Positions 1 through 64,000 of a stretch of 64,000 bases of DNA are shown here, piece after piece. The stretch is from Aquabacterium sp. GTDB lineage: Bacteria > Pseudomonadota > Gammaproteobacteria > Burkholderiales > Burkholderiaceae_C. The translations under genes and the position numbers were made by a program. Position 1 is the first letter of the stretch. Every line of letters starts with the position of its first letter. The stretch lies in the NCBI RefSeq assembly GCF_017994835.1, contig NZ_JAGOKC010000001.1; one strand, 5' to 3'. The notes beneath the pieces were generated by a model, which did not search any database, was not told where the DNA came from, and saw only the letters and a program-made list of their open reading frames with translations.

Positions 1-458
1 AAGGCCAGTCCAGCACCCGAAGTGCGTCCTGGCACCGGGGCTGCCTTGGTCGCATCTGCAGGCTCTGCAGTTGCAGGCTCATCGGTGGTGGTTGAGGTGG
101 GCGCATCGACCCCCTCTCCCCCCAGAGACACCGGCACCGGAAAAGCCATGCCCTGCCCGTTCTCGCGAGCGTAGATCGCCACCACATGATCGACCGGCAC
201 CACAATCTCCCGCACCCGCCCCCCGAAGCGCGCCTTGAACGCCACAGCATCGTTGCCCAGCACCAACTGGCTGGTGGCCTCGAAACTGACATTCAGAACA
301 ATCTCGTTGTTCTTGACGTATTCCTGCGGCACCTGTACCGAGCGATCCACATACACCGCCACATACGGCGTGAACCCGTTGTCGGTGCACCAGTCGTGCA
401 AGGCGCGGATCAGGTAGGGACGGGTCGAAGTCCCTTGTGCTTCTTGTTCAGTGGACAT
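1..458 (-). CDS. sspB: ClpXP specificity-enhancing factor SspB (stringent starvation protein B); 3' end runs off the window
   Basis: My own minus-strand translation from ATG 458 gives MSTEQEAQGTSTRPYLIRALHDWCTDNGFTPYVAVYVDRSVQVPQEYVKNNEIVLNVSFEA..., the conserved SspB N-domain. It lies directly downstream of sspA. The frame is open to the window edge, so it is absent from the ORF track. Confidence 0.85.
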   Translation of the reverse strand, partial: MSTEQEAQGTSTRPYLIRALHDWCTDNGFTPYVAVYVDRSVQVPQEYVKNNEIVLNVSFEATSQLVLGNDAVAFKARFGGRVREIVVPVDHVVAIYARENGQGMAFPVPVSLGGEGVDAPTSTTTDEPATAEPADATKAAPVPGRTSGAGLA

Positions 459-492
459 GCTCATGGAGTCGGTTGTCGATCACGCAGCACGA

Positions 493-1137
493 TCACTTGC
501 GCATCACCTTTTCAGCCGGGGTCAACGCCTCAATGTACGCCGGGCGCGAGAAGATGCGTTCAGCATACTTCAACAGCGGCAGGGCATTCTTCGACAGCTC
601 GACACCGTAGTAATCCAGGCGCCACAGCAGCGGTGCGATGGCCACGTCAAGCATCGAAAAATCGTCGCCCAACATGTACTTGTTCTTCATGAAAATGGGA
701 GCCAGCTGCGTCAGGCGATCGCGAATCTGGGCGCGTGCCTTGTCGAGTTGCTTGTCCGTTCCCTTCACACCGCCACGGCCTTCCAGCAGGTTCACGTGGG
801 CAAACAATTCCTTCTCGAAATTGAGCAGGAACAAACGCACACGGGCACGCGCGACCGGATCACCGGGCATCAACTGCGGGTGCGGGAAACGCTCGTCAAT
901 GTACTCGTTGATGATGTGCGACTCGTACAGAATCAAGTCACGTTCAACAAGGATGGGCACCTCGTTGTACGGGTTCATCAGGGCGATGTCTTCGGGTTTG
1001 GCAAAGACATCCACATCGCGGATCTCGAAATCCATGCCCTTTTCAAACAGCACAAAACGGCAACGATGCGAGTAAGGGCAGGTCGTCCCGGAATAAAGCA
1101 CCATCATGGGTGTGGATCTCCTCAATATTGAAAACAA
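493..1137 (-). CDS. sspA: Stringent starvation protein A (GST-like)
   Basis: The 214-aa ORF contains MMVLYSGTTCPYSHRCRFVLFEKGMDFE...NPYNEVPILVERDLILYESHIINEYIDERFPHPQLMP, typical of SspA. The true start may be ATG 1107 or 1104. The pet-sspA-sspB synteny supports the call. Confidence 0.92.
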   Translation of the reverse strand: MFSILRRSTPMMVLYSGTTCPYSHRCRFVLFEKGMDFEIRDVDVFAKPEDIALMNPYNEVPILVERDLILYESHIINEYIDERFPHPQLMPGDPVARARVRLFLLNFEKELFAHVNLLEGRGGVKGTDKQLDKARAQIRDRLTQLAPIFMKNKYMLGDDFSMLDVAIAPLLWRLDYYGVELSKNALPLLKYAERIFSRPAYIEALTPAEKVMRK

Positions 1138-1180
1138 CGAAGCGCAGGGCTGCCCAAAGCAGGCTCCTGCGCCACCAAGG

Positions 1181-1204
1181 CATTCACTGATCGCTCAGTG
1201 AATG
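1181..1204 (-). other. Perfect 10-bp inverted repeat (cattcactga-tcgc-tcagtgaatg) between petC and sspA
   Basis: Read directly from the sequence. It sits 9 nt after the petC stop, with no U-run following on the transcribed strand, so it is not a canonical terminator. Confidence 0.4.
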
Positions 1205-1212
1205 CTTCAGAA

Positions 1213-1974
1213 TCACTTCACGTCTTTCCAGAAGACGGCATTCAAACGCCAGGCAATGACAAAGAAAATGGCCAGGAAAATCAGCACGCCAACGCCAATG
1301 CGTTGCCGCTGCTGCTGAACCGGCTCACCCATCCACTGCATGAACGCCACCAGATCGGCGACGGCGCTATCGTACTCCTGCGCCGACATGGTTCCCTTGG
1401 TCAACTCATCGAAGCCGTCGAGTTGGTGCGTCTTGACACCATGCGAATCGGTCACCTCGACAAACTTTGCCGAGCGCTGACCCTGCAATTCCCACAGCGC
1501 GTGAGGCATGCCGACATTGGGGAACACGATGTTGTTCCAACCGGTCGGACGCGTGTCGTCACGGTAGAAACCACGCAGGTAGGTGTAAAGATAGTCGGCA
1601 CCCGAGCCTGAGCCGCTGGCACGCGAACGGGCCACCAGGGTCAGGTCGGGCGGAACCGCACCGAACCACTCCTTGGCATCCTTCGGATCCAGGGAGACTT
1701 TCATCACCTCGCCAACCTTGTCGGTCGGGAACAGCAAGTTGTCCTTGATCTGCTGCTCGGTCAGGCCGATGTCCTTCAGGCGATTGAAACGCATGAAGGC
1801 TGCGGCATGGCAGTTCAGGCAGTAATTGACGAACAGCTTGGCACCGTTTTGCAGCGCCGCAAGGTCAGAGACGCGCTCCTTGGGGAACTTGTCAAGCGCC
1901 AGGGCACCACCGGCGGCCTGTGCGCCCGTGACCAGGGCAAAGGCGGCCAGAAGGGAAGCAAGAATCTTTTTCAT
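1213..1974 (-). CDS. petC: Cytochrome c1 subunit of ubiquinol-cytochrome c reductase
   Basis: It has a signal peptide (MKKILASLLAAFALVTGAQA), a CxxCH heme motif (YCLNCHAA) and a C-terminal TM anchor. It follows petB. Confidence 0.93.
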   Translation of the reverse strand: MKKILASLLAAFALVTGAQAAGGALALDKFPKERVSDLAALQNGAKLFVNYCLNCHAAAFMRFNRLKDIGLTEQQIKDNLLFPTDKVGEVMKVSLDPKDAKEWFGAVPPDLTLVARSRASGSGSGADYLYTYLRGFYRDDTRPTGWNNIVFPNVGMPHALWELQGQRSAKFVEVTDSHGVKTHQLDGFDELTKGTMSAQEYDSAVADLVAFMQWMGEPVQQQRQRIGVGVLIFLAIFFVIAWRLNAVFWKDVK

Positions 1975-1994
1975 GTCGGTATGTCCTGCAACGA

Positions 1995-3389
1995 TCAGTG
2001 GGGCTTGAAGGTCACGCGCTCAGGCACCTTCTTGAAGGTACCCAGCTGACTCCACCAAGGCATCAGCACGAAAAAGCCGAAGTACAGCAGTGTGCCAACT
2101 TGCGAGACCACTTCGCCCACAGGCGACGGTGCCTGCACGCCCAGATAACCCAGAATGACGAAGTTGATCACGAACACCGCATAGACCAGCTTGTGCCAGC
2201 CCGGACGGTAGCGAATGGACTTCACCGGGCTCTTGTCGAACCAGGGCAGACCCGCCAGGATCACCACGGCACCACCCATCACGACCACGCCCCAGAACTT
2301 GGCTTCCAGAACCTTCAGCAAGGCAATGACGACGGCCGCCACCACCAGGCCTGCCACCTTGGACTTGCCCTGCCCCTTGATCAGGTTCAGGACCGCACCC
2401 AGTGCAACGATGACAGCGAGCACGTTGACCATGAGGTCAGTGGTGGCACGCAACATCGAATAGAACGGGGTGAAATACCAGACGGGTGCAATGTGCGTGG
2501 GGGTCTGATACGGGTCGGCCGGGATGAAGTTGTTGTACTCCAGGAAGTAGCCGCCCAATTCAGGGGCAAAGAAGATCACGGACGAGAACAGGATCAGGAA
2601 ACCGACCACACCCAGAATGTCGTGAACCGAGTAATAAGGATGGAAGGGAATGCCGTCCAGAGGGATGCCGTTGGCGTCCTTCTTTTCCTTGATTTCGATG
2701 CCGTCGGGGTTGTTCGAACCCACTTCGTGCAGCGCGATGATGTGCGCCACCACCAGGCCCAGCAGGACCAGCGGCACCGCAATCACGTGCAGCGAGAAGA
2801 AGCGGTTCAGCGTTGCGTCGCCCACCACAAAGTCGCCACGGATCAGGATGGCCAGGTCCGGTCCCACGAAAGGCACGGCGGCAAACAGGTTGATGATCAC
2901 CTGCGCACCCCAGTACGACATCTGGCCCCACGGCAGCAGGTAGCCCATGAAGGCCTCGGCCATCAGCGCCAGGAAGATCAGACAACCGAAGATCCAGACC
3001 AGTTCACGCGGCGTGCGGTAAGAACCGTAAATCAAACCACGGTACATGTGCAGATACACCACGACGAAGAACGCCGAGGCACCTGTGGAGTGCATGTAGC
3101 GAATCAGCCAGCCCCAAGAGACATCACGCATGATGTACTCGACCGAGGCGAACGCCTGGCTGGCGTCAGGCTTGTAGTTCATGACCAAGAAAATACCGGT
3201 CACGATCTGGATCACCAGCACCAGCATCGCGAGCGAACCGAAGAAATACCAGAAGTTGAAGTTCTTCGGCGCGTAGTACTCGGACATGTGCTCCTTGTAC
3301 ATCTTGGTCGCCGGGAATCGGTTATCGACCCAGGTCATCAACTTCTCGCCTGCCGACGCTCCGGCCGGCGCTTGCTTGAATTCAGCCAT
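1995..3389 (-). CDS. petB: Cytochrome b subunit of the bc1 complex
   Basis: The 464-aa polytopic protein reads ...NFNFWYFFGSLAMLVLVIQIVTGIFLVM...WLIRYMHSTGASAFF...PEWYF-like VWYFTPFYSMLR. Confidence 0.96.
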   Translation of the reverse strand: MAEFKQAPAGASAGEKLMTWVDNRFPATKMYKEHMSEYYAPKNFNFWYFFGSLAMLVLVIQIVTGIFLVMNYKPDASQAFASVEYIMRDVSWGWLIRYMHSTGASAFFVVVYLHMYRGLIYGSYRTPRELVWIFGCLIFLALMAEAFMGYLLPWGQMSYWGAQVIINLFAAVPFVGPDLAILIRGDFVVGDATLNRFFSLHVIAVPLVLLGLVVAHIIALHEVGSNNPDGIEIKEKKDANGIPLDGIPFHPYYSVHDILGVVGFLILFSSVIFFAPELGGYFLEYNNFIPADPYQTPTHIAPVWYFTPFYSMLRATTDLMVNVLAVIVALGAVLNLIKGQGKSKVAGLVVAAVVIALLKVLEAKFWGVVVMGGAVVILAGLPWFDKSPVKSIRYRPGWHKLVYAVFVINFVILGYLGVQAPSPVGEVVSQVGTLLYFGFFVLMPWWSQLGTFKKVPERVTFKPH

Positions 3390-3403
3390 TGTGGATCTCC
3401 GGG

Positions 3404-4000
3404 TCAGGCCTTCTTGTCTTCACCAATGAGGAGTTTGGTGTCAGACAGATACATGTGGGGAGGCACCTCGAGGTTGGTCGGGGCGGGTTTGTTCTTGAAC
3501 GCACGACCAGCGAGGTCAAAAGTGGAGCCGTGGCAAGGGCACAGGAAGCCGCCCTGCCAGTCATCTGGCAGAGAGGGCTGCGGTCCTGACTGAAACTTGG
3601 CAGTGGGCGAGCAACCCAGGTGGGTACAAATGCCCACCGTCACAAGGAATTCAGCCTTGATGGAGCGGTGCGGGTTACGGGCGTACTCCGGGCACTCTTC
3701 AGGCTTGAGTTCGGATTTGGGATCGGCCAGTTGTTCATCAAGCTTGGGCAACGCAGCCAGTTGCTCGGGCGTGCGACGCATGATCCAGACCGGCTTGCCG
3801 CGCCACTCGACCGTCATCACTTCACCCGGCTTGAGTGCACTGATGTCAGCTTCGACAGCGGCACCTGCCGCACGCGCGCGCTCGGAGGGCTGGAACGATG
3901 AAACGAAGGGGATGGCGGCGGCCACGCCACCCACGCCACCGGCGGCGCAGGCGATGGTCACCCAGGTCCGACGGCTTTGATCCACTGGCTGATTGCTCAT
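3404..4000 (-). CDS. petA: Rieske [2Fe-2S] subunit of ubiquinol-cytochrome c reductase
   Basis: A Tat-type N-terminus (MSNQPVDQSRRTWV) and Rieske boxes (CTHLGC and CPCHGS) are present. I chose the internal ATG 4000 over ORF start 4048. Confidence 0.93.
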   Translation of the reverse strand: MSNQPVDQSRRTWVTIACAAGGVGGVAAAIPFVSSFQPSERARAAGAAVEADISALKPGEVMTVEWRGKPVWIMRRTPEQLAALPKLDEQLADPKSELKPEECPEYARNPHRSIKAEFLVTVGICTHLGCSPTAKFQSGPQPSLPDDWQGGFLCPCHGSTFDLAGRAFKNKPAPTNLEVPPHMYLSDTKLLIGEDKKA

Positions 4001-4256
4001 GGGTATCCTCAGGGACTGATAGAACGAAGATATATGTATGGTGCTCAATGGTGCATTCTAACGGAGGGCCGGGGTTGATCCCGGCAGATTCCCGTTGGTT
4101 TGGCTGGGCGTTTGCGTGACGATCCTGCTACATTTTTGCCACACCCCTGGGCGACACTGCTGCGGTGGTGTCCACTGTGAGCCTGGATGCCCGGCGGATG
4201 ACACCGCATCACACTGCACCCACCCGACCAAGTTCAATCTGTTTCAGGAGCAAAAA

Positions 4257-4676
4257 ATGGGTTTCTTCAGCGAGTTCAAGGAATTTGCGGTCAAGGGCAA
4301 CGTGATGGACCTCGCCGTCGGCGTCATCATCGGCGGAGCCTTTGGCAAGATCGTGGACTCCACGGTCAATGACCTCATCATGCCGCTCATTGGCAAGGCG
4401 GTGGGTGGACTGGATTTCAGCAACTACTACATTGCCCTGGCAGGCCAGGATCCCACTCTGCCCTTGGTCGAAGCCAAGAAAATAGGTGCCGTGTTCGCCT
4501 ATGGCAACTTCGCCACCGTGGCACTGAATTTTCTGATCCTGGCGTTCATCATTTTCCTGATGATCAAGCAGATCAACCGCCTCAAGAACGAAGCCCCTGC
4601 CGCACCACCTGCTCCTGCTGTGACGCCCGAGGACATCGTTTTACTTCGTGAAATTCGTGACAGTTTGAAAAAATGA
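4257..4676 (+). CDS. mscL: Large-conductance mechanosensitive channel
   Basis: [46 protein letters not shown] is canonical MscL. The ORF-track N-extension (4095-4256) is Cys/His-rich and non-homologous. Confidence 0.93.
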
Positions 4677-4791
4677 GCGACTCATGCAGATCTGCACGGT
4701 CGTGGCGCATTTCAATCTGTGCACTGCACCGTTTTTCGGGACAGAATCAAGCGCCTGATCCCAGGTAAACGACCGTTCGCCTGACTTTTGA

Positions 4792-7200
4792 TTGGATTGT
4801 TTTGTGATCGACCCACGACTTGATGCCGTGCTGCAGCCCGCTCTCGGACGCATTCGAGGGGTTGTGTCGGGCGTACTGGATCAAACGATCCTGCAAATCA
4901 GCGCCCAGACCGCATCCAGCGTCAGCAATCTTCAGCGTCAAGTCCTGCTGACGGCTGACCGCGAGCTGCGACTCAAGAGCCCTCGCTTCAAGCAGTGTTT
5001 CGAGCGCGAACTCAACGCGCTGGTGGAAACGTCCCTGCAAAGCAGCGACGACACCCGTCCCAGTAGCCTGGCCAACACGGACTGGGCTTCCTTGTCTTTG
5101 GTGGACAACTCCCAGGTCGAGCGCGACGTGCAGGCCGACCGCCTGGCTTTGAGTGTGATGCCAGTCTGCGAGCGTCACCTTGAGACGGTTGGCAACTACA
5201 TTGCCGGTCTGCTTGAAGATGCCAATCCGGAACGCAACCCGCTGCGCCCCAGGATGGTGGCCAAAGCCCTGCTTGACAGCCTGATCCAGGTTGGCGTTCC
5301 CGAGGATGCCACTCAGGCCATCGGCAACCTCTTGCCAGCCTTGTTGGGCCCGGCGCTGGCTGGGTGTTACGAGCAAATTGCCATCGACATGCGGGGGCAT
5401 GGCCTGCAACCTTATGGCATGGCGGTACAGAAGTCCCGCAACTCCAGTGCTGTGCCCCTGGGTTCGGACAACCGGCGCACCGAGCCAGCTCCGTTGGCCT
5501 CCGACCCGGTCACCACGCGCCCAAGCGCTCTGCATGCCAGGGCTGCCCAGGCTCTCGGAGAGATGTTCGGCGTGACCATGCCCGCCCTGCCCAGCACGCC
5601 TGGCGAGGGTGGCGGTGTCAGCTCTGGCGCACCGATGAGCATGGACTTCCAGAACCTGCTGCGACAAATCAGCCAGCAAGCCGGCGAGATCGGTCATGAA
5701 GCCATGCTGGCAGCGGGGCTCAGCCCGGACGAAGCCGGTGTGCGGATGCCAGGCTTTGCCGGCCCGCTGATGGCCGTCAACCAGATTCGCGCCAACCGCG
5801 ACGAACTGGTACGCGCCAGCGGAGGAGCCGCGCTCGACAAAATCGTCATCGACATCGTGGCGGCCCTGTTCGACCAGGTTCTGTCCGACCCCAAGGTTGC
5901 GCCCGAGATGGCGCGCCAGATCGCCCGCATGCAGATGCCCGTGCTGCGCGTGGCGCTGGGCGACATGAATTTCTTCAATTCACGCAAGCACCCTGTGCGG
6001 CGCTTCGTGAACCGCATCGCTTCGCTGTCAGCAGCGTTCGACGACTACAGCCAGGGGCCGGGCGCAGAGTGTCTGTCGCGCATCACCCACCTGGTCAATG
6101 ACATCGTTGACGCTGACTTCGACCGCATGGATGTGTACGAATCCAAGCTGCGCGAGCTCGAAGCCTTCATCGAAGCCGAAGCGGCCCAGGACGCCACCGA
6201 CAGCGCCGAAGTGGCCGCCCTGCTCACCGCCAAGGAAGCCGACCTGCGGGTGCAGCAGCGCTACATGCAGATCATGCAGCGCGAACTGCTTGATGTGGAT
6301 TTGCCAGACTTCCTGCGCGACTTCCTGTCGCAGGTCTGGAGTCGCGTTCAGGTGGCTGCTGCGCACCGCGACGGGGTCGATTCCATGCTGGCGCAGCGCA
6401 TGAAGGCTGCCGGTCGTGAACTGGCCATGAGCGTTCAGCCCAAAGGTCATCCCAAGCTACGCCAGGCTTTCTTGCTCAAGCTGCCGTCCTTGATGAAGGA
6501 CGTCAACGAAGGTCTGGGCCTGATCCATCTTCCTGAATCAGCCAAGCAGGCTTTTTTTGCTGAACTGCTGCCTGCCCACGCAGCGTGCCTGAAGACCGCC
6601 CCCACCCATGATCTGACGCAACGGTTGCTGGAGCAGCGACTCAGGCAGGTCGAGAGCATTGCCATTCCCACGCAGGAAGAAACTGCTGGTGATTCGATGC
6701 CTTCACCGCTTGACAGCCTGCAGTCCAACAGCAGCCTGATGAGCACGTCGGCCTTCACCGCCGAAGAGATCCGGCAATCGGGCTTCATCCCGGAGGCTGC
6801 GCTGGACGGTGGCAGTCTGGACATTGACCTCAACCTCGCCGGGCCTCAGTCTGAAGCCGACCCGACGCTGGGTGAGCTCGACATCAACCTGGACACCCCT
6901 CCGCCACCTGCTGCGGGTCTGCAACTGGTGCACCACATCCAGAAGGGCACGCCCTACCACATGGTCATGCAGGGCAAGTGGCAGAAGGTGCGCCTGACCT
7001 GGATCAGCGAAGGGCGCAGTTTCTTCATTTTCACGACGGGTCATCTGCACAAGCAGACCATTTCCCTGACGGGTCGCACATTGGCGCGAATGTGCGAAAG
7101 CGGGCGTTTCAAGGCGTTCGAGCAAGCTGAATTGATCGAGCGCGCGACCGTGCGTGCTCGCAAGCAACTGGCTGCCCTGAGTTCCGGCGCGCCACACTGA
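4792..7200 (+). CDS. DUF1631 family protein (large, uncharacterised)
   Basis: This 802-aa ORF starts at TTG. The segment PVLRVALGDMNFFNSRKHPVRRFVNRIA and overall layout match my recollection of DUF1631. The start codon is uncertain. Confidence 0.7.
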   Translation: MDCFVIDPRLDAVLQPALGRIRGVVSGVLDQTILQISAQTASSVSNLQRQVLLTADRELRLKSPRFKQCFERELNALVETSLQSSDDTRPSSLANTDWASLSLVDNSQVERDVQADRLALSVMPVCERHLETVGNYIAGLLEDANPERNPLRPRMVAKALLDSLIQVGVPEDATQAIGNLLPALLGPALAGCYEQIAIDMRGHGLQPYGMAVQKSRNSSAVPLGSDNRRTEPAPLASDPVTTRPSALHARAAQALGEMFGVTMPALPSTPGEGGGVSSGAPMSMDFQNLLRQISQQAGEIGHEAMLAAGLSPDEAGVRMPGFAGPLMAVNQIRANRDELVRASGGAALDKIVIDIVAALFDQVLSDPKVAPEMARQIARMQMPVLRVALGDMNFFNSRKHPVRRFVNRIASLSAAFDDYSQGPGAECLSRITHLVNDIVDADFDRMDVYESKLRELEAFIEAEAAQDATDSAEVAALLTAKEADLRVQQRYMQIMQRELLDVDLPDFLRDFLSQVWSRVQVAAAHRDGVDSMLAQRMKAAGRELAMSVQPKGHPKLRQAFLLKLPSLMKDVNEGLGLIHLPESAKQAFFAELLPAHAACLKTAPTHDLTQRLLEQRLRQVESIAIPTQEETAGDSMPSPLDSLQSNSSLMSTSAFTAEEIRQSGFIPEAALDGGSLDIDLNLAGPQSEADPTLGELDINLDTPPPPAAGLQLVHHIQKGTPYHMVMQGKWQKVRLTWISEGRSFFIFTTGHLHKQTISLTGRTLARMCESGRFKAFEQAELIERATVRARKQLAALSSGAPH

Positions 7201-7224
7201 CTGGTCTCGCCAGCAGGCACGCCT

Positions 7225-8274
7225 TCAGCGGTGACGTCCGGCTACCAGCGCGCGTGCCATCCGTGCCGCTGCCGCCAAGCTGGCCGGATCAGCCCGCCCG
7301 GTACCGGCCAGGTCGAATGCGGTTCCATGATCCGGACTGGTGCGCACAAACGGCAACCCCAAGGTCACGTTGACGCCTTGGTCCAAACCCAGGTACTTGA
7401 CAGGGATCAGCCCCTGGTCGTGGTACATCGCCACCACCACATCGAACTCGCCAGGGTGCTCGGGTGGTGCGTGGCGTGCGCGCATGAACACCGTGTCGGG
7501 GGCGATGGGGCCAATGGCGTTGATGCCCTCAGATCGTGCTGCCGCAATGGCCGGACCGATGATGCGCAGCTCTTCGTCACCGAACAAGCCGCCCTCTCCG
7601 GCATGCGGATTGAGTCCGGCCACCGCAATGCGTGGCTGGCTTTGCCCCCACAAGGCGGCGCTGCGGTGAGTGATGCGCAAGGTTTCGAGCACGCTGTCAA
7701 ACGTCACCTGCTCGATGGCTTGCCGCAGCGATACATGAATGGTGACCAGCACCGTCTTGAGCTGATCATTGGCCAGCATCATGCGCACAGGCGCAGGCGG
7801 TTGCCCAGGTGGACTGCCTTCGGCTTGCAGCAACTCGGTGTGGCCTGGGTAAGGCTCACCGGCCAGCGCCAGCGCCTCTTTGTGCAGCGGCGCGGTCACG
7901 ATGCCCGCCACCTCACTGGTCTGCGCCAAACGCACCGCTTCGCGGATGCAAGCCGCTGCGGCCCTGCCAGCGCGTTCGTCCACCCGCCCCAAAGGGGCGT
8001 CCAGCAGATCGTCGGGCAGGCCTGGCGGCACCCAGACACCCATGTCATCGGTCGCCAATGCCGAGAGATCATTCAACGTGGCGAGCACACGCACCTGGGG
8101 TCGGCGCTCGGCTGGCATCCACGCGACCGCACGCGCCATCACCCTGGGGCAACCAATCACCACAGCCTCGCGCCCACCCGGCCACCACTGGGCAATGATC
8201 TCCGGGCCAATGCCACAGGCATCCCCCATGGTGACGGCCAGAAGATCTGAACAAGCATGGGGCGTGCTGGTCAC
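7225..8274 (-). CDS. pdxA: PdxA-family 4-hydroxythreonine-4-phosphate dehydrogenase
   Basis: Motifs seen: [54 protein letters not shown] chose the GTG start at 8274, preceded by an AAGGA Shine-Dalgarno. The ORF track extends to 8334. Confidence 0.85.
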
Positions 8275-8369
8275 GGAAAATTTCCTTCGTGCAGTCTTGT
8301 CATGAACATATTGTGACCCCAGCTCTGCCAACAAGGCTGGGCTGGCTTGCCGATTGCTACACTCTCGGC

Positions 8370-8759
8370 ATGAGTTGGCTCGATGAAATTCGCTGGGATG
8401 ACAACGGTCTGGTACCGGTCATTGCCCAGGAGGACAGCACCGGTGATGTGCTGATGTTTGCCTGGATGAACCGGGAGGCACTGGCGTTGACGGCCGAAAA
8501 GGGCGAAGCGGTGTACTGGAGTCGCTCACGCAAGCGCCTCTGGCACAAGGGCGAGGAATCGGGTCACATCCAGAAAGTGCACGCCATTCGACTTGATTGT
8601 GACAACGATGTGGTGCTGTTGCGTGTGACGCAACTCGGTCACGAACCTGGCATCGCCTGTCACACGGGCCGTCACAGTTGTTTCTTTCAAAAATATGAGA
8701 ATGGCGCGTGGGTTGCTGCCGACCCGGTTCTCAAAGACCCTGAACACATCTACAAATGA
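8370..8759 (+). CDS. hisI: Phosphoribosyl-AMP cyclohydrolase
   Basis: [38 protein letters not shown]...[17 protein letters not shown]...DCDNDVVLL...[10 protein letters not shown]. Confidence 0.94.
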
Positions 8760-9136
8760 GCGATTCCCTGGACACCCTGGACGTGTTAAGCCGCTTGGCC
8801 AGCGTCATCGAGTCACGCAAAGGCGGTGACCCCGACGCAAGCTATGTGGCCCGACTGTTCCACAAGGGCACGGACACCGTCCTCAAGAAGGTGGGCGAAG
8901 AAGCCACCGAAACGGTGATGGCCGGCAAGGACATGGCAGCCAACCCCACCGAGGCCCATCGCAAGGCCCTGGTGGGAGAGTTTGCCGATTTGTGGTTTCA
9001 TTCGATGGTGGCCATGGCCCACCTGGGTGTGAGCCCACGCGATGTGGTGGGAGAACTGGCACGCCGTGAGGGTTTGTCAGGTCTGGAAGAATTTGCAGCA
9101 CGCGGCAAACCAGTCACAGGTCCACAAGGGACCTGA
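8756..9136 (+). CDS. hisE: Phosphoribosyl-ATP pyrophosphatase
   Basis: A 4-nt overlap with hisI. Sequence [23 protein letters not shown]...[11 protein letters not shown] is typical of HisE. Confidence 0.92.
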
Positions 9137-9149
9137 ATCACGTTTCAAC

Positions 9150-9168
9150 AAGGGACATCCCTTTTTTT
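9150..9168 (+). terminator. Weak stem-loop plus T-run between hisE and tatA (possible attenuating terminator)
   Basis: The sequence is aaggg-acat-ccctt followed by six to seven T. It lies 14 nt after the hisE stop and 12 nt before the tatA ATG. Confidence 0.35.
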
Positions 9169-9180
9169 CTGGAGTTCATC

Positions 9181-9411
9181 ATGGGTTCTTTCAGCATCTG
9201 GCACTGGTTGATCGTGCTGGCCATCGTCGTCCTGGTGTTCGGCACCAAGAAGCTCAAGAACATTGGCGGCGACCTCGGTTCGGCCGTAAAGGGTTTCAAA
9301 GACGGCATGCGTGACGGCACGACCAGCGAGCCGGTCGATCCTCAGAAGGTGACCAACACCGCACGCACCGACGCCAACACCGTCGATGTTGAAACCAAGA
9401 CCAAGTCCTGA
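9181..9411 (+). CDS. tatA: Twin-arginine translocase subunit TatA
   Basis: [43 protein letters not shown]. Confidence 0.95.
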
Positions 9412-9449
9412 TGGGTTCGTCCCGCCGGTTGCCGGGAGTGGCCTGATTC

Positions 9450-9926
9450 ATGATTGATTTCGGTATCGACAAGCTGGCCCTGATCGGGGCGGTGGCCCTG
9501 ATCGTCATTGGCCCCGAGAAACTGCCGCGCGTGGCCCGCACGGTGGGCTTGCTGCTGGGCAAGGCGCAGCGCTATCTCTCTGAGGTCAAGAGCGAGGTCA
9601 ATCGCTCGATTGAACTGGAAGAGCTGAAAAAGGCCAAGGAAGGCCTGGAAGATGCCGCACGCGACATCGGCCAGAGCGTGTCGGCAGGTTTGCACGAGGC
9701 GGGTGACGCCCTGAGCGAACAGGACGAGGCCACTGCCACTGGCTTCTACGACGATCAGCCCTTCTATGGCGGCGCTCGCCAGGTTCGCAAGAACTGGCGT
9801 CTCAAGCGCGGTGCCATGCCGCTTTGGTACAAGCAGCAGCACGGCATTCGTCGTCACGTGCAGTCCGGTGCTGCACGCGTCGCTCGTTTTCGTCCTTCGG
9901 TGGCCACCCGGCCACGTCAACCTTGA
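9450..9926 (+). CDS. tatB: Twin-arginine translocase subunit TatB
   Basis: [42 protein letters not shown]. Confidence 0.93.
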
Positions 9927-9934
9927 CACCCCAC

Positions 9935-10723
9935 GTGAGTGATCCCAAACCGAATCCAGACGAGCTGGATGGCTCCGAGCAGCCTTTTGTATCCCACCTG
10001 ATCGAGTTGCGCGATCGGCTGATGCGCGCCGTCATCGCCATCGCCGTGGCTTTTGTGGTGCTGGCCATCTACCCCTCACCCTCGGTGCTGTATGACCTGC
10101 TGGCGATGCCGCTGGTGGAGCACCTGCCCAAGGGTGCCACCCTGATTGCCACCAATCCGATTTCACCCTTCATGGTGCCGATCAAGGTGACCATGCTGGC
10201 GGCCTTCATGCTGGCCCTGCCGGTGGTGCTCTATCAGATTTGGGCGTTTGTGGCACCTGGCCTCTACAGTCATGAGAAAAAGCTGGTGATCCCCTTGATC
10301 GTCTCCAGCACCCTGCTGTTCTTCATCGGTGTGGCGTTTTGCTACTTCTTCGTGTTTGGTCAGGTTTTCACCTTCATCCAGAGTTTCGCGCCCAAAAGCA
10401 TCACGGCGGCACCTGACATCGAGGCCTATCTGAGCTTTGTGCTCAATATGTTTCTGGCCTTTGGTGCGGCCTTCGAGGTGCCCGTGGTGTTGGTGATTCT
10501 GGCGCGCATGGGCATTGTCTCGGTGCAAAAGCTCAAGGATTTCCGCAGCTACTTCATCGTGATCGCCTTCGTGATCGCGGCTGTGGTGACCCCGCCCGAT
10601 GTGGTCTCGCAACTGGCCCTGGCCATCCCGATGTGCCTGTTGTACGAGGTGGGTATCTGGGCAGCACAGATGTTTGTCAAGCACACCAAGGCACCTGATA
10701 GCGACGAGCCGACCAGCTCCTGA
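9935..10723 (+). CDS. tatC: Twin-arginine translocase subunit TatC
   Basis: A six-TM protein with QPFVSHLIELRDRLMR near the N-terminus. I chose the in-frame GTG 9935 just after the tatB stop. The ORF track starts at 9824, inside tatB. Confidence 0.9.
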   Translation: MSDPKPNPDELDGSEQPFVSHLIELRDRLMRAVIAIAVAFVVLAIYPSPSVLYDLLAMPLVEHLPKGATLIATNPISPFMVPIKVTMLAAFMLALPVVLYQIWAFVAPGLYSHEKKLVIPLIVSSTLLFFIGVAFCYFFVFGQVFTFIQSFAPKSITAAPDIEAYLSFVLNMFLAFGAAFEVPVVLVILARMGIVSVQKLKDFRSYFIVIAFVIAAVVTPPDVVSQLALAIPMCLLYEVGIWAAQMFVKHTKAPDSDEPTSS

Positions 10724-10747
10724 ACCAGCTTGCCTGACCTGATCGTC

Positions 10748-10778
10748 AAAAAAATGGCCCGCTTGTGCGGGCCATTTT
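10748..10778. terminator. Bidirectional rho-independent terminator (tatC / PEP-CTERM gene convergent pair)
   Basis: The sequence is aaaaaaa-ATGGCCCGC-ttgt-GCGGGCCAT-tttt. It has a 9-bp perfect GC-rich stem flanked by A and T runs. Confidence 0.8.
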
Positions 10779-10823
10779 GCTTGATCGTGCAGGAGCTGCC
10801 ATATCGCCCCTGCTACGTGAGCA

Positions 10824-11630
10824 TCACACCTTGTGTGAGTGCCGACGTGCCAGCCCTGCACCTGCCAGGGCAAGCCCCACCAGAGCAAGTCCTTCAGGCT
10901 CAGGCACAGACAAAGGTTCGGTAGAGACCGACAAACCGAAGATCAGTTCGTTGCTCGCTCCCTCGACCGTGGTGAAGCCAAGGCAACCCGTTGCGCCGGA
11001 GCCCATGACGGCCTCACAAATGCTGTCACTGAGAACCTGCAGCGTGCCCGTTCCCCCAACTGGAAAGGCGTTCACAAAATACTCGAACCCGTCGTAAGTG
11101 AACGACTCGTTGAGCAGGCCGCTGGTGAGCACGAAAATGTCGTTACAGGGGGTGGGGCTGGCCGCAACGCAGGTACCCGCCTGGTTGGATGTTTCCAGGA
11201 ACTCGATGGCATAGTTGATCGGGGCCAAACCCTGCACAGGACCAACCGGCACCTCAGGAGTGAGGGACAGCGTCACGCGGAGTGTGGCGGTGTCAAGCGT
11301 CGTGCCGGTGATGGGTCGGTTGTTGTGTGTCAGCTTCAAGGTTTCAACAATGTTGGCCAACGGCGGCACGCCGGCTCCGACATAGGTGTCCACGCTGAGC
11401 CCCGGCAAGGCCGGTGGGTTCGTGATGACCAGGGAACTCTGGCCCGATCCAGTCGAGGTGCCCCAACGCAGTCGGGTGTCGCCCAGATCCCGCGTAACGC
11501 CTGACGCAGGCCCGTACGCCGACCAAGTACCTGCAATGTCCACGCCCCAGGTTTCGACCATCGCTGCGCTGGCGTGCGAGCCCAGCAGCATGGCCGCTGC
11601 CGCGAAGATGGTTGTCGTCAAATGCTTCAT
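10824..11630 (-). CDS. PEP-CTERM sorting-domain protein, THxN-like family
   Basis: A signal peptide (MKHLTTTIFAAAAMLLGSHASA), an internal LKLTHNNRPI (THxN motif), and a C-terminal VPEPEGLALVGLALAGAGLARRH PEP-CTERM anchor. I chose ATG 11630. Confidence 0.85.
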   Translation of the reverse strand: MKHLTTTIFAAAAMLLGSHASAAMVETWGVDIAGTWSAYGPASGVTRDLGDTRLRWGTSTGSGQSSLVITNPPALPGLSVDTYVGAGVPPLANIVETLKLTHNNRPITGTTLDTATLRVTLSLTPEVPVGPVQGLAPINYAIEFLETSNQAGTCVAASPTPCNDIFVLTSGLLNESFTYDGFEYFVNAFPVGGTGTLQVLSDSICEAVMGSGATGCLGFTTVEGASNELIFGLSVSTEPLSVPEPEGLALVGLALAGAGLARRHSHKV

Positions 11631-11714
11631 GTTCAACCCCATTTGAAAGTGTGTGAACCCGCATCGACGGGCGATGCGTCCCATGTGGGCCTTGTCACCC
11701 TCATACCCAGCACC

Positions 11715-11731
11715 AAGCACAAACCGTGCCG
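11715..11731 (-). promoter_or_regulatory. Sigma-54 type -24/-12 promoter element
   Basis: The minus strand reads cGGCACGgtttgTGCtt against consensus TGGCACG-N4-TTGCW. GG-to-GC spacing is correct. It lies about 85 nt upstream of ATG 11630. Confidence 0.5.
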
Positions 11732-11839
11732 AATCATCGATTCAGCGTCAAGTGGTTGAAAAATCAATGAATTTTCTGTCGCCAGATTGTGCTGACACTT
11801 ACATGTGTAAATTTTTCCAACACGCGCTGAGCTGGTGCG

Positions 11840-13021
11840 TCATTCTTCACCGTCATCCTGCTGGACCGGCAACGCCATGCGTGGTCGCTTGGCCACCGTG
11901 ACCGTGGCGGTCAGGCTCTGCCCGCCGCGCAGCAGGCGCAATTGCGCCGCCTCACCCGGTTTGAGCGCGGCCACGGCATTGAGCAACTGGGCCGTGTTGG
12001 CCACCTTCTGCGAGGCCACCTCCACCACCACATCGCCCGGGCGCACACCGCCCAAGGCGGCAGGCCCGTTGTGCAGCACGCCGGTGATCAGCACCCCCTC
12101 CTTGAGCGGCAGGTTGAAGGTTTCGGCGATCTCGGGCGTGAGGTCGCGTGGCTCGACACCGATCCAGCCCCGGGTGACCTGGCCGTCGCGGATCAGGCTC
12201 TCCATCACCTGACGGGCCGTAGAGACCGGAATGGCGAAACCGATGCCCATGCTGCCGCCCGAGCGCGAGTAGATTGCGCTGTTGATGCCCACCAGATTGC
12301 CCTCGATGTCCACCAAGGCACCGCCTGAGTTGCCGGGGTTGATGGCGGCATCGGTCTGGATGAAGTTCTCGAAGGTGTTGATGCCCAACTGGTTGCGACC
12401 CAGGGCACTGACGATGCCCGAGGTGACGGTCTGACCGACACCGAAGGGGTTTCCAATGGCCAGCACGGCATCGCCCACTTGCAAGCTGTCAGAGCTGCCG
12501 AAGGTGATGGCAGGCAAACGGTCCAGCTCGACCTTGAGCACGGCCAGATCGGTGTCGGGGTCGGTCCCAATGACCTTGGCCGACGCTTTGCGACCATCGG
12601 TGAGCATGATCTGGATGTCGTCCATGCGATCGACCACATGGTTGTTGGTAAGCACGTAGCCTTCGGGCGAGACAATTACCCCTGACCCTACGCCAGACTG
12701 CGGCTGCGATTCCTGATCACCGAAGAAGTAGCGGAACCACGGGTCGCTGCGTCGGCTCTGACGAGCAGCGGTGTTGCTGGCACTCACACTGACCACGGTC
12801 GGGGCGGCTTTTCTGGCGGCATCGCGGAAGCTGGTCAGTCCGAGCCTCTCTGCACTCGCGCTGCTGGGAGCAGGCGCTGGGGCCGTGACGACCGTGGGCT
12901 CAGGCAACCCTTGCCGGGAGGTCCAGGCCGACAACCATTGTGGCCGGAACGTGGCCACCACAAAGAGCACACCGACGGCAATGGTCACCGTCTGCGAGAA
13001 AATCAACCAGGTTTTGCGCAT
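11840..13021 (-). CDS. DegS/AlgW-type trypsin-like serine protease with one PDZ domain
   Basis: An N-terminal TM segment, catalytic-region motifs TNNHVV, DLAVLK and GNSGGALV, and a C-terminal PDZ. An alternative start at 13066 would overlap the divergent Nif3 gene. Confidence 0.88.
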   Translation of the reverse strand: MRKTWLIFSQTVTIAVGVLFVVATFRPQWLSAWTSRQGLPEPTVVTAPAPAPSSASAERLGLTSFRDAARKAAPTVVSVSASNTAARQSRRSDPWFRYFFGDQESQPQSGVGSGVIVSPEGYVLTNNHVVDRMDDIQIMLTDGRKASAKVIGTDPDTDLAVLKVELDRLPAITFGSSDSLQVGDAVLAIGNPFGVGQTVTSGIVSALGRNQLGINTFENFIQTDAAINPGNSGGALVDIEGNLVGINSAIYSRSGGSMGIGFAIPVSTARQVMESLIRDGQVTRGWIGVEPRDLTPEIAETFNLPLKEGVLITGVLHNGPAALGGVRPGDVVVEVASQKVANTAQLLNAVAALKPGEAAQLRLLRGGQSLTATVTVAKRPRMALPVQQDDGEE

Positions 13022-13049
13022 GAACATCACAAGCCAGAAAGGGCCCGCC

Positions 13050-13799
13050 GTGATCGATAGAGACACCCTGCATTCCCACCTCCACCAACTGCTGGAGGTC
13101 GAACGCTTTCGGGATTATGGGCCGAACGGTCTGCAGGTGGAGGGCAAGCAGGTCATTCGCAAGGTGGTGACCGGGGTGACGGCCAGCCTGGCGCTGATCG
13201 AGGCGGCCATCGAGGCCGAGGCGGATGCCATTCTGGTGCACCACGGCCTGTTCTGGAAGGCGCAGGACGGGCGGGTCACCGGCTGGATGAAGCAGCGTCT
13301 GCAGCGCCTGCTGGCCCACGACATCAACCTGCTGGCCTACCACCTGCCGCTGGACGCCCATGCCAGCCTGGGCAACAACGCACAGTGGGGCGAGAAGTTG
13401 GGGCTGCAGGCCGATGCGCGCTTTGGCGAGCAGGACCTGGGTTTCATTGGTCCGGCGTGGGATGGTTTGACCTTGCCCGAACTGCAAGCTCGAATCTCAG
13501 CGCTGATGGGGCGCGAGCCGGTGGCTGTGGCGGGGGATGGTCGTGCGCTGTGCCGCGTGGCCTGGTGCAGTGGTGGGGCACAGGGGTATTTCGAGTCAGC
13601 GATTGCCGCCGGGGCCGACGTGTTCCTCACCGGAGAGATTTCCGAACCGCAGGCGCACTATGCGCGTGAAACCGGTGTGGCCTTCCTGGCCTGCGGGCAC
13701 CATGCTAGCGAGCGCTATGGGGTGCAGGCGCTGGGCCAGCACCTGGCGGCGCAGCTGGGCGTAGAGCACATGTTCATCGAGATCGACAACCCGGCGTAA
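13050..13799 (+). CDS. Nif3-like dinuclear metal centre protein (YbgI family)
   Basis: VIDRDTLHSHLHQLLEVERFRDYGPNGLQVEGKQVIRKVVTGVTASLALIEAAIEAEADAILVHHGLFWK resembles E. coli YbgI. I chose the GTG start at 13050. The ORF-track extension overlaps the protease gene. Confidence 0.88.
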   Translation: MIDRDTLHSHLHQLLEVERFRDYGPNGLQVEGKQVIRKVVTGVTASLALIEAAIEAEADAILVHHGLFWKAQDGRVTGWMKQRLQRLLAHDINLLAYHLPLDAHASLGNNAQWGEKLGLQADARFGEQDLGFIGPAWDGLTLPELQARISALMGREPVAVAGDGRALCRVAWCSGGAQGYFESAIAAGADVFLTGEISEPQAHYARETGVAFLACGHHASERYGVQALGQHLAAQLGVEHMFIEIDNPA

Positions 13800-13811
13800 G
13801 CACGGCCAAGA

Positions 13812-14591
13812 TCAGAGCCGCACCGGGATGCCGCGCTGCGCCATCAAGGCCTTGGCCTGCGCCACGGTGTACTCGCCATAGTGGAAGATGCTGGCGGCCA
13901 GCACCGCGTCTGCCCCACCCTGCTGCACACCGTCGGCCAGGTGGTCGAGATTACCCACACCACCCGAGGCGATCACCGGCACGCCCACGGCATCGCTCAC
14001 GGCACGAGTCAGTTCCAGATCGAAACCGGACTTGGTGCCATCACGGTCCATGCTGGTCAGCAGGATTTCGCCCGCGCCATGCTCGGCCATCTGCTTGGCC
14101 CAGGCCACGGCGTCGAGCCCCACGTTCTTGCGTCCACCATGGCTGTACACATCCCAGCCCGGTCCACGTGCAGCGAGGTCTTCGCCCTGGCGTTTCTTGG
14201 CGTCGATGGCAACCACGATGCACTGCGAGCCGTAGCGCTCCGACGCTTCGCGGATGACGGGTGGGTTGGCCAGCGCGGCCGAGTTGAAGCTAACCTTATC
14301 GGCGCCGGCATTGAGCAGGCGACGCACGTCTTCGACCGTGCGCACGCCGCCACCCACCGTCAAGGGGATGAAGACCTGCGAGGCCACGGCTTCAATGATG
14401 TGCAGGATCACATCGCGACCATCGCTGGTTGCGGTGATGTCGAGGAAGGTGAGTTCGTCGGCGCCCTGGTCGTTGTAGCGTGCGGCGATCTCGACCGGAT
14501 CACCCGCGTCGCGCAATTCGACGAAGTTGACGCCCTTGACGACACGACCGCCCGTCACGTCCAAACAGGGGATGATGCGTTTGGCAAGCAT
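13812..14591 (-). CDS. hisF: Imidazole glycerol phosphate synthase cyclase subunit
   Basis: [54 protein letters not shown]... (259 aa). The 430-aa ORF in the track carries a spurious N-extension. Confidence 0.96.
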
Positions 14592-14654
14592 TGCTAGCTG
14601 ACTGGTTGAATTAGAGTGTCGCCATTGTCTCAGACAGCACAAATCAATCAGAGG

Positions 14655-15764
14655 ATGTCCATTTTGAAGTCGCACCTGCATCGCCATTTTTTGTCTGTCA
14701 CCTGCCTGGCAGGCCTGATGCTCAGCCACGGTGCTGTGTTGGCCCGTGAAGAGGGACAGGATCATCCGGCCGTGACGCGCTATCCTGGCGCAAAGATCGA
14801 GGGCTACGATTTCAAGGAGTACGAGCAGGCACAACTCATTCTGAGCAAGCCCTATGAGCGCAATGGCACCTATGTGGCCGACAAGCTCTTGCCCCTCGAA
14901 GGGACCGTGACCTACATCCACTACGAGATCGACAAGCAAGCCTCGGCCCTGCAGGTGTTTCGCAACTACCAAAGCATGCTGCGCCGCAGTGGCTTCAAGG
15001 AGTTGTTCGTGTGCGAGCGCCCCTGCATTCGCGACAACCTGGGCGATTTGAAGGCGTTGCTGGGCGCGCGCAGCCTCTACCTCAACGGGGCAGAGGACAT
15101 TCAATACGTGGCGGCTCAGCGCGGCAACACCTATGTGTCACTGGCGGTCAACAGCATGGGCAGCAGCACCGACGCCTGGCTGTTTGTGATCGACAAGGGG
15201 CAGCTTGATGACGGCAAGATGGGCATCTCGGGTGACAGCCCGATTGCCAAGGCCCTTAGCGCCCAAGGGCGCGTGGACCTCTACGGCTTTTACTTCGACA
15301 CAGGCAAATCCAGCCTGAAAAAAGGCTCCGAGAAGACGCTGAACGAGCTGGCCCAGGTGCTGCAGGACAACCCGACACTCAAGATCCAGGTGCTGGGGCA
15401 CACCGACAACGTGGGACAGGACGCCGACAATCAACAACTCTCGCAAGAGCGCGCGCAATCGGTGGTGAATGCGCTCAGCGAACAACAAGGTATCGACGGC
15501 ACGCGCCTGGAGGCGCTCGGCCTGGGAGCAAGCCAACCGATTGCGCCCAACTCCAGTGAAAAAGACCGTGCGCGCAACCGCCGCGTGGAAATTGTGGCCG
15601 TGCCCGACGCCCCATCCCAGACTGCCCAACCGTCGAATCAGCCCACGACCACGTCACCGCAGTCAGGCAAGCAAGGCACTGCGGGTCAGCCGCGTGAGGT
15701 GATCAATACCGCCAACGAGGTGATCAAAGGGATCAACTCGCTGCGCGGACTGTTCGGCCGCTGA
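14655..15764 (+). CDS. OmpA-family protein with a DUF4892-like N-domain
   Basis: A signal peptide ([30 protein letters not shown]) and an OmpA_C motif ([29 protein letters not shown]...NRRVEIV), plus a 55-aa polar C-tail. Confidence 0.82.
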
Positions 15765-15821
15765 AGCGAACGCCAGATGCGCTGGCTGCGGTGGTGAACG
15801 GCACCACCGCAGACCATTCGG

Positions 15822-16568
15822 TCAGACGCCGCCGTTGAGTTCGTCGGCGCGCTTTTGGCCGGCGGCGAAATCGAGGTCACCGGTGTAGATGGCGCGGCCA
15901 CAGATCACGCCTTCGACGCCCTCGGGCTCGACCGCGCACAGGCGTTCGATATCTTGCAGGTTGGACAGGCCGCCCGAGGCGATCACGGGGATGCTCAGCG
16001 CCTGGGCCAGCTTGACGGTGGCTTCGATGTTCACGCCCGACAGCATGCCGTCACGACCGATGTCGGTGTAGATGACGCCTTCGACACCATAGTCTTCGAA
16101 CTTCTTGGCGAGGTCCACGACTTCGTGGCCGGAGAGCTTGCTCCAGCCGTCGGTGGCGACCTTGCCGTCCTTGGCGTCCAGGCCCACGATGATGTGGCCG
16201 CCGAAGGCGGTGCAGGCATCACGCAGGAAACCGGGATTCTTGACCGCAGCGGTGCCGATGATGACGTAGCTCAGGCCGCCATCAAGGTAGCGCTCGATGG
16301 TGTCGAGGTCGCGGATGCCACCGCCCAATTGCACGGGGATCTCGTCACCGACCTCTTTGAGGATGGCCTTGATGGCGGCCTGGTTGACGGGCTGGCCGGC
16401 AAAAGCGCCATTGAGGTCCACCAGGTGCAGGCGACGCGCGCCGGCATCCAGCCAGCGCCGGGCCATCGCGGCCGGGTCTTCGCCGAAGGTGGTGGAGTCG
16501 TTCATGTCGCCTTGCTTGAGGCGAACACACTTGCCGTCTTTCAGGTCAATCGCAGGAATCAGCAGCAT
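15822..16568 (-). CDS. hisA: ProFAR isomerase
   Basis: [22 protein letters not shown]...HLVDLNGA...GGGIR... Confidence 0.96.
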
Positions 16569-16617
16569 GATGGCTGTGGTGCGTCAGTGAGAAGTGATTG
16601 AAAACCCTGGCCCGACA

Positions 16618-17313
16618 TCAGGGCTGCCAGAGCAGGAAATTGCGATACAGGTCCAAGCCATGCTCCGCACTCTTTTCAGGGTGGAACTGCGTCGCGAAAA
16701 TATTATCCCTGGCAACGGCGCAGGTGAAGCGCACACCGTATTCGGTCTCGCCTGCGCTGTGCCGGGGATCATTCACGACGGCATGGTAGCTGTGAACGAA
16801 GTAAAAATAGCTGTTGTCGGGAATACCGGCCCACACCGGATGCGGCTGACCGCCCCAGACGCCTTCGTGGCGGCTTTGGTGCACGGTGTTCCAGCCCATC
16901 TGCGGCACCTTGTAGCGGCTGCCGTCAGGCTGGGTCATGCCATCGAGACGGAAACGCACCACCTTGCCGGGGATCAGGCCCAGGCCGGGCGTGTCCTGCT
17001 CTTCGGAGTGGTCGAGCAGCATCTGCATGCCCACGCACACGCCCATCAGGGGCTTGTGGGCGGCGGCCTCCAGCACGGCACCCAGCAGGTCACCGCCGTG
17101 GGCACCCCGCAGTTCGCTCATGCAATCACGCATGGCCCCCTGCCCTGGCAGCACGACGCGCTGGGCGGCACGCACCACGGCGGGGTCATTGGTGACCACC
17201 ACGTTCAGGTTGAGGTCCTTGGCGGCGTGCTCCACCGCCTGCGACACCGATCGCAGATTGCCCATGCCGTAGTCGATGACGGCCACTGTCGAGGTCTGGC
17301 TCATGAGAGTCAA
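16618..17313 (-). CDS. hisH: Imidazole glycerol phosphate synthase glutaminase subunit
   Basis: [20 protein letters not shown]...[12 protein letters not shown]...HSY... contains the class-I amidotransferase triad. The start is either TTG 17313 or ATG 17304. Confidence 0.94.
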
Positions 17314-17338
17314 AAAGATGGCAACAGAGGGGCGAGGC

Positions 17339-17965
17339 TCACAGGGAGCCCTTGGTCGAGGGGATCACGCCAGCCATGCGGGGATCGCGTTCGAGTGCAC
17401 CGCGCAGGGCGCGGGCAAAGGCCTTGAACACAGTTTCGCACTGGTGGTGGGCGTTAACACCCTTGAGGTTGTCGATGTGCAGGGTCACGCCCGCGTGGTT
17501 GACGAAGCCCTGGAAGAACTCATAGGTCAACTGTGTGTCGAAACCACCGATGCTGCCCGAGGTGAAGGGGATGTCGATGTGCAGGCCGGGACGGCCGGAG
17601 AAGTCGATGACGACGCGCGACAGGGCTTCGTCCAGCGGCACATAGGCATGGCCGTAGCGGCGGATGCCCTTCTTGTCGCCCACGGCCTTGGCAAAGGCCT
17701 GGCCCAGGGTGATGCCCACGTCTTCGACCGTGTGGTGGCCGTCAATGTGCAGATCGCCCACCGCATGGATGTCCAGATCGACCAAGCCGTGACGGGCAAT
17801 CTGGTCGAGCATGTGGTCGAAAAACCCGATGCCGGTGTGCAGCTTGGCGGCACCCGTGCCGTCGAGGTTGACGCGCACGGTGATCTGGGTTTCGGCAGTG
17901 TTGCGGGTGACCTCGGCCACGCGGTCGGCACAGTCAGGGGCCGACACCTGTTGAGGAGCGTTCAT
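17339..17965 (-). CDS. hisB: Imidazoleglycerol-phosphate dehydratase
   Basis: [19 protein letters not shown]...[16 protein letters not shown]...[15 protein letters not shown]... Confidence 0.96.
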
Positions 17966-19062
17966 GCAGCAGGATTTGTCAAGGGTTCACGCAGGATCTC
18001 GGCCAACGCCGCCATCAAGGCGTCATTTTCGGAGGGCAGGCCCACGGTCAAACGGACACAGTTTGCCAGCAATTGATGCAGTCCGGCCACATTCTTGATC
18101 AGAATCCCTCGGGACTTGAGGGCGGCAAAGGTGGCTGCCGCATCGTTGACGCGCACCAGGATCATGTTGGCCTGGCTGGGATAGGCACGGGCACCGGGCA
18201 AGGTGGACAGGAAGGCCAGAATGCGCTCACGCTCAGCCTTGATGACCTCGGCTTGCCGTGCAAACTCGTCGGCATGTTCCAGCGCAAAGATCGCAGCCTC
18301 GGTGTTGAGCACGCTGATGTTGTAAGGCGGGCGCACTTTTTCGACCTGCTCGATGAGGTCGGCACGGCCCATCATGTAACCCAGGCGCACCCCGGCCAGA
18401 CCGAATTTGGAGAGCGTACGCATCAGCAGCACATGCGGGTGACGCTGGAGTCTGTCCAGATAGCTTTTGCTGGCGAAGGGCTGGTAGGCCTCATCGATCA
18501 CGACCAGACCCACCCCATTGGCACCCACCGCCTGCACGATCTGCTCGATGGCGTCGTCGTCCCACAGGTTGGCGGTGGGGTTGTTTGGATAGGCGATGTA
18601 GGTCAGGGCCGGGCGATGTTCCCGGATCGCGGCCAGCATGGCGGGCGTGTCCAGCTCGAAATCGACCGTGAGCGGCACACCGACAAAGCGCAGGCCATTT
18701 TGCTTGGCGAAGGCCTCGTACATGACAAAACCGGGCAGCGGTGCCAGGGCGACTGCACCCGGCTGGGCACAGGCCACCGACAGCAGCGAGATCAGCTCGT
18801 CTGAGCCATTGCCCAGCACCAGGCCGCACTCAGCCGGGATGTGGGCGTGGCAGCGCAAGGCGGCGTGCAGGGTTTGCTGGCGCGCACCCGGATACCGGTT
18901 CAACGCGACCTGACCCAGACGCTGGCCCAACTCATCCTGCAGCGCGGGTGGCAGGGTGAAGGGGTTCTCCATCGCGTCGAGCTTGATGTAGCCGGCGGCA
19001 TCCTGCACGTGGTAGGCGTGCATGGCGCGCACATCGGCGCGGAAAGTGTCGAGCAGACTCAT
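17962..19062 (-). CDS. hisC: Histidinol-phosphate aminotransferase
   Basis: A 366-aa class-II aminotransferase ([24 protein letters not shown]). It has a 4-nt overlap with hisB. Confidence 0.94.
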
Positions 19063-19079
19063 GGTGTCTCTTGGTCTGG

Positions 19080-20393
19080 TTACTTCTTGAGCCGGAACTC
19101 AGCCGCCTGCGCGTGGGCTTGCAGGCCTTCACCATAGGCCAGCACAGCCGCGGTCTTGCCCAGGACCTGGGCACCCGCTTCGCTGACCTCGATCAGGCTG
19201 CTGCGCTTTTGGAAGTCATAGACCCCCAGGGGCGAGCTGAAGCGCGAGGTGCCCGAGGTGGGCAGCACGTGGTTGGGGCCAGCGCAGTAGTCGCCCAGTG
19301 ACTCGGAGGTGTACGCCCCCAGGAAGATGGCCCCGGCGTGGCGCAGCAGCGGCTCCCAGGTGTGCGGGTCGTTGCTGCTGACTTCCAGGTGTTCAGGAGC
19401 GATGCGGTTGCTGATCTCGCAGGCCTCTTCCATGCTGCGGGTGTGGATCAGCGCGCCCCGCCCTTCCAGCGACGCACGGATGATGGCGGCGCGCGGCATG
19501 GTGGGCAGCAGGCGGTCGATGGCCGCTTGCACCTGGGCGATGTAGGCGGCATCCGGGCACAGCAGGATGCTTTGCGCCAACTCGTCGTGCTCGGCCTGGC
19601 TGAACAGGTCCATGGCGACCCAGTCGGCCGGGGTGCTGCCGTCGGCCAGCACGAGGATCTCGCTGGGGCCGGCGATCATGTCGATGCCGACCTGGCCGAA
19701 GACGTGCTTCTTGGCGCTGGCCACATAGGCATTGCCCGGGCCGGTGATCTTGTCCACTTTGGGGACCGTGGCGGTGCCATAGGCCAAAGCGCCCACAGCC
19801 TGCGCCCCACCGATGGTGAAGGCACGGCTGACGCCGGCCACGTAGGCGGCGGCCAGTACCAGCGGGTTCTTTTCGCCACGGGGGGTGGGCACGACCATGA
19901 TGATCTCGGGCACGCCGGCCACATGGGCGGGGATGGCGTTCATCAGCACGGACGAGGGGTACGCGGCCTTGCCGCCGGGCACATAGATGCCCACGCGATC
20001 GAGCGGCGTGACCTTCTGACCCAGCAAGGTGCCGTCTTCGTCGCGGTAGGACCAGCTCAGGCCGCAGGCCTGCTTCTGACGCTCGTGGTAGCTGCGCACG
20101 CGGGCGGCGGCGGCTTCGAGCGCGGTACGTTGTTCGGCGGGCAGGCTGTCGAACGCGGCTTTCAGTTCGGCTTGTCCGAGCTCCAGGTCAGCCAGGCTCG
20201 CCACATCGAGTTGGTCGAAGCGAGCGGTGTACTCCAGCACGGCGGCATCGCCCCGGGTGCGCACATCGGCCAGGATGGCGGCCACGCGGTCTTCGATGGC
20301 CGTGTCGGTCTCGGCCGACCAATGCAGCACCTTCTGAAAGGCGGCTTCGAAGTCGGGCTGGGAGGTGGCGAGGTGGCGGATCTGGACTGTCAT
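19080..20393 (-). CDS. hisD: Histidinol dehydrogenase
   Basis: A 437-aa protein with [25 protein letters not shown] and QAEHDE motifs. Confidence 0.96.
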
Positions 20394-20491
20394 GGTGCCA
20401 AGGATCTCAGAAATCAGGAACAGGTGGGACGCTGAGACAATGGGTTCTCGCGATCAGCGTCATAGGTCAGTGGCAGGCTCTGCCCGAGCGC

Positions 20492-21145
20492 TCAGGCCGG
20501 GATGGCCGACTCGAAGGCCTGGATCAGCGCACGGATGGCATCGCGCTTGAGCTTGAGGGCGGCCTGGTTGACCACCAGACGCGAGCTGATGTCCATGATG
20601 TGCTCGACCTCGACCAGCTTGTTGGCCTTGAGGGTGTTGCCGGTGGACACCAGGTCGACGATGGCATCGGCCAGGCCGGTCAAGGGCGCCAACTCCATCG
20701 AGCCATACAGCTTGATCAAGTCCACGTGCACGCCCTTGTTGGCAAAGTGCTCGCGGGCGATGGTGGTGTACTTGGTCGCCACACGGATGCGCGAACCTTG
20801 CTTGACGGCGGCGGCGTAGTCGAAGTCGGCGCGCACGGCCACGCTCATGTGGCACTTGGCGATGTTGAGGTCGAGTGGCTGGTACAGGCCATCGTTGCCA
20901 CCGGCGCTGCCAGCGTGCTCGATGAGGATGTCCTTGCCGGCCACGCCGATGTCGGCACCGCCGTAGGCCACGTAGGTGGGCACGTCGGTGGCGCGCACCA
21001 ACACCACGCGCACGTCAGGGCGGTTGGTGTTGAGGATGAGCTTGCGGGTCTTTTCCGGGTCTTCGGTCACCTCGATGCCGGCGGCGGCCAGCAAGGGCAA
21101 GGTTTCTTCGAAGATGCGGCCTTTGGAAAGTGCGAGGGTGATCAT
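20492..21145 (-). CDS. hisG: ATP phosphoribosyltransferase (short form)
   Basis: [24 protein letters not shown]...[24 protein letters not shown]...[12 protein letters not shown]. Confidence 0.95.
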
Positions 21146-21259
21146 GGCAAGGGTCTGGTCTGGTGCGTCGGCCCGATCAAGCGGACACCGCAGAACTGGC
21201 TTCGCCAGGCTGCTGGTGTCGCCCCCTTGAGGGGGCGCGCGAAGCGCGTAGGGGGTGGG

Positions 21260-22555
21260 TCATTTCTGACGGGTGATGTCGGCACCGATGCCGCGCAGCT
21301 TGGCTTCCATGCGGTCGTAGCCACGGTCAAGGTGGTAGATGCGGTCAACCAGGGTTTCGCCGTCGGCCACCAGGCCGGCGATCACGAGGCTGGCCGAGGC
21401 GCGCAGGTCGGTGGCCATGACGGTGGCACCCGACAACTGAGGCACGCCGGTGACCACCGCACTGCGGCCGTCCACCGTGATGTTGGCACCCAGGCGGATC
21501 AGCTCATTGACGTGCATGAAGCGGTTTTCAAAGATGGTCTCGTGGATCACCGCGCTGCCCTCGGCCACGCAGTCGAGCGCCATGAACTGGGCCTGCATGT
21601 CGGTGGGGAACGCGGGGTACTCGCTGGTGCGGAAACCCACGGCCTTCGGGCGGCTGCTGGCGGTCACGCGGATCCAGTCGGCGCCGGCCTCGATGCCCAC
21701 ACCGGCTTCGCGCAGTTTGTCGATGACGGCACCCAGGTGCTCGGCCTGTGCCTTGCGCAGGGTGACATCGCCACCGGCAGCGCCCACAGCGCACAGGAAG
21801 GTGCCGGCCTCGATGCGATCGGGGATGATCTGGTGGGCGTTCGCCTCGGTCAGGCCGTGCAGACGCTCGACACCCTGGATGCGGATGCGGCTGGTGCCCC
21901 GGCCTTCAATCTGGGCACCCATGGCCACCAGCAGGTCGACAAGGTCGGTGATTTCCGGCTCTTTCGCGGCGTTCTCCAGAATGGTCTCCCCCTCGGCCAG
22001 GGCGGCGGCCATCAGGAAGTTCTCGGTGCCTGTCACCGTGACCATGTCGGTGGTGATGCTGGCGCCCTTGAGGCGCGTGGGCTGGCCGTTGGCGTCCAGC
22101 GGCGTGCTGGCCTCGATGTAGCCGTGCGCCACCGTGATCTGCGCGCCCATGGCCTGCAGACCCTTGATGTGCTGATCGACCGGGCGCGAGCCGATGGCGC
22201 AGCCACCGGGCAGCGACACGCGCGCGCGGCCGAACCGTGCCAGCAGCGGGCCCAGCACCAGGATGGACGCCCGCATGGTCTTGACCAGCTCGTAGGGTGC
22301 CTCGGGGTTGGCCACCCCACCGGCGTCGAGCGTGACGAGGTCGGGGTTGTCCTCGTGGCGACGGGCGACCACACCCATGTTGGCCAGCAGCTTGAACGTG
22401 GTGGACACGTCCTGCAGCTGCGGCACGTTGGCCAGGGTCACCGGCTCGGCGCTCAACAGCGTGGCGCACAAGTCGGGCAAGGCGGCGTTCTTGGCGCCGG
22501 AGATCGTCACTTCGCCTTGGAGGCGACGACCGCCACGGATCAGGAGTTTGTCCAT
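21260..22555 (-). CDS. murA: UDP-N-acetylglucosamine 1-carboxyvinyltransferase
   Basis: [27 protein letters not shown]...[19 protein letters not shown]... I chose ATG 22555. The ORF track starts at 22582. Confidence 0.96.
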
Positions 22556-22640
22556 GAAACACAGAGGGCGCGATGCCCCCACCGCAATGGAGGTCGCGCC
22601 TGAATTAGGGGTGACCGTGAAAAAACCGTGTGCAGCCGAC

Positions 22641-22886
22641 TCAGCTCTGCGCGGCCCACTCGGCGGGCGTCAGGGTCTTCATCGACAGCGCATGGATCTG
22701 CTCCCGCATTCTATCGCCGAGGGCCTGGTAAACGCGCTGATGGCGCATGACACGGCTCTTGCCTTCGAACTCGTCAGAGACGATGGTCGCAAAGAAGTGC
22801 TGTCCATCACCATCGACAGACAGATGGGTGCAGGGCAGACCTGCGGCGATGTAACGCTGGACTTCGTCGGGAGTGGGGTTGGACAT
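22641..22886 (-). CDS. ibaG: BolA/IbaG family protein
   Basis: An 81-aa protein: [57 protein letters not shown]. It occupies the conserved position upstream of murA. Confidence 0.85.
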
Positions 22887-22911
22887 GCGCGACTTTCGGA
22901 CAAGGATGAAA

Positions 22912-23685
22912 TCAGTGACGGAGTTTGTAGCCGGTCTTGAGCAGGCGCAACGCCAGCAGGGACACCAGCGTGGTGGCAACACCCACCACCGCGAGGCTGA
23001 GCCAGGGACTGACGTCACTGACCCCGAAAAAGCCCCGGCGGAAACCGTCGATCAGGTAGAAAAAGGGGTTGAGGTGGGACACGCTGTGCCAGAAAGGTGG
23101 CAAAGAGTGCACCGAGTAAAACACGCCAGACAGGAAGGTCATGGGCACGATGGCGAAGTTCTGAAATGCAGCAAGTTGGTCAAACTTTTCCGCCCACAGC
23201 CCGGCGATCAAGCCCAACGCACCCAGCAACGTCCCTCCCAGCACAGCAAAAGTCAGCACCCAGACCGGTTCACGCACACCAGGCCAGGCAAACCAGCCCG
23301 CAACGGCGAACACACCCAGACCCACCACCAAACCCCGCACGAGCGAGGCACCGACATAAGCCACAAACCAGGCACGGTGCGACAGGGGGGTCAGCAAAAG
23401 GAACACGAGGTTGCCGGTGATCTTGCTCTGGATGAGCGAGGACGAGGCGTTGGCGAAGGCGTTCTGCAGCAGGCTCATCATCACCAGGCCGGGGATGAGG
23501 AAACTGGTATAGCGCACGCCGGGGAAAACCTCGACATGCTCTTCAAGCACATGACCAAAGATCAGCAGGTAAAGCATGCCGGTGAGCACCGGTGCGCCGA
23601 TGGTTTGAAACGAGACCTTCCAAAAACGCAGGACTTCCTTGATGAAGAGGGGGCGAACACCCTCGAATGACTGGGCCCAGCTCAT
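22912..23685 (-). CDS. ABC-2 type transporter permease
   Basis: A 257-aa six-TM protein, translationally coupled to the upstream ATPase by a 4-nt overlap. Confidence 0.88.
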   Translation of the reverse strand: MSWAQSFEGVRPLFIKEVLRFWKVSFQTIGAPVLTGMLYLLIFGHVLEEHVEVFPGVRYTSFLIPGLVMMSLLQNAFANASSSLIQSKITGNLVFLLLTPLSHRAWFVAYVGASLVRGLVVGLGVFAVAGWFAWPGVREPVWVLTFAVLGGTLLGALGLIAGLWAEKFDQLAAFQNFAIVPMTFLSGVFYSVHSLPPFWHSVSHLNPFFYLIDGFRRGFFGVSDVSPWLSLAVVGVATTLVSLLALRLLKTGYKLRH

Positions 23686-24599
23686 GCGACCGCTCCTTGC
23701 TGGCCATGCATGATGGCGAGGAAAACGTCCTCCAGATCGGCTCGCCCGAGTTCCAGGTCTTCAATCAGACAACCCGCCTCACGCAGACGCGCCAGCAGGG
23801 CTTCAACCTCGGCGGCGTCGCGAGCGGGCAGCTGCACCACCCGTCCAGTGATGCGGGCCTGTGCTGCCAGGTCAGCAGGCAAGGTGGCGTCGGTTTTGAA
23901 GCGCAGCATGGTGGAGGCAGTCCCGGCCAGCAGGGCCGAGGTGCGGTCCAGCGCAACGAGCGCGCCCTTTTTCAGCATGCCGATGCGGTGACACAGGGCT
24001 TCAGCCTCTTCCAGGTAATGGGTGGTGAGCAACACCGTGTGCCCTTCCTTGTTAAGGCGGGCCACGAAATGCCACAGGGTCTGGCGCAGTTCCACATCGA
24101 CCCCAGCGGTGGGCTCGTCCAGCACGATGACGGGGGGGCGGTGCACCAAGGCCTGCGCGACCAGCACACGACGTTTCATGCCGCCCGAGAGTTGCCGCAT
24201 GTTGACATCGGCTTTGTCGCTCAAACCCAGGTTGGACAGCAACTCGTCAATCCAGTCGTCGTTGCGCCGAATGCCGAAGTAGGCGCTTTGAATGCGCAGC
24301 GCTTCGCGAACCGAGAAGAAGGGGTCGAACACCAGCTCCTGGGGCACGACACCCAGGGCGCGACGGGCCTGGGCGTAATCGCTCACCACATCGTGACCCT
24401 GCACGGTGACCTGGCCAGAGGAAGCCCGGCTCAAGCCCGACAAAATGCTGATGAGCGTGGTTTTGCCTGCCCCGTTGGGGCCCAGCAAACCAAAAAACTC
24501 GCCTTCCTTGATGTCGAAACTGACATCTTGCAGGGCGCGCACGGTGCGCCCGCCTGAAGTGAAGGTTTTGGAGACGTGCTGAAAAATGACGGCGCTCAT
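23682..24599 (-). CDS. ABC transporter ATP-binding protein
   Basis: Walker A (GPNGAGKTT), signature (LSGGMKRR) and Walker B (VIVLDEPTAGVD) motifs are present. Confidence 0.93.
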   Translation of the reverse strand: MSAVIFQHVSKTFTSGGRTVRALQDVSFDIKEGEFFGLLGPNGAGKTTLISILSGLSRASSGQVTVQGHDVVSDYAQARRALGVVPQELVFDPFFSVREALRIQSAYFGIRRNDDWIDELLSNLGLSDKADVNMRQLSGGMKRRVLVAQALVHRPPVIVLDEPTAGVDVELRQTLWHFVARLNKEGHTVLLTTHYLEEAEALCHRIGMLKKGALVALDRTSALLAGTASTMLRFKTDATLPADLAAQARITGRVVQLPARDAAEVEALLARLREAGCLIEDLELGRADLEDVFLAIMHGQQGAVA

Positions 24600-24659
24600 G
24601 GAGGGGGCGATTCTAGGCCAGCACGGCCAAGCGTGCTCGCCACCCGTCCATGTCCGACT

Positions 24660-24974
24660 TCAGGCCTGGGGGCCAGACGCCTTTTCAACCATGCGGCTGA
24701 CGTTTTTGGCGATTTCAGCCTCGATCATGGGCTTGAAGGCCTTCATCATCAGACCGAGTTTGATGTTCACATCGAAACTGTTGGCCGTGACTTTCATGGT
24801 GCCATTGACGCCAGAGCGCTCGAAAGCGATCAGATCCTGATCGTCGCCTGCCTGGTGCTTGCAGGTCAGACCCATCTTCGCTGCAGCGCCGTCAGCCCAG
24901 CGCTGGGCCAGTTCACGAGCCTTGGGCAGACCGAGGTTATGGGATTGCTGAAACTGCACGTCGCTCATGAGCAT
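24660..24974 (-). CDS. Polyhydroxyalkanoic acid system family protein (small, uncharacterised)
   Basis: A 104-aa protein: MSDVQFQQSHNLGLPKARELAQRWADGAAAKMGLTCKH...NSFDVNIKLGLMMKAFKPMIEAEI. This matches my recollection of the PHA granule-region family. I cannot score it without a profile search. Confidence 0.6.
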   Translation of the reverse strand: MLMSDVQFQQSHNLGLPKARELAQRWADGAAAKMGLTCKHQAGDDQDLIAFERSGVNGTMKVTANSFDVNIKLGLMMKAFKPMIEAEIAKNVSRMVEKASGPQA

Positions 24975-25137
24975 CCTTAAATAAAGGTGATGGGATCAAG
25001 GGCTGGACTATAAATAGCTGACACGCCCAGTCAAGCCCCAAACTCGGGCATTGGGCATTTGTCAGACAATCTTCCCCCTTGATGAGGGGTCTTTTCGGAC
25101 AGGTAAGATGGGCACAGACCATTATTGCGGTGAGCCC

Positions 25138-26355
25138 ATGTCCAGTCCCGAGGCCGTTTCCCCTTCGCTTGTTCTGCCTGAATTGCTGGCACAAAGCGAT
25201 GCCATGCGTGTGTTGCGCCGCGACATTCACGCCCACCCGGAGTTGTGCTTTCAAGAGGAGCGCACCTCAGAGATGGTTGCCCGCACACTGCAAGCCTGGG
25301 GCATTGAGGTGCATCGGGGTTTGGCCCAAACCGGGGTGGTGGGTGTGATTCAGGGTCGGCCCGGCTCTCGCGCCATTGGCTTGCGCGCCGACATCGACGC
25401 CCTGCCCATGACAGAGCACAACCAGTTTGCCCACGCCAGCCGTCATCCAGGCCGCATGCACGCCTGCGGTCATGATGGGCACACGGCCATGCTGTTGTCA
25501 GCCGGACAGTACCTGGCCGCGCACCGCGATTTCGCTGGAACGGTGTATCTGGTGTTTCAACCCGCTGAGGAAGGCGGGGGGGGCGCACGCGAAATGATCA
25601 AGGGCGGCCTGTTCGAGCGTTTTCCGATGGACGCCATCTTCGGCATGCACAACTGGCCGGGTATGCCCACTGGCACCTTTGCCATCAAGGATGGTCCGTG
25701 CTTTGCATCCAGCAACGAGTTTCACATCACCATTCGCGGCAAAGGCAGCCACGGGGCCATGCCACACCTGGGTGTTGATCCGGTGCCGATTGCCTGTCAA
25801 TTGGTGCAGGCGTTTCAAACCATCGTGTCACGCAACCTGCGGCCGATCGAGACCGGTGTGATCTCGGTGACGATGATCCAGGCTGGCGAGGCGACCAACG
25901 TGATTCCGGAAGCCGTGACCTTGCAGGGTACGGTGCGCACGTTCACCACCGATGCGCTGGACCTGATCGAGACGCGGATGCGCGAGTTGAGTCAGCAGAT
26001 GAGCGCAGCCTTCGGTGCCACGACTGAATTCGAGTTTCAGCGCAATTACCCCCCCACGGTCAATCACAGCGCCGAGACCGCCTTTGCGCGCCAGGTCATG
26101 CTGGAAATGGTGGGGCAAGAGGGGGTGCAGGAGTTTGAGCCCACCATGGGGGCCGAGGACTTCAGCTATTTCCTGCAGCACAAGCCGGGTGCGTATTTTG
26201 TGATTGGCAATGGCGATGGCACACACCGCGAAGGTGGCCATGGCCTGGGGCCCTGCATGTTGCACAACCCAAGTTACGACTTCAACGACGAACTGATCCC
26301 TTTGGGGGGGAGCCTGTGGGTGAGGTTGGCGCAACGCTGGCTGGCTCAGCCCTGA
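25138..26355 (+). CDS. M20-family amidohydrolase (hippurate hydrolase / N-acyl-amino-acid amidohydrolase type)
   Basis: RRDIHAHPELCFQEERTSEMVARTLQAWGIEV...GLRADIDALPM...MHACGHDGHTAML... I chose ATG 25138. Confidence 0.88.
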   Translation: MSSPEAVSPSLVLPELLAQSDAMRVLRRDIHAHPELCFQEERTSEMVARTLQAWGIEVHRGLAQTGVVGVIQGRPGSRAIGLRADIDALPMTEHNQFAHASRHPGRMHACGHDGHTAMLLSAGQYLAAHRDFAGTVYLVFQPAEEGGGGAREMIKGGLFERFPMDAIFGMHNWPGMPTGTFAIKDGPCFASSNEFHITIRGKGSHGAMPHLGVDPVPIACQLVQAFQTIVSRNLRPIETGVISVTMIQAGEATNVIPEAVTLQGTVRTFTTDALDLIETRMRELSQQMSAAFGATTEFEFQRNYPPTVNHSAETAFARQVMLEMVGQEGVQEFEPTMGAEDFSYFLQHKPGAYFVIGNGDGTHREGGHGLGPCMLHNPSYDFNDELIPLGGSLWVRLAQRWLAQP

Positions 26356-26382
26356 CGCAGAGGGCAGACGGCAGCATCTGCC

Positions 26383-28137
26383 TCAACCTACCGCTCCGTT
26401 GTTGAGGTTGGTGACGCGGCGGGTGCGCTCGCGGTCAAGCACATGGCTCACCGTGGTTTCTGGCACGCCCAGGGCATCGAGCACGAAGGCGGACAGTTGC
26501 AAACCCGCTTCAACGGTTTCTGGAATCACCATGTTGGCACCGGCCGCCAGCAGGTCGCGGGCGTGTTTGGTATCACGCGAACGGGCAAAGATCTGCAACT
26601 GCGGGTACTCGCTGCGCACCGCACGCACGGTGGCAAGGGCAGCGGCTGGCTGGTCCATGGTGACCACAACGGCAGCGGCCTGCCCCACGTGCAGACGCTG
26701 CAGGAAGTCCGGTCGGGTTGCATTGCCATAGAACACCGGTTTGCCCTTGTTGCGCAAGCGGGCCACCACGTTGGCGTCTTGCTCGACGGCGACGAAGGAC
26801 ACGCCCTGGTCCAGCAACACTTCACCAATGAGTTGGCCCACACGGCCATAACCGGCCACCACCACCTGCCCGGTGCCGAGAGAGGGGATGGTTTCGAGCA
26901 TGCTCAGCGGGCTGACGGGAGGATGCTTTGCATCGAGCCGTGCGCCCAGCCACTGCCCCCACTGCGCCACCATGGGGGTGACGAACAGGGTCAGGCCGAC
27001 GACCAGCAGGACAAACTGCGCCATCTCGGCTGACAAGAGCTTGCTGGCGGCAGCCACGCCGACGACGATGAAGGCGAATTCACCGCCCTGCCCCAGCAGC
27101 AAGCCGGACTCGACCGAACGCCCCCAACTGAGCCCGCCCAAACGAAAAAGGACGGTGACCACAGAGGCCTTGATGAGGATCAGACCCACGACCGAGAGTG
27201 GCACCCACAGAAGATTGGCCATGATGGCGCGGGTGTCAATGCCCATGCCGACGGTCATGAAGAACAGGCCCATCAACAAACCCTTGAAGGGTTCGATGGT
27301 GACTTCAACTTCGTGACGGTATTCGGTTTCGGCCAGCAGCAGACCCGCCAGGAGCGCCCCCAGGGCCATGGACAAGCCTGCAGCCGCAGTGAGCCCGGCG
27401 ATGCTGAGGGTGGCCAGCAGGGTCAGGGCCATGAAAACATCGGACTGACGCTGGCGTGCGAAATTGCGGAACAGCGGGCGGATGACCTTGCGCCCGATCA
27501 CGAAGATCAGGACCACGGCAAGCACGGATTTGAGCAAGGTCGTGCCGGTGACCGTCCAGACATCGGAGGTGTTGCCGCGTGACAGCAGGTCGATGAGGAT
27601 GAGGACAGGCACGACCGCCAGATCCTGAAACATCAACACGGCAAAGACGGATTGCCCCATCGGCGTGGCCAGCGCTTCGCGTTGCGACAGAAGTTGCACG
27701 ACCACGGCAGTAGAGGAAAGGGACAGCACCATGCCGAGCACCATGGCTGCCTGCCAGGTGTTACCGAACGCCATGGCCAGCGTGCAAATGACTGTCGAGG
27801 ACAGCGCCACCTGCAAGACTCCAGCACCAAAAACCCAGTTCCGCATGGCCCACAGACGTTCGGCCGACAGTTCCAACCCGATCATGAACATGAGGAACAG
27901 GACGCCGATCTCGGCCAGCACCGTCACACCCTGGCGCTGTGGGAAGGTGAACTGTGCCAGCCAGGGCCAGGTGTCCACCCACAAACCCAGGCCGAAGGGA
28001 CCCACCACCAGTCCCACGCCCAAAAAGCCAAGCACCTGGTTGACTTTGAGGCGCTGCAGCAGTGGGATGAGCACACCCGCCAGCGTCAGGAAAAGCAGGG
28101 TTTCGCGCAGAAACGGCAGGCTGTGTTGTTCAGTCAT
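26383..28137 (-). CDS. CPA2-family cation:proton antiporter with a C-terminal RCK/TrkA-N domain (KefB/KefC-like)
   Basis: Multi-TM Na_H exchanger-like N-terminal part followed by a Rossmann motif (VVVAGYGRVGQLIGEVL). Confidence 0.88.
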   Translation of the reverse strand: MTEQHSLPFLRETLLFLTLAGVLIPLLQRLKVNQVLGFLGVGLVVGPFGLGLWVDTWPWLAQFTFPQRQGVTVLAEIGVLFLMFMIGLELSAERLWAMRNWVFGAGVLQVALSSTVICTLAMAFGNTWQAAMVLGMVLSLSSTAVVVQLLSQREALATPMGQSVFAVLMFQDLAVVPVLILIDLLSRGNTSDVWTVTGTTLLKSVLAVVLIFVIGRKVIRPLFRNFARQRQSDVFMALTLLATLSIAGLTAAAGLSMALGALLAGLLLAETEYRHEVEVTIEPFKGLLMGLFFMTVGMGIDTRAIMANLLWVPLSVVGLILIKASVVTVLFRLGGLSWGRSVESGLLLGQGGEFAFIVVGVAAASKLLSAEMAQFVLLVVGLTLFVTPMVAQWGQWLGARLDAKHPPVSPLSMLETIPSLGTGQVVVAGYGRVGQLIGEVLLDQGVSFVAVEQDANVVARLRNKGKPVFYGNATRPDFLQRLHVGQAAAVVVTMDQPAAALATVRAVRSEYPQLQIFARSRDTKHARDLLAAGANMVIPETVEAGLQLSAFVLDALGVPETTVSHVLDRERTRRVTNLNNGAVG

Positions 28138-28288
28138 GCACGGACCTTGTTTGCCCAACCCACACGCTGTGGGTGGTAATCACCCCCCTCACGGGACTCA
28201 AGCTGGCTGCGGAATGGGTCAACGGCGACATCATCTTTCGATTGTGCACCGGCGCAGGTCATGAACACTGCACGGACACCGTTATCCT

Positions 28289-30058
28289 GTGCGGATGTAC
28301 ACGTCATTCTTTGGCCTGACACAGCCACCTTTCTCGATTGCACCCGATCCGCGCTATCTCTACATGAGCGAGCGGCACCGCGAGGCCTTGGCGCACTTGC
28401 TCTATGGCGTGGAAGGGGGCGGGGGCTTCGTGCTGCTGACCGGCGAGATCGGAGCAGGCAAAACGACGGTGTGCCGTTGCTTTCTGGAGCAGGTGCCCAA
28501 GGGCTGCCATGTGGCCTACATCTTCAACCCGAAGTTGAATGTGCCGGAATTGTTGCAGACCATTTGCGAAGAATTCCGCCTGCCCGATGTCAGACCCGCA
28601 CAAGCCACTGCCGGGGTCAAGGAGAACATCGACCGGCTGAACGCCTGGTTGCTGCGCAATCATGCGGAGGGGCATCACAACGTCCTGATCATTGACGAGG
28701 CGCAGAATCTCTCGCTGGAGGTGCTGGAGCAATTGCGCCTGTTGACCAATCTGGAGACCAATGAGCGCAAGTTGCTGCAGATCATCCTGATCGGGCAACC
28801 GGAGTTGCGCGACATGCTCGAGCGCCCCGAGATGGAACAGTTGGCGCAACGGGTGATTGCGCGCTATCACCTCGATGCCCTGTCGGCCCCCGAAACCGCA
28901 CAGTACATCCGGCACAGGTTGAAGGTGGCCGGCCTGGCGCGCGGGCGACTGTTTGACAGCGAGACCGTGCGACGTGTGCACCGTTGGACGCGCGGGGTGC
29001 CGCGACGCATCAATTTGCTGTGTGACCGGGCGCTGCTGGGCGCTTACGCTGAAAACCAGTCGCAGGTGAGTGTGGAGATTGTGGACAAGGCGGCCTCGGA
29101 GGTGTTTCCACGCCAGGCGCGTCAGCGGGCACAGGCTGCTGCCAGTCCATCCAAAAAACAGACCCCTCCGAGTGAGGTCAGCCCACGTCACAATTTGATC
29201 TGGATGGCGCTGGTTCTGACAGGGGTGACGGGGCTGGGCGTGGCGCTGTGGCTGCATCAACAGTCGGGCGCACAGCTCAGTGTGCCCAAGACTGAAGTCA
29301 GGGTGCAGGGCAGCGTGGCACCCGCCTCTGGCGTGACGCGCACGCCTGACACGGCTGTCAGCACGCCATCGCTCGCACCGGCGCATACCGTGGTCGATGC
29401 CGCACAGTTGATGCAATTGGCCCTGGCCGATGAGAACACCGCCTTGCGCGAACTGGTGACGCTTTGGAAGGTGACCGATGCACGAGGGGATGTTTGTCAG
29501 AACGCCTGGCGGTACGGCCTGATGTGCCACGTTCAAAGCGGCGGCCTGGCGCAGATTCGCTTGCTGGATCGCCCGGTGGTGGTGCGCCTGCAGGCAGGTG
29601 CGCAGCTGAGTCATGTCTTGCTGACGGGGCTCGATGCCCGGCACGCTCATGTGCAGGCGGGCTCGCAGACCGTTGCGGTGCCGCTGAGCACGCTGGCCAC
29701 CTTGTGGCGGGGCGATTTTGTGACGCTATGGCAAACCCCGCCCGGCTACCGCGCCAAGCTGATGCAGGGACAGCGCAGTGCAGCTGTGGCCTGGGTGGCG
29801 ACACAATTGGCCCGTCTGGATGGGCGCGAACCACCTGCGGAGGGGGGGGAGGCCTTTGACGCAGCGCTGGAAGCCCAGGTACAAACCTTCCAGTTGTCAC
29901 AGGGTCTGGCACCCGATGGCGTGGTTGGTGCCACCACCCTGATGCAACTCAACCGCGCTATCGGCGTGCCTGAACCTCGTCTTACCGTGGCAGGGGGTTT
30001 CATGCCATCTGCACCTTCGTTGCCTGCCATGGAGTCTGCCCGTGTCCTACATCCTTGA
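28289..30058 (+). CDS. ExeA/GspA-like AAA ATPase with a C-terminal peptidoglycan-binding domain
   Basis: YTSFFGLTQPPFSIAPDPRYLYMSERHREALAHLLYGVEGGGGFVLLTGEIGAGKTT is followed by a central TM segment. The C-terminal LSQGLAPDGVVGATTLMQL is PG_binding_1-like. Confidence 0.85.
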   Translation: MRMYTSFFGLTQPPFSIAPDPRYLYMSERHREALAHLLYGVEGGGGFVLLTGEIGAGKTTVCRCFLEQVPKGCHVAYIFNPKLNVPELLQTICEEFRLPDVRPAQATAGVKENIDRLNAWLLRNHAEGHHNVLIIDEAQNLSLEVLEQLRLLTNLETNERKLLQIILIGQPELRDMLERPEMEQLAQRVIARYHLDALSAPETAQYIRHRLKVAGLARGRLFDSETVRRVHRWTRGVPRRINLLCDRALLGAYAENQSQVSVEIVDKAASEVFPRQARQRAQAAASPSKKQTPPSEVSPRHNLIWMALVLTGVTGLGVALWLHQQSGAQLSVPKTEVRVQGSVAPASGVTRTPDTAVSTPSLAPAHTVVDAAQLMQLALADENTALRELVTLWKVTDARGDVCQNAWRYGLMCHVQSGGLAQIRLLDRPVVVRLQAGAQLSHVLLTGLDARHAHVQAGSQTVAVPLSTLATLWRGDFVTLWQTPPGYRAKLMQGQRSAAVAWVATQLARLDGREPPAEGGEAFDAALEAQVQTFQLSQGLAPDGVVGATTLMQLNRAIGVPEPRLTVAGGFMPSAPSLPAMESARVLHP

Positions 30059-30692
30059 TGCCCTGAAAAAGGCCGACGCCGAACGTGAGCAAGGGCGTGT
30101 ACCCGGGTTGCACACACACGCGAGCGACATCGAAGCGGAGTTGGGACCGATCACGCGCATGCCGTCCCTGTGGGTGATGGGCCTGGGTGTGGGTCTGGTG
30201 TTGATGGCAGCAGGTGCAGTCTGGTTGGGGATGCGACCGAAGGGCGTGGAGACTGCGACGGCAACACAGCCTGTTGCGCCTGAACCTGCTCCTGCTCCTG
30301 TCCCAGCTCCCGTTCCTGCCCCGATGCCGGAGCCCGCCCCGGCACCGAGGGTCGCTGCAGCGCCACCACGCGCGGTGCAGTTACCTGCAGAGTCCGTCAC
30401 ACCACGCAAGGCGCTGCGAACGCCGATCCACGTGGACCCGGCTGCAACATCAGTGACATCCGAGAAAGTGCCAACCCTGGCAGAGTTGCCTCAAGAGGTG
30501 CGACGCACCTTGCCTACGTTGAGCGTGAGCGGGGCCATGTACTCAGACAGCCCGGCCAGCCGCATGCTGCTGATCAACAACCGCGTGTTCCACGAAGGCG
30601 ACCAGCCCGCTGCCGGATTGGTGCTGGAAGAAATTCGACTGAAGTCGGCGGTGTTCAACTATCGCGGAACACGCTACGCCGTCTCGTATTGA
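30042..30692 (+). CDS. GspB/ExeB-like protein
   Basis: The MSYILDALKKADAEREQG N-terminus is typical of GspB. It also has one TM segment and a Pro/Ala-rich linker, and overlaps the exeA-like gene by 17 nt. Confidence 0.78.
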   Translation: MSYILDALKKADAEREQGRVPGLHTHASDIEAELGPITRMPSLWVMGLGVGLVLMAAGAVWLGMRPKGVETATATQPVAPEPAPAPVPAPVPAPMPEPAPAPRVAAAPPRAVQLPAESVTPRKALRTPIHVDPAATSVTSEKVPTLAELPQEVRRTLPTLSVSGAMYSDSPASRMLLINNRVFHEGDQPAAGLVLEEIRLKSAVFNYRGTRYAVSY

Positions 30693-30717
30693 CGGCGTTG
30701 ACCGTGTGCATGGGCGT

Positions 30718-33303
30718 TCAGATGTTCACGTCACCCTCAGCGTCCGCGCAGCGGCGCGTCAAATGGGCCAGTGCCTCTTCGACCTGGTCCACCAGCACCA
30801 GGCACAGATCGCCGGGTTGCAAGCGGCCCAGGGCCGTGTCGATGGCCAGAAATTCGCCGCGAATTTCCTCGACCTGCTGCACGCGGGGTGCGTTCACCAG
30901 CCCTTCACGCAGCAGCTTCAACACCTCGCCATCGGAGCGGCCACGCTGGCAGGCATCCTGAAACAGGATGGCCTCGTCGAAGGCCTGCCCCAGGATGACG
31001 GTTTGCTCGCGGATGTCTTCATCGCGGCGGTCACCGGCGCCACTGATCACCACCGAGCGACGCTGGGCCGGCAAGGCGTTCACGGCGGCCACCAGGGCGC
31101 GCATGGCGTCGGGGTTGTGGCCATAGTCGGCAATGACTGTGGCACCCTTGTAGTCCAGCACATTGAAGCGACCCGGTGCGTTGTCGGCATCGTTGACGAA
31201 GCTGGCCAGACCACGGCGGATCACATCCCAGTCCAGCTCACTGCTCCAGGCCGCACCCACCGCCGCCATCACGTTCTCGATCTGGAAGCCAATGGTGCCG
31301 TTGCGGGTGATGGGAATGTCGCGCAGCGGCAGCAACTCGCGCCAGCTGCCCTCGGCCACGACGATGGCGTCGCCATCGATGCAGATGCTGCGCTTGCCCT
31401 GCGCCCGATGCGCCGTCAACACGGGGTTGTGTGGTTCGGCGGCAAAGTAGATGACACCACCAGGGCACTTGGTCGCCATGTCCACCACGATGGGATCAGC
31501 CGCATTGAGCACCGCATGACCGTTTTCAGCCACGTTCATGACGATGACGCGCTTGAGCACCGCCAGGTCTTCGACCGTGGTGATGTAGTTCAAGCCCAGG
31601 TGGTCGCCTGCACCGATGTTGGTCACCACGGCCGTCTGGCAGCGGTCATAGCCCAGCCCCTCACGCAGGATGCCGCCCCGGGCGGTTTCGAGCACGGCAG
31701 CGTCCACATCAGGGTGCATCAGCACGTTGCGTGCGCTTTTGGGGCCGGAGCAGTCACCGCTGTCGATCTGGCGGCCGTTCACATAGACACCGTCGGTGTT
31801 GGTCATGCCGACACGCAGGCCACTGGTAGCCAGCAGGTGCGCGGTCAGGCGGGCGGTGGTGGTCTTGCCGTTGGTGCCGGTCACGGCCACCACGGGGATG
31901 CGGCCATCTTCGCCGTGCTGGAACAGGTGGGCCACCATGGCTTCACCCACATGGCGACCCTTGCCGAATGAAGGTGACAGATGCATGCGCAGGCCAGGCG
32001 CAGCGTTGACCTCGACGATGCCGCCATGCTGGTCTTCCAGAGGCTGATGCATGCTTTCGGCCAGCACGTCCACACCGCAAATGTCGAGACCGATGGTTTG
32101 GGCTGCGGCGATGGCGCGGGCCGCCACGGAAGGATGCACGGTGTCGGTCACATCGGTGGCCGTGCCCCCGGTGGACAGGTTGGCGTTGTTGCGCAGGATG
32201 ACGCGACGGCCTTCTTCGGGGATGGCATCGGGGGTCAACCCCTGGATGCCCAGGCGCGCCACGGCAATCTCGTCCAGGCGCATTTTTGTCAGTGAGGTGG
32301 CGTGGCCATCGCCACGGCGCGGATCCCTGTTGACCTCATCCACCAGTTCGCGCACGGTGTGGATGCCATCGCCGATCACGTGAGCCGGCTCACGGCGAGC
32401 GGCCGCCACCAGTTTGTCGCCCACCACCAGCAGGCGGAAATCGTGTCCCGGCAGGTATTTCTCGACCATGACCGTGCCGATCTCGGCAGCAGCCTTGTAG
32501 GCAATCTCCAGATGTTCACGGCTGACGATGTTGACCGTCACGCCCTTGCCCTGGTTGCCATCCTGGGGCTTGACCACCACCGGCAGCCCAATTTCCAGGG
32601 CCACGGCCCAGGCGTCGTCCACATCGCGCACCGGGCGGCCAATCGGCACGGGCACGCCCGCAGCGGCCAGCAGGCGCTTGGTGAGGTCCTTGTCCTGGGC
32701 AATGGATTCGGAAACGGCGCTGGTCGAATCCACCTCTGCAGCCCAGATGCGGCGCTGCCTGGCACCCCAGCCGAACTGCACCAGGCTGCCTTGCGTCAGG
32801 CGACGCCAGGGAATGCCACGCGCTGCGGCAGCCGCCACGATGGCACCGGTGCTGGGCCCAAGTCGCACGTCTTCGTCCAGATCGCGCAATTGAGCCAGGA
32901 CCGCCTGCAGATCAAAGGCGGTATCGTGCTGCGCCGCTGCGATCAAGGCCTGCGCGTGCTTGAGGGCCAGTTTGCCGACCGCCTCTTCGCTGTACTCGAC
33001 CACCACCTGATAAATACCTTCTTCCAGGGTGATGGCCGTGCGACTGAAGGTGACGAGGCAACCGGCCTGCGCCTGCAGCGCCAGCGTAGCGGCCTCCAGC
33101 ACATGGGCCAGTGAGATGTGGTCGGGCCGCCCCGCCGGACGCAGCGCCCCGAGGGACGGGAACAGCTTACGCAGGCGATCTTCAAAGCCGGGCAGTGTCT
33201 GGAGCGTGCGCTCGGACGGCTCACAGGCCACGACGGCCTCGATGGCCGTCTGGCGGCTCCAGAGATTGGGGCCACGCAGGGCCCGGATGCGAGAAACGTC
33301 CAT
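30718..33303 (-). CDS. cphA: Cyanophycin synthetase (full three-domain form)
   Basis: An 861-aa protein with N-terminal RALRGPNLWS, ATP-grasp VVVKPQDGNQGKGV, and an intact Mur-ligase P-loop VTGTNGKTTT (codons about 31864-31881). Confidence 0.93.
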   Translation of the reverse strand: MDVSRIRALRGPNLWSRQTAIEAVVACEPSERTLQTLPGFEDRLRKLFPSLGALRPAGRPDHISLAHVLEAATLALQAQAGCLVTFSRTAITLEEGIYQVVVEYSEEAVGKLALKHAQALIAAAQHDTAFDLQAVLAQLRDLDEDVRLGPSTGAIVAAAAARGIPWRRLTQGSLVQFGWGARQRRIWAAEVDSTSAVSESIAQDKDLTKRLLAAAGVPVPIGRPVRDVDDAWAVALEIGLPVVVKPQDGNQGKGVTVNIVSREHLEIAYKAAAEIGTVMVEKYLPGHDFRLLVVGDKLVAAARREPAHVIGDGIHTVRELVDEVNRDPRRGDGHATSLTKMRLDEIAVARLGIQGLTPDAIPEEGRRVILRNNANLSTGGTATDVTDTVHPSVAARAIAAAQTIGLDICGVDVLAESMHQPLEDQHGGIVEVNAAPGLRMHLSPSFGKGRHVGEAMVAHLFQHGEDGRIPVVAVTGTNGKTTTARLTAHLLATSGLRVGMTNTDGVYVNGRQIDSGDCSGPKSARNVLMHPDVDAAVLETARGGILREGLGYDRCQTAVVTNIGAGDHLGLNYITTVEDLAVLKRVIVMNVAENGHAVLNAADPIVVDMATKCPGGVIYFAAEPHNPVLTAHRAQGKRSICIDGDAIVVAEGSWRELLPLRDIPITRNGTIGFQIENVMAAVGAAWSSELDWDVIRRGLASFVNDADNAPGRFNVLDYKGATVIADYGHNPDAMRALVAAVNALPAQRRSVVISGAGDRRDEDIREQTVILGQAFDEAILFQDACQRGRSDGEVLKLLREGLVNAPRVQQVEEIRGEFLAIDTALGRLQPGDLCLVLVDQVEEALAHLTRRCADAEGDVNI

Positions 33304-33359
33304 CTCTTGTGTCTCTTGGTGTTCGCGTCGAATGTTCGCGTCGTGAGATCGGGCCGAGC

Positions 33360-35579
33360 TCAGCGCACGGCCTGCGCGGTCGGGTCGAAAGTTTCCATGC
33401 CTGCCGCGATGAGCTCAGGCGCAATGTCCAGGGCCCAGGCCACGGCCACCGAAGCCAGCAGGGACTGCACACCGGCACCCGGCAGCGGGTGCCGGGTCAG
33501 GCCACCCATCACCCGGCGTGCCGAGGCACTGTCCAGATCGATGCAACGCACCGGCGTGTGCCCGTTGTGAGTCAACAGCACGTGGTTGTCTTCCACCGAA
33601 ACCGTGCGCCCGCCCCTGGCGCGGTGCGCCACCATGACCGGACTGTGCTGGTTCACATCATAGAAAATGACCTCGCCATCGCACAACTCGGCCATCTCGA
33701 CCAGGCGTGCATCGGCCGCATGCAGCACGGCCACGCCCTCAGGCAGCACCACATCCACTTGCGTGCGCAGCACCTTGAACATCTGCTCGGACTCATGGAT
33801 GTCGTGCGCGGCCAGTGCCGGATCCACCGGCGTCTCGGCACCACGCAGGTCGGTCACCAGACCCACCTGGCAACGGTCGTAGGCCAAGCCTTCATCCAGG
33901 ATACTGATCGGACTGTTTTCCACCACAATGGCGTTAACCTCGCGGTTCATCAGCAGGCGCTCGGCCGCCGCAAAGTTGGCGCGGTTGCCGGACTCGACGC
34001 AACGTGCGCCCAGAAACAACCCATCGCTGCAGGCCAGACCCACCACCTTGCCGCTCAGGTGCAGGAACCACGCTGTCAGGCGGGCAATGTGGGTCACCCC
34101 CAACGATCCGGCGACGCCGATGATGGGCACGCGACCCGTCTCGTCTTCATCAAACAGGTTGTCAACAATGGCCTGCCCGACCGGACGGGGCAGTCCCTCT
34201 GCGGGCTTGAGGTGCATCAGCAGACCCGGGCCGGCGTTGACCTCGACCACCGCACCACGCTGGGGGGCCAGCGGCTTGGCAATGTCTTCGACCACCAGGT
34301 CGATCCCGGCAATGTCGAGTCCCACCACACGCGCGGCCAGAGAGGCCAGGTACGCGATGTCGGGGTGCACATCGTCGGTGCAGTCGATGGCCACGTTGCC
34401 ATTGCGCTGCACCAGCACCTTCTGACCGACCTTGGGAACAGACGTGCCATCGAGCCCCTGACGTGCCAGCAACAAGCGCGTGGCAGCATCCTGCTCCAGA
34501 ACAACCTTGCCAAGAGGAAACTCTTCCGCATCGCCTCGGCGGGGATCGCAGTTGATCTGCGCTTCGATCAGGCCCACCACGGTGTCACGGCCATTGCCCA
34601 TGATCCAGAGACTCTCGCCCTTCGCGGCTGCCACCATCTTGCCCCCGACAATCAGCAGCCGGTGCTCATCGCCACGCACGTAACGCTCGACGATCACCTC
34701 GCTGCCCTCGGTCTGGGCAATCTTGAACGCCGCCTCAACGTCGGCGCGCTCGGTCAACTCCAGCGACACGCCCCGGCCATGGTTGCCATCCAGCGGCTTG
34801 ACCACCACCGGCAGCCCGATGTCTTGCGCGGCTTCCCAGGCAGCCTCGGGGCTGTCCACCACCTCGCCCTCGGGCACCGGCACCCCGCAGGATTTCAGCA
34901 GGGTCTTGGTCAAGTCCTTGTCACCGGCAATCGCCTCGGCGATGGCACTGGTTTTGTCGGTCTCTGCCGTCCAGATGCGGCGTTGCGCCCGCCCATGACC
35001 CAACTGGACCAGGTTGCCGTCGTTCAGACGAATGTGCGGAATCCCCCGACTGGTGGCTGCACCCACGATGGCCGCCGTGCTGGGGCCCAGATAGCAGTCG
35101 TCGATCTGGTTGCGCAGACGCTCGACGGCAGCGGTCACATCGAACGCTTCGTCATGGATCACGGCCATCAAGAGGGCATGCCCCTCGGCCAAGGCCAGGC
35201 GGGCGACCTGCTCGTCGCGAGCACGGAATACCATGCGGTACACCCCACGCTGCGCAGTGCTGCGGGTCTGACCGAAACCCGTGGGCATGCCCGACAGGTT
35301 CAGCAATTCGATGATCACATGCTCCAGGACGTGGCCAGCCCAGGTCCCCTCTTCCAGCCGCTGGAGAAACCCGCCCGGTTCGCCCACGCCGCAATGGTGC
35401 TCGGCCAAGGCGGGTAACAGCGCGATCAGCCGCGCATTGAACCCAGGCAGTTTGTGCGAGGGCCAGTCTTCCAGCTCACCCAGGTCGAGCCATACCTCCA
35501 GCGCCTGGCGATAAGTCCAGATGTTGGGGCCACGCAGGTAGTTGACCCGCAGCAACGTGATGTTGTTCTTCTTGCTCAT
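33360..35579 (-). CDS. Cyanophycin synthetase paralog with a degenerate and shortened Mur-ligase domain (cphA-prime type)
   Basis: A 739-aa protein with N-terminal LRGPNIWTY and ATP-grasp VVVKPLDGNHGRGV conserved. The P-loop position reads GVAGSLGVTH (about 34092-34115), with no Lys. About 135 fewer residues follow that point than in the neighbour. Confidence 0.88.
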   Translation of the reverse strand: MSKKNNITLLRVNYLRGPNIWTYRQALEVWLDLGELEDWPSHKLPGFNARLIALLPALAEHHCGVGEPGGFLQRLEEGTWAGHVLEHVIIELLNLSGMPTGFGQTRSTAQRGVYRMVFRARDEQVARLALAEGHALLMAVIHDEAFDVTAAVERLRNQIDDCYLGPSTAAIVGAATSRGIPHIRLNDGNLVQLGHGRAQRRIWTAETDKTSAIAEAIAGDKDLTKTLLKSCGVPVPEGEVVDSPEAAWEAAQDIGLPVVVKPLDGNHGRGVSLELTERADVEAAFKIAQTEGSEVIVERYVRGDEHRLLIVGGKMVAAAKGESLWIMGNGRDTVVGLIEAQINCDPRRGDAEEFPLGKVVLEQDAATRLLLARQGLDGTSVPKVGQKVLVQRNGNVAIDCTDDVHPDIAYLASLAARVVGLDIAGIDLVVEDIAKPLAPQRGAVVEVNAGPGLLMHLKPAEGLPRPVGQAIVDNLFDEDETGRVPIIGVAGSLGVTHIARLTAWFLHLSGKVVGLACSDGLFLGARCVESGNRANFAAAERLLMNREVNAIVVENSPISILDEGLAYDRCQVGLVTDLRGAETPVDPALAAHDIHESEQMFKVLRTQVDVVLPEGVAVLHAADARLVEMAELCDGEVIFYDVNQHSPVMVAHRARGGRTVSVEDNHVLLTHNGHTPVRCIDLDSASARRVMGGLTRHPLPGAGVQSLLASVAVAWALDIAPELIAAGMETFDPTAQAVR

Positions 35580-35726
35580 ATCCAGCCTGACTGACAGCAG
35601 CCAGCCCTATTGTCGGGTCATAAACGTGGGACACAAATTCAACATGGAGAACGCCGCATCGGTGAGAATGCCGGCACGCCCAAGTCAGACTTGGCTTTGG
35701 CGGCGCTTTCTGGTTCGGCTCTCACC

Positions 35727-38003
35727 ATGCACTCTCGTTCACCCCTTGCCACCTCCGGGTCTGCCCCCTTTCAGGACAGCGCAGACGCGCACGCGCCGCT
35801 GACCTCGGCAGACAACGTTCTGGCCCGGCTATCGGTTGACCTGAACGCACAACTTCACTTTGCCAACGGCACGCTCATCCTCACCGAGCATCATCTGCAT
35901 GCGCAAGACGATGCGCAAGGCCGCTGGCGGTCGTGGCTCCTGAATGCCGATCTGTCGCTGTCTCACCACGATCATGCCGGCGTGGCGACGCTGACCCTGC
36001 ACACCCCCCACCACGGTCTGGCCAGTTGGCAAGTGACGATGGCACAGCAAGTTGCCCTGCAGCACCTGACCGAACAGTTCGATAAGCAACAACACGTGCG
36101 TGCCACCGGCCAGAGCCTGACCGAGGACGACAGCGATCACTGCCCAACCTGCCACGCCCCCCTGCCCCCCGACAGCGACGAGTGCAACGTCTGCCGCCGT
36201 GACAGGCCAACCACGCCCTCCACCTGGGTCTTGCTGCGCCTGTGGCGTTTTGCCCGCCCCTATCAGGGCATGCTGCTGGCCGGCTTCCTGCTGACCCTGG
36301 CTGGCACCGCCGCCACGCTGGTGCCGCCCTACCTCACCATGCCGCTGATGGACGAGATCCTGATCCCGTTCCAGAACGGGCAGGCCATTGACACCAACCA
36401 CGTGCTGCTGCTGCTGTCCGGCCTGCTGGCGTCGGCCCTGGCCGCCTGGGCGCTGGGCTGGGCACGCACCTACGTGCTCGCACTGGTGTCTGAACGCATC
36501 GGGGCCGACCTGCGCACCGCCACGTTCGAGCACCTGCTGCGCCTGTCGCTCGACTACTTCGGCAGCAAGCGCACCGGCGACCTGATGGCCCGCATCGGCT
36601 CCGAAACCGACCGCATCAACGTCTTTCTGTCGCTCCATGCCCTCGATTTCGCCACCGACGTGCTGATGATCGCCATGACAGCGGCCATCCTCACCTCCAT
36701 CAACCCCTGGCTGGCCCTGGTCACCCTGGTGCCCCTGCCCTTCATCGCCTGGCTGATCCACCTGGTGCGCGACCGCCTGCGCACCGGCTTTGAAAAGATC
36801 GACCGCGTCTGGGGCGAGGTCACCAACGTGCTAGCTGACACCATCCCGGGCATCCGCGTCGTCAAAGCCTTTGCCCAGGAGCAGCGCGAGGCCGACCGCT
36901 TTCGCGCTGCCAACCAGTACAACCTGCAGGCCAACGACAAGCTCAACAAGACCTGGTCGCTGTTCACCCCCACCGTATCGCTGCTGACCGAAATCGGCTT
37001 GCTGGTGGTGTGGGCCTTCGGCATCTGGCTGGTGTCCGAGCAGGACATCACCGTGGGCGTACTCACCGCCTTCATCGCCTACATCGGGCGCTTTTACGGC
37101 CGGCTCGACTCCATGAGCCGCATCGTCTCGGTGACGCAAAAGGCCGCCGCCGGTGCCAAGCGCATTTTCGACATCCTCGATCACGTCTCCAACGTGCCCG
37201 ACCCGGTCAACCCGGTGAAGCTGCCTGCCTTGCAAGGCCGGCTGGAGCTGGACCGCATTGGCTTTCGCTACGGTAGCCGTGCCGTGATCCGCGACGTCAG
37301 CCTGGACATCCGGCCCGGCGAGATGATCGGCCTGGTGGGCCACAGCGGCTCGGGCAAGAGCACCCTGGTCAACCTGATCTGCCGTTTCTACGATGTCACC
37401 GAGGGTGGCATCCGCGTCGATGGCGTGGACGTGCGCCGCATTGCCGTGGCCGACTACCGCCGCCACATCGGCCTGGTGCTGCAAGAGCCCTTCCTGTTCT
37501 TTGGCACCATCGCCGAGAACATCGCCTACGGCAAACCCGACGCCACCCGCGAAGAGATCATCGCCGCCGCCCGCGCCGCCCATGCCCACGAGTTCATCCT
37601 GCGTCTGCCGCAAGGCTACGACTCGCTGGTGGGCGAACGTGGCCAAGGCCTGTCCGGTGGCGAGCGCCAGCGCATCAGCATTGCCCGTGCGCTGCTGATC
37701 AACCCGCGCATCCTGATCATGGACGAGGCCACCTCGGCCGTGGACACCGAAACCGAGAAGGAAATCCAGAAGGCGCTGGACAACCTGGTCCAGGGCCGCA
37801 CCACCATCGCCATTGCCCACCGCCTGTCCACGCTGCGCAAGGCCGACCGCCTGGTGGTGATGGACAAAGGCCGCATCGTGGAAGTGGGCCCGCACGACGA
37901 GCTGATGGCCCGCGAAGGCGCGTACTGGCGCCTCTACCAGGCGCAGGCCCGCAAGGCCGAGCAAGAAGCCCTGATCGATGACGAACCCGCCGACAAGGCC
38001 TGA
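35727..38003 (+). CDS. Fused permease/ATPase ABC exporter with an N-terminal cytoplasmic extension (cyanophycin-locus associated)
   Basis: A type-I exporter TMD plus NBD (GHSGSGKST, LSGGERQR, ILIMDEATSAVD). About 170 aa precede the TMD and include CPTC-x10-CNVC (36141-36194). The start is uncertain: TTG 35610 in the track, ATG 35727 chosen. Confidence 0.88.
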   Translation: MHSRSPLATSGSAPFQDSADAHAPLTSADNVLARLSVDLNAQLHFANGTLILTEHHLHAQDDAQGRWRSWLLNADLSLSHHDHAGVATLTLHTPHHGLASWQVTMAQQVALQHLTEQFDKQQHVRATGQSLTEDDSDHCPTCHAPLPPDSDECNVCRRDRPTTPSTWVLLRLWRFARPYQGMLLAGFLLTLAGTAATLVPPYLTMPLMDEILIPFQNGQAIDTNHVLLLLSGLLASALAAWALGWARTYVLALVSERIGADLRTATFEHLLRLSLDYFGSKRTGDLMARIGSETDRINVFLSLHALDFATDVLMIAMTAAILTSINPWLALVTLVPLPFIAWLIHLVRDRLRTGFEKIDRVWGEVTNVLADTIPGIRVVKAFAQEQREADRFRAANQYNLQANDKLNKTWSLFTPTVSLLTEIGLLVVWAFGIWLVSEQDITVGVLTAFIAYIGRFYGRLDSMSRIVSVTQKAAAGAKRIFDILDHVSNVPDPVNPVKLPALQGRLELDRIGFRYGSRAVIRDVSLDIRPGEMIGLVGHSGSGKSTLVNLICRFYDVTEGGIRVDGVDVRRIAVADYRRHIGLVLQEPFLFFGTIAENIAYGKPDATREEIIAAARAAHAHEFILRLPQGYDSLVGERGQGLSGGERQRISIARALLINPRILIMDEATSAVDTETEKEIQKALDNLVQGRTTIAIAHRLSTLRKADRLVVMDKGRIVEVGPHDELMAREGAYWRLYQAQARKAEQEALIDDEPADKA

Positions 38004-38009
38004 GACGCC

Positions 38010-38480
38010 ATGAGCACCCCGATGCGCCACCTCACCCGCAACGCCCTGGGCCAGCTGACCCTGACGCTGGACGATGGCCGCACGCACACCGGCATCGTGC
38101 CCGTGCGCGCCTACCCCTTGAGCGCCCCCGACGAAGGCCTGTCGCTGATGAGCGCCGATGGCCACGAAGTGGCCTGGATCGATCGCGTCAGCGCTCTGCC
38201 CGAGAAGTTCCGCAGCCTGCTGGAGGCGGAACTGGCGGTGCGCGAGTTCACGCCCCAGATCTCTGCGCTGGTCAGCGTCTCCAGCTTTTCAACGCCCAGC
38301 ACCTGGACGGTGAACACCGACCGAGGCCACACCACCTTCGTGCTGAAATCCGAAGACGACATCCGCCGCCTGGGCGACGGGCGCCTGCTGATCCACAGCG
38401 CGCAAGGTTTGAACTTCGCCATTGCGGACCGCGCCCGCCTGGACAAGGCCTCACGCCTGCTGCTTGAACGCTTCCTGTGA
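38010..38480 (+). CDS. DUF1854 family protein
   Basis: A 156-aa protein lying 6 nt after the ABC gene: LGQLTLTLDDGRTHTGIVPVRAYPLSAPDEGLSLMSADGHEVAWI...FVLKSEDDIRRL. The family assignment is from memory. Confidence 0.7.
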   Translation: MSTPMRHLTRNALGQLTLTLDDGRTHTGIVPVRAYPLSAPDEGLSLMSADGHEVAWIDRVSALPEKFRSLLEAELAVREFTPQISALVSVSSFSTPSTWTVNTDRGHTTFVLKSEDDIRRLGDGRLLIHSAQGLNFAIADRARLDKASRLLLERFL

Positions 38481-38511
38481 TGCCCGGCTGAGACTGCAGA
38501 CGCCACAAAAC

Positions 38512-38550
38512 AAAACCGGTGCAGCCCTTGCGAGCGACACCGGTTTTTTT
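38512..38550. terminator. Bidirectional rho-independent terminator (DUF1854 gene / HU gene convergent pair)
   Basis: The sequence is aaaaCCGGTG-(16 nt)-CACCGGttttttt. Confidence 0.75.
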
Positions 38551-38582
38551 GCAGCGAGACCCACGCGGAGTCTGCGCAGCGA

Positions 38583-38963
38583 TCACTTCTTCTTGGCAGC
38601 GGCCTTCTTGGCGGCAGGCTTGGCAGCAGGCTTCGCAGCCTTCTTGGCCGGCGCAGCCGGAGCCTTGGCAGCCTTGCGTGCGGCAGCCTTCGGATCGACC
38701 GCAGCCTTGAAGGTGGCACCGGGGGTGAACTTGGGCAGCTTGGCGGCGGGGATCTTGATCTTGTCGCCGGTGCTGGGGTTCACGCCATTGCGGGCGGCAC
38801 GCGCGTGTTGCTTGAACGAACCGAAACCGGGAATGGTCACGGGGTCGCCCTTTTTGACAGCCGTCACCACGGTGTCGAGCAGCGTGTCGAGGATGCGGCC
38901 AGCCTCAGCCTTGGACAGTTGGTGCTGGTCAGCAAGGCGCTGGATGAGATCAGTCTTGTTCAT
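38583..38963 (-). CDS. HU-family DNA-binding protein with a Lys/Ala-rich histone-H1-like C-tail
   Basis: MNKTDLIQRLADQHQLSKAEAGRILDTLLDTVVTAVKKGDPVTIPGFGSFKQHARAARNGVNPSTGDKIKIPAAKLPKF is followed by AARKAAKAPAAPAKKAAKPAAKPAAKKAAAKKK. Confidence 0.9.
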   Translation of the reverse strand: MNKTDLIQRLADQHQLSKAEAGRILDTLLDTVVTAVKKGDPVTIPGFGSFKQHARAARNGVNPSTGDKIKIPAAKLPKFTPGATFKAAVDPKAAARKAAKAPAAPAKKAAKPAAKPAAKKAAAKKK

Positions 38964-39064
38964 GAATGATGTTCTGGAAGCACCCGCAAATGTCGGGCAA
39001 GCTATTGTGCCCTCGCCAAACACCGATGAACACTGGTGTTGACGCGGATACGTCGCAAACATGC

Positions 39065-39886
39065 CTATTTCAAGGGAAAGCCCAGCGCCTGTAACGCTTC
39101 CTTGAGCCGATCACGGCCCGTCAGGGCCTCCGGCGTGGCCACCCGCTTGCCAGAATGCACCGCCCAGGTGCCTCGCACCTTCATCTGCTGCTGTGCATAA
39201 AACGCGGCCATGGCCTCGTTGTACGTGGCCACGTCGGCCTGCTGCTCGGCCACCGGGCGATAGCGTTCTTGGTGCAGCACGGCAGGCTGCGGCAGACGTG
39301 GCTTGACCGACGCCTGCTGCGCGGGGTCTTCCTTGCCCAAGGTCATGCCAAACACCGCGAACACACGCGATGGCAAACCCAGCAATTCGGCCACCGCCTC
39401 AGGTTGGTTGCGCAAACCACCGATGTAGCACCCCGACAAGCCCAGCGACTCGGCGGCCACCATCGCGTTCTGGGCGGCCAGAGCGGCGTCGATCACGCCC
39501 ACCAGGGCCATCTCCAGATAATCAAGCGCGTCGTGGGTGAGGCCTTCGGCGTGCGCCACAGCTTCGAGGCGCGCCAGATCCGCCAGCCAGACCAGCACCA
39601 GCGGTGCCTGCTGCACATGAATCTGATCACCCGCGAGCTGAGCCAGACGCGCGCGCGTGGCCGGCTCGCGCACCGCGATCACGCTCCAGGGCTGCAGGTT
39701 GGACGAGGAGGCCGCAGACTGCGCGGCGGCCACGATGGCGGTCAGCTGCGCATCACTCACCGGCTCGGGCAGGTGATGGCGGACCGTGCAGTGAGTCAGA
39801 AGCTGCGCAATCAGAGGTGAGCAAACGTCCGAATCCGGGAACTCGGGTTGACCGTAGCGGGCACGCAAAAGAGAAGCGGCAGTCAT
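39065..39886 (-). CDS. NfsA-like NADPH-dependent nitroreductase family protein
   Basis: CTVRHHLPEPVSDAQLTAIVAAAQSAASSSNLQPWSVIAVREP... is the nitroreductase fold. I chose ATG 39886. Confidence 0.8.
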   Translation of the reverse strand: MTAASLLRARYGQPEFPDSDVCSPLIAQLLTHCTVRHHLPEPVSDAQLTAIVAAAQSAASSSNLQPWSVIAVREPATRARLAQLAGDQIHVQQAPLVLVWLADLARLEAVAHAEGLTHDALDYLEMALVGVIDAALAAQNAMVAAESLGLSGCYIGGLRNQPEAVAELLGLPSRVFAVFGMTLGKEDPAQQASVKPRLPQPAVLHQERYRPVAEQQADVATYNEAMAAFYAQQQMKVRGTWAVHSGKRVATPEALTGRDRLKEALQALGFPLK

Positions 39887-39982
39887 GGTGTTGAGCGTCA
39901 GGGAGAAAGCCTCAACACTACCGCAAGGCATCGAACAAGCGAAACCTCGTTTGGCACAAGATTTCGCTGTGTTCAGTTGCCA

Positions 39983-40636
39983 TCAAGCACGACGACGGCT
40001 GACTCCGACTGCGCCAAGAAGGCCCAAACCGAGCAACGCCAAGCTGGTGGGCTCAGGAACGGAATGGTCTCCACCAGTCAGAATGAAACCCGCGCTGGTA
40101 CCTGTGTGAAATTGATTGCTTTGCTGCAGCAGTTTGCCGCCACCACCGGTGTAGCCCCACACGGCCAGGTCATAGTTGTAAAAGCTGGCGTAATAGGTGC
40201 CTGCCCCCAAGGTCAGCCCCGCAACATCATCCGTCGTGGCGATCAACGCGTTGTATTGCAGCGTTTGGGTCGTGAAATCAGCGTCGGCAAGGTTCTGGCT
40301 GAACAGTTGTGTTCCTGGCTGCGCTCCGGCACCCACGCTCCAGATGGAAAAGTTCAAACCTTGACCCCAATACGGGGCGGGCGAATACAGGGCAACGCTG
40401 AACCCCGTGATGGTTTCGGAAGTGGTCAGCGTGAACTGGTCAAAAATGCGGTAACTGCCACTGCAAGATGAGCACCATGGGGATGTCAACTTCGTGGTGT
40501 CGTTGAGATCTGGAACCGACTGAAAAACCACTCCGGCAGAGGCCACCTGGGGCAAGGTCACTGCGGCAAACATGGCTGCGGCAAACACGGTCTTTGAACG
40601 GCTCAGAACGTTGCGATGGTTGTTACTGCTTTTCAT
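39983..40636 (-). CDS. PEP-CTERM sorting-domain protein
   Basis: A signal peptide (...VFAAAMFAAVTLPQVASA) and a C-terminal VPEPTSLALLGLGLLGAVGVSRRRA anchor. I chose ATG 40636. Confidence 0.85.
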   Translation of the reverse strand: MKSSNNHRNVLSRSKTVFAAAMFAAVTLPQVASAGVVFQSVPDLNDTTKLTSPWCSSCSGSYRIFDQFTLTTSETITGFSVALYSPAPYWGQGLNFSIWSVGAGAQPGTQLFSQNLADADFTTQTLQYNALIATTDDVAGLTLGAGTYYASFYNYDLAVWGYTGGGGKLLQQSNQFHTGTSAGFILTGGDHSVPEPTSLALLGLGLLGAVGVSRRRA

Positions 40637-40668
40637 ATGACTTCTCGATGTAAAGGACCGTCCTCTTA

Positions 40669-40684
40669 AGCAAAGACCAGGCCA
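40669..40684 (-). promoter_or_regulatory. Sigma-54 type -24/-12 promoter element
   Basis: The minus strand reads TGGCCTGgtctTTGCT against consensus TGGCACG-N4-TTGCW. It lies about 33 nt upstream of ATG 40636, with a GAGAAG Shine-Dalgarno in between. Confidence 0.45.
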
Positions 40685-40858
40685 CACACCACACGCCATA
40701 TGCGACAACCACTTACGTCATTTTCAATGGTCACCCAGATGCAAACTGTCAACTTTTCCGACATCTGGTGTGCCAACAACAACGTGTGGTTGCGGGCCAT
40801 TCGAGCAGACTTCAGGAGTGGAGCGAGCAACGGACCTCGTTGCCCGACGACGCACAAA

Positions 40859-40894
40859 CAAAAAAGGACTTGGCTGTGACGCTAAGTCCTTTTT
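40859..40894 (-). terminator. Rho-independent terminator after tRNA-Lys(CUU)
   Basis: The minus strand reads AAGGACTT-(12 nt)-AAGTCCTT-tttt. A second hairpin (TCAACGCT-caa-AGCGTTGA, about 40897-40915) immediately follows the tRNA. Confidence 0.7.
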
Positions 40895-40920
40895 GCTCAA
40901 CGCTTTGAGCGTTGAAAATT

Positions 40921-40996
40921 TGGTGGGCCCTGAGTGACTCGAACACTCGACCAACGGATTAAGAGTCCGCTGCTCTACCAACTGAGCTAAGAGCCC
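40921..40996 (-). tRNA. tRNA-Lys, anticodon CTT
   Basis: The 76-nt sequence is GGGCTCTTAGCTCAGTTGGTAGAGCAGCGGACTCTTAATCCGTTGGTCGAGTGTTCGAGTCACTCAGGGCCCACCA. The cloverleaf folds by eye, the anticodon loop is CTCTTAA, and CCA is encoded. Confidence 0.93.
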
Positions 40997-41055
40997 GCAC
41001 CTTGTATCTTCTTGGCGAAGATTGCCTGGCAATTGACTGCCCGGCGAAGACTTCA

Positions 41056-41085
41056 ATTATATACACAAAACTCGTGCTGAATCAA
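41056..41085 (-). promoter_or_regulatory. Sigma-70-like promoter (TTGATT-18 nt-TATAAT) upstream of tRNA-Lys(CUU)
   Basis: Read on the minus strand within an AT-rich 160-bp spacer. The -10 box lies about 60 nt before the tRNA 5' end. Confidence 0.45.
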
Positions 41086-41199
41086 GTCTTCTATCAAAAT
41101 TTTCGTCAATCGAATCGTCTCTGATCTGCCTTCAGCGCAGAGCGTCGGAGGGAGAAGGGCAGGATTCTACACACAAAATCTGGCTGGTCGCACGCCACA

Positions 41200-42870
41200 T
41201 CAGGCCATCAACAACTGCCCCGGTGCTGGCCGGCCCGTCAACATCTCGATCTCCTCCCCCAGAACGCTTGATTCAGCCGCCAAGGCCGTGATCTCTTCGT
41301 CAAGTGCCAGCGCATGGGTGCGCGCCACTTCTTCAAGGTGCCCTGAACGTGCCTGGCTGAGTTGGTGCAATTCGTAGCGCGCATCGCGCCGCAGTTCATT
41401 GAGGGCGTCGAGCATCAGCACAATCTGCAACTGCAAGGTCTCGAACAGTTTGCGCAGGTTGGCCGTCTCGATGGAGTCGCTGAAATCAAGATGCCCCCAG
41501 CCCTGCTTGAGCAAAAAACCATTGGGGTCCTGTGCAATGTCGCGCAGGCGTTGCACATCGCCACTGTCGCGTGCACGGTTGATCTCACTGGTCAGTTGCT
41601 GAAAGATGGCCAGCTTGGCAGCATCGTGGGCAAAGCGGTCGGGGTGGAACAGCCGCACCAGCTTGCGCCACAAACTCTTGAGTTCGCGGGCCTCGTCTTC
41701 GGGCAAGTCCTTTTGCTCGGCGGCCTCACATGCCACCTGCTCGTACTCGGCATCCGATTGGTGCCAGGCCTCCTCGCACTGACGGGCCACGGCTTCGGCT
41801 GCGTCTTCGCCGTCGTACAGGAGTGCATCCAGATACTGGCGACGGTAACTCACCACCAGGCGCAAGCGGTCGCGTTGTTGGTAGTGCGGTCGCAGCAGTC
41901 CGAACAGGCGCGCCTGGGTGACGTCCACTTCATGACGCTCCTGGGTGTAGCGGGCCTCCAGGTCGGCCAGCCGAACACGCGCCGATGCAATCAGTGCTTT
42001 GAGCGCATCACCCTCGGGCTTGACGAACACCAGCACACCGCTCTGGACGCCCTCGGCAGCGGTGGGCTCACCTTGTGCACCCCGGGTGCTGATCGCTGCC
42101 TCCATCTGGGCCAGCGCTTCATCGACGGCGGGGGCAGGTTCGGTCAGTTGCGCCAGATACCAGCGCCCCATGCTGGCCGAGCGCGGGCTGGAGGAACCCG
42201 CCAACCAGGCCAGCCAGTCACGCAAGCCTGGGTCTTGCAGCGCTTCGCGAAAATGCCGCCCTTTGAACTCGCCAAAGGCCAACCGTGACGGGTACCAGGG
42301 TGCCTGTGCATGCTCACACAGTGCATGCCAGCTGATCAACCCACGACGCTCGGCGAGTGGCTGCAGCACGGTGCCCAACAGGTCCACGGCGGTTTCGACT
42401 TCGCCAAGGACCGAATCAGGCGTGCGCTCGGGCAAGCGGTAGTACTGCCTGAGGGTTTGCAACTTGCCACTGAGCACAGGTACCGGATCGAGCAGGCGTT
42501 GCGCCAGTCGGAGTGCGCAGAAACCTTCGGTGCCGATGGGGGCAATGCCCAAACGCGCCCATTCAGGTTGCAAGGATCGGTGCAGGGTCTGTGGCAGGTC
42601 GAACGCCACCCATGGCAGCGCCTGGGTGTACTGGGCCAGTTCGCGGTACACCTGCTGTGGGGGCTCGCCATCACGCTCGATGAGGGCGCGATCCAGGCCA
42701 TGCACGCGGGAGCGCTCCTGGTTCATGTCGGAGCCGTGGTTGATCAATCGCCGGAAGGATGGGCCGTGGGGCAACCAGCCACGCATGCGCTGCGCAGCCA
42801 CTTCCACCACCACAGGCGAGCTCAGGCCAGCTGTTTCAACGTCGATCAGCACCCAGTCGTGGTCGTTCAT
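41200..42870 (-). CDS. Exonuclease-like (DEDD fold) / coiled-coil / J-domain fusion protein
   Basis: A 556-aa protein from ATG 42870. N-terminal WVLIDVETAGL is the ExoI motif. FGEFKGRHFREALQDPGLRDWLAWL is a DUF3820/ExoX-C-like motif. The J-domain reads LKSLWRKLVRLFHPDRF...AIFQQLTSEINRARDSGD, with HPD at 41638-41646. The ORF track starts at 42939. Confidence 0.8.
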   Translation of the reverse strand: MNDHDWVLIDVETAGLSSPVVVEVAAQRMRGWLPHGPSFRRLINHGSDMNQERSRVHGLDRALIERDGEPPQQVYRELAQYTQALPWVAFDLPQTLHRSLQPEWARLGIAPIGTEGFCALRLAQRLLDPVPVLSGKLQTLRQYYRLPERTPDSVLGEVETAVDLLGTVLQPLAERRGLISWHALCEHAQAPWYPSRLAFGEFKGRHFREALQDPGLRDWLAWLAGSSSPRSASMGRWYLAQLTEPAPAVDEALAQMEAAISTRGAQGEPTAAEGVQSGVLVFVKPEGDALKALIASARVRLADLEARYTQERHEVDVTQARLFGLLRPHYQQRDRLRLVVSYRRQYLDALLYDGEDAAEAVARQCEEAWHQSDAEYEQVACEAAEQKDLPEDEARELKSLWRKLVRLFHPDRFAHDAAKLAIFQQLTSEINRARDSGDVQRLRDIAQDPNGFLLKQGWGHLDFSDSIETANLRKLFETLQLQIVLMLDALNELRRDARYELHQLSQARSGHLEEVARTHALALDEEITALAAESSVLGEEIEMLTGRPAPGQLLMA

Positions 42871-42883
42871 GCACGCACCATTT

Positions 42884-44605
42884 TCAGCGACGCCGACCCG
42901 GCGGGATGCCCAGCAATCCCACGGTGGGGTCGGCTGCAAACACCCCCAACTGGGACAGGTTGCGGATGTCCAGCACGGTCAGGCGGTTGTCGCCACAGTC
43001 GAGCAAGGTGAGTTGTGGCACGGCGGGCAGGTTGAGTGCGATCAGCTGGTTGCCCCGACACCAGAGCTTGGACAGGCGTGGCACCCCCATCAGCGCCAGT
43101 TGGCGCAATTGGTTGTGGGCGCAGCCCAGCAGGGTCAGCGCCGATACGGCCGACAGGTCGAGCATGCACAAGGCATTGTGGTCACAGGCAAGCGCACTGA
43201 GCGCGGGGACGCGTGACAGGTCAAGCTGCGTCAGGCGATTGTGCCGACACCAAAGCTCGGTGAGGTTGGGCAGATCGCCGAGTTGCAGCGAGGCAATCTG
43301 GTTGTTGTCACACACCAGCAGGCTCAGGGACTGCAGGGTGGACACGTCGAGCCGGGTGATGTGGTTGTCGGCACACCACAGCTTGGTCAGCGCTGGCACA
43401 GCTTCGGCTGCCAGCATCATCAGACGGTTGCTGCTGCAGTCGAGCAGATGCAGGTTCGGCACCGCTGCAAGCGCCAGCACGGTGAGCTGGTTTTCACGGC
43501 ACCACAACTCGTGCAACTGGGGCACGGGCGAGAGATCGAGCTGCGTGAGGTCGTTGTGGTTGCAGCTCAGCATGGTCAACTGCGGCACAGCCGCGAGGTC
43601 CAGCTGGCTCAGTTGGTTGTGGTCGCAGGCCAGCGACAACAGTCCTGGCACCGCCGCGAGGTCAATCTGGGTCAAGAGGTTGTGCCGACACCAGAGCTCG
43701 GTCAGGCGGGGGACGCTTGCAAGATCGAGTTCGCGCAGGTGGTTGTGGTTGCAATTGAGCACCCGCAAACCCGGCATCGCTGCCAGAGGCAGGCGCGTGA
43801 GCTGGTTGCCGCGACACCACAGCTCGCTGAGGGTCGATGCCTCAGGGAGTTGCAAGGCGCTGAGGCGGTTGTAGTCGCACACCAGCAGATTCAGTTGTGC
43901 AAGGTCGGACAGATCGAGCTCTGTCAGCTGGTTTTCCTGGCACCACAGGGTGGTCAAGGCGGACAGACCTGTCAGCTTGAGCTCGCTCAACTGGTTGTTG
44001 TCGCACGCCAGGGTGGTCAGGGCGGGCGCTGCGGACAGGTCCAGGTCGATCAGCTCGTTGTAGGCGCAGAACAGGCGGGTCAAGGCGGGCGCGGTGTGCA
44101 GCTGCAAGTCGGTCAAACCCACACGGTTGCACCACAGAAAATCAAGCCGTGGCAAACGGATGGACAGTTTGCGGGGCGTGAGGGCCGTGCTGGGCTTGAA
44201 ACCGAGGCGGCGAATCTGCAGCCCATCGACCCATTCAAAGTGGGCCAGGGGCAAGGCGTCGAAGTCCCACACCAGGCTGGTGATCGCGCCGTTGTCGAGG
44301 ACAAACGCCAGCGCTTCACCGTGCGCGTTGTCGATGCAGGCCTGGGCCAGGCGCTGCAAGACTTCTTCTGGCGACAAGGCCAGGGCTTGTGCCCACATCA
44401 GCACCTGACGGTGATCGGCCTCACGCAACTTGTGCTCGCCAACCTGGTGCGTAGGCTGGTCGTGCAAAGCTTGCTGCGCACGCGCCACCGCCAGCACGCC
44501 TGATGTCATGCGCATCAGGATGCCGCGCGCAGCGCCGTCGGAGGTGGCCAGTTGGCCAGACGGTCGGCTGATCAGAGAGCGAGCTTCTTCGTTGTCAATC
44601 ATCAC
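42884..44605 (-). CDS. Leucine-rich repeat protein (19 x 21 aa), no signal peptide
   Basis: A 573-aa protein: residues 1-153 are unrecognised, then 19 in-register repeats of LxxLxCxxNxLxxLDLxxxPx. The start is GTG 44605 or ATG 44602. Confidence 0.88.
   Translation of the reverse strand: MMIDNEEARSLISRPSGQLATSDGAARGILMRMTSGVLAVARAQQALHDQPTHQVGEHKLREADHRQVLMWAQALALSPEEVLQRLAQACIDNAHGEALAFVLDNGAITSLVWDFDALPLAHFEWVDGLQIRRLGFKPSTALTPRKLSIRLPRLDFLWCNRVGLTDLQLHTAPALTRLFCAYNELIDLDLSAAPALTTLACDNNQLSELKLTGLSALTTLWCQENQLTELDLSDLAQLNLLVCDYNRLSALQLPEASTLSELWCRGNQLTRLPLAAMPGLRVLNCNHNHLRELDLASVPRLTELWCRHNLLTQIDLAAVPGLLSLACDHNQLSQLDLAAVPQLTMLSCNHNDLTQLDLSPVPQLHELWCRENQLTVLALAAVPNLHLLDCSSNRLMMLAAEAVPALTKLWCADNHITRLDVSTLQSLSLLVCDNNQIASLQLGDLPNLTELWCRHNRLTQLDLSRVPALSALACDHNALCMLDLSAVSALTLLGCAHNQLRQLALMGVPRLSKLWCRGNQLIALNLPAVPQLTLLDCGDNRLTVLDIRNLSQLGVFAADPTVGLLGIPPGRRR
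42950..44146 (-). repeat. Tandem 63-bp coding periodicity (LRR array)
   Basis: There are 19 consecutive 21-codon units. The periodicity also produces long shadow ORFs on the plus strand. Confidence 0.9.
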
Positions 44606-44774
44606 GACTCAAACAGGGGCGATGGCAGCGTGAACGGGGCGCATCGCCCAGCCCGAATGCTTCAGAGTTTAAGCGCTGTTGTCGTGCCTGAAATGAGGAT
44701 CTGCAGCGGGCATTTGCGCACATCTGCACGCTTGCCAGGGCTGCGCCACACGTCGAATCGCTTACCCTTGCGGC

Positions 44775-44996
44775 ATGTCTGCCAGCCTTACACCTTCCAG
44801 TCCGTGCGCGAACCTGTGCCCCCTGTGCGGTCAAACCAACGCCTGCGCTCAGGCACAGGGCGGCTCGGCCGACTCACCTTGCTGGTGCAGCACTGTGCGC
44901 TTCAGCCCCACCTTGCTGGCACGCGTGCCCGAAGCCCAACGGGGGGTGAGCTGCATTTGCGAGGCCTGTGCACGCGCTGCAGCTCAGACTGAGTGA
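44775..44996 (+). CDS. Cysteine-rich CWC family protein
   Basis: A 73-aa protein: CANLCPLCGQTNAC...SPCWCSTVRF...VSCICEAC. Confidence 0.7.
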   Translation: MSASLTPSSPCANLCPLCGQTNACAQAQGGSADSPCWCSTVRFSPTLLARVPEAQRGVSCICEACARAAAQTE

Positions 44997-45008
44997 GCGT
45001 CACGCAGC

Positions 45009-45467
45009 TCAGTGCGCAGCGTGATCGGAATGGTCGGCCTGACGGGCAAACGGTGTGAAACGTGCCTGCTCTGTGGCCTTGCCAGGCAGGGTCACCGACA
45101 CGATCGCTTTCATGTCAGGGGTGGAGGCATAGACGCCCGCGCCTTTGAGGCGGTTGTCTCCATCGGGTTTCAGCTGAACGGTGGTTCTGGATTTGCCTGC
45201 CAGCAGGGTGACCACCCCTTTGGCCTCCGCCGTGGACAGCTTTGCGCCAGCATGGTCGGTGACATGAACGACCACGGGGTTGGAGCGAGCCTGTTGACCG
45301 GGACCGGTGACGACCAGCTCAAGGTGATAACTGGCGGTCATGCGCAGTTGCCCACCATGCGGCGCTGTCTGGGTGTCAAGGTAGGCATCGGAGTGTGCCA
45401 GGGCGACGCCTGAGGCGAGCAGGCCCGCGAACGTGGCAGTGGTGATCAGGGCCTTGTGAAAGATCAT
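45009..45467 (-). CDS. Secreted hypothetical protein with His-rich mature termini
   Basis: A signal peptide (MIFHKALITTATFAGLLASGVALA), mature N-terminus HSDAYLDTQTAPHGG and C-terminus ADHSDHAAH, with a beta-rich middle. A GGAG Shine-Dalgarno precedes the ATG. Confidence 0.65.
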   Translation of the reverse strand: MIFHKALITTATFAGLLASGVALAHSDAYLDTQTAPHGGQLRMTASYHLELVVTGPGQQARSNPVVVHVTDHAGAKLSTAEAKGVVTLLAGKSRTTVQLKPDGDNRLKGAGVYASTPDMKAIVSVTLPGKATEQARFTPFARQADHSDHAAH

Positions 45468-45646
45468 GCTTTTCTCCGGGAAAAAGCCGAGGGGCGGGAG
45501 GCGTCAGAAGCTCTTGGTGCCGTGCTCGGCCAGCAGGGTATGCAACAGAATCAAGCTTACCAGCCCAGCAATACCGCCACGGCAATGAGGGAGAGCACGC
45601 AATGCGTTGTGCAGCTTGCGCCCAGGCCAGGAACGGTGGGCATACG

Positions 45647-45682
45647 AAAAAAAAGGCTCACAGACAATCGCCTGTAAGCCTT
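45647..45682 (-). terminator. Rho-independent terminator after tRNA-Lys(UUU)
   Basis: The minus strand reads AAGGCTTACAG-(8 nt)-CTGTGAGCCTT-ttttttt. The stem has one mismatch. Confidence 0.75.
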
Positions 45683-45700
45683 TGATTTTGTTAGATTCTT

Positions 45701-45776
45701 TGGTGGGTCGGGAGGGACTCGAACCCTCGACCAACGGATTAAAAGTCCGCTGCTCTACCGACTGAGCTACCGACCC
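45701..45776 (-). tRNA. tRNA-Lys, anticodon TTT
   Basis: The 76-nt sequence is GGGTCGGTAGCTCAGTCGGTAGAGCAGCGGACTTTTAATCCGTTGGTCGAGGGTTCGAGTCCCTCCCGACCCACCA. The anticodon loop is CTTTTAA. Confidence 0.94.
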
Positions 45777-45811
45777 CCGCAGAGCTTTTCATTATAGCGC
45801 GTTTCAGCGCA

Positions 45812-46630
45812 TCATTCGCGCACCGCCTGCAACAATTGCTCGATCATCTGCGCCGCAGCCACCATGCCAAAGGTCGCCGTCACCGTTACGCTGGAGCCGT
45901 AGCCCGCACAGTTGAGCGAACCATCGCCTCCCTGCCCCACATCGCAACTGTCTTGGGGCGGCAGCACTGCTTCGCGCGAAAACACACAGCTCAAGCCCAT
46001 CTTGCCCCGGCGCGCGCCCTCATGGCGTTGCCGCCAGCGCTGGCGCAACGAGGCCAGCAAGGGGTCATGCGTCACCTCCGACAGGTCGGCCACTTCCACC
46101 AACTGCGGTCGTGTCTTGCCGCCGGCTGCACCCACACTCACCACCGGCTTGCCACAGGATGCACCCCAGGCGGCCAGTGCCGCCTTGGCACGCACCTGGT
46201 CGCAGCAGTCAATCACCCCGTCGAGATTGTGCGCGTTCAACAAGTCGGCCACATTGGCCTCATCGACAAACTCCTCCACGGCCTCGACCACGCAGCCAGG
46301 GTGAATCTCGGCAATCCGCAACCTGAGCGCCTGCACCTTGGCCATGCCCAGGGTGCTCTCCAGCGCATGCACCTGGCGGTTGATGTTGGACTCAGCGATG
46401 TTGTCGAGGTCGATCAGCACCAGGCTGGCCACGCCACTGCGAGCCAGCGCCTCGGCCGTCCACGAGCCCACCCCACCCACACCCACCACGGCCACGCGGG
46501 CCGCACGCAAGGCCTCATAGGCACGCACGCCGTACAGGCGGCGCAGCCCCCCGAAACGGCGTTCGGGATCAGGTTGACTGGCCGCTGCCAGCAGTTCGGG
46601 GTCCGAAATCAACACGGGTGCTTTACCCAC
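45812..46630 (-). CDS. tcdA: tRNA cyclic t6A dehydratase (ThiF/E1-like)
   Basis: RVAVVGVGGVGSWTAEALARSGVASLVLIDLDNIAESNINRQVHAL. Confidence 0.85.
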   Translation of the reverse strand: MGKAPVLISDPELLAAASQPDPERRFGGLRRLYGVRAYEALRAARVAVVGVGGVGSWTAEALARSGVASLVLIDLDNIAESNINRQVHALESTLGMAKVQALRLRIAEIHPGCVVEAVEEFVDEANVADLLNAHNLDGVIDCCDQVRAKAALAAWGASCGKPVVSVGAAGGKTRPQLVEVADLSEVTHDPLLASLRQRWRQRHEGARRGKMGLSCVFSREAVLPPQDSCDVGQGGDGSLNCAGYGSSVTVTATFGMVAAAQMIEQLLQAVRE

Positions 46631-46631
46631 G

Positions 46632-47414
46632 TCACTTGGCTTTGGGCATGGTCAGCAAACGGTCGCGCGCAGCCTGTGCAGCCTCGGTTTGCGGGTACTG
46701 CTTGATCAACTGCTCCAGCACCTTGCGTGCACTGGGGTTGTCCTTGAGCTCAAGGTGGCAATTGCCGATCGACAGCAAGGCTTCGGGCGTGCGCGCATGG
46801 TCGGGAGCCTGATCAACCAGTTGCTTGAACGCCTGGATGGCCGGCTTGTAGGCACGCAGCCCGTAATGGGCATTGCCCAACCAGTACCAGGCCGACTCGC
46901 GATAGCCGGTTTGCGGATGACTCTGCAGCAGCTTGTTCAGACCCCCTGCCCCGGCGGCAAAATCGGCCGCACGCAAATGCGCCAAGGCATCATCAAACGT
47001 GCGGGTTTCGTCGGTCAACGCTTTAAAGGTCTTGCCGTCCACCGTCACTGGCTGCGGTTCAAGCAGGCGCAGGCGCTCTTCCTGAGCGGTCTGTGCATCT
47101 TTCAGACGACGCTGCAATTCGGCCACATCGCGCAACAACAACTCCTCCTGCCCACGCTGACGTGCCAGATCAGCCCGCATCTGCTCAAGCTGTCCATGCA
47201 TCTCCAACAGACTGCGCTTGAGTTGGTCCACCTGGGCAGACAAAGCCGAGTGGGCCTCGCGGTCTTGTGTGCGCAACTGGCGCAAATCCAGAATGGCGCG
47301 ACGGGCTTCGTCATCACCAAACAGGGCCGCGTGGGCGCTGAGCGGCCCCAGGGCCGTCATCATCACGAAGACCCAGGGACGCAAACGCCCGAGCAAAGGC
47401 TGAACAACAGGCAT
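46632..47414 (-). CDS. cpoB: Tol-Pal system protein YbgF/CpoB
   Basis: A signal peptide, an N-terminal coiled coil and C-terminal TPR repeats (AWYWLGNAHYGLRAYKPAIQAF). It lies immediately after pal. Confidence 0.88.
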   Translation of the reverse strand: MPVVQPLLGRLRPWVFVMMTALGPLSAHAALFGDDEARRAILDLRQLRTQDREAHSALSAQVDQLKRSLLEMHGQLEQMRADLARQRGQEELLLRDVAELQRRLKDAQTAQEERLRLLEPQPVTVDGKTFKALTDETRTFDDALAHLRAADFAAGAGGLNKLLQSHPQTGYRESAWYWLGNAHYGLRAYKPAIQAFKQLVDQAPDHARTPEALLSIGNCHLELKDNPSARKVLEQLIKQYPQTEAAQAARDRLLTMPKAK

Positions 47415-47452
47415 GAGGTGTCCTCAACAGTGGCAGGCAACGGGTGGTGCGA

Positions 47453-47998
47453 TCAACGGTCCTTGATTTCAGCGCGGCGGTTTTGCGCCCAGACCGCCTC
47501 GCCCGAACCCTGCGCAGCGGCACGCTCTTCGCCAAAGCTCACTGCCTCGATCTGTTCGCCCGACACGCCCAGCAAGGTCAGTGACTTCTGCACCGCTTCG
47601 GCTCGCTTTTGGCCCAACGCCAGGTTGTACTCACGGCCGCCGCGTTCATCGGTATGGCCTTCAATGACCACCTTCTTGCCCTTGTCGGCACTCAAGCGTC
47701 GGGCATGGCCGTCAATGGTGCCGGTGAACTCAGGCTTGACCACAAAGCTGTCAAAGTCGAAATAAATCACCCGCACCAGACCGCCGACATCACCGGTGCT
47801 GCTTTGCTCGGGCACCACCACGGAGGCAACCTGGTTCGACGCGGCACCACTGCCATCCGCACCGGGGGTGAGGGTGGTGATCGGGGCTGCGCCATTGGAC
47901 GAGGCATCGTCATCGAGTTTGACCGACGAACCACAGCCCGTCAGGGCCAACACAGCGGCGCTCAGTGCTGACACAAAAAAGGTACGAGAGACGTTCAT
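47453..47998 (-). CDS. pal: Peptidoglycan-associated lipoprotein
   Basis: A lipobox (LALTGC) and an OmpA-like domain (IEGHTDERGGREYNLALGQKRAEAV...NRRAEI). Confidence 0.94.
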   Translation of the reverse strand: MNVSRTFFVSALSAAVLALTGCGSSVKLDDDASSNGAAPITTLTPGADGSGAASNQVASVVVPEQSSTGDVGGLVRVIYFDFDSFVVKPEFTGTIDGHARRLSADKGKKVVIEGHTDERGGREYNLALGQKRAEAVQKSLTLLGVSGEQIEAVSFGEERAAAQGSGEAVWAQNRRAEIKDR

Positions 47999-48052
47999 GA
48001 TGGGTTCTCCTGAAAAAAATGAGTGGAACTGCAGCGACATCAACAAGCGGGC

Positions 48053-49372
48053 TCAACGCCGCGCAGCATGCAGGAAGGGGCCCCAGACGGGTTCGCGCAC
48101 ATCGGCCTGGGAGGTGGCCAGACGCGCCTTGATGCGGCCGTCGAGCGAAGTGGTCATCAGCACATCGCGGCCTTGAGCACGGGTCGCGTAAATGATGGCT
48201 TTGCTGTTGGGCGCAAAGCTGGGACTCTCGTCATCGCGGGTTTCGGTCAAAGGTGTGACGTTGCCCGTGGCCAGCTCCATCAGATGCAGACGATAGCCGA
48301 CATCTACCTGGCTGACATAGGCCATGTAACGACCATCGGGGCTGATGGCCGGGCTGATGTTGTAGCTGCCCGCAAACGTGACACGGCTGGCTTGCCCACC
48401 CGCCACGGGGGTGCGGTAAATCTGGGGCGCACCACCACGATCGCTCACGAAATACAGGGTGTTGCCATCGGGGGACCAGGCCGCTTCGGTGTCAATGGCA
48501 GCGCTCTGCGTCACACGCTTGAGCCCCTGGCCATCGGCTCCGATCAGGTAAAGCTGCGAACCCCCGTCACGGCTGAGGGTCACGGCCAACTGGCGACCAT
48601 CAGGCGACCACGCGGGCGCACTGTTCGAGCCCTTGAAGCCGGCGACGACGCGGCGCCGTCCCGTGCTCACGTCCTGCACCACCACCACCGGCTTGCCCCC
48701 TTCGAAGGAGACGTAGGCCAGGCGCTGACCATCGGGCGACCAGGCAGGCGAGATGATGGGCTGGGAGATCGTCAAGGGGGCCTGCGCGCCCTCGCCGTCG
48801 GCATCGGCCACCACCAGGGTGTGCCGTGCCCCGGCCTTGCTCACGTAAGCGATGCGGGTCGAGAACACGCCCATGTCGCCCGTCAGGCGCTGGTAGATGT
48901 CATCGGCAATGCGGTGGGCGGCCTGGCGCAGATCGGCTGCGGGCACCACCATGCTGACGATGCCGCTGCCCTGCCCCTTGAGCACGTCCCACAGTTGGTA
49001 GCGCACGTCAAAGCGGCCATCGACCAGGGGCGTGGCCGAACCGGCCAGCAAGGCGTCCGCGCCTTTGCCACGCCAGTCCGGCAGTGGCGGGCGACTGCTA
49101 TCGTCCAGCCGGTCGGCGGTAGCGTCCAGAAGGCGGAACAGGCCGCTGCGCTCCAGGTCGGCCCTGATGATGCGCGAGACGGGCTGGGGCACCCGTCCTT
49201 CATCGCGGAAGGTGCCGATGGCGATGGGGATCTGGGTGGCCCCCACCCCGGCGATCTCGACACGGAACTGGGCCTGGGCCGCTCGCCACGGCCACAGGGC
49301 ACCGCCTGTGAGCAGCGCCACACCACCCAAGATGCGCTGAGCAGCAACACGGCGCGACGGGGATTGCGTCAT
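48053..49372 (-). CDS. tolB: Tol-Pal system beta-propeller protein TolB
   Basis: Repeated SPAWSPDG / SPDG propeller motifs. I chose ATG 49372. The ORF track starts at 49441. Confidence 0.92.
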   Translation of the reverse strand: MTQSPSRRVAAQRILGGVALLTGGALWPWRAAQAQFRVEIAGVGATQIPIAIGTFRDEGRVPQPVSRIIRADLERSGLFRLLDATADRLDDSSRPPLPDWRGKGADALLAGSATPLVDGRFDVRYQLWDVLKGQGSGIVSMVVPAADLRQAAHRIADDIYQRLTGDMGVFSTRIAYVSKAGARHTLVVADADGEGAQAPLTISQPIISPAWSPDGQRLAYVSFEGGKPVVVVQDVSTGRRRVVAGFKGSNSAPAWSPDGRQLAVTLSRDGGSQLYLIGADGQGLKRVTQSAAIDTEAAWSPDGNTLYFVSDRGGAPQIYRTPVAGGQASRVTFAGSYNISPAISPDGRYMAYVSQVDVGYRLHLMELATGNVTPLTETRDDESPSFAPNSKAIIYATRAQGRDVLMTTSLDGRIKARLATSQADVREPVWGPFLHAARR

Positions 49373-49437
49373 GGGTCGGTTACCTGACAGTGATGAAAAC
49401 ACAGGTCCATTGTGCCGCGTACCGGGGCGAAGTTCCC

Positions 49438-50940
<1,503 letters not shown>

Positions 50941-50949
50941 GCGCGCAAT

Positions 50950-51651
50950 TTACCGCATGCCACGCAATGCGGTGTTGTTCAGCACATGCCAGCCGGGTCT
51001 CTCCTCGCGCGCCACCGACAGCAAACCGGCCGCCACCTGGGTGGCATGAACCGGCTTGTAGCGCTCTGGCATCAGACAACCCAGCGCCAGGCCGAGTCGT
51101 TCACCCAACCGGAACTCACCGCGATCACCGGCCAGCAAGGAGGGACGGGCCACACACACGCTGTCATAGTTCAACGCGGACAAGGCGTCTTCCAACTCAC
51201 CTTTGATGCGGTTGTAGAACACGCGCGATGTCGCATCGGCCCCTAACGCACTGACCAGCAATAACTGGCGCGCCCCCTGAGCCAGGGCAAGCTGCGCGAT
51301 CTGAAAGGGATAGTCAAAATCAACCTGACGAAAGGCCGCTTGCGAGCCGGCTTTGCGACGCGTCGTACCCATCGCACAGCATACCCAGTCCACCTCAAAC
51401 AGGGCGGCACTGCGATCCAGCCGATCAAAATCGACCTCGCACACCTGCAGCCGCGCATCGCCCACCGGGTGCCCCGTGTGCCCCAACAAGTCCTGGCGTG
51501 ACAGCGTGCGACGCGTGAGCGCCCTCACCTCCCCCACCGTCGGATCGGCCATCAACTGGCGCAACAACTCGCGCCCCACCAAGCCCGTGGCACCCGCCAG
51601 CAGCACCCTTCGAGGGCACGAAGATGGTGCAAGGGTCGCAGACGTGACCAT
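50950..51651 (-). CDS. NAD(P)H-binding Rossmann-fold protein (atypical SDR)
   Basis: RVLLAGATGLVGRELLRQL glycine-rich motif in a 233-aa protein. Confidence 0.7.
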   Translation of the reverse strand: MVTSATLAPSSCPRRVLLAGATGLVGRELLRQLMADPTVGEVRALTRRTLSRQDLLGHTGHPVGDARLQVCEVDFDRLDRSAALFEVDWVCCAMGTTRRKAGSQAAFRQVDFDYPFQIAQLALAQGARQLLLVSALGADATSRVFYNRIKGELEDALSALNYDSVCVARPSLLAGDRGEFRLGERLGLALGCLMPERYKPVHATQVAAGLLSVAREERPGWHVLNNTALRGMR

Positions 51652-51677
51652 GCTTGACTCCCGTCAGGGCAAGAAGA

Positions 51678-52310
51678 CTAGAACACCCAGCCCAGCGGCT
51701 TGAGCAACTCCGCCGTTTCGAACAAGGGCAGGCCCATGATGCCACTGTAGCTGCCGTTGATGTGCTGCGTCCAGGCACCCGAGCGGCCCTGGATGGCGTA
51801 GGCCCCGGCCTTGCCCATGGGCTCGCCGCTGGCCACATAGCGCCGGATCTCGTCGTCGTCCAGCGTTCGCCACGTTACATGCGAGGTGCTCAGGCGCAGT
51901 TGCCCGTGCACCACCACCGCCGTCAACACGCGGTGCGTGCGACCCGACAGCAAGCTCAGCATGCGGGCCGCATCGGCATCGTCCATCGGTTTGGCCAGAA
52001 TCTGATCGCCCAAGGCCACCGTGGTGTCGGCGCACAGAATCGGTGCCTCGGCCCAGTCGTGACCCGCCTCGGCACGGCGGCGAACCAGACGCGCGCACGC
52101 GGCTTCCCACTTGGCGAAGGTCACGCGTTGCACATAGTCTTCCGGCGACTCGCCGGCACGCTCGGCCTCCAGCGCCTCGGCATCTTCACCATCATCTGGC
52201 AGAAGCAGGCGATGGTTCACGCCCAGCTGGTCCAGCAACTGGCGGCGACGCGGACTCTGCGAAGCCAGGTAGAGCCAAGGCAATGTGGCGTGGACAGGGA
52301 TCTCAGGCAC
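51678..52310 (-). CDS. maf: Maf-like nucleoside triphosphate pyrophosphatase
   Basis: [19 protein letters not shown]...[10 protein letters not shown] chose GTG 52310, which gives an 8-nt overlap with the rlmH stop. Confidence 0.85.
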
Positions 52311-52770
52311 GGTGATAGGGATGGTTGTTGCGCAAGGACCAGGCACGGTACAGCTGCTCGAGCAGCAGCACGCGCGCGAGGGCATGCGGCAAGGTCATGT
52401 CCGACAGGCGAATGGCCTCGTCGGCGGTTTGCTTGAAGGCCGGGTCGATGCCGTCGGCCCCACCGATGATCAGCGCCACATCGCGGCCATCGTGCAGCCA
52501 CGCTTCGGTGCGCTCGGCCAGCTGCACGCTGGTCAGGCGCGAGCCGCGTTCATCGAGGATGACGCGGCGCACACCCCGGTCGATGGCCGCTTCCATGCGG
52601 GCCGCCTCGGCCTGCATGATGACGGCCACAGGCTTGCCCTCGCGGGGTTCGGCCTTGAGGGCCTTGACCTCCACCTTCCAGTCGGACGGGAAGCGCTTGA
52701 GGTAATCCTCGCACGCTTCGTTGGCCCAGTCAGGCAGGCGGTGGCCAATGGTGACCACCGTCAGCTTCAT
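52303..52770 (-). CDS. rlmH: 23S rRNA (pseudouridine1915-N3)-methyltransferase
   Basis: [27 protein letters not shown]...LIIGGADGI...[22 protein letters not shown]. Confidence 0.94.
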
Positions 52771-53609
52771 CAGCGTGCCGTCTTCTTGGCGGGTGCCTTC
52801 TTGGCCGCGACCTTCTTGGCAGCAACCTTCTTCACGGCCACCGTCTTGACGGCCGCTTTCTTGGCTGCCACCTTCTTGACAGCGACCTTGCGGGCCGGCG
52901 TCTTCTTCTCAGGCGCGTTGATGACCATCTTCTTCACGTTAGCCGCCGTCTTGGTGGCCGCTTTCTTGGCAGCCACCTTCTTCACGGCCACGGTCTTGCT
53001 GGCAACCTTTTTGGCGGCCACGGGCTTGGCCGATGCAGCCTTGCTGGTAGATGCCGTGCGGGTCGTGGTCTTGCTGACGACCTTCTTGGCGGCCACCTTC
53101 TTCGTCGCCACAGGCTTGGCGGCGACCGTCTTCTTGGCCGCAGCCTTCCTGACTGCCGGGGCGGTGGTCGCTGCCTTGCGCGCCGGCGTGGTCTTGCCCG
53201 CAGCCTTCTTGGGCTTGGCAGGAGCCTCCTCAACCGGCTCGGCCGCCTTTACCAGACCGGTCTTGGCCTTGGTCTTGATGGCGACCGGCTTGTCACCCCA
53301 GATCTCCTCGAGCTGGTAGTACTGACGGATGGCGGGTTGCATGACGTGCACCACGGCAGCGCCGCAGTCCACGATGATCCACTCACCGTTTTCTTCGCCT
53401 TCGACGCGGGGTACCGGGAAACCGGCATCCTTGACCGACGTGCGCACGCTGGTGGCCAGCGACTTGGTCTGACGGTTGGAAGAGCCCGTCGCGATGATCA
53501 CGCGCTCGAAGAGCGGTGACAGGTGTTCGGTGTTGAACACGGCGATGTCTTGGGCTTTGACATCTTCCAGGCCATCGACGATGGCGCTTTGCAGTTTACG
53601 GATGTCCAT
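52770..53609 (-). CDS. rsfS: Ribosome silencing factor RsfS with a C-terminal Lys/Ala-rich extension of about 170 aa
   Basis: Residues 1-105 form the RsfS core (DIAVFNTEHLSPLFERVIIATGSSNRQTKSLA...GEWIIVDCGAAVVHVM). Residues 107-279 are AKKVAAKK-type low complexity. Its TGATG junction overlaps the rlmH start. Confidence 0.9.
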   Translation of the reverse strand: MDIRKLQSAIVDGLEDVKAQDIAVFNTEHLSPLFERVIIATGSSNRQTKSLATSVRTSVKDAGFPVPRVEGEENGEWIIVDCGAAVVHVMQPAIRQYYQLEEIWGDKPVAIKTKAKTGLVKAAEPVEEAPAKPKKAAGKTTPARKAATTAPAVRKAAAKKTVAAKPVATKKVAAKKVVSKTTTRTASTSKAASAKPVAAKKVASKTVAVKKVAAKKAATKTAANVKKMVINAPEKKTPARKVAVKKVAAKKAAVKTVAVKKVAAKKVAAKKAPAKKTAR

Positions 53610-54258
53610 TCAGTGGGGTGCGCGCGGCGGCGTAGAGTTGATGGTTGGCAATATAGCGCGCGACTGGCAAGGACACCAGAGCGGGCGCGAGAGATAAAGG
53701 ATCATCACCGCGACCCAGACGTGTCCGGATTTCGGTAGATGAAACGTGCAAGGCGGGCAAAGGCAGGGTCACCACCCGGTGAGGATGGGCTGCCAGTTCG
53801 GGCGACGGTTGAGCTTGATCGTGGCCACGGCAGGCCACCGCCAGGGTGACGCGGGCCAGCAAGTGCGGCCAGTCACGCCAGGTCGTCAGGTTGGCGTACT
53901 GGTCCTGCCCCATGATCAAGAACCATTCGGCATCAGTGCCCTGGGCCTGCTGCAGTGCCTGCACCGTGTCCAGCGTGTACGACGGGCCGGGCCGCAGTAC
54001 CTCGATGGGATCAACCACAAAACGAGGTTCGTGCGCGGTGGCCGCCTGCACCATGGCGATGCGGTGTTCGCCCGCGACCAGGGTGCGTTGCTTCTGCCAC
54101 GCCTGCCCCACCGGAATCCAGCGTACCTCGTCGAGTTGCAGATGTGCCAAGGCGGTCTCGGCCAGCGCGACGTGTGCGACGTGAACGGGGTCGAAACTAC
54201 CGCCCATCAGGCCGATGCGGCGGCCCAGTGGAGGCGCAACAGGCGCAGGGGTCGTCAA
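53596..54258 (-). CDS. nadD: Nicotinate-nucleotide adenylyltransferase
   Basis: IGLMGGSFDPVHVAHVALAE...SSTEIR. Confidence 0.92.
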   Translation of the reverse strand: MTTPAPVAPPLGRRIGLMGGSFDPVHVAHVALAETALAHLQLDEVRWIPVGQAWQKQRTLVAGEHRIAMVQAATAHEPRFVVDPIEVLRPGPSYTLDTVQALQQAQGTDAEWFLIMGQDQYANLTTWRDWPHLLARVTLAVACRGHDQAQPSPELAAHPHRVVTLPLPALHVSSTEIRTRLGRGDDPLSLAPALVSLPVARYIANHQLYAAARTPLNGHP

Positions 54259-54262
54259 CGGA

Positions 54263-55183
54263 TCAGACCCAGTCCCGCGCGGGCAGGAAGTCGGTGTGCA
54301 GGGCCGCCTCGGGCGTACCCGGTTCGGGGTGCCAGTCGTAGCGCCACTTCACAATCGGCGGCATCGACATCAGGATGCTTTCCGTGCGGCCACCCGATTG
54401 CAGGCCGAACAGGGTGCCCCGGTCCCAGACGAGGTTGAACTCGACATAGCGACCCCGGCGGTAGGCCTGGAAATCACGCTCGCGCTCGCCATAGGGCGTG
54501 TCGCGGCGGCGCTGCAGGATGGGCAGATAGGCCTCGGTGAAGGCATCACCCACCGAGCGGATCATGGCGAAGCCGCCATCGAAACCCAACTCGGAAAAGT
54601 CGTCAAAGAAGATGCCGCCAATGCCGCGGGCCTCGTTGCGGTGCTTGAGGAAAAAGTACTCGTCGCACCAGGTCTTGAAGCGCGGGTACTTGTCGTCACC
54701 AAACGGGGCGAGCGCATCCTTGCACACCTGATGGAAATGCACGGCGTCTTCGGCAAAGCCGTAGCTGGGAGTGAGGTCCATGCCGCCACCGAACCACGCC
54801 ACCACGCTGCCATCGGGCTTGTGGGCGGCCAGCATGCGCACGTTCATGTGCACGGTGGGGGCGTAGGGGTTGCGCGGGTGGAACACCAGGGACACGCCCA
54901 TGGCCTCGAAGGGGCAACCGGCCAGCTCGGGCCGGTGCTGCGTGGCCGAAGGGGGCAGCTGCGGCCCCTTGACGTGCGAAAAGTTGCAGCCGCCGCGCTC
55001 CAGCACCTGACCTTCTTCGACCAGGCGCGAGCAGCCGTCGCCCTGCAGACGCTCACCGGGCGCACGTGTCCAGGCGTCCCGCACGAAGGGCGTGCCATCT
55101 TCGGTCTCGAAGGCCGCAATGATGCGGTCTTGCAGACCAAGCAGGTAGGTGCGAACGGCGTTGGTGTTCAGCGCGGTACTCAT
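54263..55183 (-). CDS. hemF: Oxygen-dependent coproporphyrinogen III oxidase
   Basis: A 306-aa protein with [11 protein letters not shown]-like [27 protein letters not shown] and GGGMDLTP. Confidence 0.95.
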
Positions 55184-55210
55184 GGGTGCAGACTGGAAGT
55201 TGATGCCTGC

Positions 55211-56497
55211 TCAGCGTGCCTTGATGGCGCGCCAGCCAATGTCGGCGCGGAACTGCATGCCGTCAAACTGAATGCCGCGCATGTGGTCGTAGGCCCGCTG
55301 CTGAGCTTGCTTGACCGAATCACCCAAAGCGGTCACGCACAAGACACGGCCACCGCTGGTGCGAACCTGACCGTCATCACCCATGGTGGTACCAGCGTGG
55401 AACACCATCGCGTCCTCGGCCTCGACGGGCAAGCCAGTGATGACGTCGCCCTTGCGCGGATTGAGCGGATAGTCAGCCGCAGCCAGCACCACCCCCAGGG
55501 CCACACGACGGTCCCACTCCAGTTCAATCTGATCGAGCGTGCCATCGGTGGCGTGCAGGAACACGTCGATCAGGTCGCTCTTGAGGCGCATCATGATCGG
55601 CTGGGTTTCAGGGTCGCCCATCCGGCAGTTGAACTCCAGCGTCTTGGGGTTGCCTTGCGCGTCGATCATCAGACCGGCGTACAGGAAACCCGTGAACGGG
55701 ACGCCGTCCTTGGCCATGCCTGCCAGCGTCGGCTGGATGATTTCATGCATGGCCTTGGCGTACACATTGGGCGTGACCACCGGCGCGGGCGAGTAGGCAC
55801 CCATGCCGCCCGTGTTGGGGCCTTCGTCGCCGTCAAGCAGACGCTTGTGGTCCTGGCTGGTGGCCAGCACCGACACGTTCTTGCCGTCAGACATGACGAT
55901 GAAGCTGGCCTCTTCACCGGCCAGAAACTCTTCGATCACCACGCGCGCGCCGCCCTCGTTGTGCTGGACGCCCAGCTTGTTGTCGAGCAGCATCCAGTCC
56001 ACGGCCTGGTGGGCCTCTTCCAGCGTCATGGCCACGACCACGCCCTTGCCTGCCGCCAGGCCGTCGGCCTTGATGACGATGGGTGCGCCGTGCTTGTCCA
56101 CATAGGCATGGGCCGCTTCGGTGTCGGTGAAGGTGTCGTAGAAGGCCGTGGGGATGCCGTGGCGCTTCATGAAGTCCTTGGCGAAGGCCTTGGAGCTTTC
56201 GAGTTGGGCCGCCTTCTGCGTGGGGCCAAAGATGCGCAGGCCACGTGCGCGGAACTCGTCCACGATGCCAGCAGCCAGAGGAGCCTCAGGCCCCACCACG
56301 GTCAGCACCACCTTGTTGGTTTGGGCAAATTCAACCAGCGCCTGCACATCGGTGAGGGGCACATTGAACAGCAGCGGATCGCGCGCGGTGCCGCCGTTGC
56401 CCGGGGCCACATAGACCTTGCCGGCCTTGGGTGACTGGGCCAGCTTCCAGGCCAGGGCGTGTTCACGGCCACCAGAGCCAATGACGAGGATGTTCAT
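55211..56497 (-). CDS. purD: Phosphoribosylamine-glycine ligase
   Basis: MNILVIGSGGREHALAWKLAQS...IVIKADGLAAGKGV... Confidence 0.96.
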   Translation of the reverse strand: MNILVIGSGGREHALAWKLAQSPKAGKVYVAPGNGGTARDPLLFNVPLTDVQALVEFAQTNKVVLTVVGPEAPLAAGIVDEFRARGLRIFGPTQKAAQLESSKAFAKDFMKRHGIPTAFYDTFTDTEAAHAYVDKHGAPIVIKADGLAAGKGVVVAMTLEEAHQAVDWMLLDNKLGVQHNEGGARVVIEEFLAGEEASFIVMSDGKNVSVLATSQDHKRLLDGDEGPNTGGMGAYSPAPVVTPNVYAKAMHEIIQPTLAGMAKDGVPFTGFLYAGLMIDAQGNPKTLEFNCRMGDPETQPIMMRLKSDLIDVFLHATDGTLDQIELEWDRRVALGVVLAAADYPLNPRKGDVITGLPVEAEDAMVFHAGTTMGDDGQVRTSGGRVLCVTALGDSVKQAQQRAYDHMRGIQFDGMQFRADIGWRAIKAR

Positions 56498-56521
56498 ACG
56501 GGGTCTGCTCTCTCAATTCAC

Positions 56522-57244
56522 TCAGTTCAATTCAGCGTTGTGATAGACCTCCTGGACATCGTCCAGGTCTTCCAGCACATCCAGCAACTTCTGCATGCGG
56601 GCGGCATCATCGCCAGCCAATTCAACGGTGTTCTCGGCGCGCATCGTGACCTCGGCCATTTCGGCCTGCAAGCCAGCGCCATCGAGCGCGGCCTTCACCG
56701 CCTCGAAATCGGGTGGCGCGCTCAGCACTTCAATGGAGCCGTCTTCATGCGTGATGACATCCTCGGCCCCGGCCTCCAGGGCCACTTCCATGACCTTGTC
56801 TTCACTCACACCTGGGGCAAACAGAAACTGGCCCACGTGCTTGAACTGAAAGGCCACCGAGCCTTCGGTGCCCATGTTGCCACCGTATTTGCTGAAAGCA
56901 TGACGCACATCGGCGACGGTGCGCACGCGGTTGTCGGTCATGCAATCCACGATGATGGCGGCCCCACCGATGCCGTAGCCTTCGTAGCGCACTTCTTCAT
57001 ACGTCACGCCATCGAGATTGCCCGTGGCCTTGTCCACGTTGCGCTTGATGTTGTCAGCCGGCATGTTGGCCGCCTTGGCCTTCTCGATGGCCAGGCGCAG
57101 GCGGGGGTTCATGTTGACGTCAGCCCCACCGGCGCGGGCGGCCACGATGATTTCACGGGTGATGCGGGTCCAGATCCTGCCGCGCTTGTCGTCCTGACGA
57201 CCCTTGCGATGCTGGATATTGGCCCATTTGGAATGGCCGGCCAT
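56522..57244 (-). CDS. YebC/PmpR family DNA-binding transcriptional regulator
   Basis: [32 protein letters not shown]... I chose ATG 57244. Confidence 0.93.
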
Positions 57245-57454
57245 GGCGTGTTGCTCCGGATGAGAATGTGCGATGTGAACGACAGAACGCGCCCCGGCAA
57301 GACACCGACGCGCGCGCAACTCAAGCCCCAGCGCAAGCTGGGCGATACTGCGATTTTACCTGCGAGCGGGCTTGACCCCGATCATGCGGTCCGATCGCCC
57401 TGACAACGCCGACCGCAGCCCGACCTTTTTTGACTGTTGTGGAGTTTCTGCACC

Positions 57455-59035
57455 ATGGCCGACCCCATCCTGATTGCCCGGAACAAAGACACCGAGTGCC
57501 ACCTGCTGCCCGCTTTGGCCAACCGCCACGGCCTGATCACCGGTGCCACGGGCACGGGCAAGACCATCACCCTGCAAGGCCTGGCCGAGGGTTTGTCGAA
57601 CCTGGGTGTGCCCGTATTCCTGGCGGACATCAAGGGCGACCTGACCGGCATCTCGCAGGTGGGCAGCATGTCGCCCAAGCTGGCCGCCATCCTGACCGAG
57701 CGCAGCATCGAGCCACCCGCACCGCAGTCCTGCCCCACCACGCTGTGGGACGTCTTTGGCGAGCAAGGCCACCCGGTGCGCGCCACCATCTCGGACATGG
57801 GACCGCTGCTCTTGGGTCGCATGCTCAACCTGAACGACACCCAGGCGGGCGTGCTGCAGCTGGTGTTCAAGGTGGCCGACGACAACGGCCTGCTGCTGCT
57901 CGACCTCAAAGACCTGCGCGCCATGCTGCAGCATGTGGGCGACAACGCCAGCCAGTTCACCACCAGCTACGGCAACATCAGCCCGGCGAGCATCGGTGCC
58001 ATCCAGCGCGGCCTGCTGCAAATTGAAGAGCAAGGCGGTGACCGCTTCTTTGGCGAGCCCATGCTCAACATCAGCGACTTCATGCAGACGGTCGATGGCA
58101 AGGGCGTGGTCAACATCCTGGCGGCCGACAAGCTGATGCACTCGCCGCGCCTGTACGCCACCTTCCTGCTGTGGATGCTGTCCGAGCTGTTCGAGACCCT
58201 GCCCGAGGTGGGTGACCTCGACAAACCCAAGCTGGTGTTCTTCTTCGACGAGGCCCACCTGCTGTTCAAGGACGCGCCCGCCGCCCTGGTCGAGCGCATC
58301 GAGCTGGTCGTGCGCCTGGTGCGCTCCAAGGGCGTGGGCGTGTACTTCGTGACCCAGAACCCGTTGGACATTCCGGACACGGTGCTGGGCCAGTTGGGCA
58401 ACCGCGTGCAGCACGCGCTGCGCGCCTTCACCCCGCGTGATCAGAAGGCCGTCAAATCGGCGGCCGACACGATGCGCGCCAATCCGGACCTGGACATCGC
58501 CACGGCCATCACGGAACTGGCCGTGGGCGAGGCCCTGATCAGCCTGCTGGACGAAAAGGGCCGCCCCGGCGTGACCCAGCGCGTGTACGTGGTGCCACCG
58601 GGCAGCCAGATCGGCCCGATCACCCCGGCGCAACGCCAGAGCCTGATCGTGCAATCGCTGGTGGCCGGTGTGTACGAGAAGACGGTGGACCGGGAATCGG
58701 CCCACGAGAAGCTCAAAGGCCGGGTGGGCGGGGCAACCGCCTCAACGCCCCCCTCTGCCACCACGGCACCACAGGAAAGCGACGAACGCAGCCTGCGCGA
58801 CGAGGCTCAGGATGCGGTGCGGTCGCCGCGCTCTGCCCCATCGGGTACCGGCCGCAGCGCCCCGGCCGAATCAGGCGGTGGCTGGCTGGGCGACCTGCTG
58901 CAAGGCAGCGGCCGAAAGGACTCGGTGCTGGAAACCGTGGCCAAATCAGCCGCACGCACCATTGGCTCGACGGTGGGACGCGAGATCATCCGTGGCGTTC
59001 TGGGCTCGCTGCTGGGTGGCAGTCGTCGGCGTTGA
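57455..59035 (+). CDS. DUF853 / HerA-like P-loop ATPase (YjgR family)
   Basis: [12 protein letters not shown]...[23 protein letters not shown]...[13 protein letters not shown], followed by a disordered Ser/Gly/Arg tail. Confidence 0.85.
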
Positions 59036-59051
59036 GTGGTCGCACGCTCCC

Positions 59052-60341
59052 TCAGTGAGGGGCGTGATGCCCGTCGCTGCGTGCAATGTTGAGCAGGTGT
59101 GCCAACTCGTCGGGATAGCGACGCATATTGCTACGGTGCCACAGACCGATCAGCAACATGACGCTGGCCACGAACAGGCCAAAAGCTGTGATCGCCCCGT
59201 AAGCCGACAGCCCCGAACTGGTCAAACCGGTGTACATCAGGCCGAGCACCAGGATGCAGGCCTGTTCGTTGAAGTTCTGCACTGCAATCGAACGACCGGC
59301 TCCCATCAGGTTGTGACCCCGGTGTTGCAGCAGCGCGTTCATGGGCACCACCAGGAAGCCCCCCAGTCCGCCCAGGATGATCATGAACGGCACGGTGACA
59401 GTGATGTCACGCAGGAAGTTCATGCCCAGAACGAGCAAACCCATCGCCACGCCCAGCGGGATCACCAACGTGGCCTGGTCCAGACGCATCTTGACCGAGG
59501 CCCACACCGCCCCCACAGCCGTGCCGATGGCCACAACCCCCACCAGAGCCGAGGCCTTTGTGGTGTCGTAGTGCAAGGCCACCCCCGCCCAGGCCAGCAC
59601 GATGTAGCGCAGATTGCCCGAGACCCCCCAGAACAGCGTGGTGGTCGCCAGCGAGATCTGGCCCAGCTTGTCACCCCACAGGCGTGAGCTGCACTGCATG
59701 AAATCTTTCACCAGAAAGATCGGATTGGCAGCATAGGGTTGCAGCGGTGTTTCCGTGCGCGGAATGCGCAGGTTGAACAGCGAGGCGATGACATAGAGAA
59801 TGATCAAGGTGGCGATCGCTGCCTCGGCGGGTGTGTGGATGCCCGTGTCCACCCAGGGCAGATCCACCGACAACAACCACGGCGCAATGGCATGCCCCAT
59901 CAACTGTCCGCCCAGCACCACCCCCAGAATGATCGAGGTGATGGTCAACCCCTCAATCCAGCCATTGGCCTTGACGAGCTGGGAAGGGGGCAGGAGTTCG
60001 GTGAGGATGCCGTATTTGGCGGGCGAGTAAGCCGCCGCGCCCAGTCCGACCACCGCGTAGGCCATCAGCGGGTGAGAGCCAAACAGCATCATCAGGCAGC
60101 CCACCACCTTGATGGCGTTGGACATGAACATGACCTTGCCTTTGGGCCATGCATCCGCAAAAGCGCCCACAAAAGGTGCCAGGATCACGTAAAAGAGCGC
60201 AAACATCGGCACCAGGGCCGCGCGCTGCCATTCTGGCGAGCCGTCGGTTCTGAGCAGTTCAACCGCTGCGACGAAAAGCGCGTTGTCGGCCAGCGAGCTG
60301 AAGAACTGCGCCGCCATGATGGTGAAAAAGCCTTTTTTCAT
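59052..60341 (-). CDS. lplT: Lysophospholipid transporter LplT-like MFS protein
   Basis: MKKGFFTIMAAQFFSSLADNALFVAAVELL... in a 12-TM MFS protein. I chose ATG 60341. Confidence 0.8.
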   Translation of the reverse strand: MKKGFFTIMAAQFFSSLADNALFVAAVELLRTDGSPEWQRAALVPMFALFYVILAPFVGAFADAWPKGKVMFMSNAIKVVGCLMMLFGSHPLMAYAVVGLGAAAYSPAKYGILTELLPPSQLVKANGWIEGLTITSIILGVVLGGQLMGHAIAPWLLSVDLPWVDTGIHTPAEAAIATLIILYVIASLFNLRIPRTETPLQPYAANPIFLVKDFMQCSSRLWGDKLGQISLATTTLFWGVSGNLRYIVLAWAGVALHYDTTKASALVGVVAIGTAVGAVWASVKMRLDQATLVIPLGVAMGLLVLGMNFLRDITVTVPFMIILGGLGGFLVVPMNALLQHRGHNLMGAGRSIAVQNFNEQACILVLGLMYTGLTSSGLSAYGAITAFGLFVASVMLLIGLWHRSNMRRYPDELAHLLNIARSDGHHAPH

Positions 60342-60540
60342 GCGCGAGCGTCGTGAGAGATCATTTCCGTGAGTTGCATGCCAGACCGACGAACTGGTCC
60401 TGGCATCCACGCAGCCCCGGTCAGATCAACGGCCGCCGGTTATAGCACGACCGACCATTTTCTACCCACGATGCCAGCAAGCCGACGCGTGAACGGGGGT
60501 ACGGACAGCCTGGCGTCTCAGGGGTGGCAAAATCACGAAC

Positions 60541-61650
60541 ATGCCGCGCCCGCTCCAAGCCCTGATCCATCTCGACGCCCTTCACCACAACTTGCAGCGA
60601 GCGCGCGAATGCGCCCCCGACGCGCGTGTCTGGGCGGTCGTCAAGGCGAACGCTTATGGGCACGGCCTGCAGCGCGTTTACGAAGGGCTGCGCAGTGCCG
60701 ATGGCTTTGCCCTGCTTGACATTGCCGACGCCCAGCGTCTGCGCGACCTCGACTGGCGGGGCCCCATCCTGCTGATCGAAGGTGTGTTTGATGCGCGTGA
60801 CCTGGAATGGTGCTCGCGTCTGGGGTTATGGCATGTGGTGCACTGTGAAGAGCAGATCAACTGGTTGGCGCAGCACAAGACCGAATGGCCGCACCGTGTG
60901 TTCCTGAAAATGAACACCGGCATGAACCGACTGGGCTTCACGCCGCAGGCCTTTCGCAATGCCTGGCTGCGCCTGAGCGCCCTGCCCCAGGTGGATGAGG
61001 TCTCGTTCATCACGCACTTTTCCGATGCCGACAGCCCCAAGGGCATCGCGCAACAGGCCGAGGTGTTCCTCACGCATACGGCCGACCTGAGTGGTGAGCG
61101 CAGCCTGTGCAACAGCGCGGCCACCCTGCGTCATGCGCACGATCCGACCATCCGCGGCGACTGGATCCGTCCCGGCGTCATGCTCTATGGTGCCTCGCCC
61201 GATTACCCGGAGCACGACGCCACCCACTGGGGCCTGCAACCGGCCATGACGCTGCACAGCAAGCTCATCGGCCTGCAGTACCTGCAGGCGGGCGACACGG
61301 TGGGCTACGGCAGCACCTTCACCGCCGACCGCGAGATGCGCATCGGCGTGGTGGCCTGTGGCTATGCCGACGGCTACCCGCGCCACGCGCCCACCGGCAC
61401 CCCGGTGCTGGTCGATGGTGTGCGCGTGCCCTTGATCGGTCGCGTGTCGATGGACATGCTGGCGGTGGACCTGAGCTTGGCTCCACAAGCCCACATGGGT
61501 GCCGAGGTGACACTGTGGGGGCATGGCCCGCATGGCAGCACGCTGTCGATCGACGAGGTGGCCCGCCATTGCGGCACCATTGGCTACGAGCTGATGTGTG
61601 CGGTCTCCCAACGCGTCGCAATGGAAGTAAGAGAATCTCATGGAACCTGA
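60541..61650 (+). CDS. alr: Alanine racemase
   Basis: The PLP-lysine motif [10 protein letters not shown] is present, followed by ...[12 protein letters not shown]... Confidence 0.94.
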
Positions 61651-62161
61651 CGCCCAACGCCACCAACTGCGCATGACCGTGCTCATGACGCCCGACATGG
61701 CCAACTTCTCCGGGAATGTGCATGGCGGCACCATTCTCAAGCTGCTCGACCAGGTGGCGTATGCCTGTGCCAGCCGCTATGCAGGCTCGTATGTGGTCAC
61801 GTTGTCGGTGGACCAGGTCACCTTCCGCCAACCCATCCACGTGGGTGAGCTGGTGACCTTCCTGGCCTCGGTGAACTACACCGGCACCTCGTCGATGGAG
61901 ATCGGCATCAAGGTGATCGCCGAGAACATCCGCACGCAAGTGGTGCGGCATGCCAACAGCTGCTTCTTCACCATGGTGGCCGTGAACGACCACGCCAAGC
62001 CCACGCCGGTCATGCCCCTGAACCCGAGCACACCCGACGAGAAGCGTCGTTTCAAGGCCGCCCGACTGCGCCGCCAGCTGCGTCAGGAACTGGAACAGCG
62101 CTTCCAAGCCATTCAGGCCGGCGAACCCGGCGATTCCGAAGCAGAGCTGACGCGTCCCTGA
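61640..62161 (+). CDS. Acyl-CoA thioesterase (hotdog fold, YciA-like)
   Basis: [34 protein letters not shown]... It overlaps the alr stop by 11 nt. Confidence 0.82.
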
Positions 62162-62171
62162 CAATAGGGGC

Positions 62172-63548
62172 ATGGCCAAAGAGAAAACCGTCTACACCTG
62201 CAGCGAGTGCGGGGGCATCAGCCCCAAGTGGCTGGGCAAGTGCCCACACTGCAACGCCTGGAACACCCTCGAAGAGACCCGCGCCGAACCTGCTGCCGCA
62301 AGCAAGAACCGCATGCAGGCGCTCTCGCGCGGCCTGAACGCGGCGCAGCCGGTGACCACGCTGTCGCACATCGAGGCCGCTGACGTGGCACGCACGCCCA
62401 CCGGTCTGGAAGAGCTCGACCGGGTGCTGGGTGGCGGCATCGTCTCGGGTGGCGTGGTGCTGATCGGCGGCGACCCCGGCATCGGCAAGTCCACCCTGCT
62501 GCTGCAGGCGCTGGACGCCCTCTCGCGCCAGATGCCGGTGCTGTATGTGACCGGCGAGGAAAGCGGCGCCCAGGTGGCGCTACGCGCCCACCGGCTGGGC
62601 CTGGATGGCTCGCAGGTGCGGGTGCAGGCCGAGATTCAGCTGGAGAACATCATCGCCACCATGGAGGCCGAGAAGCCTTCGTTCTGCGTGATCGACTCGA
62701 TCCAGACCATTTACTCCGACCAGCTCACCTCGGCGCCAGGCTCGGTGGCGCAGGTGCGCGAATGCGCCGCCCACCTGACCCGCGTCGCCAAGGCCACTGG
62801 CTGCACCACCGTGCTGGTGGGCCATGTGACCAAGGAAGGTGCCATTGCCGGCCCGCGCGTGCTGGAGCATATCGTGGACACGGTGCTCTACTTCGAGGGC
62901 GACACGCACAGCAGCTTCCGCCTGGTGCGCGCCATCAAGAACCGCTTTGGCGCGGTCAACGAGATTGGCGTGTTTGCCATGACCGACAAGGGGCTCAAGG
63001 GCGTGACCAACCCCAGCGCCATCTTCCTGTCCACGCACAGCGAGCCGGTGCCGGGTTCGTGCGTGCTGGTGACGCTGGAGGGCACGCGCCCCCTGCTGGT
63101 CGAAATCCAGGCCCTGGTGGACGCTGGCGGACCCAGCCCCCGGCGTCTGAGCGTGGGCCTGGAGCGTGACCGTCTGGCCATGCTGCTGGCCGTGCTGCAC
63201 CGCCACGCCGGCATGGCGTGCTCGGACCAGGATGTGTTCGTCAACGCCGTGGGTGGCGTGCGCATCAGCGAACCGGCGGCCGACCTGGCCGTGTTGCTGG
63301 CGATCCAGAGCAGCCTGCGCGGCAAGCCGCTGCCCAAGGGCTTCATCGCATTTGGCGAAGTGGGCCTGGCGGGCGAGGTGCGCCCGGCGCCACGCGGTCA
63401 GGAGCGACTCAAGGAAGCGGCCAAGCTGGGCTTCAGCATCGCCGTGGTGCCCAAGGCCAATGCACCCAAAAAGCCCATCGAAGGGCTGACCATCCACCCG
63501 GTCGAACGGGTAGAAGAGGCCATCAGTCTGGTACGTTCGCTGATGTGA
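62172..63548 (+). CDS. radA: DNA repair protein RadA
   Basis: A zinc finger (CSECGGISPKWLGKCPHCNAW), Walker A (GGDPGIGKSTLL), the KNRFG motif and a Lon-like C-domain. Confidence 0.96.
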   Translation: MAKEKTVYTCSECGGISPKWLGKCPHCNAWNTLEETRAEPAAASKNRMQALSRGLNAAQPVTTLSHIEAADVARTPTGLEELDRVLGGGIVSGGVVLIGGDPGIGKSTLLLQALDALSRQMPVLYVTGEESGAQVALRAHRLGLDGSQVRVQAEIQLENIIATMEAEKPSFCVIDSIQTIYSDQLTSAPGSVAQVRECAAHLTRVAKATGCTTVLVGHVTKEGAIAGPRVLEHIVDTVLYFEGDTHSSFRLVRAIKNRFGAVNEIGVFAMTDKGLKGVTNPSAIFLSTHSEPVPGSCVLVTLEGTRPLLVEIQALVDAGGPSPRRLSVGLERDRLAMLLAVLHRHAGMACSDQDVFVNAVGGVRISEPAADLAVLLAIQSSLRGKPLPKGFIAFGEVGLAGEVRPAPRGQERLKEAAKLGFSIAVVPKANAPKKPIEGLTIHPVERVEEAISLVRSLM

Positions 63549-63567
63549 GGCTGGGGGGGGCTGAAGG

Positions 63568-64000
63568 TCAGCGCCGGATGGCCTTGCGCAGGTTCAGACC
63601 GGACAGCGCCAGCGCCCCGAAGTACAGCACCGCCGAGCCGACCAGGCAGGCGACCATCGCGCCGATGCGCACCATCGGCTGCGCGCGCAGCCCGATCCAG
63701 TCGATGTGGTGCACGGCCAGCCACAGGCCCACACCCAGCACCGCCGAAGCCACGCCCACGCGCAGGGCAAACAGCCACCAACCCGATGAAGGCTGGTAAC
63801 GGCCGGAGCGGCGCAGACCGATCAGCAACCAGGTGGCATTGACCAGCGAGCCCAGGCCGATGGACAGCGCCAGACCGGCATGGTTGAGGAAGGGCACGAA
63901 CACGGCGTTCAGGCACTGGGTGATCACCAGCACCGCGATGCCGATGCGCACGGGGGTCTTGATGTCCTGCGTGGCATAGAAGCCGGGTGCCAGCACCTTC
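63568..64000 (-). CDS. murJ: Lipid II flippase MurJ, C-terminal part (5' end beyond window)
   Basis: ...LAPGFYATQDIKTPVRIGIAVLVITQCLN... is the typical MurJ/MviN C-terminal region. The frame is open to the window edge. Confidence 0.85.
   Translation of the reverse strand, partial: KVLAPGFYATQDIKTPVRIGIAVLVITQCLNAVFVPFLNHAGLALSIGLGSLVNATWLLIGLRRSGRYQPSSGWWLFALRVGVASAVLGVGLWLAVHHIDWIGLRAQPMVRIGAMVACLVGSAVLYFGALALSGLNLRKAIRR

Follow-up and report, generated by a model that had tools for sequence, protein, structure and literature searches.

What does a bacterium gain from encoding, side by side, a leucine-rich repeat (LRR) protein and a protein that joins an exonuclease-like fold to a J-domain (Exo-J)? 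Such a pair lies in a 64,000-nucleotide stretch of Aquabacterium sp. DNA (contig NZ_JAGOKC010000001.1; hereafter the window). A preliminary description had proposed a co-transcribed, uncharacterised pair of a repeat-based binding protein and an exonuclease-like J-domain protein, with a flavour of stress or defence, and our analysis supports this core reading. The pair represents a widespread and seemingly undescribed bacterial module: literature searches returned no description of it, and no profile search assigns either protein to a characterised family whose role is unrelated.

Both minus-strand reading frames were reproduced, each with coding-type composition (GC3 of 0.81 for gene 1 and 0.74 for gene 2; Table 1). 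In the alignment, all gene-2 homologues start at the position equivalent to ATG 42870, and the 13-nt spacer is therefore the correct reading. An alternative gene-2 start further upstream, previously given as ATG 42939, was rejected on the same grounds, and the codon at that position reads TTG. No terminator is predicted at the gene 1/gene 2 junction; at other loci, the intergenic gap is usually -10 to +25 nt.

Table 1. Features of the two-gene module and of its bracketing site, with positions in the window.
Feature	Position	Strand	Details
tRNA-Lys(TTT), upstream site boundary	45701..45776	(-)	strong terminator next, at 45652-45683
Gene 1, leader-tagged LRR partner protein	42884..44605	(-)	573 aa; start GTG 44605 or ATG 44602
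N-terminal leader, aa ~9-42, SLISRPSGQLATSDGAARGILMRMTSGVLAVA	44480..44581	(-)	sole element common to all partner proteins
Linker domain, aa ~46-150, RFRIGxYxxxEPDYRQILxWAxAL...DG.I..L.WDF..LPL..FEW	44156..44470	(-)	LRR-type partners only
LRR array, 19 repeats x 21 aa, aa 151-549	42959..44155	(-)	Pfam LRR_4 E 3.8e-40
Intergenic spacer, 13 nt	42871-42883	(-)	between gene-1 TGA and gene-2 ATG
Gene 2, Exo-J protein, constant subunit of the module	41200..42870	(-)	556 aa
DEDDh-fold exonuclease-like domain, aa 1-180	42331..42870	(-)	profile and Foldseek
ExoX-type C-terminal motif domain, aa 181-245, FGEFKGRHF...DWLAWL	42136..42330	(-)	hhalign; pLDDT ~90-97
Disordered linker, aa 246-285, and long helical hairpin/coiled coil, aa 286-385	41716..42135	(-)	AF2 model
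J-domain-like region, aa 386-450 (helix II, HPD, helices III and IV)	41521..41715	(-)	HMM and alignment
C-terminal helical tail, aa 451-556, and stop codon	41200..41520	(-)	AF2 model
tRNA-Lys(CTT), downstream site boundary	40921..40996	(-)	

The N-terminal domain of about 150 residues in gene 1, earlier called unrecognisable, resolves into a leader of about 40 residues shared with other partner proteins (family consensus FALVPRPxxALEKxxPGAKRILSGMVxDTLALA) and a linker domain of about 100 residues found on LRR partners, for which there is indeed no match in Pfam. The 19 in-register repeats and the lack of a signal peptide, both read from the sequence before, were confirmed; no hydrophobic stretch of the signal-peptide type is present at the N-terminus. 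The register is strict, with Leu invariant at repeat positions 4 and 7, Asn at 12, and a cysteine ladder formed by Cys at position 9 in 19 of the 19 repeats. Among LRR orthologues, positions of the concave face are near-invariant and those of the convex face variable. The repeats are of the 21-residue type, with Cys for a core Leu, seen in Listeria InlJ and in the type III effector SlrP. The NCBIfam InlJ profile matches part of the array (E 5.8e-61), but its 207 bits fall far under the family cut-off of 1700; the match to the SlrP LRR profile is also partial. Unlike these proteins, gene 1 has no wall anchor and begins with the leader and linker, and profile searches (Pfam, NCBIfam) found in it no NEL ligase or other effector enzyme domain.

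The C-terminal part of the partner is swapped among at least seven domains, of which the LRR is one: behind the leader are found LRR, Sel1, TPR, receiver, WG-repeat, FGE-sulfatase, PTS EIIA/HPr and Hsp70 SBD-beta domains. The partner is defined by its previously unnoticed leader rather than by the LRR; the pairing proposed in the preliminary description is conserved, and its constant feature is the leader. Single-protein fusions also occur, combining Exo, leader and LRR (P0275, where the leader is internal), Exo, LRR and WD40 (P0335), or Exo, Sel1 and DnaJ_C (P0309).

Co-occurrence and adjacency in other genomes, set beforehand as a test of the pairing, gave a strongly positive result across several phyla, beyond Burkholderiales. 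Relatives are patchily distributed (151 in 185,579 species genomes, some of them multi-copy), and the pair is present in Verrucomicrobiota, Beta-, Gamma- and Alphaproteobacteria, Planctomycetes, Binatia and others. A leader gene is adjacent on the same strand at 67 of the 80 Exo-J genome loci; among the other 13, the flank upstream is shorter than 500 nt in 11, the leader at L066 is divergent, and L068 has only LRR matches upstream. A leader gene is also present at five of five extra loci. The gene pair recurs at all of the 60+ informative loci, more than chance would give, and each Exo-J locus flanked by at least 1 kb has a leader gene next to it on the same strand. By tblastn, an LRR-partner orthologue immediately precedes the Exo-J gene at 34 of 61 loci, and a leader-bearing partner of any type is found at essentially all informative loci. 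Conversely, on long contigs carrying leader proteins, an Exo-J protein or a protein limited to the coiled coil, J-domain and tail is encoded after them, as confirmed on three of four contigs (those with available DNA). Two or three leader genes in tandem may precede a single Exo-J gene. In 2.9 million viral contigs, two loci were found.

At the start of gene 2, the DnaQ/RNase-T-type DEDD fold proposed earlier was confirmed by a profile match to the PDB (E 4e-9) and by Foldseek on the AF2 model (pLDDT 85.7), with TM values of 0.73-0.77 against DnaQ, epsilon and ExoX. The likeness of its FGxFKGRxF...WLAWL motif to the C-terminal part of ExoX reflects homology: hhalign to E. coli ExoX (96%, E 4.6e-9) covers ExoX residues 4-198, and the first ~225 residues of gene 2 form an ExoX homologue end to end, including the motif that reads FGKYRGK...YLRWL in ExoX. 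The family consensus is ExoX-like and has a complete D-E-D-H-D set, which 158 of 198 members (about 80%) retain. In contrast, the window protein retains D10 and E12 of motif I and carries Thr95 for the motif II Asp, Asp152 for the motif III His and Glu157 for the motif III Asp. These losses had escaped the preliminary description. Three of the five catalytic residues are replaced across the Aquabacterium clade, window included, and the exonuclease domain in the window is probably a pseudo-enzyme. The window protein further differs from ExoX by 330 additional residues (coiled coil, J-domain and tail) and by its obligate leader-tagged partner gene.

The second half of gene 2 begins with a poorly modelled segment (pLDDT below 50 for residues 251-282), followed by helices 287-352 and 355-384, in agreement with the long coiled coil predicted before. 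The HPD tripeptide was likewise found intact (residues 409-411, 41638-41646), and it is retained in 197 of 198 family members. HMM searches give borderline similarity to J-domains (Pfam E 0.039; PDB DnaJ E 0.004), with scores under the curated cut-offs, and this region shows no evident canonical helix I. Residues 395-533 give a weak HscB-like match (E 0.014). In other genomes, the coiled coil, J-domain and tail are also found as a stand-alone protein of ~280 residues. Class C J-domain co-chaperones (HscB with IscU and HscA; DjlB and DjlC with HscC) share with Exo-J the invariant HPD, DnaJ-like helices II and III, a helical region after the J-domain and an adjacent specific partner as possible client. 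In the module, however, the J-domain follows the exonuclease and the coiled coil and lies near the C-terminus, neither an hscA- or iscU-like gene nor a dedicated Hsp70 gene is linked to it, and the partner is a family of swappable domains with a common leader instead of a single client.

Within Aquabacterium, gene 1 is most strongly conserved in its leader (lowest dN, 0.031; dN/dS 0.084). In gene 2, dN/dS is 0.109 for the exonuclease-like domain, 0.046 for the ExoX-type motif domain, 0.041 for the coiled coil and 0.011, the module's lowest, for the J-domain region. Hence the degenerate exonuclease domain is maintained, and purifying selection is strong, most of all on the J-domain. For the module, dN/dS is ordinary (0.08-0.11).

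The preliminary description had placed the pair in an accessory pocket. The site is indeed bracketed by tRNA-Lys genes and varies among Aquabacterium genomes; the module itself, however, is inherited vertically at this one site within the genus (six genomes). Its neighbours in the window are housekeeping genes (tol-pal, ThiF, HU, nitroreductase, ABC transporter), as are many neighbours at other loci. Elsewhere, the contexts are often defence islands, with MmeI restriction-modification, GmrSD, a PglX-like gene, integrase and transposase. The 133 nearest neighbours include Cas3f/Cas1f, BrxL with PglZ, DrmB, type I and II methyltransferases and AriA-like ATPases, counted as occurrences and not as enrichment against a matched control. 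At four loci (L031, L046, L088 and L090), the gene directly upstream is SIR2-like; at another (L007), a TIR/ThsB-like gene lies just upstream of the module. No universal third gene emerged among the neighbourhoods compared.

Several defence-related families resemble parts of the module. TONDO/ISG20-like bacterial DEDDh exonucleases defend against RNA phages (bioRxiv 2026, PMC13344964); by description, they too combine a DEDDh domain with auxiliary parts that vary, either as further domains or as a neighbouring gene, and lie in defence or mobile contexts, whereas a J-domain, a leader-tagged partner and LRRs are all unmentioned in that work. Hsp70-system parts and recurrent repeat-type sensors are features of conflict systems: the experimentally studied bNACHT25 requires host DnaJ (PMC12169576), and the proposed GAP1-N2 GTPase systems contain Hsp70/GrpE/DnaJ-fused components (PMC7159879). 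Their NACHT/STAND or GTPase cores are absent from the module, whose constant subunit itself contains the J-domain, in fusion with the exonuclease. The PADLOC profile PDC-S48, itself only a candidate system, matches the ExoX-like N-terminal ~220 residues of an intact family member (E 4e-15); the Exo part alone matches; the profiles span 411-512 positions and their C-terminal half is different. A Cas-associated DEDDh profile matches the window protein (E 7e-11), again in the exonuclease part only, and no CRISPR genes are linked to the module within the window.

We tentatively favour a self-contained, modular sensor/output two-component system coupled to Hsp70, in which a constant Exo-J subunit works with interchangeable leader-tagged input subunits, most likely in conflict/defence or stress surveillance; this seems plausible, if a little short of probable. 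It is supported by the pairing at informative loci, the swappable domains, the tandem leader genes, the fusions, the conserved HPD with the low dN/dS of the J region, and the ExoX-like consensus. The defence and mobile-element neighbours, the SIR2 and TIR genes, the PDC-S48 match, the patchy distribution and the tRNA-bracketed site also speak for it. Docking through the leader, engagement of DnaK and a role in defence are inferences, whereas the gene pairing, leader, domain swaps, fusions, catalytic losses, selection pattern and genomic contexts are observed. On the other hand, the borderline J-domain scores, the lack of an evident helix I, the scarcity of viral-contig loci, the many housekeeping neighbours at other loci and the lack of a universal third gene count against it.

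A physiological alternative is a dedicated client/co-chaperone pair like HscB-IscU. Exo-J would then be a specialised class C J-domain protein that recognises leader-tagged proteins and passes their leader (a peptide that is hydrophobic and contains Pro) on to DnaK, with folding, assembly or regulation of solenoid and signalling proteins as the result, and the exonuclease-like domain would do no more than anchor the complex on nucleic acid or provide a scaffold. The J-domain with its C-terminal helical layout and HscB match fits such a role, as do the pairing of exonuclease-free proteins with leader proteins, the dispensable active site in Aquabacterium, the vertical inheritance, purifying selection and conserved LRR ligand face within the genus, and the receiver, PTS EIIA/HPr or Hsp70 substrate-binding domains of some partners. 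However, it leaves unexplained the complete catalytic set of most members, the SIR2- and TIR-like genes joining the operon, and the frequent defence and mobile-element neighbourhoods, and the rare, patchy spread; the hscA- or iscU-like gene is missing as well. Such a role is possible but rather unlikely.

A role in nucleic-acid repair or processing appears improbable. An ExoX-like 3'-5' exonuclease, its substrate choice or localisation set by a leader-tagged adaptor and its J-domain acting with DnaK to disassemble nucleoprotein, would agree with the end-to-end ExoX homology, the confirmed DEDDh fold, the intact catalytic set of most members, and the UvrB, UvrA-like, RuvB, DNA ligase or ExoVII genes at some loci. 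Yet these neighbours are sporadic and not conserved, the window clade lost catalytic residues while keeping the pair under selection, exonuclease-free variants exist, and partners of such sensor-type diversity are atypical for repair adaptors. LRR, Sel1 and TPR are also classic domains of secreted 'eukaryote-like' effectors; the InlJ and SlrP matches, and a common N-terminal tag on variable cargo as in secretion-substrate families, could suggest that the leader is a secretion or targeting signal, that its bearers act on a eukaryotic host and that Exo-J is their cytoplasmic chaperone. But receiver, PTS and Hsp70 substrate-binding partners are cytoplasmic signalling or chaperone parts, the internal leader of P0275 makes a free N-terminus unnecessary, gene 1 has no effector enzyme domain, no secretion-system genes are linked at the examined loci, and the hosts, judged by source-genome names, seem mostly environmental and free-living. 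Such a function is very improbable.

In the sensor/output system, gene 2 would be the constant output or scaffold, and gene 1 the input subunit, whose leader would couple it to gene 2 ahead of a ligand- or signal-binding domain. Through its leader, the sensor would dock on gene 2 at the coiled coil, J-domain and tail; a ligand or phospho-signal at the sensor domain would alter the complex; the HPD-bearing J-domain would engage host DnaK; and DnaK, by remodelling or releasing the complex, would activate the output. For most of the family, this output may include 3'-5' exonuclease activity, with a SIR2- or TIR-like effector added in some operons. In the window, the concave face of the LRR array may bind a conserved protein ligand. 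Because three of the five catalytic residues are lost there, a nuclease effector could not be the output, which would have to be non-catalytic: recruitment of DnaK to the LRR-bound target, DnaK sequestration and/or non-cleaving binding of nucleic-acid ends. Partners with receiver or PTS domains point to signalling of a physiological kind, and given the housekeeping neighbours, vertical inheritance, ordinary dN/dS and conserved LRR face, a stable cellular function would fit at least as well as immunity.

The two-gene module proposed in the preliminary description stands, with refinements: a leader, a swappable partner domain and a degenerate exonuclease. Both open reading frames and the 13-nt spacing between them were found as proposed, and third-position GC is of coding type in gene 1 (the leader-tagged LRR partner protein) as well as in gene 2 (the Exo-J protein, in which an exonuclease-like part is followed by a coiled coil, a J-domain and a tail). 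The alternative start of gene 2 at 42939, previously read as ATG, is a TTG codon, and alignment places the start of all gene 2 homologues at the residue encoded by ATG 42870. Terminator prediction found no terminator-like site between the two genes. Upstream, a tRNA is followed by a strong terminator, and about 400 nt of non-coding DNA lie 5' of gene 1.

Coordinates of the module, its surroundings in the window and related features in the fetched loci of relatives (L numbers)
Feature	Location	Strand	Remarks
Low-GC stretch	window 39928-40911		about 1 kb; GC 0.546 vs about 0.64
ORF inside low-GC stretch	window 39983-40708		241 aa; PEP-CTERM sorting motif
tRNA-Lys(CTT)	window 40921-40996		one bracket of the module
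Gene 2 (Exo-J)	window 41200-42870	-	556 aa
HPD tripeptide of gene 2	window 41638-41646		H409-P410-D411
Near-invariant segment of gene 2	window ~42424-42525		aa 116-149; GFCALRLAQRLLDPVP....KLQTLRQYYRLPER
Gene 1 (leader-LRR)	window 42884-44605	-	573 aa
Non-coding stretch	window 44814-44974		just downstream of the 152-aa ORF
152-aa ORF	window 45009-45467	-	between tRNA-Lys(TTT) and gene 1; signal-peptide-like N-terminus MIFHKALITTATFAGLLASGVALAHS
tRNA-Lys(TTT)	window 45701-45776		other bracket of the module
Short form of gene 2	L089:7563-8399		278 aa
Leader-SBD partner	L012:7475-8011		leader + Hsp70 substrate-binding beta-domain
SIR2-like gene	L031:6080-7168		directly upstream of leader gene
SIR2-like gene	L046:5675-6895		directly upstream of leader gene
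SIR2-like gene	L088:4802-5917		directly upstream of leader gene
SIR2-like gene	L090:3446-4582		directly upstream of leader gene
ThsB/TIR-like gene	L007:1065-1691		just upstream of module, one small ORF between; E 1.6e-11

The module is a real feature, conserved and found widely. Over 1200 proteins of about 550 aa are homologous to gene 2 along its full length, and 371 clusters match it at E<=1e-30 in a library of clusters formed at 50% identity. When a single genome was scanned for each species, 151 relatives were obtained; among the best 80 of these, which were fetched, about 46 belong to Verrucomicrobiota and about 25 to Beta-, Gamma- and Alphaproteobacteria, the remainder coming from Planctomycetes, Acidobacteria, Binatia, Lentisphaerae and others. 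With gene 1 as tblastn query, a gene encoding the N-domain and LRRs adjoins the Exo-J gene in 34 of the 61 loci whose upstream flank is 2 kb or longer. At the other loci, the neighbouring gene has no LRRs, yet starts with the same ~40 residues. We aligned these leaders from the fetched loci and built an HMM, which in 67 of the 80 loci detected a leader in the neighbouring gene on the same strand, typically at -10 to +25 nt from the Exo-J gene. Eleven of the 13 misses have less than 500 nt of upstream flank; the two others are L066, where a WG-repeat protein bears a divergent leader, and L068, where LRR matches alone were seen upstream. Five additional loci all fit the pairing. In the reverse direction, the adjoining DNA could be inspected for three of four leader proteins located on long contigs; it encodes Exo-J in L088 and L090, and a short form of it in L089. 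Co-occurrence and adjacency, proposed earlier as a check on the module, are thus kept across several phyla (67/80 loci by the leader HMM and 5/5 extra). In some genomes or sets of close MAGs, the module occurs in two or three separate copies, each with its own partner: in one gammaproteobacterial MAG (L023, L045, L079), in Lamprobacter (L042, L060) and in Prosthecobacter debontii MAGs (L063, L077).

The N-domain of gene 1 (~150 aa), at first considered unrecognisable, resolves into this leader and a linker domain of ~100 aa. As a lone query, the 155-aa N-domain had returned one fragment in a word-indexed search, which is insensitive for this domain. The leader consensus is FALVPRPxxALEKxxPGAKRILSGMVxDTLALA, and the window copy reads SLISRPSGQLATSDGAARGILMRMTSGVLAVA. 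LRRs follow the leader in about half of the partners, and these LRR-type partners share the linker domain. Among the 32 non-LRR partners, 17 carry Sel1 repeats, 8 receiver domains and 7 TPR; WG repeats, FGE-sulfatase, PTS EIIA or HPr and the Hsp70 substrate-binding beta-domain are also found behind the leader. Two or three leader genes often lie 5' of a single Exo-J gene. In addition, fusions were observed: Exo with an internal leader, the linker domain and LRRs (P0275), Exo with LRR and WD40 (P0335), Exo with Sel1 and the DnaJ C-terminal client-binding domain DnaJ_C (P0309), and DUF7662 with full Exo-J (P0245). A putative Hsp70 gene downstream of the L071 Exo-J gene was discarded, as it encodes a leader-Sel1 protein; the match to Hsp70 comes from the partner in L012.

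Gene 1 itself has no signal-peptide-like N-terminus and contains 19 strictly in-register LRRs of 21 residues (aa 151-549), ending ~24 aa past the last repeat. Cysteine is invariant at repeat position 9. Positions 6, 8, 10 and 11, on the concave face, differ from repeat to repeat and are almost invariant across orthologues (mean pairwise difference 0-0.08, vs 0.25-0.39 on the convex face). This pattern argues that the LRR ligand is conserved; at this depth, nothing points to an arms race. No DNA-level tandem repeats were found in the LRR region, so the array is old rather than recently expanded. Tryptophan occupies position 8 only in repeats 1, 4, 6, 8, 11, 13, 15 and 18; this 3-2-2 spacing suggests that the array grew by duplication of a 7-repeat block.

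The DEDD fold described for gene 2 is borne out by profile comparison with the PDB (E 4e-9) and by Foldseek on an AF2 model built from a 107-sequence alignment (pLDDT 85.7, pTM 0.74), the matches being 8h2f (TM 0.77), 2gui (0.76) and 4fzx (0.73), which are a DnaQ domain, the epsilon subunit of Pol III and ExoX. For the FGxFKGR...WLxWL segment, homology with the C-terminal part of E. coli ExoX is confirmed (hhalign 96%, E 4.6e-9), the alignment running through ExoX residue 198 and including its FGKYRGK...YLRWL motif. The N-terminal 225 aa are ExoX-like, yet the window protein lacks part of the DEDDh catalytic set. The full D-E-D-H-D set, together with HPD, is present in 158 of 198 family members. 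In the Aquabacterium clade (~28 of the 198, including the window), the set reads D-E-[T/A/V]-[D/A/S]-E, with three of the five catalytic residues replaced; in the window protein, D10 and E12 are kept, while T95, D152 and E157 occupy the positions of the Exo II Asp, Exo III His and Exo III Asp. Because of these replacements, exonuclease activity of the window protein is predicted to be absent or very weak. Residues 116-149, outside the Exo motifs, are almost invariant family-wide, the catalytically degenerate clade included, and are a candidate family-specific binding surface.

Downstream, two long helices span residues 287-384. The HPD tripeptide of the J-domain lies where it had been placed, is kept in 197 of 198 family members and is flanked in the model by helices 391-407 and 417-435. 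These features fit a J-domain; profile scores are only borderline (Pfam DnaJ, E 0.039, 14.5 bits for a cut-off of 27.8; family profile against PDB DnaJ, E 0.004; hhalign against E. coli DnaJ, 42%, E 2.6e-4, over 28 columns), and a canonical helix I motif is not evident in the J-region. Some gene 2 homologues do reach Pfam DnaJ. The short form in L089 corresponds to gene 2 residues 277-546, that is the coiled coil, J-domain and tail without exonuclease, and lies directly 3' of a leader-Sel1 gene. About 16 short-form representatives of ~270-290 aa were found in the library clustered at 50% identity (for example P0284, P0299 and P0306). Because this stand-alone form pairs with a leader-Sel1 gene, the coiled-coil/J-domain/tail half is likely the docking partner of the leader.

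In six Aquabacterium genomes, the pair occupies the same chromosomal site, in the order tol-pal, ThiF, tRNA-Lys(TTT), a variable stretch, the LRR gene, the Exo-J gene, tRNA-Lys(CTT) and nitroreductase. Nucleotide identity among the six is 75-80% in the module and 82-90% in the flanks. Although the module itself is syntenic, the site bracketed by the tRNA-Lys genes behaves like a hotspot for insertions: the interval from tRNA-Lys(TTT) to gene 1 is longer by ~5 kb in L001 and by ~1.5 kb in L003. The 152-aa ORF in this stretch has no Pfam match; the non-coding stretch just downstream of it has ~71% identity in L001, the ORF itself being unaligned. On the other side, the low-GC stretch beside tRNA-Lys(CTT) is missing from L001-L005 and looks like a recent insertion. 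Within Aquabacterium, gene 1 has a Nei-Gojobori dN/dS of 0.114 and gene 2 one of 0.080 (0.05-0.20 for neighbouring genes), and no diversifying selection was found in the module. Within gene 2, the ratio is 0.011 in the J-domain, 0.041 in the coiled coil, 0.046 in the ExoX C-motif and 0.109 in the degenerate exonuclease domain, which is therefore being kept rather than decaying.

In the window, the neighbours of the module are housekeeping genes; elsewhere, it is often found among defence or mobile genes in the raw neighbour listing, such as in an integrase island (L081), near MmeI restriction-modification and a transposase (L082) or near GmrSD and a PglX-like methylase (L084). The 133 nearest neighbours at 34 loci include Cas3f/Cas1f, BrxL and PglZ, DrmB, type I/II methyltransferases and three AriA-like ATPases, and many housekeeping genes too. 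No conserved third gene was found across module loci. SIR2 and TIR domains are NAD-degrading effectors in characterised defence systems. SIR2-like genes (PADLOC SIR2/Aga_SIR2, E 1e-8 to 1e-4) adjoin the leader genes of four loci on their upstream side, and a ThsB/TIR-like gene lies just upstream of the module in a fifth; such genes are confined to a subset of module loci. A similar SIR2_2 gene stands within the leader-gene array of one further contig. In PADLOC-DB v2, gene 1 has no match and gene 2 matches only a Cas-associated DEDDh model and part of PDC-S48, a PADLOC candidate also matched by the Exo part of an intact family member (E 4e-15); no catalogued anti-phage system there has all its components matching the module. 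The module was found in only 2 of 2.9 million viral contigs, and we rejected the idea that it is generally phage-borne. One of the two, L086 (IMGVR_UViG_3300042691_049199), has several large upstream ORFs, whose size and one N-terminal sequence lead us to read them tentatively as phage genes for terminase, portal or capsid; if so, phages would now and then carry the module as cargo.

Comparison with known systems showed partial likenesses. The LRRs of gene 1 are of the same cysteine-ladder type as those of InlJ (207 bits, cut-off 1700), but the LRR type alone matches, and the lack of a signal peptide and of a cell-wall anchor led us to reject an InlJ-class internalin. An IpaH/SlrP NEL effector was likewise rejected, since the SlrP match (71.6 bits, cut-off 1113) lies within the LRRs only and the protein ends soon after them. 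HscB-type membership of gene 2 was dismissed as well (weak NCBIfam HscB match, E 0.014, 15.6 bits, cut-off 189), and neither hscA nor iscU was found in the window neighbourhood or in related loci. In concept, the nearest are J-domain proteins of class C that have dedicated clients, conflict systems dependent on Hsp70 or DnaJ (PMC12169576; PMC7159879) and defence exonucleases of the TONDO/ISG20-like kind, which come with auxiliary domains or genes and in which nuclease activity is sometimes dispensable (PMC13344964); the last are near by concept only, and all lack the architecture of the module. Literature searches gave no account of either the pair or the leader, though the 2020 JMB census of bacterial J-domain proteins may list the bare architecture. 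As far as could be established, the organisation of the module is undescribed.

The reading we favour, if at somewhat less than even confidence, is a modular Hsp70-coupled sensor/output system, in which an interchangeable sensor would be tied to the constant subunit through the leader. The complex would change when the sensor receives a ligand or phospho-signal, and the J-domain of gene 2 would then engage DnaK. The output would be exonuclease activity, plus a SIR2 or TIR effector in some operons; in the Aquabacterium clade it would be purely non-catalytic, through DnaK recruitment or sequestration, or nucleic-acid end binding. Pairing, leader, domain swapping, fusions, the lost residues and the pattern of selection are observed, whereas docking, DnaK engagement and the biological role are inferences. 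The main rival, which we regard as rather unlikely, is a physiological client/co-chaperone pair resembling HscB, and it fits well with the conserved LRR face, with vertical inheritance, with partners of the receiver and PTS types and with the variants without exonuclease. It is improbable that gene 2 is a repair or processing exonuclease served by the partners as adaptors. A secreted effector with its chaperone would be more improbable still, since P0275 carries its leader internally and several of the partner domains clearly belong in the cytoplasm.

A bolder form of the sensor/output reading, to which we give little credence, is a new class of Hsp70-coupled modular surveillance, in which the leader would derive from the end of the Hsp70 nucleotide-binding domain (NBD) and the interdomain linker, and would plug sensors into a J-domain/exonuclease hub. 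J-domain proteins decide where Hsp70 acts. Here, the J-domain and DnaK would treat a sensor, such as an LRR, Sel1, TPR or receiver domain or even an Hsp70 substrate-binding domain on its own, as a surrogate substrate-binding domain, and ligand binding to the sensor would retarget the main chaperone or trigger an effector. The leader-SBD partners (that of L012, P0194, P0214, P0220) combine the leader with a substrate-binding beta-domain 38% identical to DnaK 381-520, and the alignment runs back into the leader ('VLSDMVRETLALD' vs 'VLTGDVKDVLLLD' of DnaK 381-393, the NBD end and interdomain linker). On the other hand, hhalign gave the leader alignment against DnaK a probability of 0.3%, and the leader HMM did not pick out DnaK 365-393, scoring no better than shuffled sequences.

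The family offers a 40-aa leader predicted to be enough for docking, natural variants that are catalytically dead, without exonuclease or fused, and hosts in culture: Polaromonas glacialis, Caenimonas soli, Thiocapsa roseopersicina, Thiocystis minor, Allochromatium warmingii, Halomonas tibetensis and Aquabacterium sp. G14. The orthologues of Polaromonas glacialis R3-9 and Thiocapsa roseopersicina DSM 217 are among those that keep all five DEDDh residues. The clade of the window would be a natural experiment in which nuclease catalysis appears dispensable for a conserved function. A conserved bacterial family in which a J-domain is hard-wired to an exonuclease, with a common tag and swappable sensors, would be a new design principle for chaperone targeting, probably extending to bacterial immunity or stress surveillance.
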